Assembly: GCA_964576115.1 (NCBI GenBank)
Contig: CAZNUA010000043.1
Span: forward strand, 1 to 29,984
Length of the DNA: 29,984 nt
Reading direction: 5' to 3'
From: an uncultured Gemmatimonadota bacterium
Lineage (GTDB): Bacteria; Blakebacterota; Blakebacteria; Blakebacterales; Blakebacteraceae
The translations under genes and the position numbers were made by a program. Positions 1 to 29,984 of this stretch are shown in pieces (the stretch's first letter is position 1; every line of letters begins with the position of its first letter). The notes under the pieces were generated by a model. The model had not been told where the DNA came from and did no database searches. It was given only the letters and a program-made list of their open reading frames with translations.

Positions 1-149
1 ACACGGGCGAGACAATCGGGACCGTCTTCCGCATCCTCCCGGCAGTGGACGGCCTGACGTATCCGGATTAGACGTCACTCGAGATACCCGGTGAAGACAA
101 GGTTCGAGCCGACGCCCGCTTCAGCCGGAGCAATTTTTGCGACACCCCT

Positions 150-1928
<1,779 letters not shown>

Positions 1929-2017
1929 GATCCTACCCCCTGCAGGAGACAGATGATTTCAGACCGGTCCGGGAAGCGTACACCCGTACGGAATCTGTCG
2001 CTATCGGTGACTGCCGT

Positions 2018-2440
2018 TCACCGCAGCCGCTTGATGATATGCCAGCCGAAGGGGCTGGTTTCGGGATCGTAGCTGCCCATGCCGATTTCATCGACCTTCA
2101 GACCGAACCCGACATCGCCGAAGACCTGCACCATACCCGAGCGGGCATATTCGTCCCGGCCCGGCTGCACCTCGAGGTTGGCCATGGCGTAGATGCCCGG
2201 GAACCGGTCGTCGGTGTACTCCTGTACCAGGGCGGCGAAGTCCGAACCGCCCAGCGCCATCTCGTACACCGCCTGCGCCAGCGATTCGGCCTCGGCTCTG
2301 GTCCGGGTCACACTCGGTTTGTCGATGGCACCCTGGAAAGAGATGAGAATGTGCTGGACCTCGATATGTCTGGGTTCCCGGCTGCATCCGGCGAGGATCA
2401 GCAGGGCGGCCCCGATCATGACTGCCTGCCCCGTTTTCAT
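2018..2440 (-). CDS. PpiC/parvulin-type peptidyl-prolyl cis-trans isomerase, lipoprotein
   Basis: The ORF-track start is TTG. An internal ATG (MKTGQAVMIGAALLILAGCS) gives a signal peptide plus LAGC lipobox. Parvulin rotamase motifs are present (VQHILISF, GSDFAALVQEYTDD, SPFGWHIIKRL). The start coordinate is approximate (about 2440). Confidence 0.75.
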   Translation of the reverse strand: MKTGQAVMIGAALLILAGCSREPRHIEVQHILISFQGAIDKPSVTRTRAEAESLAQAVYEMALGGSDFAALVQEYTDDRFPGIYAMANLEVQPGRDEYARSGMVQVFGDVGFGLKVDEIGMGSYDPETSPFGWHIIKRLR

Positions 2441-2502
2441 GTTGCCGTCCTGGTGGAAGGTAAAGGCCGACGGAAGCGTCCGTAGAGAGATAACAGACGG
2501 AG

Positions 2503-2537
2503 AGGCGGGGAGCAACCCGATGCCTGTTCCCGCCTCT
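2503..2537 (-). terminator. Candidate intrinsic terminator after the LuxR-type gene (GC hairpin GAGGCGGG-loop-CCCGCCTC followed on the minus strand by a U-rich TCCGTCTGTTATCTCTCT)
   Basis: 8-bp perfect inverted repeat with a ~19-nt loop, about 75 nt downstream of the stop at 2611. A pyrimidine/U-rich tract follows on the minus strand. The loop is long, so this is only a candidate. Confidence 0.35.
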
Positions 2538-2610
2538 GCCGGGCCGGCCGGATCGGGGGTCGAGGCCAGCCGCTCTCCCGATCAGCGCAGCAGGAGGAAA
2601 ACGGGCGATT

Positions 2611-3591
2611 TCAGCCGCCGTTGAACGACTTCTGCTCTTCGAGAAGGAGATTCACGAACTGGCCCCGGCTGTTCACACCGACCTTTCGGTAGAGACGATA
2701 GATATGGTTCTTCACGGTATGGATCGAGATGAAGAGCAGATCCTCGATTTCCTTGTTGCTCTTGCCCTGTACGATCAGCTCGGCGATCTCGCGCTCGCGC
2801 TGCGAGAGGTCATAGCGGGCACAAAACGCATCGAGCAGAGCCGGATCGTCGATCGAGACACCGTTGTTGTTGCCGGTTCCCGGCATGGACGGCAGGTGCC
2901 GGCGCAGCCAGAAGAAAGCCCCGAGGTTGAGAGCGGGCAGCAGCAGGAGAGAGCTCCAGATACGGATATGTTCGGGGATGAGACCGACCAGAAAAAGAGC
3001 CAGGAAGAGCCCGCCATAGATCTGCCCGAAGGCCCGGTTGCGCCGGTTCTCCGGGCTCTCATCGGCGCCGGGCCGGCTGCGCCGCACAAGGATCGCCAGA
3101 GGGGTGATGAAGCCGACGAAGAGAACGAGCGAGAGCAGGGAGAGTATGACGTGGATCAGATCGGCGGGCAGGCGGTGGGTTGACATGAGGTACCCCGCCA
3201 CGACCAGCGCCAGGGCGAACAGCGCGACCGCCGCGCCGGCGATCAGGTCCAGACGGGGAGCGGGGCGGATGCCGAGCAGACGCAGGACGCAGCGGAAGAG
3301 GGTCCAGGCCATGCCGACCAGGGCGATCTGGGTCACCGCCGAGAGGATCAGGCAGAGGGCCGTCGGCTCCTCCGCCATCAGACCGCCGAAGATATTGGCA
3401 GCGGTATAGATGTTGGTGAAACCGGCCAGGGTGTGAAGATTATAGACGATCAGGTATGATATCAGGGGCCGCAGCAGCTCGGGATCGCGGCCCTCGCGTG
3501 CCCGCAGGGCGGTCAGAAGCGTGACCGCCCCGCAGAGCAACGCCAGGACGGTCGCGAAAACATAGATATGCGCCGTGGTCGCTTCGTTCAC
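2611..3591 (-). CDS. Polytopic membrane protein with C-terminal LuxR/FixJ-type HTH DNA-binding domain (membrane-tethered one-component regulator)
   Basis: 326 aa. About 7 to 8 hydrophobic helices in the first ~230 residues, then a canonical LuxR HTH (LSQREREIAELIVQGKSNKEIEDLLFISIHTVKNHIYRLYRKVGVNSRGQ). The start codon is GTG, with a GGGGTGA SD about 7 nt upstream. Confidence 0.75.
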   Translation of the reverse strand: MNEATTAHIYVFATVLALLCGAVTLLTALRAREGRDPELLRPLISYLIVYNLHTLAGFTNIYTAANIFGGLMAEEPTALCLILSAVTQIALVGMAWTLFRCVLRLLGIRPAPRLDLIAGAAVALFALALVVAGYLMSTHRLPADLIHVILSLLSLVLFVGFITPLAILVRRSRPGADESPENRRNRAFGQIYGGLFLALFLVGLIPEHIRIWSSLLLLPALNLGAFFWLRRHLPSMPGTGNNNGVSIDDPALLDAFCARYDLSQREREIAELIVQGKSNKEIEDLLFISIHTVKNHIYRLYRKVGVNSRGQFVNLLLEEQKSFNGG

Positions 3592-3642
3592 CGGATCTCA
3601 CCCCGTTTCAGAATAGTACGGAGCGAGGTGAACGGTTGTTCG

Positions 3643-3658
3643 CCCCGGGATGCCGGGG
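3643..3658. other. GC hairpin CCCCGG-GATG-CCGGGG in the 90-nt gap between the aminotransferase and LuxR-type genes
   Basis: Perfect 6-bp inverted repeat with a 4-nt loop and no adjacent U-run. Possible attenuator or RNA-processing structure, or a chance GC palindrome. Confidence 0.3.
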
Positions 3659-3681
3659 AATCTTCAACCTTCAGGATGTGC

Positions 3682-5001
3682 TCAATCGGACAGAACCGTC
3701 CGGACCGCCGTCACGGTGCGGGCCACGTCCTCCTCGGTATGGGCCAGCGAGGCAACCGAGTGCAGGGCCGCCGAGGGACTCATGTAGATTCCATGGGCGA
3801 ACAGATCGAGCGCCAGCCGCTGGTAGCGGGGACGATCGACGAAGGTGCAGTACTCGCGGAAGTCGGTGATCTCGGGCCGCCCGGTGAAGAGAATCTGCAG
3901 CATCGGCCCCACTCCCTGGGCGATCGCCGGAGTGCCTGTCTCGGCAAAGACGCCATTGAGTCCCTCGCGCAACGCCTCGCCGATTAACCAGGTATGCCGG
4001 TAGACCGCTCCGTCGTCGGCCAACAGAGTGCTCAGATTGGCCCGGGCGGCGAACATGCCGGCCCGCGAAGCGTTCTGGGTGCCGTAGTGCAGTACTCCGC
4101 CCCACTCGAGGGCATTCATGATTTCGGCCGGGCCCATGAAGGCGGCCACCGGCAGGCCCGCCCCCAGCCCCTTGCCCATGGTGACGAGGTCGGCGTCGAC
4201 ACCGTAGAGTTCCTGACAGCCTCCCGGTCCGATCCGGCAGCCGGTGACCGTCTCGTCGAGAACGAGCAGGATGTTCTCGGCCCGGGTGAGCTCGCGCACC
4301 TGCTGCAGGTAGCCTTCGCGGGGCGGGATCACACCCATGTTGGCCATGATGCCTTCGGTGATGACGGCTGCAATCTGACCCCGCTCGTTCGCGACCGCCC
4401 GTTCCAGGGCGTCGATGTCGTTCCATGGTACGACGATCGTATCCTCGAGTGCCCGCCGGTTCAGACCCGAAGAATCGGGGATCTTGACCGGATCGTTGCG
4501 GTGCCCCAGGCTGGCGGGGAGCTGGGGATGGGCGGTCACGAGGTAGTCGTCATACCAGCCGTGATAGTGCCCCTCGAACTTGATGAACTTCGGCCGCCCG
4601 GTATACCCGCGCACCAGCCGGACCGCAGCCATGGTGGCTTCGGTCCCTGTATTGGCGAAGCGGACCTTCTCGGCTCCCGGCACGGCCCCGCAGAGCAACT
4701 CGGCCACCTCCACCTCGACTTCGGTGGCGGCGGCGAAGAGGGTTCCAGTCTCGGCCGCCGCCGTGATCGCTTCGACGATGACCGGGTGGGCGTGCCCGAG
4801 AGGCAGGGCCCCGTAGGCCATCATCCAGTCGAGGTAGCGGTTGCCGTCGGCATCGGTGATACAGGCTCCCTCCCCCTTCTCGATGAAAAGCGGATAGGCG
4901 CCGTAGTTGGCCGGGCCGCGCGAGGGTGAGCTGCCGCCCTCGACCATGACCTGCAGGGCCCGGTCAAAGAGGGCGCGCGATCGTTCGGTGGAATGAGACA
5001 T
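3682..5001 (-). CDS. Class III PLP-dependent aminotransferase, glutamate-1-semialdehyde 2,1-aminomutase (HemL)-like family
   Basis: 439 aa. HemL-like motifs: LVLDETVTGCRIGPGG, PLP-lysine context DLVTMGKGLGAGLPVAAFMG, YGTQNASRAGMFAARANL. ATG start with an AAGGA SD 8 nt upstream. Whether it is a true hemL or a paralog with another substrate cannot be decided from sequence alone. Confidence 0.85.
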   Translation of the reverse strand: MSHSTERSRALFDRALQVMVEGGSSPSRGPANYGAYPLFIEKGEGACITDADGNRYLDWMMAYGALPLGHAHPVIVEAITAAAETGTLFAAATEVEVEVAELLCGAVPGAEKVRFANTGTEATMAAVRLVRGYTGRPKFIKFEGHYHGWYDDYLVTAHPQLPASLGHRNDPVKIPDSSGLNRRALEDTIVVPWNDIDALERAVANERGQIAAVITEGIMANMGVIPPREGYLQQVRELTRAENILLVLDETVTGCRIGPGGCQELYGVDADLVTMGKGLGAGLPVAAFMGPAEIMNALEWGGVLHYGTQNASRAGMFAARANLSTLLADDGAVYRHTWLIGEALREGLNGVFAETGTPAIAQGVGPMLQILFTGRPEITDFREYCTFVDRPRYQRLALDLFAHGIYMSPSAALHSVASLAHTEEDVARTVTAVRTVLSD

Positions 5002-5058
5002 GATATTGTCCTTGCTCTCTCGGTGGTGTTTCGCGCGATGCCTGCCCCGGAATGTATC

Positions 5059-6189
5059 TCAGAGGGTCACTCCCAGACCGGCGGCGTATTCCCGGAAGCG
5101 TGCCATCAGCTCACCGGCCCGCGCTTCGGTATCCTCCGGCCTGAGCCTGCGACAGTCATAGCCGAGTTCTTCGCGCATGATTCCGGCCGTCGAGTCGGTG
5201 AAGACCGCCGTACCGTCCGCTTCTATGCGTTCGATCCCGTCGAAGCGGTGCGAGTCCTCGTTCATCCGTACGGCCTCTTCATGGGGCAGGTCCGGGATCG
5301 GATGAAGTTCGATCCTGCCCCGGCCGATGCTGACCGGATATCCGCCGGCCAGACCGCCGGGGGCCGGCAGGTGGGTCAGGGTTCCCGGTCCGGCGAAGAG
5401 GGCCCGTATCAGGCCCAGGAACGAGCCGGCCGTAAAGGTGTTCCAGGCCGGTCCCCCCGGCAGGGCGCAGGGGGAAAAGAGGAGTTCGTCCACTGCGACC
5501 TCACGGGTCACATCCCGACCGTCGTGTTCGACGCGCAGATAGTACGGCGGCACATCTCCCTCGAACCGGCTGCCCGTGAACACGGCTTTCTGCAGGGCGT
5601 GGTGGGCGACCATGAGTACCCGCACCTCTTCGAGAGGCGAGCCGAGTTCACGGGCCGCGAGCCAGCGCACCTTGGTGACGTTCTCGTCGATATTCCCGAT
5701 CCCGGCCGCTGGAGCCAGCCCGATCCGTCCCAGCATGCAGTTGACAACATCGGGAAAGGGCGCCGTCAGGCATAGTCCCTGCCAGTCGGCTTCGGCCAGA
5801 GCCTGCATGAGGTGGAAAGTCAGGGTGAAATTGATCGGCAGCCAGGCTCCGAAACGGGCCCGGGCCAGGCGCTCGCGGTTCTCAACGGGGAGCAGATCGA
5901 GCAGCCACCAGGTCTGCAGCGAGGCGGTCGAGAGAATCAGATCGGGATCGATACGTTCGATGAGTTCGACGACAGCCGCGTGATCGCGCAGATCGAGCGG
6001 TTCGAAGGCCAGGTCGGGGTCGGCACCGCGGGCCAGGGCGGCCAGCCGGGCCAGCCGGCAGCGGTCTTCGGCCCCTGAAGAGGCCAGGTCGCAGGCGACG
6101 ATACGACCGGGGAGCGGATCGGCGGCCAGCAGATCGAGGATCGCTCCCCCGAGGTGACCCACCCCAATCAGAAGAATGGTCGGTTTCAT
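5059..6189 (-). CDS. Saccharopine-dehydrogenase-like NAD(P)-binding oxidoreductase
   Basis: 376 aa. N-terminal Rossmann motif ILLIGVGHLGGAILDLL, followed by the architecture of the Sacchrp_dh_NADP family. No obvious SD. A TATGAT sits about 8 nt upstream of the ATG, so the gene may be leaderless or poorly coupled. Confidence 0.75.
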   Translation of the reverse strand: MKPTILLIGVGHLGGAILDLLAADPLPGRIVACDLASSGAEDRCRLARLAALARGADPDLAFEPLDLRDHAAVVELIERIDPDLILSTASLQTWWLLDLLPVENRERLARARFGAWLPINFTLTFHLMQALAEADWQGLCLTAPFPDVVNCMLGRIGLAPAAGIGNIDENVTKVRWLAARELGSPLEEVRVLMVAHHALQKAVFTGSRFEGDVPPYYLRVEHDGRDVTREVAVDELLFSPCALPGGPAWNTFTAGSFLGLIRALFAGPGTLTHLPAPGGLAGGYPVSIGRGRIELHPIPDLPHEEAVRMNEDSHRFDGIERIEADGTAVFTDSTAGIMREELGYDCRRLRPEDTEARAGELMARFREYAAGLGVTL

Positions 6190-6247
6190 GATCAGTCATC
6201 ATATCGGCCCGGACCGGTCTCATCCAGGTGCTGTTCGTCGTCGGGGT

Positions 6248-6823
6248 TCAGGCGCAGACAGGCGGATCGTGTTCCCGGGCGAGGAGAAGGTCGCGCAGAG
6301 CGGCCCGGGCGTTGTGCAGGCGGCTGGCCACCGTGCCGGCGGGGATGTTCAGTACGGCCGCGATTTCGCTGTAATCGAGTTCCTCGATATCCTTCAGGAT
6401 CAGGATCTCGCGATGAAGGGCCCCGAGGCGGTTCAGGGCCTGCCAGAGATGTTCGCGGATTTCGGCCTCGATCAGGGCCCGGTCGGGCGCCGGGCCGGGA
6501 TCGGGCAGAACGGTCAGCGGGGCTGAGGTCCAGGTGCGTTCCCCTTCGCGTCCATTGCGGGAGCGGAGCCGGTCGAGGTAAAGGTTGCGGGCGATCATGA
6601 AGAGCCAGGGGACAAGCGGCCGGTCGGAACAGTAGAGGTGCAGGCGGCGGTAGGCCCGAATAAAAGTGTCCTGGGTCAGATCGCGGGCTTCGTCGGCATC
6701 ACCAGTGAGCCGGTAGAAGTACCCGTACAGACGCCCTTCGTAGGCACGCACGATCGGTTCATAAGCCGCGCCCTCCCCCGCCCGGCACCGTTCGAGCAGG
6801 CTCCGCTCCTCATCCCGGCTCAT
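6248..6823 (-). CDS. ECF-type RNA polymerase sigma-70 family factor (sigma-24 subfamily)
   Basis: 191 aa with region 2 (YEGRLYGYFYRLTGDADEARDLTQDTFIRAYRRLHLY) and region 4 (LDYSEIAAVLNIPAGTVASRLHNARAALRDLL). Its ATG overlaps the stop of the upstream SPFH gene by 1 nt (TGATG). Confidence 0.85.
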   Translation of the reverse strand: MSRDEERSLLERCRAGEGAAYEPIVRAYEGRLYGYFYRLTGDADEARDLTQDTFIRAYRRLHLYCSDRPLVPWLFMIARNLYLDRLRSRNGREGERTWTSAPLTVLPDPGPAPDRALIEAEIREHLWQALNRLGALHREILILKDIEELDYSEIAAVLNIPAGTVASRLHNARAALRDLLLAREHDPPVCA

Positions 6824-8001
6824 CAGTCGTCGCCTTCCTCCCCCTTCGAGCCGGCGGCAGTGCCGGGAGACGTCGTTTCTTCCGGTTTGCCCGGCCCGGT
6901 CGGGCCGGCGGCACCGGTCTTGCCGGGGATTTCCTTGTCGAATGCGGTCAGGCCGCCGAGTGCCCCCAGTCCCATGGTCTCCACCGCGGTGGAGGGCACG
7001 ATGATCATCGAGCCTTTCTGACGCAGCCCCTCATAGACCATGTTCATGGCCCGCAGGTGCAGGGCCACCGGGTTGTCCTGGTAGTTCTCCGAGGCCTTGG
7101 CGAACTTCTCGGCGATTTCGGTTTCGGCCGTGCCGAGAATGATACGGCTCTGGCGCTCCCGCTCGGCCTGGGCCTGGCGCGACATGGCGTCCTCGAGCCC
7201 CTGGGGAATGATGATGTCGCGGATCTCGACCGCCTGGGTGGTGATCCCCCAGGCGCTGGTTTTTTCATCGAGCACCTGCTGGATCTCCTCGCCCAACCGG
7301 TCGCGCTCGGAGAGCAGGACCGCCAGATCGTACCGGCCGATGGCGTTCCGCAGGGCGGTCTGGGCCGAGAGAATGACCGCCTGTTCGAAGCGTTCGACCT
7401 CGAGGACCGCTTTCTCGGCATCCCAGACCATCCAGAAGGCGATCGCATCCACGCTCACCGGAACGGTGTCACCGGTCAGGGTGGTTTCGGCGCTGAAATC
7501 GCTGACCCGGATCCGCTGATCGACGAACTCGGCGACTTTATCGATGACCGGGATCAGGATGAACAGGCCCGGCTTGCGCAGGCCCGTGAAGCGCCCGAAA
7601 CGCAGCAGGACCGCTTTCTCCCACTGGTAGGCGATCTGGATCGCAGGGGTCACAAGCAGGGCCAGGGCCAGGGTGATGAGAAGGACATCGCTCTCGGGGC
7701 GCAGGATCAGATAGATCGCCAGCCCGTCGAGGGTACCCATGACCGTAATCGTCTCCCATACCTGGAATAGACGCAGCAGCCCCACGAAAGCGACCGCGGA
7801 CCCGAGGGTGATCGCTACGGCCTCTTCCGAGAAGGAGTAGCGGCCCAGATGAACGACCAGGCCGATGATGAAGATGCCGATCATCAGCAGGGCGTTGTGC
7901 GGGGCGAAACGGAAATCGGCCCGGAGCGATTTGGCGAAGGTATCGGGGGACAGCCAGTTCAGGCTGCTCGTTCCCGACCCGGAAGATTTGTTCTGAGTCA
8001 T
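6823..8001 (-). CDS. SPFH/band-7 (stomatin/prohibitin-like) membrane protein with extended multi-helix N-terminal membrane region and acidic Gly/Pro/Thr-rich C-terminal tail
   Basis: 392 aa. About 3 hydrophobic helices in residues 35 to 125, then the band-7 core (QWEKAVLLRFGRFTGLRKPGLFILIPVIDKV ... AVEIRDIIIP ... coiled-coil ERERQSRIILGTAETEIAEKFAKASE). ATGA overlap with the upstream GntR gene and TGATG overlap with the downstream sigma gene. Confidence 0.85.
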   Translation of the reverse strand: MTQNKSSGSGTSSLNWLSPDTFAKSLRADFRFAPHNALLMIGIFIIGLVVHLGRYSFSEEAVAITLGSAVAFVGLLRLFQVWETITVMGTLDGLAIYLILRPESDVLLITLALALLVTPAIQIAYQWEKAVLLRFGRFTGLRKPGLFILIPVIDKVAEFVDQRIRVSDFSAETTLTGDTVPVSVDAIAFWMVWDAEKAVLEVERFEQAVILSAQTALRNAIGRYDLAVLLSERDRLGEEIQQVLDEKTSAWGITTQAVEIRDIIIPQGLEDAMSRQAQAERERQSRIILGTAETEIAEKFAKASENYQDNPVALHLRAMNMVYEGLRQKGSMIIVPSTAVETMGLGALGGLTAFDKEIPGKTGAAGPTGPGKPEETTSPGTAAGSKGEEGDD

Positions 8002-8375
8002 GTCGATGTCTCCTGGCGATGGCGTAAGGCTTCGACCAGATCATCGGGAGTGAATCCGTAGGCGGCGGCGCGGATCATCAGTTCGGTCGTGATCTGGTCG
8101 ATCATCCGCCGGCGTTCGCCCTCATCGATCTCGACTTCCTTCGAGCTGATGAAAGTACCCGAGCCCTGCTGGGAGTCGAGCAGCCCTTCGATCTCGAGTT
8201 CCCGGTAGGCACGAACGACGGTGTTGGGATTGATGGAGAGATCTACAGCCAGCTGGCGGACGGTGGGGAGTTGCACGCCCGGCTTGAGTTCACCCCGGGC
8301 GACGGCGTACCTGATCTGTTCGATGATCTGACGGTAGATCGGTACTCCGCTCAAGGTGTCGATGAAGAATGTCAC
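7998..8375 (-). CDS. GntR-family transcriptional regulator, short YtrA-like subfamily
   Basis: 125 aa. N-terminal winged HTH (IYRQIIEQIRYAVARGELKPGVQLPTVRQLAVDLSINPNTVVRAYRELEIEGLL) and a short C-terminal helical tail typical of YtrA. GTG start with an AAGGGGAG SD. Confidence 0.8.
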   Translation of the reverse strand: MTFFIDTLSGVPIYRQIIEQIRYAVARGELKPGVQLPTVRQLAVDLSINPNTVVRAYRELEIEGLLDSQQGSGTFISSKEVEIDEGERRRMIDQITTELMIRAAAYGFTPDDLVEALRHRQETST

Positions 8376-8430
8376 CTGTTCCCGCTCCCCTTTTCCCCGT
8401 CTGCCGGTGGCTGGAGACGGTCTGACTTAA

Positions 8431-8450
8431 TGTACTAGTATATTAGTACA
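8431..8450. promoter_or_regulatory. AT-rich palindromic operator candidate TGTACTA-N6-TAGTACA immediately upstream of the GntR-SPFH-sigma operon
   Basis: Perfect 7-bp inverted arms with a 6-bp AT spacer. It sits in a ~45-nt AT-rich island (ttaatgtactagtatattagtacaatagttcaat) about 55 to 75 nt upstream of the GntR GTG. A TTGAAC -35-like hexamer lies on the minus strand beside it. Typical layout for GntR autoregulation. Confidence 0.5.
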
Positions 8451-8553
8451 ATAGTTCAATACGGCTGTCAAGGGAGGGAAGGTTCGTTTTTTCCCAGAGA
8501 TATTTTTCGCGCTCGCTTCACCGACGAAGACATCGCACCCGAACGAAGGCATG

Positions 8554-8593
8554 CGGGTACAACAGGTAAGGCGTACGGGTGCAACAGGTATGG
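8554..8593. repeat. Tandem direct repeat, 2 x 18 bp (CGGGTACAACAGGTAAGG / CGGGTGCAACAGGTATGG), 22-bp period
   Basis: 16/18 identical units two helical turns apart, in a 486-nt gene-less gap. About 180 nt upstream of the GntR operon and about 270 nt upstream of the plus-strand hydrolase gene. Coordinates are approximate. Confidence 0.4.
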
Positions 8594-8633
8594 ACTATCC
8601 GCCCGGGATAGGTGGAGCGGAGAAACGGCCCGC

Positions 8634-8756
8634 TCTATTCTTCCCGCAGAACGTTCATGATCGTCATCCGTGCCAGCCGCCGCGAAGGCAGCACCGACGC
8701 CAGCGTAGCGACCGCCAGCATGATGCCCAGGGCAACCAGATAGGCCCGGATCAGAC
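8634..8756 (-). pseudogene. Relic 3'-terminal fragment of a MacB/FtsX-family permease gene (about 40 codons, no start)
   Basis: The minus-strand frame reads LRLIRAYLVALGIMLAVATLASVLPSRRLARMTIMNVLREE*. The tail LASVLPSRRLARMTIMNVLREE matches the conserved C-termini of the two intact permeases in this window (…ASLFPALLAARIAPAETLRSE and …ANAVPALRAARVDPVITLRDE). An in-frame stop lies immediately upstream and there is no initiation codon. Confidence 0.5.
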
Positions 8757-8861
8757 GCAACTACCGCTCCCGTGACGTCGTTCAAAACACAAGGACGCGG
8801 ATAGGCTCATTCCCGGGTAAACCCGCCGGCCCGGGTACCGAACCGAAAGGGGATCCGGACC

Positions 8862-10430
8862 ATGCCGCCTGTGCGGATCGGACGACACCGCCTCATCCTG
8901 TTGATTGCTCTACTCCTCTTTCTTCCGGCAGCAGTCGGCTGCGGGGGCTCCGAACCGGTTTCCGAAACCCGGGAGAGCGTGCTCGACCGGGTCGTCGCTC
9001 TCCGGGAGATCCGCTACGAGGTGCCGGCCATCCCCCGCTGGTGCGATCGGATCGAGACCCTCGAAAAACACCGTGTCAATGTCGGGGACTGCGAGCTGTA
9101 CGTCGAAACCGAGGGCCGGGGCACTCCGCTGGTCCTGGTCAACGGCGGTCCGGGCGGCACCCACCACTGCTTTCATCCCTGGTTCTCGCTGGCCGCGGAA
9201 TTCGTTCAGGTCATCTACTACGATCAGCGCGGGTGCGGTCTCTCCGACCGCACCCCCGGTCCCGAGGGCTACTCGGTACAGCAGGCCGCCGCTGACCTCG
9301 AGGCAATCCGGCAGGCTCTCGGCCACGAGACCTGGACGGTGCTGGGATATTCCTACGGGGGATTTCTGGCCCAGTGGTACGCGATCTCTCATCCGGAGAG
9401 CGTGTCGGGTCTGGTCCTGCTCGGGGCTGCACCCGGCCTGTGGACCGAGATGGAACCGACCCGGCAGTACGACTACATCTCCACCGAGGAAAGAGAACAC
9501 CTGAACGGGATCCGGAGCGAACTGCAGACGCACTACCGCGAGCAGGGATGGAGTCATGAGCACTACCTGCAGTTGCTGCTCTACAACAACCACCTCAACG
9601 CCGACTGGAAGCGGCAGAATTTCTACCGCCCCTCGACCGAGCGCTGCGCGGAGATCGCGCTCTATGAATGGGATCACGCCGATGAGTTCCGCCGCCAGCT
9701 GATCCCGACCATGGACGCCATCGATCTGAGCGGCGCCTTCGAGGACTGCCCCATTCCGACCCTCATCCTGGAGGGTGAGTGGGATCTGACCTGGAACACC
9801 GACAAACGCGATCTGCTGCTCGACAACCACCCCGGAGCCGAGCTGATCGTGTTCGAACGGGCCGGGCACGGCATCTACGACGAAGACACCGATGCCTTCT
9901 TCACCACCCTGCGTCGCTTCCTGCGTCGCCTGCCGCGCGTGCCGCAGCGCCGCCTCGCAGCCTGGCAGGAATACCTGGCTGACTGGAACCAGGCCCGACT
10001 CGCCGATCCGCGCTATCTCATCCGGCAGTGCAATGAAGGCCATGCCGCCTATCTCGAACTTGCGAACCGATACCGCTCCGACTGGCTCGCGGGAGTACTC
10101 GGCTCGAGCGAACTCCGCATCGTCGGGCATGCTCTCTACGACGCCACCCGCTACGATGACGCCCTCGAGGTCTTCCGGATCCTGGAAGAGACGGCGCGCG
10201 ACCGTGATGATGAGACCTATCTCGCCATTGCCCTGATCTGGCAGGGCCACATGCTCGACCTGCTCGATCGGCGCTCCGAGGCCGTCGCAGTGTATGAACA
10301 GGTACGGGACATGGATCTGGGCGAGGATGGCATGCGGCACGACCAGTTCGGCCTGGCGATCGTATTCGATTCGTGGGTTGCTGAACGTATCGAATCGCCG
10401 TTTACCCGGGTCGAGAACCGGTGGCCGTGA
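8862..10430 (+). CDS. Alpha/beta hydrolase, prolyl aminopeptidase (S33)-like catalytic domain, lipoprotein, with about 170-aa C-terminal helical (TPR-like) extension
   Basis: 522 aa. Signal peptide plus lipobox (LLLFLPAAVGCGG). HGGPGG oxyanion-type motif (LVNGGPGGTHH), DQRGCGLS, nucleophile elbow GYSYGG. AAGGGGA SD 9 nt upstream. The 521-aa antisense ORF 8910..10475 is a GC shadow. Confidence 0.8.
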   Translation: MPPVRIGRHRLILLIALLLFLPAAVGCGGSEPVSETRESVLDRVVALREIRYEVPAIPRWCDRIETLEKHRVNVGDCELYVETEGRGTPLVLVNGGPGGTHHCFHPWFSLAAEFVQVIYYDQRGCGLSDRTPGPEGYSVQQAAADLEAIRQALGHETWTVLGYSYGGFLAQWYAISHPESVSGLVLLGAAPGLWTEMEPTRQYDYISTEEREHLNGIRSELQTHYREQGWSHEHYLQLLLYNNHLNADWKRQNFYRPSTERCAEIALYEWDHADEFRRQLIPTMDAIDLSGAFEDCPIPTLILEGEWDLTWNTDKRDLLLDNHPGAELIVFERAGHGIYDEDTDAFFTTLRRFLRRLPRVPQRRLAAWQEYLADWNQARLADPRYLIRQCNEGHAAYLELANRYRSDWLAGVLGSSELRIVGHALYDATRYDDALEVFRILEETARDRDDETYLAIALIWQGHMLDLLDRRSEAVAVYEQVRDMDLGEDGMRHDQFGLAIVFDSWVAERIESPFTRVENRWP

Positions 10431-10735
10431 GAATCCCTCGAGGCCGTGGCGAGCGGGAGTTTTCGACCGGGCCAACCGGTTCGAGCAACAGATGCCAGCA
10501 CCGCTTCAGCCTCGAGTAATGCGATAGACGTAGAACTGGCTCAGGCGGTCCCGGTCGAGAATGAAGACCGTATCGCCGATGATCGTGAGATCGTCGCAGT
10601 AGTTAGTCAGGGAGTGGTTTCGGTCAGATTGCACGACGCCCTCCGGCGGGATTACCATTGTTCCGATTTCCGGTGCCATGCCACCCGCTTCCCGCTCTGG
10701 TCTGAACAACAAACCGGGAACTCAAGAGGCACCTT

Positions 10736-11398
10736 ATGACCACTTCTCGATCACTCACCCGCACGCTGCTCGCGACGGGCCTGCTGATTCTTCTGTCGGT
10801 CCCGGCCCGGGGCCAGAGCCCGGACACGATCCGCCGGGCCGGTTCGTGGTGTTTCCCGCCGCAACATCACTGTATTGGATCCCTCACCCGGGCTCTCTAT
10901 ACACCGGACTCGACCATTGAAAAGTATGCCGACCTGCTCCAGCAGTCCGGCAACCGGGTATCACCAATCCGAACCGATGAGGCCGGACAGGGTTCGGTCG
11001 TCGGCTCGGTCCTGGGCGCAACCCTCGGAATGGTGTCCGGTATCGGGAGTGGACTCTTGATCGATACAGTTCTCAGCGATGATGATACCAGCGGAGGCTG
11101 TGTGATAGTCCTCGAAATCGTCGGGGTCGGAGTCGGAGCCCACCTGGGTAACGGCAGGCACGGCCGGGTCGGCCTGGATATCGGCGCCTCCTTCGCCTCA
11201 CTCCTGCTCGGCACCCTGACCGTCAGCCTCCTGGCCGGCGACAGGCATATAAGCCCGGTGCTCCCCTGTGCCGTCCTGGGTCTGCAGATCGCTTCCGCAG
11301 TCGTGGTCGAGCGCAGTTCGGCGCGCAGGAAGAGACGTCTGACCGTTCCTAACCTCTCCCCGATTCCCGACGTTTCACCCACAGTACCCGACCGTTGA
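10736..11398 (+). CDS. Hypothetical secreted/envelope protein with glycine-zipper-like segments
   Basis: 220 aa. AAGAGG SD 7 nt upstream of the ATG. N-terminal signal peptide (LLATGLLILLSVPARGQ). Gly-rich hydrophobic stretches GSVLGATLGMVSGIGSGLL and VGVGVGAHLGNG resemble glycine-zipper envelope proteins. Basic C-terminal tail. Confidence 0.5.
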   Translation: MTTSRSLTRTLLATGLLILLSVPARGQSPDTIRRAGSWCFPPQHHCIGSLTRALYTPDSTIEKYADLLQQSGNRVSPIRTDEAGQGSVVGSVLGATLGMVSGIGSGLLIDTVLSDDDTSGGCVIVLEIVGVGVGAHLGNGRHGRVGLDIGASFASLLLGTLTVSLLAGDRHISPVLPCAVLGLQIASAVVVERSSARRKRRLTVPNLSPIPDVSPTVPDR

Positions 11399-11419
11399 GA
11401 TCGGATTATCATTCATCGC

Positions 11420-12719
11420 GTGACAGGTGCGGGAGGTGCTGTGGATACAGAAAGAAGCGGGATCTGCCTGTTGCGATGGATCCTGCCGGTGGCAGTGATA
11501 CTGGCGGGGATTCTCCCGGCCTGCAACGCCCGGGTGGATCCGGTGCCTCCTCCCCGTATCCCGATCGAGGATTTCCTCCGGGAACCCGTTGGACACAGCT
11601 ATCGACTCTCCCCGGATGGGGAGTCATATACCTGGTTGAGTCGGGTGAATGGGCGCACCCATCTCTTTCGAAGGGTGTTGAACGGAGTTGCGGTCGACGA
11701 TATCACGCCGTCCGACATGTCCACCGTGAACGACTATCTCTGGCTCACCGGCGGTCAGATATTCGCGCTCGGCAGCGGGATCGAGGGTATTCTGGGAATC
11801 ACCCTCCTGCAGGCCGGTGATCGAGCCGGTGTTGCCGTATTGTCCGGGGAGGGATCGTGCGAGATCATCGATCCTCTGCCCGAACTGCCGCAGCACATCG
11901 CCGTTCTGTTCTCTCCGGGAGAAGATGTGCCCCGCCCGCGACGGGACGGCCGTTCACGGTTATCTCGTCCTGCCCCCCGGGCGCCCGGCGCGTGATCTGC
12001 CGGTCATCGTCTACCCCCACGGCGGACCCCACTGGCGCGATGTCTGGGAGATGGGCCGGTTCCGGGAGATTCAGCTGCTGGCCAACCGCGGCTATGCCGT
12101 GCTGCAGGTCAACTTCCGGGGCTCGACCGGCTACGGGAAGAGTTACCTCACCGCCGGTTTCAAGCAGAACGGTCTGGCGGTTCAGAACGACCTCACCGAC
12201 GGCGTGCGCCACCTGATTTCCGAAGGGATTGCAGATCCTTCGCGGATCGCCATCATCGGCGGCAGTTACGGCGGGTACGCCGTCCTGGCCGGCCTGGCTT
12301 TCACCCCTGAACTCTACGCCTGCGGGGTGAGTCTCTTCGGGGTGTCCAGCTTCTTCACCTTCCTCGAAGCCCTCGCACAATGGACCGACATGTCGGTTCA
12401 CTACGAGCGGATCGGTCACCCGATCCGCGATCGGGAGCTGCTCACCCGGACCTCACCGCTGCTTCACGTGGAGAATATCCGGGTTCCGATCCTCATCGCC
12501 CAGGGCGGTCGGGATCCGATCGTGAATCCGGAGGAATCGGATCAGATGGTCGCCGCCCTGCGCGAGCAGAACGTGCCGGTCGAGTACATCTATCACGCCG
12601 AGGAAGGCCACGGGTACTTCTCTCGGCACGACAACTGGCTCGATCTCTGGCGGGCCATCGAGGCCTTTCTGGCCGAACATCTGGACGCGACGGCATCGAA
12701 AACGGCATTCGGCGGTTGA
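11420..12719 (+). pseudogene. S9 (prolyl oligopeptidase family) serine peptidase, apparently disrupted: frameshift near 11820..11990 and most of the beta-propeller missing
   Basis: ORF A (11420..11995) encodes a signal/lipobox-like N-terminus plus the first propeller-blade motif (RLSPDGESYTWLSRVNGRTHLF). ORF B (11817..12719, other frame) encodes a complete S9 catalytic domain (DGTAVHGYLVLPPG, HGGPH, nucleophile GGSYGG, QGGRDPIV, EGHGY). The total is about 433 aa versus 600 to 700 for intact S9 enzymes. The likely true start is a GTG near 11441, preceded by a GGGAGG SD. Alternatively an intact catalytic-domain-only protein starts at the ATG near 11925 (MCPARDGTAVHGYL…). Confidence 0.5.
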
Positions 12720-12735
12720 GTCCTCCCTATCGCAC

Positions 12736-12757
12736 GCGGAACCTGTTGTGGTACCGC
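12736..12757. terminator. Candidate bidirectional hairpin (GCGGAACC-tgttgt-GGTACCGC) between the convergent S9 and permease genes
   Basis: 7/8-bp inverted repeat centred in the 43-nt convergent intergenic gap 12720..12762. No clear U-tract. Confidence 0.3.
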
Positions 12758-12762
12758 CCGGA

Positions 12763-15504
12763 TTACTCGCTGCGCAGGGTCTCGGCCGGAGCGATCCGGG
12801 CCGCCAGCAGGGCCGGAAAAAGACTGGCCACGAACGCGATCACTCCCAGCAGGACCATGGGGATGCCGAGAATGACCGGATCGAAGGGCTGCAGGCCGGG
12901 GATAGCGGTGCTGGCCAGAACCGCAGCACCCAGGGCGAAGACGAAGCCGACCCCCAGTCCGATGATCGTCAGGCGCATCCCCCGCCCGATCACATGGCGC
13001 AGGACGTTTCCCTTGACCGCCCCCAGGGCGATGCGGATACCGATCTCGCGCTTTTGCCGGTTCACGAAATACGCTACCAGACCGTAGAGCCCGATCGAGG
13101 AAAGCAGGATCGCGATCAGTGCGAAGGTCCACATCGCAACGGTAGCGATCTGGAAGGGCATCAGGGCGAAATCGATCCGCCCCGTCATGGGGTTGAGCTC
13201 GTTGACCGGCAGGCTGGGATCCAGTGCGGCCACTTCTCGCCGGACGGCATCGGCCAGGAGCAGGGGATCGGTCGAGGTCCGGATGTGGACGTTCATCATG
13301 CCGTTGTAGTTCTGCCCGTAGGCGTAATACATATACGATTTGGGATCCTCGCCCAGCCCCAGGTACTTGCCGGTCGGAACCATCCCGACGATCTCGTGCC
13401 AGTTCCCACCGTGCAGCACGCGTTTGCCCAGCGGAGATTCCTCCGGCCAGAAACGATCCCGGAAGGCCTCGTTGACAATCACGACCGGACGGCTGTCGGG
13501 GGTATCGAAGACCGTGAACGGCCGCCCCTCCACGATCGGGATCCCCAAGGTGGTGAAATAGTCCTCATCGACGGTGTTGACGTCGACCATGATTCTCTCG
13601 CCTTCGGGAATCTCGTAGCCCTCGATTTCGATCGTGTGGGTCACCAGCGAAAGACTCAGAGGGATGGTGAAGGCCAGACCGGCCGACTCGACCTCGGGCA
13701 GACCCATCAGGCGTTCCTTGATCTGGCGGTAGAAAAGCCTCCCTTCCGCTTCGCTGTAGCGGTTCAGGAGCAGGTCGACCTGGGCTACGAGCTGGTGCTC
13801 GGGATCGAAACCGGGATTGACCGAACGCATCTGCTGCATGCCCTTGAGAACCATGCCCCCGCCGACCAGCAGGGTGAAGCTGGCAGCTACCTGGACCGCC
13901 ACCAGCGCCCGGCGCGAGAACGATGCCCGGCGGGGTTGTAAACCGAGACCTGTTTTCAGGGCCGAGGTGATGTCTTCGCGCGAGGCGAAGAGCGCCGGGG
14001 CCAGGCTGATCAGGATCGTCGCCAGACCTGATGACACGAAGATGAAGCCGATATCGCTCCAGGCGAGCGCACTACCCGAACCGAATTCCATCGGCATATC
14101 GAGAGGAATGGAGATATTTCCGCTGGCCTGTCCGAGCAGGGCCGCCAGCAGAAGCGCACCAAGCCCTGCCAGACCGGCCAGGACGGCGCCTTCGATCAGC
14201 AGCGAGCGCATCAGGCGACCCCGGCCGGCACCTAGAGCCATGCGGATGCCGATTTCCCGCCTCCGGCCGGCGGTGCGGGCCAGCAGCAGCCCGGCCACGT
14301 TGGCACAGGCCAGGACCAGGACGAAGACGATCATGGCCAGGCCGAAGACGATGAAACGCTGGAAATCCCGCCGGACCATCGGATCGAGGCTGGCCTGACG
14401 CTCGGGGAGGAGATTGAAGCTCTTGCCGGTAAAGAGATCGGGGTACTGTTCGCCCAGCTGCTGCTGGACTGCGGCGACCTGTTCCTGAGCCTGCACGAGG
14501 GTCGCTCCCGGCGCGAGCCGGCAGATGATGCTCCGGAAATTGTGATCGCCCCGGTTATCGATGCCGCCCAGAAGGGGTGCGGCCACTTCATGCATCGCCA
14601 CCGGTACCCAGAAACGCATGACCAGCCCGACCGAGTCGCCCTGGTACCCTTCTTCGGCCACCCCGATGACGGTGAAGGGGTACCGGTTGATCTGCACCTG
14701 GCGACCGATCACATCGGGATCGCCGCCGAACTCGCTCTGCCAGAAGGCGTGGCTGATGATCATGACCGGGTGGGTGCCTTCGGTCTCATCTTCTTCGGGC
14801 AGAAAATCCCGTCCCAGGACGATCTCGCGTCCCAGACAACGGAAATAACCGGCGGATACCAGCGAGCCCCAGATCCGCCGTCCCGCACCCTCGTTCGTCA
14901 GGTTCATCGGCATGGAGGTAGTGAGAACGGCGCAGGAGAAGGCCTCGACCCGGTCGCGGATGTCCTCGAAGTCGGGAACGGAAACCGAACCCCAATCCAT
15001 CGACCCTTCCCAGGCGGTGTAGATCCGGGTGACCTGCTCGGGATTCCGGGCCGGGGAGGATTGCAGGAGAGTCTGTACGGCCATGCTGTAGAGAAAGGAT
15101 CCGCCCGCCATGGCGATTGCCAGACAGAGCACGGCCGCGATCGAAACCCCGGGACGACGGCGGAGCTGCCGCAGAGCGATCCGTACATCCTGCATCAGGT
15201 CGGTCAGGGTCAGCCAGCGACCGCCTTTGAGACGAAGGTGATCGTCCACATCGCGAACCCACCTCTCGGAACGCGAGGGCCGGTTCGGCTCTTCGGCCGC
15301 TTCCACTCCACCGGCGAACTGTTCCCAGTTAAAACGCTCGACGGCCAGCCGCTCAGCCTCGGCGGGCGCCGAACCGTCGGCGAGCGCCTCGGTGTAGAAA
15401 TCCTCGAGTTGCCCGGCTATTTCTTCGATGATCCGCTCGGCCCGCAGGTCTTTGAGGTCGGGAAAGTCGACCCGCTCTCTCACAATGCGCTTCCAGTCAG
15501 GCAT
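12763..15504 (-). CDS. MacB/FtsX-like ABC-transporter permease of the duplicated 'ADOP' type with N-terminal permease-prefix domain; no adjacent ATPase gene
   Basis: The ORF extends to 15603 (946 aa). The ATG at about 15504 (MPDWKRIVRERVD…) has a perfect AGGAGG SD 8 nt upstream. Prefix domain (EEIAGQLEDFYTEALADGSAPAEAERLAVERF), MacB-like start (DVRIALRQLRRRPGVSIAAVL), two periplasmic domains and two FtsX 4-TM modules. C-terminus LFPALLAARIAPAETLRSE. Confidence 0.85.
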   Translation of the reverse strand: MPDWKRIVRERVDFPDLKDLRAERIIEEIAGQLEDFYTEALADGSAPAEAERLAVERFNWEQFAGGVEAAEEPNRPSRSERWVRDVDDHLRLKGGRWLTLTDLMQDVRIALRQLRRRPGVSIAAVLCLAIAMAGGSFLYSMAVQTLLQSSPARNPEQVTRIYTAWEGSMDWGSVSVPDFEDIRDRVEAFSCAVLTTSMPMNLTNEGAGRRIWGSLVSAGYFRCLGREIVLGRDFLPEEDETEGTHPVMIISHAFWQSEFGGDPDVIGRQVQINRYPFTVIGVAEEGYQGDSVGLVMRFWVPVAMHEVAAPLLGGIDNRGDHNFRSIICRLAPGATLVQAQEQVAAVQQQLGEQYPDLFTGKSFNLLPERQASLDPMVRRDFQRFIVFGLAMIVFVLVLACANVAGLLLARTAGRRREIGIRMALGAGRGRLMRSLLIEGAVLAGLAGLGALLLAALLGQASGNISIPLDMPMEFGSGSALAWSDIGFIFVSSGLATILISLAPALFASREDITSALKTGLGLQPRRASFSRRALVAVQVAASFTLLVGGGMVLKGMQQMRSVNPGFDPEHQLVAQVDLLLNRYSEAEGRLFYRQIKERLMGLPEVESAGLAFTIPLSLSLVTHTIEIEGYEIPEGERIMVDVNTVDEDYFTTLGIPIVEGRPFTVFDTPDSRPVVIVNEAFRDRFWPEESPLGKRVLHGGNWHEIVGMVPTGKYLGLGEDPKSYMYYAYGQNYNGMMNVHIRTSTDPLLLADAVRREVAALDPSLPVNELNPMTGRIDFALMPFQIATVAMWTFALIAILLSSIGLYGLVAYFVNRQKREIGIRIALGAVKGNVLRHVIGRGMRLTIIGLGVGFVFALGAAVLASTAIPGLQPFDPVILGIPMVLLGVIAFVASLFPALLAARIAPAETLRSE

Positions 15505-15554
15505 CAGAGGCTCCTCCTGGTGCGGGGGCAGGTCCGAGCCAGCCGCACCCCGGG

Positions 15555-15588
15555 TATCTGGTCTGAGGATATATCGCGTGACCAGATA
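15555..15588. promoter_or_regulatory. Inverted repeat TATCTGGTC-N16-GACCAGATA flanking an AT-rich GATATAT element, about 50 to 85 nt upstream of the permease-1 ATG
   Basis: 9-bp perfect arms whose spacer contains TATATC (-10-like on the minus strand). It lies within the 5' extension of the long ORF, which argues that the extension is untranslated leader/promoter. Candidate repressor operator. Confidence 0.35.
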
Positions 15589-15628
15589 TACGACTTCTCT
15601 CATCCGCTGGTTTCATCAGTCCGTCACA

Positions 15629-17623
15629 TTATGGCGTGATCCGGGCTGCCCACCCCCCGCCGGGTGCAAGCCGGATCGTCAACCGCTCTCCCGACCGGAT
15701 CCGCCGAAGGTTGCGCGAGAAGTCGACGGCGTTCCGTTCTGCGTTCAGACCGTCGGCGAAGATCTCGATCCCGTACTCCCCGGCCGGCAGAAAGGAGAAA
15801 TCCAGCTCCAGCTCGCGGGCCTCGCCGTCGGTTATGGCCCCTACGAACCATGCCTCGCCCCGCCGGCGGGCCAGGGCCGCGTAGTCACTCACCCGGGCGG
15901 CCAGCACCCGGGTTTCGTCCCACACCGTCGGCACTCCGGCGATGAATGCAAGACATTCGGGCTCACGTTCGTAGCGCGAGGGCGAATCGCAGAGCATCTG
16001 CAGGGGACTCTCGAAGACCACGTACATGGCCAGCTGATGACAGCGGGTTCCCAGGCTCATCGGCCGGGTGAAAACAGGATGGAAGTTCGCGGGATTGGCG
16101 TTGGCCATCGCCCCGGGGGTGTAATCCATCGGCCCGGCCAGCATCCGGATGAAGGGCAGGGTCACATCGTGTTCGGGGGTCGGGTTCTCGCTCCACTTCA
16201 CGTGCTCGAGCCCCATCACGCCCTCACGGGTGAGCACGTTCGGCCAGGCCCGCCGCAAGCCGGCCGGTTTGTAGGCCCCGTGGAAATCGACCAGCAGGTG
16301 CCGGGCGGCGGCGGCCTCGGCGATCGTCCAGTACCAGTTGACCATCGGCTGGTCGTCACGCTGCATGAAGTCGACCTTGATACCGGCCACCCCCCGGGCG
16401 GCGAAATCATCGAGGGCCGCCTCGAGCTGATCGTCGAGAGTCTTCCAGACGACCCAGAGGATGAGCCCCACCCCCCGATCCCGGGCGTGAGCCAGCAGGG
16501 CGTCGAGGTCGATGTCGGGATTGACAGCGAAGAGATCGGTCGTGCGCGACCAGCCCTCATCGAGAATGACGTACTCGATACCGTGCTCAGCGGCGAAATC
16601 GATGTAGTGCCGATAGGTGGCCGTATTCAGGCCGGCTTCGAAATCCACACCCCGGATATTCAGGGCATTCCACCAGTCCCAGGCCACCTTGCCCGGGCGG
16701 ATCCAGCCGGGATCTGCGATCCGGCACTCGGGCGCCAGCCGCCAGACGAGGGTCGAGGTCAGCAGATCGGCGTCGGAGCCGGTGATGACGAGCACTCGCC
16801 AGGGGAAGGAACGTTCTCCCGTCGTGCGGGCGATGTAGTCGGCCCCCCGCTCCACCCGTACCGTCCGGTCACGGACCTGTCTCTCTTCAAGAGGATATGG
16901 GGGGAAGATCGCCCGCAGCATGTTGGCGCCGGTCCCGGCCAGGTAGGCGCCGGGGTAATCGCGCAGATCCGATTCGGTGACAGCCACCTTCACCCCCTGC
17001 CCCACGTCCACCAGAACCGGGATGCTGGCAAAGGTGCCCGAAGGAATCTCGCTCAGGTGGAGCCGCTCATAGGTCCGCTCCTGGTGGGTCAGCAGGCTCT
17101 CCTCGGCCGGGAACCAGAGTTCATGATCGCCGGTGAAGGCGACCGTGAATTCTTCGTTCTTCACCGTCATTTCACCGCGCCGTTCGGTGCCAAAGCGCCA
17201 GGCCACTCCGTCGTCGGCCGCCCGGACCTCGAGCGAGAACCCCTCCCGGAACTGCAGGACCAGTTCCCGATAGACATCTTCGATCCGGGCGAACTTCTCG
17301 GGCACGACCGGGGTGAGCGTCTGGCGCACCTCGCGGGTATCGGTCCGCCGTATCCGCGCCCCCGGCCCGAGGGCCGTGCCGTCGGACAAGGTCAGGGAGA
17401 GCGGTGAGGGCGCTACGATCCGGCGGCCCTCGAAGGAGATCGCCAGGGTCAGCTCATCGCCCGCTTCCACGGACACCTCGATCCGACCGTCGGGGCTGAT
17501 CACCGACCAGGTCTCGGGTGCCAACCGCCCGCCGTTATCGCCCCGAACCGGACCGGATTCCGCGGAACCACCGGTCAGGGGCAGGGCGAGTGTCAGGCAG
17601 GTAGCGAAGACGATCGTTTTCAT
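15629..17623 (-). CDS. Glycoside hydrolase family 97 (SusB-like alpha-glucosidase/alpha-galactosidase), secreted
   Basis: 664 aa (the ORF track adds an upstream GTG). Signal peptide (MKTIVFATCLTLALPLTGGSA). Hallmark GH97 segments: YRHYIDFAAEHGIEYVILDEGW, GIKVDFMQRDDQ, LVDFHGAYKPAGLRRAWPNVLTREGVMGLE. Start overlaps the PhzF stop (TGATG). Confidence 0.9.
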   Translation of the reverse strand: MKTIVFATCLTLALPLTGGSAESGPVRGDNGGRLAPETWSVISPDGRIEVSVEAGDELTLAISFEGRRIVAPSPLSLTLSDGTALGPGARIRRTDTREVRQTLTPVVPEKFARIEDVYRELVLQFREGFSLEVRAADDGVAWRFGTERRGEMTVKNEEFTVAFTGDHELWFPAEESLLTHQERTYERLHLSEIPSGTFASIPVLVDVGQGVKVAVTESDLRDYPGAYLAGTGANMLRAIFPPYPLEERQVRDRTVRVERGADYIARTTGERSFPWRVLVITGSDADLLTSTLVWRLAPECRIADPGWIRPGKVAWDWWNALNIRGVDFEAGLNTATYRHYIDFAAEHGIEYVILDEGWSRTTDLFAVNPDIDLDALLAHARDRGVGLILWVVWKTLDDQLEAALDDFAARGVAGIKVDFMQRDDQPMVNWYWTIAEAAAARHLLVDFHGAYKPAGLRRAWPNVLTREGVMGLEHVKWSENPTPEHDVTLPFIRMLAGPMDYTPGAMANANPANFHPVFTRPMSLGTRCHQLAMYVVFESPLQMLCDSPSRYEREPECLAFIAGVPTVWDETRVLAARVSDYAALARRRGEAWFVGAITDGEARELELDFSFLPAGEYGIEIFADGLNAERNAVDFSRNLRRIRSGERLTIRLAPGGGWAARITP

Positions 17624-18510
17624 CACACGAACTCTCCCCGGGCGGTTTCGATGACGCTGCCGCCAACATGGACCTCGATCCCCGCCTCCGATCCGGCGGC
17701 CTGCAGGTGGAGCAGCGAGGGGCGGTGGATCTCGTGTCCCTGCTCGACCCGGATGTCGATCCGGTCGCTCCCGAAGTAGCGGTGCCGGACCAGCCAGGCC
17801 GCCAGACAGCCGTTGGCGCTTCCCGTGGCGGGATCCTCGGTGATGTTGTAGTAGTCCACGAAGACCCGCACGCTCAGGTCGTTATCCGGTCTCCGCGTCT
17901 CGGGACAGAAAATGAGCGGCGCCTTCCAGCGGGTGTCGGCGATCAGCTCGAAGAACTCCTCCCGCCGGACCGCGGCGCCGCGCAGGGCTTCGAGATCCTT
18001 GACCGGAACGATCAGGAAAGGCAGACCGGTCGAAACATCCTGGACCGGGAAACGGTCGTCGATATCCCACAGGTCGAGCCCCAGGACGGGGGCGATGACC
18101 TCGGGTGCCAGGTCAGCGCCGAAATCGGGTTCGTTCTGGCGCATCCAGAGCACCTCGCGGCCCTCGTCATCGGTCTCGAACCGGACGGGGATCTGCCCCA
18201 CCTTGAGATTGAGGACGATTTCTTCCGGTTCGCCCCCGGTCAGCTCGCGTCCGATAACCCAGGCGGTTCCCAGAGTGGGATGACCGGCGAAGGGGACTTC
18301 CTCGCCGGGAGTGAAGATGCGTACGTCCCAGCCCCCCTCACGCGGCTCGCCGGAGAGGATGAAAGTGGTCTCCGAATAGTGCGTCTCGCGCGCGAAGGTC
18401 AGCATGTTTTCGGCCGGAATGCGTCCCCCGTCGGTGAAGACGGCGAGCTGGTTCCCGGCGTATTTTTTCTCGGCGAAGACGTCGACGACAATGTAAGGGT
18501 GCCCGGTCAT
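17623..18510 (-). CDS. PhzF-family (phenazine-biosynthesis-like / DAP-epimerase-fold) isomerase
   Basis: 295 aa. Typical N-terminus YIVVDVFAEKKYAGNQLAVF, NMLTFARETHYSETTFI, and a two-domain repeat. GAGGAGG SD 6 nt upstream of the ATG. Confidence 0.85.
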   Translation of the reverse strand: MTGHPYIVVDVFAEKKYAGNQLAVFTDGGRIPAENMLTFARETHYSETTFILSGEPREGGWDVRIFTPGEEVPFAGHPTLGTAWVIGRELTGGEPEEIVLNLKVGQIPVRFETDDEGREVLWMRQNEPDFGADLAPEVIAPVLGLDLWDIDDRFPVQDVSTGLPFLIVPVKDLEALRGAAVRREEFFELIADTRWKAPLIFCPETRRPDNDLSVRVFVDYYNITEDPATGSANGCLAAWLVRHRYFGSDRIDIRVEQGHEIHRPSLLHLQAAGSEAGIEVHVGGSVIETARGEFV

Positions 18511-18608
18511 GGTGGTCCTCCTCGGCGCGATTCCGGTGGAATGCGTCTGATAAGATCCGCATCACCCGGAGCATGCCTCCTGACCACCGACCGTACAACG
18601 GAAATATC

Positions 18609-18971
18609 CTACTCCCTCTCTTCCTCCCAGATTGCCATGACTCCTCCGGTTGGATCCTGAAAGATGCCAAAGGCGCCCATGCCGGGGATGGGGGTTTTAT
18701 CAACGACCGTTGTTCCTCCCAGTTCTTTCGCTTTCTCCAGCGTCGCAGCCACATCCTCAACGTGCGTATACACCAACCAGTGTGGAGGAATGTCGGGCTC
18801 GGGGGCTTTCATGATCCCCCCCTGGGGTTCGGTTCCAGGATCGATGATCCAGTATGTCCCCGATTCGGAGGGGTGCTCGATCCATTTCCAGTCGAAGATT
18901 TCGGCATAGAAGGCTTTCGCCCCCTCCAGATCGTGAGTCATCAACTCTATATGAGCGAATGCATTGGCCAT
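18609..18971 (-). CDS. VOC-family (glyoxalase/bleomycin-resistance/dioxygenase fold) protein, about 120 aa
   Basis: The C-terminal 120 aa of the long ORF 18609..19745 begin at an ATG with an AAGGAAA SD (MANAFAHIELMTHDLEGAKAFYAEIFDWKW…GMGAFGIFQDPTGGVMAIW). The upstream part of that ORF overlaps the 3' end of permease 2 and is a GC shadow. Confidence 0.8.
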   Translation of the reverse strand: MANAFAHIELMTHDLEGAKAFYAEIFDWKWIEHPSESGTYWIIDPGTEPQGGIMKAPEPDIPPHWLVYTHVEDVAATLEKAKELGGTTVVDKTPIPGMGAFGIFQDPTGGVMAIWEEERE

Positions 18972-19026
18972 GATTCCGTTTCCTTTCAGATCTGAGACAG
19001 TATCTGCCGACCGTATGACCTGAGGC

Positions 19027-19056
19027 ATATTACCCGGAACCGGAATCCGGTGACAA
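19027..19056 (-). promoter_or_regulatory. Candidate sigma70-type promoter for the VOC gene (minus strand TTGTCA-18-TAATAT) with a short hairpin ACCGGA-A-TCCGGT in the spacer
   Basis: Read from the minus strand of the 155-nt gap between the permease-2 stop and the VOC ATG, with about 50 nt of leader. The hairpin could instead be a weak terminator for permease 2. Confidence 0.3.
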
Positions 19057-19126
19057 GAATGATTTTCGTCTTTTTTTCGCCTCTCGGGATTCCGGTCCTG
19101 CTCCGCCCGGACGGCTCCCCGGCGTC

Positions 19127-21610
19127 TCACTCGTCCCGCAACGTGATCACCGGATCCACCCGGGCGGCGCGCAGGGCCGGCACCGCATTGGCCAGACCGG
19201 CGATGACGAAGAGGACGAGCAGGGCCAGGGCATACACGGGCAGGTGCAGGGCCCCGACCTCGAAGAGCACTCCCGACAGCAGACGAGCCGAGAGAGCGGC
19301 CCCGAGCAGACCGATCGCCCCCCCGATAAAAGCCAGCAGCAGGCCCCGGCCGACGACATGGCGCACGATGCCGCCTTTCGATGACCCCAAAGCGATCCGG
19401 ATCCCGATCTCGCGGTGCTGCTGTCCCGTCGAATAGGCAATGATACCGTACAGACCCACTGCAGCCAGCAGCAGAGCCAGCAGACCCAGCCCTCCGATCA
19501 GACCGGTCCCGGTCTGAATCGGGGAGAGGCTGAAGCGGGCGCTGTCGCGAATAGTGCCGACCTCGAAGAAGGAGATGGCCGGCTCCACCTCCCTGATGTC
19601 GGTCGCCAACCGGTCTACCAGGGGCGCGGCCTCGCCCCTGACCCTGACCATGATCGTTCCGGCCCGGGTTGGATACTGGGAGCGGCAGTAATGGACCATC
19701 GGCCGGGGTGCTTCGGTCACCGAGCGTACCTTGTAGTCGGCGCAAATCCCGATGACCTCGTAGGACGTCCCGGTCAGGCCGTCATTCCAGATCGTTTTCC
19801 CGACTGCACTCTCGCCGGGCCAGTAACGCCGGGCGAAGGCGCTGCTGACGACCACCACGCCGGGAGTGTCTTCGGTATCGGAGCGTCGAAACGACCGGCC
19901 GTTCAGGATCGGCACCCCGACGGTCTCGAAGTAGTCTTCGTCGGCTATGGTGATATCCTCCAGGTAGGGATCGTCCTCGGGACTCTGCTGGTGACCTTCC
20001 AGATAGAGATCGCGCGACCAGATGTTGAAAGAAAGAGGGGCCCGGGCTGTCACCGAGACCGCTTCCACGTCCGGCCGGCTGATGAGGATCTCCCGGAGGT
20101 GTTCAAAGAGCTGCTTGGCCCCTTCGGCATCGTACCCGATCATCTCGAGGCTGGTGCTGAAGACCGCCACCCGGTCGAGGTCCACCCCCGGATCCACGTC
20201 GCGGGCGTTGGCCAGACTCACGGCCATCAGGCCGGCCGCCACCAGCAGGAGGGTGGAAACAGCCAGCTGACCGACGACCAGGACGGTGCGCAGGCGTCCT
20301 CCCCGGCCCGGTCGAGAACCGAGGGCGGACATCTCTTTGAGATACGGCGTCAGATCGAGCCGGGCGGTCTGAAGAGCGGGCGCGAGACCGAACACGATTC
20401 CACTCACAGCCGTTGCCAGCAGGGCAAAAAGAAAAACCCGGCCGTCCATGACCAGCGCCATATCGATGCTGACGGTGAGCTGGGGCGGCTGCAGGACCGC
20501 GAGCAGCTGCACCAGCCAGACCGCCATCAGCAGCCCGGCCGCACCGCCCAGGACCGCCAGCAGGAGACTCTCGGTCAGCAGCTGGCGCATGATCCGTCGC
20601 GGGCCGGCCCCCAGGGCCAGGCGCACGGCGATCTCACGCCGGCGTCCGGCGGCCCGGGCCAGCAGCATGCCGGCAACATTGGCGCAGGCCACGAGCAGAA
20701 CCAGGCCTACCAGCCCGAGCAGGATCGCCGAAGCTCCGGAGACGACCGGATCGAGGGCGGGATGGATGCGCACGCTGCCGGCCGGCAGTACCCGCGCCTC
20801 CCGACCCTCGTTCGAGCCGGGATAGTCCTCGGCCAGAACCCCCATGATCGTTCCCAGTTCGGCCCGGACCGACTCGATGGCGACTCCTTCGGCCATCCGG
20901 CCGACCATGAACAGCCAGCGATTGCCCCGGCGTTCCATTCGGGTCTCGCCCGGCGAGGGTACGGTGTCGATCAGACCGCCCGGGTCCACCACCTCGGCCA
21001 TCATGGTCGGAATCCACATGGCCGCCCGCACGCTCGGGAAGCGGCCCCGGAATTCGGGCGGCGCCACGCCGATGATCGTGAAGGGGGTGCCGTTGAGGGT
21101 CAGCGTCTGCCCCGCTACATCGGGTGAACCCGCGAATTCCTCCTGCCAGTAGTCATAGCCGAGAACCGCCACCGGGTGAGCGCCGGGAGCCTCGTTCTCG
21201 GCCGGGGTGAACTCCCGCCCCAGAGCCATGGGGATACCCAGCAGGTCGAAATAATTATCGGTCACGATCTCGCCGGTCAGCAGTTCCGCCCGGCCTTCCC
21301 GGGTGACGTTGACGAACATCCCGGAATATCCGGCCAGGTCCTCGAGGGTGGTGCTCATCCGACGCAGATCGTGCCAGTCGGGGAGCGAGCTGGTGGAGTG
21401 TTCGATATTCAGCGAGGTGGTGTAGACCGATACCAGCCGGTCGGGATCGCGGGCCGGGAGCGGCTGCAGAAGCAGGGTGTTGATGACCGTGAACAGAGCC
21501 GTATTGGCCCCGATGCCGACCGCCAGGGTCAGCACCGCCACAATGGTGAACAGGGGCTGGGTGCGCAACATGCGTACCGCAAAGCGCAGGTCGGCGATCA
21601 GATCGTACAC
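19127..21610 (-). CDS. MacB/FtsX-like ABC-transporter permease (duplicated 'ADOP' type), orphan (no adjacent ATPase)
   Basis: 827 aa. GTG start (MYDLIADLRFAVRMLRTQPLFTIVAVL) with a GAGAGG SD. Two periplasmic domains and two FtsX modules. C-terminus AVPALRAARVDPVITLRDE. The antisense 570-aa ORF 19415..21127 is a shadow. Confidence 0.85.
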   Translation of the reverse strand: MYDLIADLRFAVRMLRTQPLFTIVAVLTLAVGIGANTALFTVINTLLLQPLPARDPDRLVSVYTTSLNIEHSTSSLPDWHDLRRMSTTLEDLAGYSGMFVNVTREGRAELLTGEIVTDNYFDLLGIPMALGREFTPAENEAPGAHPVAVLGYDYWQEEFAGSPDVAGQTLTLNGTPFTIIGVAPPEFRGRFPSVRAAMWIPTMMAEVVDPGGLIDTVPSPGETRMERRGNRWLFMVGRMAEGVAIESVRAELGTIMGVLAEDYPGSNEGREARVLPAGSVRIHPALDPVVSGASAILLGLVGLVLLVACANVAGMLLARAAGRRREIAVRLALGAGPRRIMRQLLTESLLLAVLGGAAGLLMAVWLVQLLAVLQPPQLTVSIDMALVMDGRVFLFALLATAVSGIVFGLAPALQTARLDLTPYLKEMSALGSRPGRGGRLRTVLVVGQLAVSTLLLVAAGLMAVSLANARDVDPGVDLDRVAVFSTSLEMIGYDAEGAKQLFEHLREILISRPDVEAVSVTARAPLSFNIWSRDLYLEGHQQSPEDDPYLEDITIADEDYFETVGVPILNGRSFRRSDTEDTPGVVVVSSAFARRYWPGESAVGKTIWNDGLTGTSYEVIGICADYKVRSVTEAPRPMVHYCRSQYPTRAGTIMVRVRGEAAPLVDRLATDIREVEPAISFFEVGTIRDSARFSLSPIQTGTGLIGGLGLLALLLAAVGLYGIIAYSTGQQHREIGIRIALGSSKGGIVRHVVGRGLLLAFIGGAIGLLGAALSARLLSGVLFEVGALHLPVYALALLVLFVIAGLANAVPALRAARVDPVITLRDE

Positions 21611-21655
21611 GGCTGCCTCTCAGTCCGGAGAAGAGGGCCCCCACGAGGTCGCTTC

Positions 21656-21684
21656 CATTACATGACCCGCCCGTTCGCCTGTCA
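21656..21684 (-). promoter_or_regulatory. Near-consensus sigma70-type promoter for permease 2: TTGACA-17-TGTAAT (minus strand)
   Basis: The minus strand reads cattgacaggcgaacgggcgggtcatgtaatggaag. Perfect -35, 17-nt spacer, 5/6 -10. About 45 nt upstream of the GTG start. Confidence 0.4.
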
Positions 21685-21868
21685 ATGTTCCCCCGTGATA
21701 TAAACCTGAGAAACCTCTGGTTCAACCCGATCCGCCATCGCGCGGCATCGCGAGAGAATACATGTTCCGCCCCTGACCGCCCGGGAGTACCATGCCCGCA
21801 GCAGGGATATCCCGGTTGCCGGTGTCATCTCGGGCGACGTCATAGAGGGTACGAGGAGGGTCAGAGAT

Positions 21869-23089
21869 ATGATCGACCGATCGCGCCCACCACGTATCGG
21901 CCGGAGCGAGCGAATCTGCACCTGCCTGGTCTTTCTCCTCGGTCTGCTCTGGTCGGCACCGCTGCCCGCACAGGACCCCCCGGTTCTGCCTCCCGAGCGG
22001 GTCGAGGCCCTGACCGCCCGGCTGCAGGCGTATCTCGATTCGGTTCACGCCGCCGGTTCCTTCCCCGGCGCCAACGTTGCCGTGCGCTTGCCCGACGGCA
22101 CTCTGATCGCGATCTCGACCGGGGTTCGGGATCGGGATAGCGGTGTTCCCCTCACCCCCGCCGACCGTATGCCGGCGGGTAGTGTCGGCAAGACCTTTTT
22201 CGGGGCGGTGGCGCTGCAGCTCGTATCCGAAGGCGCCCTCGACCTCGAGGCACCGATCAGCCGGTATCTGGGCACCGAGGCATGGTTCGAACGTCTGCCG
22301 AATGCGCCCGGTGTAACCGTTCGCCAGCTCATGAACCACTCGAGTGGGATCGTGCGTTACGAGTTCAATCCCCGGTTTCTGGAAGACCTGTTGGCCGACC
22401 CCTACCGTGTCTGGCGTCCCGAAGAGCAGCTCGCCTATCTCTTCGATTCCGAGGCCCCCTTTGCAGCCGGTCAAGGCTGGACCTATTCGGACACCAACTA
22501 CATCCTCCTGGCCATGATCGTGGAGCGGATTACGAGCGCCCCGGCCTATGACGAGATCCAGCGTCGGATCCTGAGTCCGCTCGGGCTTCTCGACACCATC
22601 CCCTCCGACCGGCCCGAGATCCCCCGGCTGGTCCAGGGGTACGCCGGCGACGGCAATCCCTTCGGTGGCCGGGACGAGATGCTCGACGAGCAGGGTCGGA
22701 TGGCCATCAATCCCGGTTTCGAGTGGGGAGGCGGCGGTTTCGCCTCGACCGCCCGCGAGCTGGCTCGCTGGACGGCCGACATCTACGAGGGCCGGGCCTG
22801 GGATCCCGCCCTGATCGAGGAGGTGACCACCGGGGTGCCGGCGCGCGAACTCGGCCGGGGGGTGGAGTACGGCCTGACCACGATCATCCGCAACCTGCCG
22901 GCGGGCCGGATATGGGGTCACAGCGGGTACTTCCCCGGCTATCTGACCGAGACGTATTACTTCCCGGAGTACGGAATCAGCGTGGCGGTTCAGGTCAATA
23001 CCAGTGTGGCCCGGGCGGTGGGACGGAGTCTGCTCCGGATCGTCAACGATCTGGCCGCCCTGACGATCGCTGAATTTCCGGAGAGATGA
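21869..23089 (+). CDS. Beta-lactamase-family serine hydrolase (class C / esterase EstB-like / PBP-like), secreted
   Basis: 406 aa. AGGAGG SD 9 nt upstream. Signal peptide. SxxK (AGSVGKTF), YxN (YSDTNY) and KTG-like (GHSGY) motifs. The antisense ORF 21722..22921 is a shadow. Confidence 0.8.
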   Translation: MIDRSRPPRIGRSERICTCLVFLLGLLWSAPLPAQDPPVLPPERVEALTARLQAYLDSVHAAGSFPGANVAVRLPDGTLIAISTGVRDRDSGVPLTPADRMPAGSVGKTFFGAVALQLVSEGALDLEAPISRYLGTEAWFERLPNAPGVTVRQLMNHSSGIVRYEFNPRFLEDLLADPYRVWRPEEQLAYLFDSEAPFAAGQGWTYSDTNYILLAMIVERITSAPAYDEIQRRILSPLGLLDTIPSDRPEIPRLVQGYAGDGNPFGGRDEMLDEQGRMAINPGFEWGGGGFASTARELARWTADIYEGRAWDPALIEEVTTGVPARELGRGVEYGLTTIIRNLPAGRIWGHSGYFPGYLTETYYFPEYGISVAVQVNTSVARAVGRSLLRIVNDLAALTIAEFPER

Positions 23090-23459
23090 CGATCGGATCG
23101 GTCGGGGGGTGTTCGATCGCCCGCTTCAGAGTCCGATCGATCCGGGTCCAGGAGGTATAGGCGGCGTCGGGCAGCAGGGCCCGAACCCGTTCGGTTTGCT
23201 CGAGGTCGCCCTCGATGAATACCAGGGGGATATGGCGGGTACCGGCATTGTGCCGCATGGCCACGCCCACATCGCGGCCCTGAGAGGGGGCCCGAATCAG
23301 ATCGATGATACAGGCTGCGGGTGGATCAGCGCTCATCTCCTTGAGCGAGGGTTGCCCCTCGAAGGGATGCGTATCCACCTCGTATCCGGAAGCTTGTAGT
23401 TCCCCGGCCCGTTTTTCGGCGGCAGTCGTATCCCAGATGACCAATCTGACACGATACAT
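23043..23459 (-). CDS. Stand-alone receiver (CheY-like)-domain protein, degenerate (acidic pocket partly lost)
   Basis: About 139 aa from the ATG MYRVRLVIWDTT… with a GGGGGG SD. Receiver-like pattern RLVIWD…AACIIDLIRAPSQGRDVGVAMRH…IPLVFIEGD…LKRA. The 3' end overlaps the convergent beta-lactamase-family gene by about 47 nt. Confidence 0.5.
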   Translation of the reverse strand: MYRVRLVIWDTTAAEKRAGELQASGYEVDTHPFEGQPSLKEMSADPPAACIIDLIRAPSQGRDVGVAMRHNAGTRHIPLVFIEGDLEQTERVRALLPDAAYTSWTRIDRTLKRAIEHPPTDPIVISPEIQRSSGRPDR

Positions 23460-23566
23460 TGCCATTCCCCCCAACTGTGCCCATACCATTCGCTCTACCG
23501 GGCCAGTCTTTAGTACGGCCCGAAGAGTCGACTTGTTGCTGAAACCCGCTCCGGTATTGCGTCGTA

Positions 23567-23597
23567 TTGTCAGATACCTTAATGAATTAGGTATGAT
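23567..23597 (+). promoter_or_regulatory. PadR promoter/operator: TTGTCA-19-TATGAT with the inverted repeat ATACCT-N9-AGGTAT filling the spacer; GTATTG direct repeat just upstream
   Basis: AT-rich island cgtcgtattgtcagataccttaatgaattaggtatgatact, about 45 nt upstream of the PadR ATG. 6-bp perfect inverted arms. Classic autoregulatory layout. Confidence 0.45.
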
Positions 23598-23641
23598 ACT
23601 CCACGGCTTCAGCTGACTCGTGCATCCGGACGGGGGCGAAT

Positions 23642-23974
23642 ATGAGCGGCAGCGATATCTTTACCGGCACTCTCGACCTGCTGATCCTCAAGGCGGTGGC
23701 CCGCGAACCCCTGCACGGCTATGCCATCGGCCGCTGGATCAGGCAGCAGAGCCGGGAGACCCTGCAGATCGAGGAAGGCGCCCTGTATCCCGCCCTGCAC
23801 CGGCTTGAGGGCAAAGGCCTGCTGAGCAGCGACTGGGGCGCGAGCGAGACCGGCCGCCGGGCCAAGTTTTACGCTCTCACCCCCGCCGGGCGGACCGCCC
23901 TGGTCACCGATGAGGAGCGCTGGCTGGCTCACTCCGAGGCCGTACGCACCGTACTCCGGGGCGCGGAGTCCTGA
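23642..23974 (+). CDS. PadR-family transcriptional regulator
   Basis: 110 aa. LDLLILKAVAREPLHGYAIGRWIRQQS…EEGALYPALHRLEGKGLLSSDW…KFYALTPAGR is the canonical PadR winged HTH. GGGGG SD 6 nt upstream. Confidence 0.85.
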   Translation: MSGSDIFTGTLDLLILKAVAREPLHGYAIGRWIRQQSRETLQIEEGALYPALHRLEGKGLLSSDWGASETGRRAKFYALTPAGRTALVTDEERWLAHSEAVRTVLRGAES

Positions 23975-24127
23975 ACCGTTCATATATCGTTCGTGTGATC
24001 CGGGAACGGGCGGCGCCGTACCGGAAACGAGAAAGAGATTAGTCACTCCGGTTTCAAACGCCTATCGTATCGGTCGTGAACCGGGCCGGAGAGCCCCCTC
24101 TCGTCACCCCGACCGAACAGAAAAGTC

Positions 24128-25843
24128 ATGACCGATCTTTCCTCCCTCGATTTCGCCGCCCTGCGCTCCGAGACCGTCGGTATCGACTGCCCGATCACCA
24201 CCCCCTTCGGGGAGCGTCTGATGGTGTACTGCGATTACACCGCCTCGGGCCGCTGCCTGGGTTTCATCGAGCGCTACCTGCAGTCGCTGCAGCGCAACTA
24301 CGCCAACACCCACACCGAGGATGACATCACCGGGCGCAGCATGACCCAGCTGCTCCACACCGCCGAGACGATCATCAAAGAGAGCGTCAACGCCGGCCCG
24401 CAGGGACGGATCATCGCCGTGGGGACCGGCTCGACCGGGGCGATCGACCGATTCCAGCAATTGATCGGAGTCGCCTATCCGCCGGTGACCGGAGAGCGTC
24501 TGCTGACCCTGCTGGGAGAGTTCATGGGCCCGGAGAAAGTGCCCGATTTCCACACCCTGCTGGCCGAGCGCCGACCGGTGGTCTTCATCGGCCCGTACGA
24601 GCATCACTCCAACGAGATCACCTGGCGGCAGGGGATCGCTACCGTGGTCGAGATCGGTCTCGACCCCGACGGCGGGACCGATCTGGCCCAACTCGAAGCA
24701 CTGTTGCAGACAGAAGAATGGCAGGGACGCATGCGGATCGGTTCGTTTTCGGCGGCCTCGAATGTGACCGGGCGGCGCACCCCGGTCCGCGAGGTCACCG
24801 CCCTGCTCCACCGCTACGACGCCCTGGCCTGTTTCGATTACGCCGCCTGCGCGCCTTACGTGGAGATCGACATGAACCCGCCGGCCGAGGACGGCGAGGA
24901 TGCCTCGATCGACGCTGTCTTTCTCTCACCTCACAAGTTCCTCGGCGGGCCGGGCTCGCCGGGCATCCTGGTCTTCAACGAAAAGCTCTACCGCCGCGAC
25001 CTGCCCCCCACCATCGGCGGAGGCGGAACGGTGGCCTTCGTGGGACCGCACACGCACGACTACCTCGAGGATATCGAGGCGCGCGAGAAGGCCGGCACCC
25101 CGGGGGTACTGCAGGTGCTCAAGGCCGCCCTGGCTTTTCAGGTCAAGGATGCGGTCGGGGTCGAGCGCATCGAGGCCCGCGAAGCCGAACTGCTCGAGCG
25201 GGCGATGGAGCGCCTGGCGGCTCACGAGCGGATCGAGATCCTCGGTAATCCCGATCCCCGCCACCGGATCGGCATCATCTCCTTCAATATCCGTTCCGGT
25301 GAGGGACGCTACCTGCACCCCAAGTTCGTGACCGTCTTTCTGAACGATCTCTTCGGCATCCAGACCCGGGCGGGTTGTTCGTGTGCCGGCCCCTATGCCC
25401 ACCGTCTGCTCGGGCTCGACGAGGAAACCTCGGAGCGGTTCCGGAACCAGGTCCGGGAGGGCTATGAAGGTATCAAGCCGGGCTGGTGCCGGCTGGGCCT
25501 GCACTACGCCATGGATGACGCCGAGGCCGACTATGTGATCTCGGCGGTGGAGTTCGCGGCCTCGTACGGGCACCGGTTCCTGCCGCTCTACGATTTCGAT
25601 CCCGTCACGGGGGGATGGTCATACCGCGGATACGAGGACACGCCCGAGGCTTTCGGACTGACGGCCGCTCTCGAAGCCGAGAGCCCGGGGAACGGGTGCG
25701 TGGCACCGGAGGAAAGAACCCGGCTCTATGAGTCCTACCTGGATGAGGCCCGGGCCCGGGCCGGGGAACTCGAGGCTGAACCGGCTATGGAGAGGACCGT
25801 CCTCGACGGCCGTTTCGGCGACCTGCAGTACTTCCCGGTCTGA
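24128..25843 (+). CDS. Class V PLP-dependent enzyme, group-II cysteine-desulfurase (SufS/CsdA)-like with N- and C-terminal extensions
   Basis: 571 aa. SFSAASNVTGRRTPVREV, PLP-lysine LSPHKFLGGPGSPGILVF, active-site cysteine loop TRAGCSCAGPYAHRLLGL (RxGxxCAxP). About 100-aa C-terminal tail beyond the usual SufS length. Confidence 0.8.
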   Translation: MTDLSSLDFAALRSETVGIDCPITTPFGERLMVYCDYTASGRCLGFIERYLQSLQRNYANTHTEDDITGRSMTQLLHTAETIIKESVNAGPQGRIIAVGTGSTGAIDRFQQLIGVAYPPVTGERLLTLLGEFMGPEKVPDFHTLLAERRPVVFIGPYEHHSNEITWRQGIATVVEIGLDPDGGTDLAQLEALLQTEEWQGRMRIGSFSAASNVTGRRTPVREVTALLHRYDALACFDYAACAPYVEIDMNPPAEDGEDASIDAVFLSPHKFLGGPGSPGILVFNEKLYRRDLPPTIGGGGTVAFVGPHTHDYLEDIEAREKAGTPGVLQVLKAALAFQVKDAVGVERIEAREAELLERAMERLAAHERIEILGNPDPRHRIGIISFNIRSGEGRYLHPKFVTVFLNDLFGIQTRAGCSCAGPYAHRLLGLDEETSERFRNQVREGYEGIKPGWCRLGLHYAMDDAEADYVISAVEFAASYGHRFLPLYDFDPVTGGWSYRGYEDTPEAFGLTAALEAESPGNGCVAPEERTRLYESYLDEARARAGELEAEPAMERTVLDGRFGDLQYFPV

Positions 25844-25899
25844 ACGTCCCGGTCAGCCGGATTCGGTTAGCGAAACGAACCGGAACCCCGGGGAACGGC

Positions 25900-27069
25900 T
25901 CACTCCGGCCGCAGGTGCCGACGCACGAAGAGCCGTATCCCGAGAACGAAGAAGATGATCGTCAGGACCGCAATCCAGCCCAGTTCCCACGTCACCTCCC
26001 CCACCCCGGCGCCGTGGTTCATGATCTTGCCCAGGGCCGCCGTGGCGTGGGTGGTGGGCAGCAGATCGTTGATCGTCACGGTGTGCCCGGCCAGGGCGAA
26101 GAGGCGGGGTTCGGGCAGGGGGAAGAGACCGCCGGAAAAGAACATCAGGACGAAAAAGGGGAAGCAGCCCACCGTCATGAGATCGAAGATGGTGCGCAGC
26201 CAGGCCGCCACCAGCACGCCGATGGCCACGATCGAGAGGGCAGCGGCTACCGTGACGACCAGCGCGGCCGACAACGAAAAGGCGGCCCGGTAGCCGAGCG
26301 CTGCCGCGGTCAGCCAGGTCAGGCCGACCGCCGCCACTCCGAGTACGATCTGGACCAGACCGACCGAGACCAGCCACTCCCAGGCCGGCAGGGCCGCGAT
26401 GCGCAGGCGCACCAGGGTGCCCTTGTCCTTTTCTCTGATCAGCGAGGCAGCCGCAGTGAACATGAGCATCATCAGCGCCAGTACCAGCAGGCCCGGCACG
26501 TAGAGATCGAAATCGGAAAGCGAGCTGATCCCCCCTGTCGTCTGCGGATCGAGGAGGATGGGAATGTCCAGTTCCAGCACCCCGGCGGCGTACTCCCAGA
26601 CTGTCATGTCGCTCCAGACCGCGGCCATGAGGTAACCGGCATTGGCGGGATCGCCCCAGCTGCGAACCGTCACCGGTCCCGCCTGCTCGCCCCTGCGGTG
26701 GGCCTGCAGAGTGCGGGAAAAATCGGCCGGGATCTCGACCACCAGGTCGGCCTCCCGATCGCGCAGGGCGGCCCGGGCCGGACCGATCTCGTCGTAGGTA
26801 CGCAGGGTGAGCACCGTCCCGCCCTCGTCGGATTTCACCGCCTCGAGAGCCGCAATCAGTTCGTCGCCGCCCCTGAACTCAACGCCCCCCGGTCCGGACA
26901 CGGCGTCATCCCGGCTCACGACGGCGAGGGTGTACGAGGGGGTCATCTCCCCGAAGTAGAAATGCATCAGCACCACGAAGAAGGGAGCGAAAGCCAGCGT
27001 CATGCCGGCGATTTTCCAGTCGCGGAAGTTCTCGATCGCGGTCTTGTAGATCAGGCTCGCGAATCTCAT
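25900..27069 (-). CDS. ABC-2 type transporter permease
   Basis: 389 aa. TM1, a roughly 150-aa extracytoplasmic loop, then 5 C-terminal TM helices. ATGA overlap with the upstream ATPase gene. Confidence 0.8.
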   Translation of the reverse strand: MRFASLIYKTAIENFRDWKIAGMTLAFAPFFVVLMHFYFGEMTPSYTLAVVSRDDAVSGPGGVEFRGGDELIAALEAVKSDEGGTVLTLRTYDEIGPARAALRDREADLVVEIPADFSRTLQAHRRGEQAGPVTVRSWGDPANAGYLMAAVWSDMTVWEYAAGVLELDIPILLDPQTTGGISSLSDFDLYVPGLLVLALMMLMFTAAASLIREKDKGTLVRLRIAALPAWEWLVSVGLVQIVLGVAAVGLTWLTAAALGYRAAFSLSAALVVTVAAALSIVAIGVLVAAWLRTIFDLMTVGCFPFFVLMFFSGGLFPLPEPRLFALAGHTVTINDLLPTTHATAALGKIMNHGAGVGEVTWELGWIAVLTIIFFVLGIRLFVRRHLRPE

Positions 27070-28049
27070 TCCCGCAACCCCCGCCCCGTCAGCGCAATGA
27101 AGACGTCCTCGAGGGTCTTACGCCGCACGATCACCTCGCCGGGGATCAGACCCCGGGCCTGGAGCCGGTCGAGCAGGTCGGGCAGAACCCGGTGGACCTC
27201 GTGCCCCACCAGACGCAGTCGGCCGATGTGGGCCTCGAGCCCGGGGAAGGTCGGCTCGAGCTCGCGGCTTACCGCCCCGGCGTCATCGGCGCTCACCCCG
27301 GGCAATTCGATCTCGAGCAGGTCCCCTTCGCCGATGGTGTCCTTGAGCCGCTGCGGGGTGTCGAGCACGAGCAGGCGGCCGTGATCGATGATGGCGATCC
27401 GGTCGGCCAGACGGTCGGCTTCGTCCATGTCGTGGGTGGTCAGGATGACGGTCATCCCGCCCGCCAGGCCGCGCACGTACTCCCTGACCAGAACCCGGCT
27501 CTGGGGATCGAGCCCGGCCTGGGGTTCGTCGAGGACGAGAATCTCGGGAGAGTGCATCAGGGCCAGAGCGATGTTCAGCCGGCGCATCATACCGCCCGAG
27601 AGAGTTCCGGCCAGACGGTCGCTTTTTGCTTCCAGGCCGAGAATAGCGAGCAGTTCGGCCGCCCGGTCCCGGGCAGCCCGGGGGGCGAGGCCGTACATGT
27701 GGCCGGTAAACCGGCACTGTTCGGCGCAGGTGAGGTTCTCCCAGACGGAGATCTCCTGCGGGCAGAGCCCCAGGCGACGGCGCTCCTGTCCCGCCCGGGC
27801 CGTCAGGGAACGGCCGTTGAAACTGATCGTACCCGCGTCGGGTTCGAGCAGACCGCAGATCATGCTGATGGTGGTGGTCTTGCCCGCCCCGTTCGGTCCC
27901 AGGAAACCGAAAATTTCGCCGTGGCGGATCTCGAGGCTGAGATCATCGACGGCCACGATATCCCCGTAGGAACGGGCGAGCCCATCGAGTCTGAGAACGA
28001 TATCCTGCTCGCGGTCGGTCACCGGCGGTCTCCGGATCCGGGGCAGCAT
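27066..28049 (-). CDS. ABC transporter ATP-binding protein
   Basis: 327 aa. Walker A GPNGAGKTTT, signature LSGGMMRRLNIALAL, Walker B ILVLDEPQAGLD, H-loop TTHDMDEA. Confidence 0.9.
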   Translation of the reverse strand: MLPRIRRPPVTDREQDIVLRLDGLARSYGDIVAVDDLSLEIRHGEIFGFLGPNGAGKTTTISMICGLLEPDAGTISFNGRSLTARAGQERRRLGLCPQEISVWENLTCAEQCRFTGHMYGLAPRAARDRAAELLAILGLEAKSDRLAGTLSGGMMRRLNIALALMHSPEILVLDEPQAGLDPQSRVLVREYVRGLAGGMTVILTTHDMDEADRLADRIAIIDHGRLLVLDTPQRLKDTIGEGDLLEIELPGVSADDAGAVSRELEPTFPGLEAHIGRLRLVGHEVHRVLPDLLDRLQARGLIPGEVIVRRKTLEDVFIALTGRGLRE

Positions 28050-28251
28050 CCGTCATACAACCCCTGTCCTGCCCCTGGTGCCTGTCAGAGGGTGGGTACG
28101 GCATCACTCTCGGTACAGACGTTTGTCACCTGACATGACACTAGCAGGTACGGCGCGCGACGTCGCCTTCTTCACTGCCGGGTTCGATCACGCCCGTTCG
28201 GGTTCGAATCGCAGCGCTGTCCGCTCGCCACACCCAGTTCCCCGAATCACC

Positions 28252-29136
28252 TCAGAGTGAGTCCAGGAAAGCCCTCACCGTCTCCAGGTATTCGTCCCGG
28301 TAGATCTGCGGGGCAAGGTGACCGTATCCGGTCGGCAGGAGCGCCAGTTCGGAATCGGGCAGCGAAGCGGCCAGATCCCGGGAATCGGCATGAGAGGGAT
28401 CGTCCTCGCTCGAGACGATCAAGATCCGGCCGGGCCAGGTTGCGAACTCATCGGGGCGGTAGGCCCCGGCGGTATTGAATCCCCAGACCAGATCCAGCAG
28501 GCGGCCGATCCGCTCGCGGGTGAAACAGGTTGTCAGCCTGGCCGCCATCAGGGCGGCCGCAAAGCGCCGCCGGTCGAGCATGTCGGGGGGGATCTCCCGT
28601 TCGGTGCGTGAGAGCCGACCCAGCTTGCGTTTCATCAACGGCCGTACGAGCCCGAAGGGAATCCAGCGCAGCAGCAGACGGGCCCAGGGCCGGCACCGCT
28701 CGACCCGCGGGACCAGAGTGTTGGTCAGGACCGCGGCCTCGACCCTTTCGGCGCGGCGGCGCAAATACAGCTGGGCGAGGATGCCAGCCAGGGATTGGCC
28801 CATGAGAGTCACCCGGCCGATCCCGGCCTGGTCGAGAACCCGGTCGGTCCCCCGGCAGAGGCTCTCGGGATCGCGGAAGGGCGTGATGTCCACGACGACC
28901 ATTCGGCTGGCTGCCTCGAAGCCCAGAATGGTCTCATAGAGTATTTCGATTCCGCCCCATCCTCCGGCGAAGGTGAGCAGGCACCGCTCCCCTTCACCGC
29001 AGACGCAGTACGGGATCTCCAGGCTATCGACCGCGAGTACCCGTTCGTCATGACCGGCCAGGAAATCCTGGAAACGGGCCAATTCTTCAGGCCAGGCCTC
29101 AAAGAGGGTTTCGGGCAGATCGGGCCGCTGAATCAT
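28252..29136 (-). CDS. Alpha/beta-fold hydrolase
   Basis: 294 aa. Nucleophile elbow LMGQSLAG, acid SSEDD, His GYGHLAP. The start overlaps the TetR stop (ATGA). Confidence 0.75.
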   Translation of the reverse strand: MIQRPDLPETLFEAWPEELARFQDFLAGHDERVLAVDSLEIPYCVCGEGERCLLTFAGGWGGIEILYETILGFEAASRMVVVDITPFRDPESLCRGTDRVLDQAGIGRVTLMGQSLAGILAQLYLRRRAERVEAAVLTNTLVPRVERCRPWARLLLRWIPFGLVRPLMKRKLGRLSRTEREIPPDMLDRRRFAAALMAARLTTCFTRERIGRLLDLVWGFNTAGAYRPDEFATWPGRILIVSSEDDPSHADSRDLAASLPDSELALLPTGYGHLAPQIYRDEYLETVRAFLDSL

Positions 29137-29819
29137 CCGGCCCCTCCTTTCTCAACCGGTGCCGGGGAGACGAACCCGCGACGCAGGATATCGGCCAGCG
29201 CCTCGAGTTCGCTACGCAGAGTATCGACGGGGAGCGGAAAGAGCGGCCGTCCGGCCCGGACGTTGGCCTCGAAATCGAGGTCGTATGTCAGCTCCAGGAA
29301 GTCGAGGAAGCCGCTCTGGACCTGCAGCAGCACATATACCAGCTGTCCGGCGTCGACATCGTCCCTGATCGTCCCCTGCTCCTGTTGCTCGCGCAGGTGC
29401 CGGCCCAGAACCTCAAGGCCCCGCTTCAGGGTCTGCCGGGGCACGTCCCCCAGAACCACGTTGTCCGTCTCGTGGGTGATCCGGTACCCGAAGTAGCTCA
29501 GCAGGGGATAAGCATTGTCCTGCTCGACACAGGCCAGGAAGAACTCGACCCAGGTCTGGAGCAGATCGTCGGTTTCCCCGGCGAAGAACCGGTCGAAGAT
29601 ATTCAGGGTATACCCGGTGGTATATTCAATCAGGTATTCGTACAGTTCCCGCTTCGAGGCGAAGTAGCGGTAGAAACTCCCCTTGGCCAGACCGAGGGTC
29701 TCGATGATCCTGGTCAGGGAGGCATCCCGGTAATCGTGCCGGACGAATTCGTCCAGGCAGGTGTCGATGATCTCCCGCTGCCTCTGCGGACTCAGATTCA
29801 GGAACGTCTGCTGCGGCAT
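29133..29819 (-). CDS. TetR/AcrR-family transcriptional regulator
   Basis: The ORF-track start (29870) is a TTG lying inside the operator palindromes. The ATG at about 29819 (MPQQTFLNLSPQRQREIIDTCLDEF…) has a GAGG SD 6 nt upstream. HTH DASLTRIIETLGLAKGSFYRYFASKRELY. Confidence 0.85.
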   Translation of the reverse strand: MPQQTFLNLSPQRQREIIDTCLDEFVRHDYRDASLTRIIETLGLAKGSFYRYFASKRELYEYLIEYTTGYTLNIFDRFFAGETDDLLQTWVEFFLACVEQDNAYPLLSYFGYRITHETDNVVLGDVPRQTLKRGLEVLGRHLREQQEQGTIRDDVDAGQLVYVLLQVQSGFLDFLELTYDLDFEANVRAGRPLFPLPVDTLRSELEALADILRRGFVSPAPVEKGGAG

Positions 29820-29861
29820 GGCGGCCTCGCTCGAACCGGAAAGATGAATGAGGTTCGGTGT

Positions 29862-29891
29862 GCGACTCAAGAGTCGCGACTCATGAGTCGC
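29862..29891. promoter_or_regulatory. Two overlapping 16-bp palindromes GCGACTCAAGAGTCGC and GCGACTCATGAGTCGC (TetR-type operators) at about +1 to +30 of the TetR promoter
   Basis: The second palindrome is perfect. The first is perfect except for the central AA/TT. They share a GC and lie 14 bp centre to centre, immediately downstream of the -10 element. Confidence 0.55.
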
Positions 29892-29897
29892 TTCATG

Positions 29898-29926
29898 TTG
29901 ATACGCCCCTCACCCGCCACTGTCAA
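29898..29926 (-). promoter_or_regulatory. Candidate sigma70-type promoter of the TetR operon: TTGACA-17-TATCAA (minus strand)
   Basis: The minus strand reads attgacagtggcgggtgaggggcgtatcaacatgaagcgactcatgagtcgc. The operators start about 7 nt after the -10. Confidence 0.4.
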
Positions 29927-29930
29927 TCAT

Positions 29931-29984
29931 CTATTCCTCATCCTCCTTCTCTTCCTTCTCCTCCTTTTCCTCCTACTTACTATT
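29931..29984. repeat. About 55-nt uninterrupted polypyrimidine (CT-rich) tract on the plus strand; polypurine GGAGG/GAAGG repeats on the minus strand
   Basis: ctattcctcatcctccttctcttccttctcctccttttcctcctacttactatt is all C/T apart from 3 A. Highly atypical in a 68 % GC genome. It lies directly upstream of the TetR promoter's -35 and runs to the window edge. Confidence 0.6.

Follow-up and report, generated by a model that had tools for sequence, protein, structure and literature searches.

Which protein controls an ECF sigma factor when its gene directly follows that of a membrane protein and is accompanied by no anti-sigma gene? The question is raised by a stretch of 29,984 nucleotides, referred to here as the window, from an uncultured Gemmatimonadota bacterium. 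Three genes follow one another on its minus strand: a GntR/YtrA-type regulator gene (positions 7998-8375; 125 aa, GTG start), a gene for an SPFH protein, the slipin (6823-8001; 392 aa), and an ECF sigma gene (6248-6823; 191 aa). A sequence-only reading had described these genes as fused by start/stop overlaps behind one AT-rich promoter island, and had proposed that the SPFH protein anchors the sigma factor at the membrane or acts as its anti-sigma factor, with the repressor gating the unit.

The sequence observation was confirmed as described. ORF calls and the sequence itself place an ATGA at 7998-8001, where the GntR stop overlaps the SPFH start, and a TGATG at 6821-6825, where the SPFH stop overlaps the sigma start. 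Such overlaps occur in many operons and by themselves say little. The promoter island is also present, with a GC content of 0.50 at 8300-8600 and about 0.64 around it. The profile-HMM check with Pfam recovered GntR, Band_7, and Sigma70_r2 with r4_2. PADLOC gave no defence-system match for the four genes examined except one marginal one (E 0.001), and the idea of a defence island was dropped on this result.

The GntR-type repressor

The regulator matches Pfam GntR (PF00392) at 2e-17 over residues 14-76, above the gathering score. Past this winged helix-turn-helix domain (wHTH), the protein has a short C-terminal part, about 49 aa long. The NCBIfam models for PmtR and Rv1152 align over nearly the full length, the PmtR model to residues 1-117 of 125, and score 66-67 bits against cutoffs of 170-200. 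With the MocR, HutC, and FadR models, the match is confined to the wHTH. The best PDB relatives are short GntR proteins of 121-134 aa (3neu, 4ham, 3by6, and 4r1h), aligned over residues 11-120. An N-terminal wHTH in a protein of about 120-130 aa, with no FadR, HutC, or MocR ligand-binding domain, is the architecture of the YtrA subfamily.

The autoregulators of this subfamily, such as B. subtilis YtrA (ytrGABCDEF), S. aureus PmtR, and M. tuberculosis Rv1152, are likewise proteins of about 125 aa with a wHTH and a short C-terminal part. Moreover, the window gene is the first in an operon that it presumably represses, and a palindromic operator overlaps the promoter. YtrA-type operons encode membrane proteins tied to envelope stress, which is a further likeness to the window operon. 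The partner in the YtrA systems is an ABC transporter, whereas here it is a stomatin-type SPFH protein. The window regulator also differs in scoring below the PmtR and Rv1152 cutoffs and in belonging to a pair that is conserved across phyla, operator included, at 57-79% and about 75% protein identity.

The slipin

The slipin is composed of about four N-terminal helices, a Band_7 domain (PF01145, 1.9e-32, residues 126-292), and a variable acidic tail. Alignments to the PH1511 stomatin (3.8e-39) and to human stomatin (5e-37), both over residues 111-337, cover the Band_7 domain and coiled coil that define stomatins. The long polytopic N-terminal region noticed earlier is real: there are four hydrophobic segments (approximately 36-52, 60-80, 83-100, and 105-124), and the solved chains of stomatin, QmcA, and HflK/C align only from residue 106-111 onward. 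An AlphaFold2 model places helices at 33-54, 59-79, 82-100, and 105-135. It is otherwise poor (mean pLDDT 48, pTM 0.26) because its alignment of 21 sequences was too shallow and too similar, and it was used solely for the N-terminal helix count. The tail (residues 353-392) is acidic, as had been stated, with 8 acidic and 4 basic residues, and is rich in Gly, Pro, and Thr.

More than 8000 homologues of the slipin were found, the top 120 of which are 70-87% identical over the full length. The N-terminal 125 aa gave 80 matches, mostly fragments, among 1.84 billion representative proteins. Prokaryotic stomatin operons (P. horikoshii PH1511-PH1510, E. coli QmcA-YbbJ) and human stomatin cages share the Band_7 domain and coiled coil with the slipin (E 1e-29 to 1e-39), as well as a hydrophobic segment immediately before the SPFH domain. 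Unlike these stomatins, the slipin has three extra N-terminal helices, and its N-terminal 125 aa have no relatives outside the slipin family. An adjacent NfeD-family gene is usual in stomatin operons of prokaryotes, though it does not define them. The slipin gene is instead coupled to a repressor gene; no NfeD-type partner recurs beside the slipin in 80 loci, and Pfam finds no NfeD among the window neighbours.

Conservation of the GntR-slipin pair

The slipin gene is carried by 369 genome loci and by thousands of metagenome contigs. The survey covered 80 of the genome loci, which represent at least 8 phyla and all come from MAGs, with upstream DNA in 77 and downstream DNA in 74. A GntR gene lies directly upstream in 77/77, and its product is 57-79% identical to that of the window. 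The pair occurs in Gemmatimonadota, Acidobacteriota, Planctomycetota, Latescibacterota, Fibrobacteraceae, Krumholzibacteriia, Myxococcota, and others, and the two genes share the 4-nt ATGA overlap in most resolvable loci. Besides GntR, no slipin neighbour recurs in more than 13 of the 80 loci.

The proteins of the pair are about 75% identical both within and between phyla. Recent horizontal transfer was considered as the cause of this high identity and rejected, since the GC content of the cassette tracks that of its flanks (r = 0.94, mean difference -0.001), as its codon GC does that of the host, and the cassette is therefore no recent import. An older transfer is possible because the nearest neighbour comes from another phylum for 17 of the 67 labelled loci. 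The conserved unit is this pair, a predicted self-repressed two-gene operon of GntR and slipin spread over many phyla. The cassette is ultra-conserved and appears to be undescribed; a literature search found no paper on YtrA together with SPFH and none relevant on a GntR and stomatin operon.

The operon promoter and operator

The perfect palindrome that had been placed in the promoter island was found at 8431-8450. It is a predicted 20-bp operator, TGTACTA-N6-TAGTACA (TGTACTAGTATATTAGTACA), and the sole perfect match in the window. A second site with 3 mismatches (8439-8458) overlaps it, where 0.08 sites are expected by chance at up to 3 mismatches. Within 150 nt upstream of GntR, the motif is present in 8, 27, 56, and 71 of 76 loci at 0, 1, 2, and 3 mismatches, and the corresponding counts in a 656 kb background are 0, 0, 0, and 2. 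It is this conservation from locus to locus that puts the palindrome far beyond chance.

A scan of 4800-9000 for consensus promoters and terminators called no sigma-70 promoter, nor any terminator between the genes. It missed the promoter of the operon because the window -10 ends in A and fails the T6 rule of the scanner, and the promoter was recovered from the cross-locus alignment. On the minus strand, the -35 hexamer TTGACA is at 8466-8471, and TTGAC lies upstream of the orthologous GntR gene in 67/76 loci. The -10 hexamer TACTAA, 17 nt past the -35, is at 8443-8448 and is inside the upstream operator arm. The form TTGACN-N16-18-TAYTAN, with the hexamer within a TGTAYTA arm, is found in 34/76 loci, 30 of them at 17 nt.

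The earlier suggestion that a YtrA-type repressor gates the unit is supported by these results, in that the operator overlaps the -10 of TTGACA-N17-TACTAA in a layout conserved in most of the 76 loci and in many phyla. From the position and conservation of the site, we infer that the GntR protein binds 8431-8450 and represses the operon. The operator would cover the -10 and start region of this sigma-70-type promoter, so that the repressor would shut off its own operon.

The ECF sigma factor and its relatives

The sigma factor has Sigma70_r2 (5.8e-16) and r4_2 (2.9e-14) domains and scores 95.5 bits with TIGR02937 against a cutoff of 42.9. Regions 2 and 4 only, in about 190 aa, make it an ECF (group 4) sigma factor. 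Its best NCBIfam models are PRK11922 and SigW, both at about 114 bits against cutoffs of 204-209. The SigW equivalog models are not reached (PRK09641, 114.5 vs 209; TIGR02948, 106.8 vs 243), and the protein is classified on these scores as sigmaW-like, not as a SigW equivalog. Since its region 2.2 motif is acidic (DADE) and it has no C-terminal extension, it is not of the phosphorylation- or extension-controlled type (PMC8999054).

There are 75 matches to the sigma factor in total, and only 4 relatives are at least 70% identical over the full length. Relatives at 44-53% identity carry a zf-HC2 anti-sigma gene and YbjQ. The order sigma, zf-HC2 anti-sigma, YbjQ_1 occurs in L081, L083, L085, and L089; in L085 the gene after sigma has no Pfam match, but its product resembles the other two anti-sigmas. 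At 76-81% identity, the order is PadR, a 189-aa membrane protein, and sigma (L086 and L082). Elsewhere it is a membrane protein, HTH_34, and sigma (L084, L087, and L088). The membrane proteins that precede these related sigma genes are unrelated to each other.

B. subtilis RsiW, the partner in the sigmaW/RsiW system, is a zf-HC2 anti-sigma factor. The window sigma factor resembles this system in that SigW models are among its best NCBIfam matches and its related operons carry a zf-HC2 anti-sigma gene and TGAAA(A/C)-N15-16-CGTAT promoters. It differs in scoring below the SigW cutoff (114 vs 209 bits), in having no anti-sigma here, and in its phylum. SigmaW controls the SPFH genes floA and floT (PMC8144471). 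These SPFH genes are regulon targets, whereas the window SPFH gene lies upstream in the operon of the sigma gene itself.

The junction between slipin and sigma is formed by the sigma leader and ribosome-binding site at 6824-6847 on the minus strand (GGGGGAGGAAGGCGACGACTGA), which is read as the last slipin codons and stop. The same ~24 nt precede the sigma ATG in L090, L086, and L082; in the latter two this stretch is intergenic, and the gene before it is unrelated. The leader (GGAGGAAGGCGNCGACTGATG) came along with the sigma gene and now encodes the end of the slipin tail.

A gene for a 376-aa Rossmann-like protein with no family match (5059-6189, minus strand) begins 58 nt after sigma. It had been called an unrelated dehydrogenase. 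The GxGxxG N-terminus is there; Pfam, NCBIfam, and PDB give no match, which leaves the label only a guess. The scan of 4800-9000 found no terminator-like site between the two genes. They are syntenic in this lineage, as a homologue is also the gene after sigma in L001, at 71% identity, and on the P0122 contig. The gene is possibly co-transcribed with sigma.

Control of the sigma factor

No zf-HC2, RskA, or other anti-sigma Pfam domain is encoded in the 24 predicted genes of the window, in agreement with the sequence-only reading. An HMM of the clade's own zf-HC2 anti-sigma found no homologue within the 30-kb window, and the genome presumably has none elsewhere. The sigma gene thus lacks the co-transcribed anti-sigma that is canonical, though not universal, for ECF sigma factors. 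ECF sigma factors with no anti-sigma and under transcriptional control are an established category (PMC8999054, section 3.1). These likewise have no cognate anti-sigma, and another regulator is proposed to control transcription of the sigma gene. In the window, the controller would differ in being a GntR/YtrA repressor on the operon that received the sigma gene.

The role first proposed for the slipin is that of sigma's anchor or anti-sigma factor. The gene-neighbourhood survey suggested with that proposal was run and found co-occurrence of this SPFH subfamily with ECF sigma genes essentially absent, the very outcome named in advance as speaking against it. An ECF sigma gene is the next gene in 2/74 slipin loci: that of the window's lineage and L066. 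The planctomycete L066 has an unrelated sigma factor (29% identity) after a 145-nt gap with GC-rich hairpins. Two ORFs after it (233 and 198 aa) were considered as anti-sigma genes and rejected: neither matches Pfam or contains a hydrophobic segment, and with their implausible composition they are unlikely to be genes. The three-gene arrangement was found in four instances (the window, L001, L090, and the P0122 contig), with slipins 79-87% and sigma factors 70-82% identical to those of the window. The slipin matches only Band_7 families, with no anti-sigma domain by Pfam, and the sigma-linked slipins change at 0 of the 176 columns that reach 95% conservation or more among the 79 remaining slipins. 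At 76-81% identity, sigma relatives do without a slipin, and those at 44-53% have a canonical zf-HC2 anti-sigma. Taken together, these comparisons make it very unlikely that the slipin acts as the anti-sigma factor. The pairing of the sigma factor with the slipin is ordinary.

A narrower version, in which the slipin was co-opted in the window's lineage only and keeps the sigma factor at the membrane until a membrane signal frees it, is highly improbable. It could draw on the slipin/sigma overlap, kept as TGATG in the window and L090 and as ATGA in L001, on the missing anti-sigma gene, and on the sigma-linked slipins being among the more divergent members (by mean identity they rank 4, 5, and 8 among 82). 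In the closest sigma relatives, too, the sigma gene directly follows that of a membrane protein, and in L066 an unrelated ECF sigma follows a slipin. However, those membrane proteins are mutually unrelated, and the gap, hairpins, and low identity in L066 fit chance, which predicts roughly one such locus among 74 where genomes are rich in ECF genes. Some 97% of slipin loci are without sigma, and besides the unaltered conserved columns and the missing anti-sigma domain, the sole lineage-specific part of the slipin is its extreme C-terminal tail, translated from sigma's former leader. A physical interaction between slipin and sigma in this lineage is possible.

It is also unlikely, though less remote, that the adjacency has no regulatory meaning, the overlap being a scar of rearrangement and the sigma factor responding to its own signal through an unlinked anti-sigma or other post-translational control encoded beyond the window. 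The sigma gene did come with its own Shine-Dalgarno-containing leader, zf-HC2 anti-sigmas serve the relatives at 44-53% identity, and three different contexts within 70-81% sigma identity indicate a mobile gene. In addition, the contig is at least 142 kb long, and the anti-sigma search covered 30 kb of it. Against this, any promoter would have to lie within coding sequence, and neither a sigmaW- nor a sigma-70-type promoter was detected in the slipin 3' end. Four sampled lineage members, with sigma identities as low as 70%, retain the arrangement, and 0/5 contexts of sigma factors at 70% identity or more have an adjacent anti-sigma. Sigma may also be transcribed from a promoter within the slipin gene, and transcripts of the operon may end short of sigma.

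Candidate targets of the sigma factor

SigmaW recognises a TGAAAC/CGTA promoter consensus (PMC5758882). The form TGAAAC-N16/17-CGTAT has exactly 2 matches in the window and 0 in 100 shuffles, and both are TGAAAC-N17-CGTAT. One candidate promoter (15588-15615, minus strand) is upstream of a duplicated MacB_PCD/FtsX permease (ORF 12763-15603; likely true start ATG 15504) and is followed by an inverted repeat (15556-15587). The other (23540-23567, plus strand) is 75 nt upstream of a PadR gene (23642-23974; Pfam 1.1e-20) and is followed by the inverted repeat ATACCT-N9-AGGTAT (23574-23594). Broad ECF promoter regexes give 3-6 window matches, near chance, and only the exact form is significant. Related sigma operons have these -35/-10 words upstream as well. 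Both candidates may be served by the window sigma factor; they could instead belong to another ECF sigma factor of the same genome.

A search of the operon and the DNA before it turned up no sigmaW-type autoregulatory promoter above chance level. One site (8459-8486), overlapping the -35, was rejected; it has 2 mismatches, about 1 such site is expected by chance in 2.5 kb (an estimate), and it is absent from L001.

Proposed regulation and its meaning

The evidence favors, with reasonable though not full confidence, a GntR-slipin core operon, probably for membrane stress, to which a sigmaW-like ECF sigma gene with no anti-sigma was appended in one lineage, with transcription as the gate and the slipin not its regulator. 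The core is self-contained and consists of two translationally coupled genes, one for a YtrA-type repressor and one for a stomatin-type SPFH protein with four helices. A signal, presumably from the membrane or envelope, would lift GntR repression, and the slipin would be made. The lineage in which the sigma gene joined the slipin 3' end, together with its own leader and ribosome-binding site, is narrow, and among named relatives a Gemmatimonadota MAG is the closest to it. A stop codon inside that leader now terminates the slipin. The cognate zf-HC2 anti-sigma gene would have been left behind. Presumably co-transcribed with the core, the sigma factor would be produced only on derepression of the GntR operon and would be active once made, such that transcriptional gating replaces anti-sigma sequestration. 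It may then switch on TGAAAC-N17-CGTAT promoters, such as those of the PadR gene and the MacB/FtsX-type permease gene in the window, with the slipin as a co-expressed effector.

A larger reading joins two claims and is, as a whole, doubtful though conceivable. In it, the GntR-slipin pair would be an undescribed and unusually constrained membrane-signalling cassette in which the slipin senses the membrane and controls its own repressor. The sigmaW-like clade, minus its zf-HC2, would have been captured three times at the 3' ends of operons of a small winged-helix repressor and a polytopic membrane protein (GntR with slipin, PadR with the 189-aa protein, and a 208-aa protein with HTH_34). If the three captures are true, pairs of a repressor and a membrane protein would be a general, interchangeable substitute for the anti-sigma of ECF sigma factors.

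Had an SPFH protein proved to be a new kind of anti-sigma factor, it would have set a new paradigm of regulation. The comparisons speak against this and spare a two-hybrid or structural campaign on the wrong pair. What remains is a repressor-operator-promoter unit across at least 8 phyla of mostly uncultured bacteria, a ready EMSA target, whose slipin is a stomatin-type protein under exceptionally strong purifying selection. There is also what may be a natural example of an ECF sigma factor shifted from anti-sigma to repressor-gated transcriptional control, with two candidate targets in the window. Both points are testable by simple experiments in a heterologous host.

Three genes on the minus strand

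ORF calls place three genes in tandem on the minus strand of the window. A GntR-family protein of 125 aa (7998-8375, GTG start; Pfam GntR, 2e-17) is followed by an SPFH protein of 392 aa (6823-8001; Band_7, 1.9e-32, residues 126-292) and an ECF sigma factor of 191 aa (6248-6823; Sigma70_r2 and r4_2). In the raw sequence, ATGA at 7998-8001 joins the GntR stop to the SPFH start, TGATG at 6821-6825 joins the SPFH stop to the sigma start, and a purine-rich, Shine-Dalgarno-like stretch precedes each of the three starts by 8-12 nt. The sequence-only reading of this array was correct in all details: overlaps, Pfam domains, palindrome, and AT-rich promoter stretch (GC falls to 0.50 around the palindrome).

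The GntR protein aligns nearly end to end with the NCBIfam PmtR and Rv1152 models, at scores under their cutoffs, and its best solved relatives are GntR proteins of 121-134 aa. By sequence, it is assigned to the short YtrA type. The SPFH protein is stomatin-like (PH1511, 3.8e-39; human stomatin, 5e-37; QmcA, 8e-29). Its database relatives number more than 8000, and the top 120 are 70-87% identical over their full length and carry the name "slipin family protein", used here. Alignments of slipin with all solved SPFH chains begin no earlier than residue 106-111, and residues 1-105 hold three further hydrophobic helices. Among 1.84 billion representative proteins, the N-terminal four-helix module (residues 1-125; 7627-8001, minus strand) has only 80 matches, most of them gene fragments from this family; it has no distant relatives and is not combined with any other domain.

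The conserved GntR-slipin cassette

One genome per species was scanned for slipin, giving 369 loci, and the best 80 of these (L001-L080) were analyzed. All 80 are MAGs, with no isolate genome among them, labeled as Gemmatimonadota, Acidobacteriota, Planctomycetota, Latescibacterota, Fibrobacteraceae, Krumholzibacteriia, Myxococcota, and others. In tblastn searches with the window proteins, a GntR gene (57-79% identity) lies immediately 5' of slipin in all 77 loci with upstream DNA, and the great majority of those that can be resolved share the 4-nt ATGA overlap. All-against-all clustering of the flanking ORFs revealed no other neighbor in more than 13 of the 80 loci. The conserved unit is the GntR-slipin pair, hereafter the cassette, and not the three-gene module.

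Slipin identity between phyla (means of 74-79%) is about that within phyla (75-82%). The GC content of the cassette follows that of its flanks (r = 0.94, range 0.49-0.68), so constraint acts on the protein rather than the DNA, and the cassette is a long-term resident of its hosts. For a membrane scaffold, this protein-level constraint on slipin is unusually strong.

The commonest third gene behind slipin, far commoner than sigma, encodes a conserved protein of ~500-540 aa without a Pfam match, on the same strand and ~100 nt 3' of slipin in 13 mostly Gemmatimonadota loci (L006, L021, L025, L026, L029, L031, L033, L035, L038, L043, L048, L062, and L072). A DUF6868 membrane protein of ~90-106 aa is found 3' of slipin in five loci (L004, L010, L011, L017, and L053). 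One Vicinamibacterales MAG has the cassette on two contigs (L057 and L060) with identical tblastn coordinates and scores, reflecting either duplication or assembly redundancy.

A predicted operator on the cassette promoter

The palindrome TGTACTAGTATATTAGTACA (8431-8450) is the sole perfect match in the window; a site with three mismatches (8439-8458) overlaps it, against a chance expectation of 0.08 sites. With 0, 1, 2, and 3 arm mismatches allowed, 8, 27, 56, and 71 of the 76 loci have TGTACTA-N6-TAGTACA at most 150 nt from the GntR start, against a background of 0, 0, 0, and 2 matches in the other 656 kb of the same loci. TTGAC(A) lies 5' of GntR in 67 of the 76 loci. The left operator arm supplies a -10 hexamer (TAYTAN) 16-18 nt from TTGAC in 34 loci, and the spacing is exactly 17 nt in 30 of them. 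The window shares this layout on its minus strand, with TTGACA at 8471-8466, a 17-nt spacer, and TACTAA at 8448-8443 within the palindrome.

This comparison points to the palindrome as the operator of the GntR-slipin family, placed on its promoter, where a repressor, once bound, would cover both the -10 element and the start site. The comparative evidence gives good support to autorepression by the YtrA-type protein through its predicted binding to this site. The earlier proposal that a YtrA-type repressor gates the unit is thus backed by an operator kept upstream of GntR across loci. Between operator and GntR start, the 5' leader of the operon also contains a short hairpin, CCGTCT…AGACGG (8400-8425), that is not evident in L001.

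The sigma gene as a lineage-specific addition

An HMM built from sigma homologues was compared with all ORFs of the 80 loci, 74 of which have at least 800 nt of downstream DNA. In only 2 of these 74 (L001 and L066) does an ECF sigma gene come next in the same direction, and ~97% of cassettes are without any sigma. L001, the window's closest relative (slipin 84%, sigma 70%), has the same 376-aa gene behind sigma. L066, a Planctomycetaceae MAG and the only adjacency outside the lineage of the window, has a 171-aa sigma (6249-6764) with 29% identity, 145 nt 3' of slipin and beyond GC-rich hairpins. Such genomes hold many ECF genes, so one chance adjacency in 74 is expected by estimate rather than computation, and L066 is consistent with this. 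Searching from the sigma side adds two triples, L090 (GntR 86%, slipin 87%, and sigma 82% identical to the window) and the P0122 contig. All four triples (the window, L001, L090, and the P0122 contig) fall in one narrow lineage, and the sigma gene is a lineage-specific addition to the cassette.

Relatives of the sigma factor at 44-53% identity (L081, L083, L085, and L089) have the canonical order of sigma, zf-HC2 anti-sigma, and YbjQ_1, with TGAA(A/G)A-N15/16-CGTATC a short way upstream in L081, L083, and L085. Members of a second group, at 47-51% (L084, 2059-3633; L087, 2072-3645; L088, 2047-3735) end an operon of overlapping genes that encodes a ~208-aa polytopic protein without a Pfam match, an HTH_34 regulator, and sigma; these operons contain no anti-sigma, and TGAAAC-N16-CGTAT precedes them in L084 and L088. 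Among relatives not linked to a slipin, the nearest are L086 (76%; 1-1494) and L082 (81%; 1678-4018), where sigma comes after a PadR gene and the gene for an unrelated 189-aa membrane protein. We take the N-terminus of this 189-aa protein to resemble the "permease prefix" of acidobacterial orphan permeases. The L082 sigma is truncated at residue 116, with a thymidylate-synthase-like ORF behind it and an AbiEii gene adjoining. The presence of an anti-sigma-less sigma clade behind three different pairs of a small winged-helix regulator and a polytopic membrane protein is a lead that rests on only 3 + 2 + 4 loci.

A stretch of ~24 nt before the sigma ATG, GG(A)GAGGAAGGC(G/A)(A/C)CGACTGATG, is common to the window, L090, L086, and L082. 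It is intergenic in L086 and L082; in the window and L090, it encodes the final residues of slipin (…GEEGDD) and the slipin stop codon. The "translational coupling" between slipin and sigma is therefore a junction scar: sigma brought in its own leader, ribosome-binding site included, and the slipin reading frame now extends into that leader.

Control of the sigma factor

Slipin had been proposed as the membrane anchor or anti-sigma of this sigma factor. This role is disfavored by the ~97% of cassettes without sigma, by the absence of relatives of its N-terminal 125 residues outside the family, and by the conserved columns: the three sigma-linked slipins, overall among the more divergent family members, have 0 changes at the 176 columns with at least 95% conservation among the other 79 slipins. 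Pfam also finds no anti-sigma domain in slipin. In B. subtilis, floA and floT are sigmaW targets (PMC8144471); this known SPFH-ECF sigma link is regulon membership and not sigma sequestration. The accompanying claim of no recognizable anti-sigma held, as neither Pfam, across the 24 predicted genes of the window, nor an HMM of the clade's own anti-sigma found one.

The sigma factor retains the acidic region-2.2 motif (DADE…DLTQDTF) and has no C-terminal extension, so it looks different from the ECF types that depend on phosphorylation or are controlled by an extension (review, PMC8999054). Transcriptional gating is the model that needs the fewest assumptions; it has been documented for HrpL and SigE, and suggested for ECF203 with TetR repressors (PMC8999054, section 3.1). 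In this case, the GntR repressor of the operon that received the sigma gene would act as the gate. The transcript may extend further, since no terminator-like site separates sigma from the next two minus-strand genes, a 376-aa Rossmann-like protein (5059-6189, minus strand; GxGxxG N-terminus) and a class-III aminotransferase. The 376-aa gene, kept next to sigma in both L001 and the P0122 contig, has no Pfam, NCBIfam, PADLOC, or PDB sequence match, and calling its product a dehydrogenase is a guess.

Candidate target promoters

SigW models are among the best NCBIfam matches of the sigma factor, under cutoff, and the sigmaW consensus is TGAAAC/CGTA (PMC5758882). Exact TGAAAC-N16/17-CGTAT occurs twice in the window versus 0 times in 100 shuffles. 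Both sites have N17, are intergenic and correctly oriented, and are directly followed by an inverted repeat. One (23540-23567, plus strand) lies 75 nt 5' of a PadR gene, with ATACCT-N9-AGGTAT reaching 23594. The other (15588-15615, minus strand) lies 5' of a MacB_PCD/FtsX duplicated permease, with ATCTGGTC-N16-GACCAGAT reaching 15556. The permease ORF (12763-15603, minus strand; 946 aa) has its first in-frame ATG at 15603, overlapping the promoter motif; the true start is probably ATG 15504, which has GGAGGAG before it and yields a protein beginning MPDWK. Both sites look like ECF promoters with overlapping repressor operators. PadR and MacB/FtsX-type permeases also flank related sigma loci, consistent with an envelope-stress regulon of the sigmaW kind, although the two promoters could serve a different ECF sigma from this genome.

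Literature searches found nothing combining YtrA with SPFH and no relevant link of GntR with stomatin operons, and PADLOC returned nothing for the cassette, which is thus apparently an undescribed variant of the YtrA-type autoregulated membrane-protein operon. The interest of the sigma pairing is moderate to low, and that of the conserved GntR-slipin cassette is somewhat greater.

Follow-up and report, generated by a model that had tools for sequence, protein, structure and literature searches.

A probable TetR-autoregulated operon of a hydrolase and an ABC-2 exporter with tandem overlapping operators in an uncultured Gemmatimonadota bacterium

The minus strand near the end of the window, by which we mean the whole 29,984-nucleotide stretch of contig CAZNUA010000043.1 that was analysed, is predicted with good confidence to carry a locally autoregulated TetR-family operon comprising the regulator, a serine hydrolase and probably an ABC-2 exporter too. 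Two overlapping palindromes at the tetR promoter are very probably the real operator of the adjacent TetR, because the same operator occurs at the promoters of related regulators in many phyla.

The regulator (29133..29819, minus strand, 228 amino acids) is a TetR/AcrR-family protein of an uncharacterised subfamily. Its helix-turn-helix matches PF00440 over residues 17-62 (40.3 bits against a cut-off of 24), and the AF2 model (pLDDT 92) has 11 helices and the all-helical fold of the family, whose second, C-terminal domain serves ligand binding and dimerisation; the top Foldseek matches of this model are all TetR-family structures. Its recognition helix, AKGSFYRYF, does not vary among the 33 aligned orthologues. 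No NCBIfam model or equivalog reaches its cut-off with this protein, and no C-terminal family was detected in Pfam. Translation is placed at ATG 29819, in agreement with the N-termini of orthologues; the TTG at 29870, given as the start in a mechanical listing of open reading frames, was rejected on the same comparison.

The second gene (28252..29136, minus strand) encodes an alpha/beta-fold serine hydrolase of 294 amino acids, with both Abhydrolase_6 (34.6 bits, cut-off 26.3) and Abhydrolase_1 (26.3 bits, cut-off 25.8) above their cut-offs. Its triad is intact, G113-Q-S115-L-A, D245 and H273 being invariant in 26 homologues. The AF2 model (pLDDT 91) gives 1506 PDB matches at E<=0.001, and the best of those listed are all alpha/beta hydrolases sharing the generic fold (TM ~0.64, identity at most 21%). 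The proposal in the initial annotation that an ester or lactone is hydrolysed and exported was a guess, as the enzyme matches only generic alpha/beta hydrolases. Assignment as the 3-oxoadipate enol-lactonase PcaD was rejected, because TIGR02427 matches only residues 97-151 and its 31.2 bits fall short of the cut-off of 255.85. The ATGA coupling of TetR and hydrolase described earlier holds, with the TetR stop at 29135-29133 and the hydrolase ATG at 29136-29134.

A DrrA/NodI-like ABC ATPase (27066..28049, minus strand) starts at ATG 28049 or at GTG 28022, the latter being the choice of the gene callers and having a GGAG 6 nt upstream. It matches the generic ABC_tran family with 119 bits, and its best score, 274.9 bits to TIGR01188 drrA, lies under the curated cut-off of 312.45. 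The ATPase gene is ATGA-coupled (27069-27066) to that of a 389-amino-acid ABC-2 permease (25900..27069, minus strand), which matches ABC2_membrane_3 (97 bits, cut-off 31.6) and ABC2_membrane (54.8 bits, cut-off 26.9). In the permease, the stretch from the first transmembrane segment to the membrane core appears to be a large insert. Pfam matches above cut-off bear out the identities first given to all four gene products.

The four genes are co-directional and are followed by a convergent aminotransferase gene. The spacer between hydrolase and ATPase (28050..28251, minus strand) contains no recognisable signal; the earlier count of 202 nt is right for ATG 28049 and becomes 229 nt for GTG 28022. 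It has no operator, so none precedes the ABC pair, and scans of it returned no promoter, no terminator and no Rfam match (fold z-score +0.62). The ABC genes are probably co-transcribed with tetR and the hydrolase gene, but with no operator, promoter or terminator in the spacer we can only infer that they are co-regulated. Two smaller palindromes to which the initial annotation drew attention, TGTCACCTGACA at 28124-28135 and GCGACGTCGC at 28157-28166, are present but fit chance. Out of 100 shuffles in each case, 29 contain the first and 10 the second, and a relative with 89% identity (L087) lacks TGTCACCTGACA.

For comparison, 81 independent genome loci were chosen by TetR protein similarity only. 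Across this wider TetR subfamily an ABC ATPase directly follows TetR in 39 of the 81 loci, and the link to the exporter is plausible because the distant TetRs of the subfamily are usually followed by ABC-2-type exporters. A doubtful but by no means far-fetched alternative confines the regulated unit to tetR and the hydrolase gene, the ABC-2 pair being transcribed separately and outside TetR control. Judged from gene order, the core that the nearest clade conserves is TetR plus hydrolase, a pair kept in L007, L008, L010-L013, L087, L089, L092 and the P0004 contig; in L093 a hydrolase orthologue lies in a different operon without TetR. The ABC pair comes after the hydrolase in the window and L087 alone; other genes take that position in the P0004 contig, L089, L008, L010-L013 and L092. 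Since all relatives below 89% identity with long enough contigs lack the ABC pair downstream of the hydrolase, the exporter may be an independent neighbour. The operator-free spacer itself favours this separation, and its 3' half diverges between the window and L087 with an abrupt break in identity that suggests a recombination joint. On the other hand, the spacer offers no promoter-like or terminator-like site, the genes share one direction with only four before the convergent aminotransferase gene, and exporters stand directly after TetR in the 39 loci mentioned. Of the self-contained four-gene unit originally proposed, the conserved TetR-hydrolase pair stands, but the ABC pair is found behind it only in the window and L087.

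Read along the minus strand, the tetR promoter consists of a -35 hexamer TTGACA (29921..29926), a 17-nt spacing and a -10-like hexamer TATCAA (29898..29903) that matches at 4 of 6 positions and lacks the final T; a generic promoter scan did not call it. Six nucleotides (CATGAA) separate TATCAA from the promoter-proximal operator O1 (GCGACTCATGAGTCGC, 29876..29891), which is followed by the second operator O2 (GCGACTCTTGAGTCGC, 29862..29877). Both are exact, strandless 16-bp palindromes; they overlap by a GC dinucleotide and their centres are 14 bp apart. The promoter with two palindromes sharing a GC, as initially described, is thus confirmed, down to the plus-strand letters of the palindromes, and the predicted transcription start would fall on the first bases of O1. 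The motif GCGACTCWWGAGTCGC has two exact matches at the tetR promoter and none in 100 dinucleotide-preserving shuffles. Together O1 and O2 also make up a 14-bp direct repeat and a 30-bp near-palindrome, in which four GCGAC/GTCGC half-sites occupy positions 1-5, 12-16, 15-19 and 26-30.

Of the 81 loci, drawn from Gemmatimonadota, Aminicenantes, Bacteroidota, Chloroflexota, Firmicutes and others, 73 have the consensus GCGACY-N4-RGTCGC no more than 200 nt upstream of the TetR orthologue; in the other 8 it is absent at <=1 mismatch. There are 130 sites in 16.2 kb of DNA upstream of TetR compared with 5 in 881 kb of flanking DNA. That the 16-bp motif tracks orthologous TetR genes in this way, always at a like position close to the promoter, makes it very probable that the initial annotation was right to see a TetR operator over the transcription start. 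There is almost no variation in the half-sites but free variation in the central 4 nt, and positions 6 and 11 show no covariation (CA 59, TA 34, CG 19, TG 18), a combination that points to recognition by a protein and not to a hairpin. Formation of nucleic-acid hairpins, either in an mRNA leader or attenuator or as an opposite-strand terminator, is therefore a highly improbable role for the palindromes. A terminator scan does flag 29876-29891 on the plus strand, where a GC-rich stem is followed by a T-rich tail, and a transcription start at O1 would put the palindromes in the 5' leader. However, the stem bases are invariant in more than 70 loci without compensatory changes, positions 6 and 11 being most often a non-pairing C/A; no plus-strand gene ends at 29876-29891, the neighbouring PadR gene being transcribed away; and in Bacteroidota the promoter elements lie between the two sites, which would leave the upstream one untranscribed. 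Equally remote is the idea that the palindromes serve another regulator, such as the divergent PadR-family protein some 330 bp away, whose gene lies divergently upstream on the parent contig with a duplicated MacB/FtsX permease. The motif sits right at the tetR promoter, whereas the start codon of PadR is ~235 bp off, and it accompanies the TetR orthologue in 73/81 loci whose other neighbours differ widely.

As a TetR operator, the motif takes more than one form. The 14-bp tandem is found in 28 loci from several phyla, and L036 has extra operators between tetR and the ABC genes. All 11 close loci share the order TTGAC[AG], a 17-nt spacer, a -10-like hexamer, 1-7 nt and the operator. Bacteroidota have two sites with a spacing of 32-35 bp, and in 24 of the 29 loci where the spacing is 27-35 bp, a -7 box, TAnnTTTG, is completed by the downstream site with its first G. 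The operator of Bacteroidota thus adjoins the -7 box of that phylum, which argues that promoter occlusion is kept despite the different promoter type.

In the proposed mechanism, a sigma-70-type promoter (TTGACA-17-TATCAA) would drive tetR and the translationally coupled hydrolase gene, and probably, by read-through, the DrrAB-like ABC-2 exporter. TetR dimers, probably two, would bind the overlapping O1 and O2, the centre-to-centre distance being 11 bp for half-sites and 14 bp for whole sites. Starting 6 nt past the -10 hexamer, the bound operators would cover the predicted transcription start and block RNA polymerase. A small, probably hydrophobic ligand on the C-terminal domain may then release the repressor and induce the operon.

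Taken alone, the operon in the window is a routine local repressor operon and leaves the general view of TetR regulation unchanged. The gain from the analysis is a well-supported consensus for the operators of an uncharacterised TetR subfamily from many phyla, which allows regulon prediction in any genome that encodes a member. Given an inducer, it would also supply biosensors and synthetic biology with a defined repressor-operator pair. Tentatively, and leaning slightly towards doubt, we suggest a widespread subfamily defined by the AKGSFYRYF helix and a near-invariant operator that controls membrane- or lipid-handling genes as a shared theme. Under this suggestion, helix and GCGACY-N4-RGTCGC would be kept together in at least 7 phyla and down to ~30% protein identity, and the operator would come in two layouts, one with overlapping sites at a 14-bp period and one with a site on either side of the promoter. 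The genes controlled would be those of ABC-2 exporters, alpha/beta hydrolases, ICMT/PEMT-like methyltransferases and CPBP/Rce1-like proteases. From these partners one may suspect a response to lipids or to membrane-active compounds; the subfamily could detect one shared class of compounds, membrane-active or derived from lipids, and its repressor-operator pair would be portable and orthogonal.

The closest structure, and the only solved one matching the full-length regulator, is PDB 3nrg (Caur_2714 of Chloroflexus aurantiacus), a structural-genomics TetR with 26% identity (profile E 3.7e-28, Foldseek TM 0.75-0.78); a literature search for 3NRG returned nothing relevant and no functional data. 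The classical TetR-family repressors that act locally on efflux or detoxification operons, TetR/tetA, QacR/qacA and AcrR/acrAB, likewise combine an N-terminal helix-turn-helix (PF00440) and an all-helical fold with exporter or enzyme neighbours, and are autoregulated through a palindromic operator over their own promoter and start, as predicted here. The operator GCGACY-N4-RGTCGC and the C-terminal domain of the window's regulator, in contrast, match no characterised member. The exporter resembles DrrAB and NodIJ in its ATPase, which scores best on drrA, in a permease of ABC2_membrane_3 and in ATGA-overlapping genes, but it misses the curated cut-offs, with only 16.8 bits for drrB in addition to the drrA score given above, and its permease is long.

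NemR and RutR recognise 16-bp boxes, TAGACC-N4-GGTCTA and TTGACCA-N2-TGGTCAA, respectively. These have the 16-bp palindrome geometry and the GACY-N4-RGTC core in common with the operator here but differ in the outer bases, which are GC in the window, and the two proteins are remote structural relatives of its TetR (TM ~0.5-0.6, 15-17% identity). Both QacR and CgmR place two TetR-family dimers on each extended operator. In M. tuberculosis, Rv0078 likewise binds an extended operator as two TetR dimers, a stoichiometry that was measured; the site is 21 bp long and the dimers on it are staggered by 7 bp (PMC6016246). The window differs in that its two 16-bp palindromes are each complete and are offset from one another by 14 bp, where two dimers may bind, but it shares with the Rv0078 type an operator longer than a single dimer site, here a near-palindrome with four half-sites in 30 bp, that is predicted to lie over the transcription start.

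The tetR gene lies on the minus strand (29819-29133; 228 aa, PF00440), and its start at ATG 29819 agrees with the MPxxTFxNL N-terminus of the orthologues. Upstream on the same strand, a sequence reading places a -35 hexamer (TTGACA, 29926-29921) and a -10 hexamer (TATCAA, 29903-29898) 17 nt apart, followed after 6 nt by two 16-bp palindromes, O1 (GCGACTCATGAGTCGC, 29891-29876) and O2 (GCGACTCTTGAGTCGC, 29877-29862), also on the minus strand. The two palindromes have a GC dinucleotide in common and their centres are 14 bp apart; a repeat finder detected the element in two forms, a 14-bp direct repeat and a 30-bp near-palindrome. Exact matches to GCGACTCWWGAGTCGC occur twice in the window and never in 100 dinucleotide-preserving shuffles, which confirms the tandem palindromes that the initial annotation had described at this promoter. 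Two other readings of the element were rejected. A terminator matched by the scan on the plus strand at 29876-29891 has no gene end at that place, and a GANTC (CcrM/HinfI-type) methylation signal in GACTC/GAGTC fails because GANTC is not conserved, orthologous operators often having GACCA or GACTT. Rfam yielded no leader or spacer RNA element at E≤1, one spurious lncRNA match aside.

TetR orthologues are numerous, at 30-89% identity. Eighty genome loci were chosen by protein similarity alone and, together with the window's own contig, gave 81 independent loci from Gemmatimonadota, Aminicenantes, Bacteroidota, Ignavibacteria/Kapaibacteria, Anaerolineaceae, Firmicutes, Saccharibacteria and others, which were scanned for GCGACY-N4-RGTCGC with one mismatch allowed. 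In the 200 nt preceding the TetR start, 73 of the 81 loci carry the motif, with 130 sites in 16.2 kb of such upstream regions against 5 in the remaining 881 kb. Across the comparison the half-site bases are nearly invariant and the central four bases are free, while positions 6 and 11 show no base-pair-like covariation, C/A being the commonest combination. A hairpin would not give such a pattern, which therefore points to a protein-recognition site; the recognition helix of the regulator (AKGSFYRYF) is itself invariant in 33 aligned orthologues. The reading of O1/O2 as the predicted TetR operator, already put forward from the window, is thus strongly supported by phylogenetic footprinting. The comparison also yields a useful operator consensus for the TetR subfamily that spans phyla.

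The number and spacing of sites vary among the loci. Two sites lie 14 bp apart in 28 of the 81, 32-35 bp apart in 26 and 27-28 bp apart in three; a single site is present in 16, several of which are followed, 14 bp on, by a degenerate second site, and eight have none. Extra half-sites beyond the tandem pair were seen in L012 (~5912-5955, ...GAGTCGCAATCGGAAAGTCGC) and in L009 and L014 (~3366-3410, ...AGTCGCCTTCGCGAC), suggesting binding of more than two dimers there or ongoing evolution of the operator.

The promoter proposed initially has a weak -10 hexamer, since TATCAA lacks the conserved final T and was not reported by a generic promoter scan. Its layout, however, is kept in all 11 close loci (nine distinct sequences), where TTGAC[AG], 17 nt, a -10-like hexamer and 1-7 nt precede the operator pair. 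This supports the promoter despite the weak -10 and places the expected transcription start at the first bases of O1. Bacteroidota loci have two operator sites 32-35 bp apart. The sequence TAnnTTTG, the Bacteroidota -7 promoter box, is completed by the first G of the downstream operator in 24 of the 29 loci whose two sites are 27-35 bp apart; this junction precedes the TetR start by about 30 nt in the Bacteroidota loci (L015-L086), and the -33 region is covered by the upstream site. The predicted operator therefore overlies the promoter with either type of host promoter, which argues for repression by occlusion. In the most likely mechanism, TetR dimers at O1 and O2 would cover the transcription start and keep tetR, the hydrolase gene and perhaps the exporter repressed until a ligand releases the repressor.

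The structural model of TetR (pLDDT 92) is closest to 3nrg, an uncharacterised structural-genomics entry, and then to TM1030. No curated NCBIfam model names the protein, and a literature search found no paper describing the operator motif or the TetR subfamily. The alpha/beta hydrolase gene (29136-28252, minus strand; 294 aa, Abhydrolase_6 and Abhydrolase_1) overlaps tetR at ATGA, so that the coupling of regulator and hydrolase stated in the initial annotation is borne out by the gene coordinates. Its G-Q-S115 elbow, D245 and H273 are invariant in 26 homologues and its model is confident (pLDDT 91). No specific function could be assigned to the hydrolase: its sequence matches nothing in the PDB, its NCBIfam scores fall far short of the cut-offs, and its fold resembles esterases, an AHL lactonase, C-C hydrolases and dehalogenases to about the same degree (TM ~0.64, ≤21% identity).

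Only the nearest clade (L007, L008, L010-L013, L087, L089, L092 and the P0004 contig) has this hydrolase directly behind TetR. TetR partners elsewhere include Rce1/CPBP-like proteases, ICMT/PEMT-like methyltransferases, an MFS transporter, an amidohydrolase and another alpha/beta hydrolase. In L090 the hydrolase is preceded by a 70-aa ORF (3792-4004), a TetR C-terminal remnant with 42% identity to residues 161-226 that adjoins an IS fragment (DDE transposase); with its regulator decayed, the hydrolase there is probably constitutive. The orthologue in L093 (47% identity) has no TetR and is flanked by genes for a PAP2 lipid phosphatase and a TP_0789-like protein, in a co-directional cluster (2521-5839) that also encodes an SSF transporter and a 212-aa unknown protein. 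ICMT/PEMT-like genes adjoin the cluster in L092 and directly follow the TetR orthologue in L042 and L045. Taken together, the L093 cluster and the PAP2, ICMT/PEMT and S9 esterase neighbours hint weakly at lipid-like esters as the substrate of the hydrolase.

The ABC ATPase (28049 or 28022 to 27066, minus strand; ABC_tran, with drrA the best NCBIfam model, below cut-off) and the ABC-2 permease (27069-25900, minus strand; 389 aa, ABC2_membrane_3) overlap at ATGA as well. They are separated from the hydrolase gene by an intercistronic spacer (28050-28251). The initial annotation suggested searching for the operator motif upstream of the ABC genes, but a scan of the window for GCGACYNNNNRGTCGC, tolerating up to three mismatches, gave no match in the spacer. 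The window's single one-mismatch match (GCGACTGGAAAATCGC, 27008-27023, minus strand) was rejected as an operator of the ABC genes and is probably a chance occurrence, since it falls within the permease gene, about 45 nt into the coding sequence, and its equivalent in L087, the 89% relative, has two mismatches. The smaller palindromes noted earlier in the spacer (TGTCACCTGACA and GCGACGTCGC, at 28124-28135 and 28157-28166) are present, but they fit chance and were not accepted as operators: the former is missing from L087, and the abutted half-sites of the latter do not fit the 11-bp half-site spacing. Conservation of GCGACGTCGC is uninformative because it falls inside a block (28142-28288) that is 100% identical between the window and L087. 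The block spans the end of the hydrolase gene and the first ~110 nt of the spacer, GCGACGTCGC included, and gives way to abrupt divergence over ~60 nt; overall, the two loci differ by 11-12% in their TetR and hydrolase proteins. The break suggests a recombination joint or mosaic structure.

It is possible, if somewhat improbable, that the ABC exporter is an independent neighbour of tetR-hydrolase. The spacer without an operator and the identity break within it would fit such an arrangement, as would the presence of the ABC pair behind the hydrolase in the window and L087 only. Against it, no promoter-like or terminator-like site was found in a scan of the spacer, and an ABC ATPase directly follows TetR in 39 of the 81 subfamily loci, with ABC-2 or FLQE3-type permeases next. 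The spacer also matches no Rfam family and its folding is not unusual (z-score +0.62). With no operator, promoter, terminator or RNA signal in the spacer, co-transcription of the exporter with tetR and the hydrolase gene is possible. The four-gene detoxification unit proposed initially is a conjecture, as is an ester or lactone as the hydrolase substrate. In L036, a Bacteroidota MAG, the stretch from the TetR stop to the start of the ABC ATPase gene holds two perfect operators 26 bp apart (GCGACCACCTAGTCGC and GCGACCACCCAGTCGC, ~6651-6692), and tetR has a further site upstream; in that lineage the exporter is predicted to be under its own operator-controlled promoter.

Downstream, the permease gene faces a convergent class-V aminotransferase gene; at the other side, the window ends within the upstream region of tetR. 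The parent contig (L001, metagenomic, 142 kb) carries a PadR gene and a duplicated MacB/FtsX permease divergent from tetR, 330 bp away. Between the divergent PadR and tetR genes, directly upstream of the -35 hexamer, is a purine-rich tract of ~100 nt (29927-29984, continuing in L001 at 9795-9895) which on the tetR-sense strand reads GGAGGAGGAAGAG...AGGAGGAGAAGGAAGAGAAGGAGGATGAGG, with periods of 3, 9 and 18. L087 has only a short GGAGGAGGAAGA at this position. The tract could be triplex-prone or curved DNA, or a slippage expansion. PadR genes are repeatedly paired with duplicated MacB_PCD/FtsX permeases of ~830-900 aa in L001 (3434-9670 and 15846-20687, the latter window ~19127-23974), and the same 20 kb holds at least three duplicated permeases, at least three PadR genes and a second TetR with an MMPL transporter; L007 has a PadR-permease fusion. 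These pairs resemble those of PadR and orphan duplicated permeases that are expanded in Acidobacteriota and Gemmatimonadota.

With four half-sites within 30 bp, the O1/O2 element recalls TetR regulators that place two dimers on one extended operator, QacR being one of them. Rv0078 likewise loads two dimers on a single extended operator, staggered by 7 bp (PMC6016246). The regulator and its predicted operator are an uncharacterised member of a very well known type of system.
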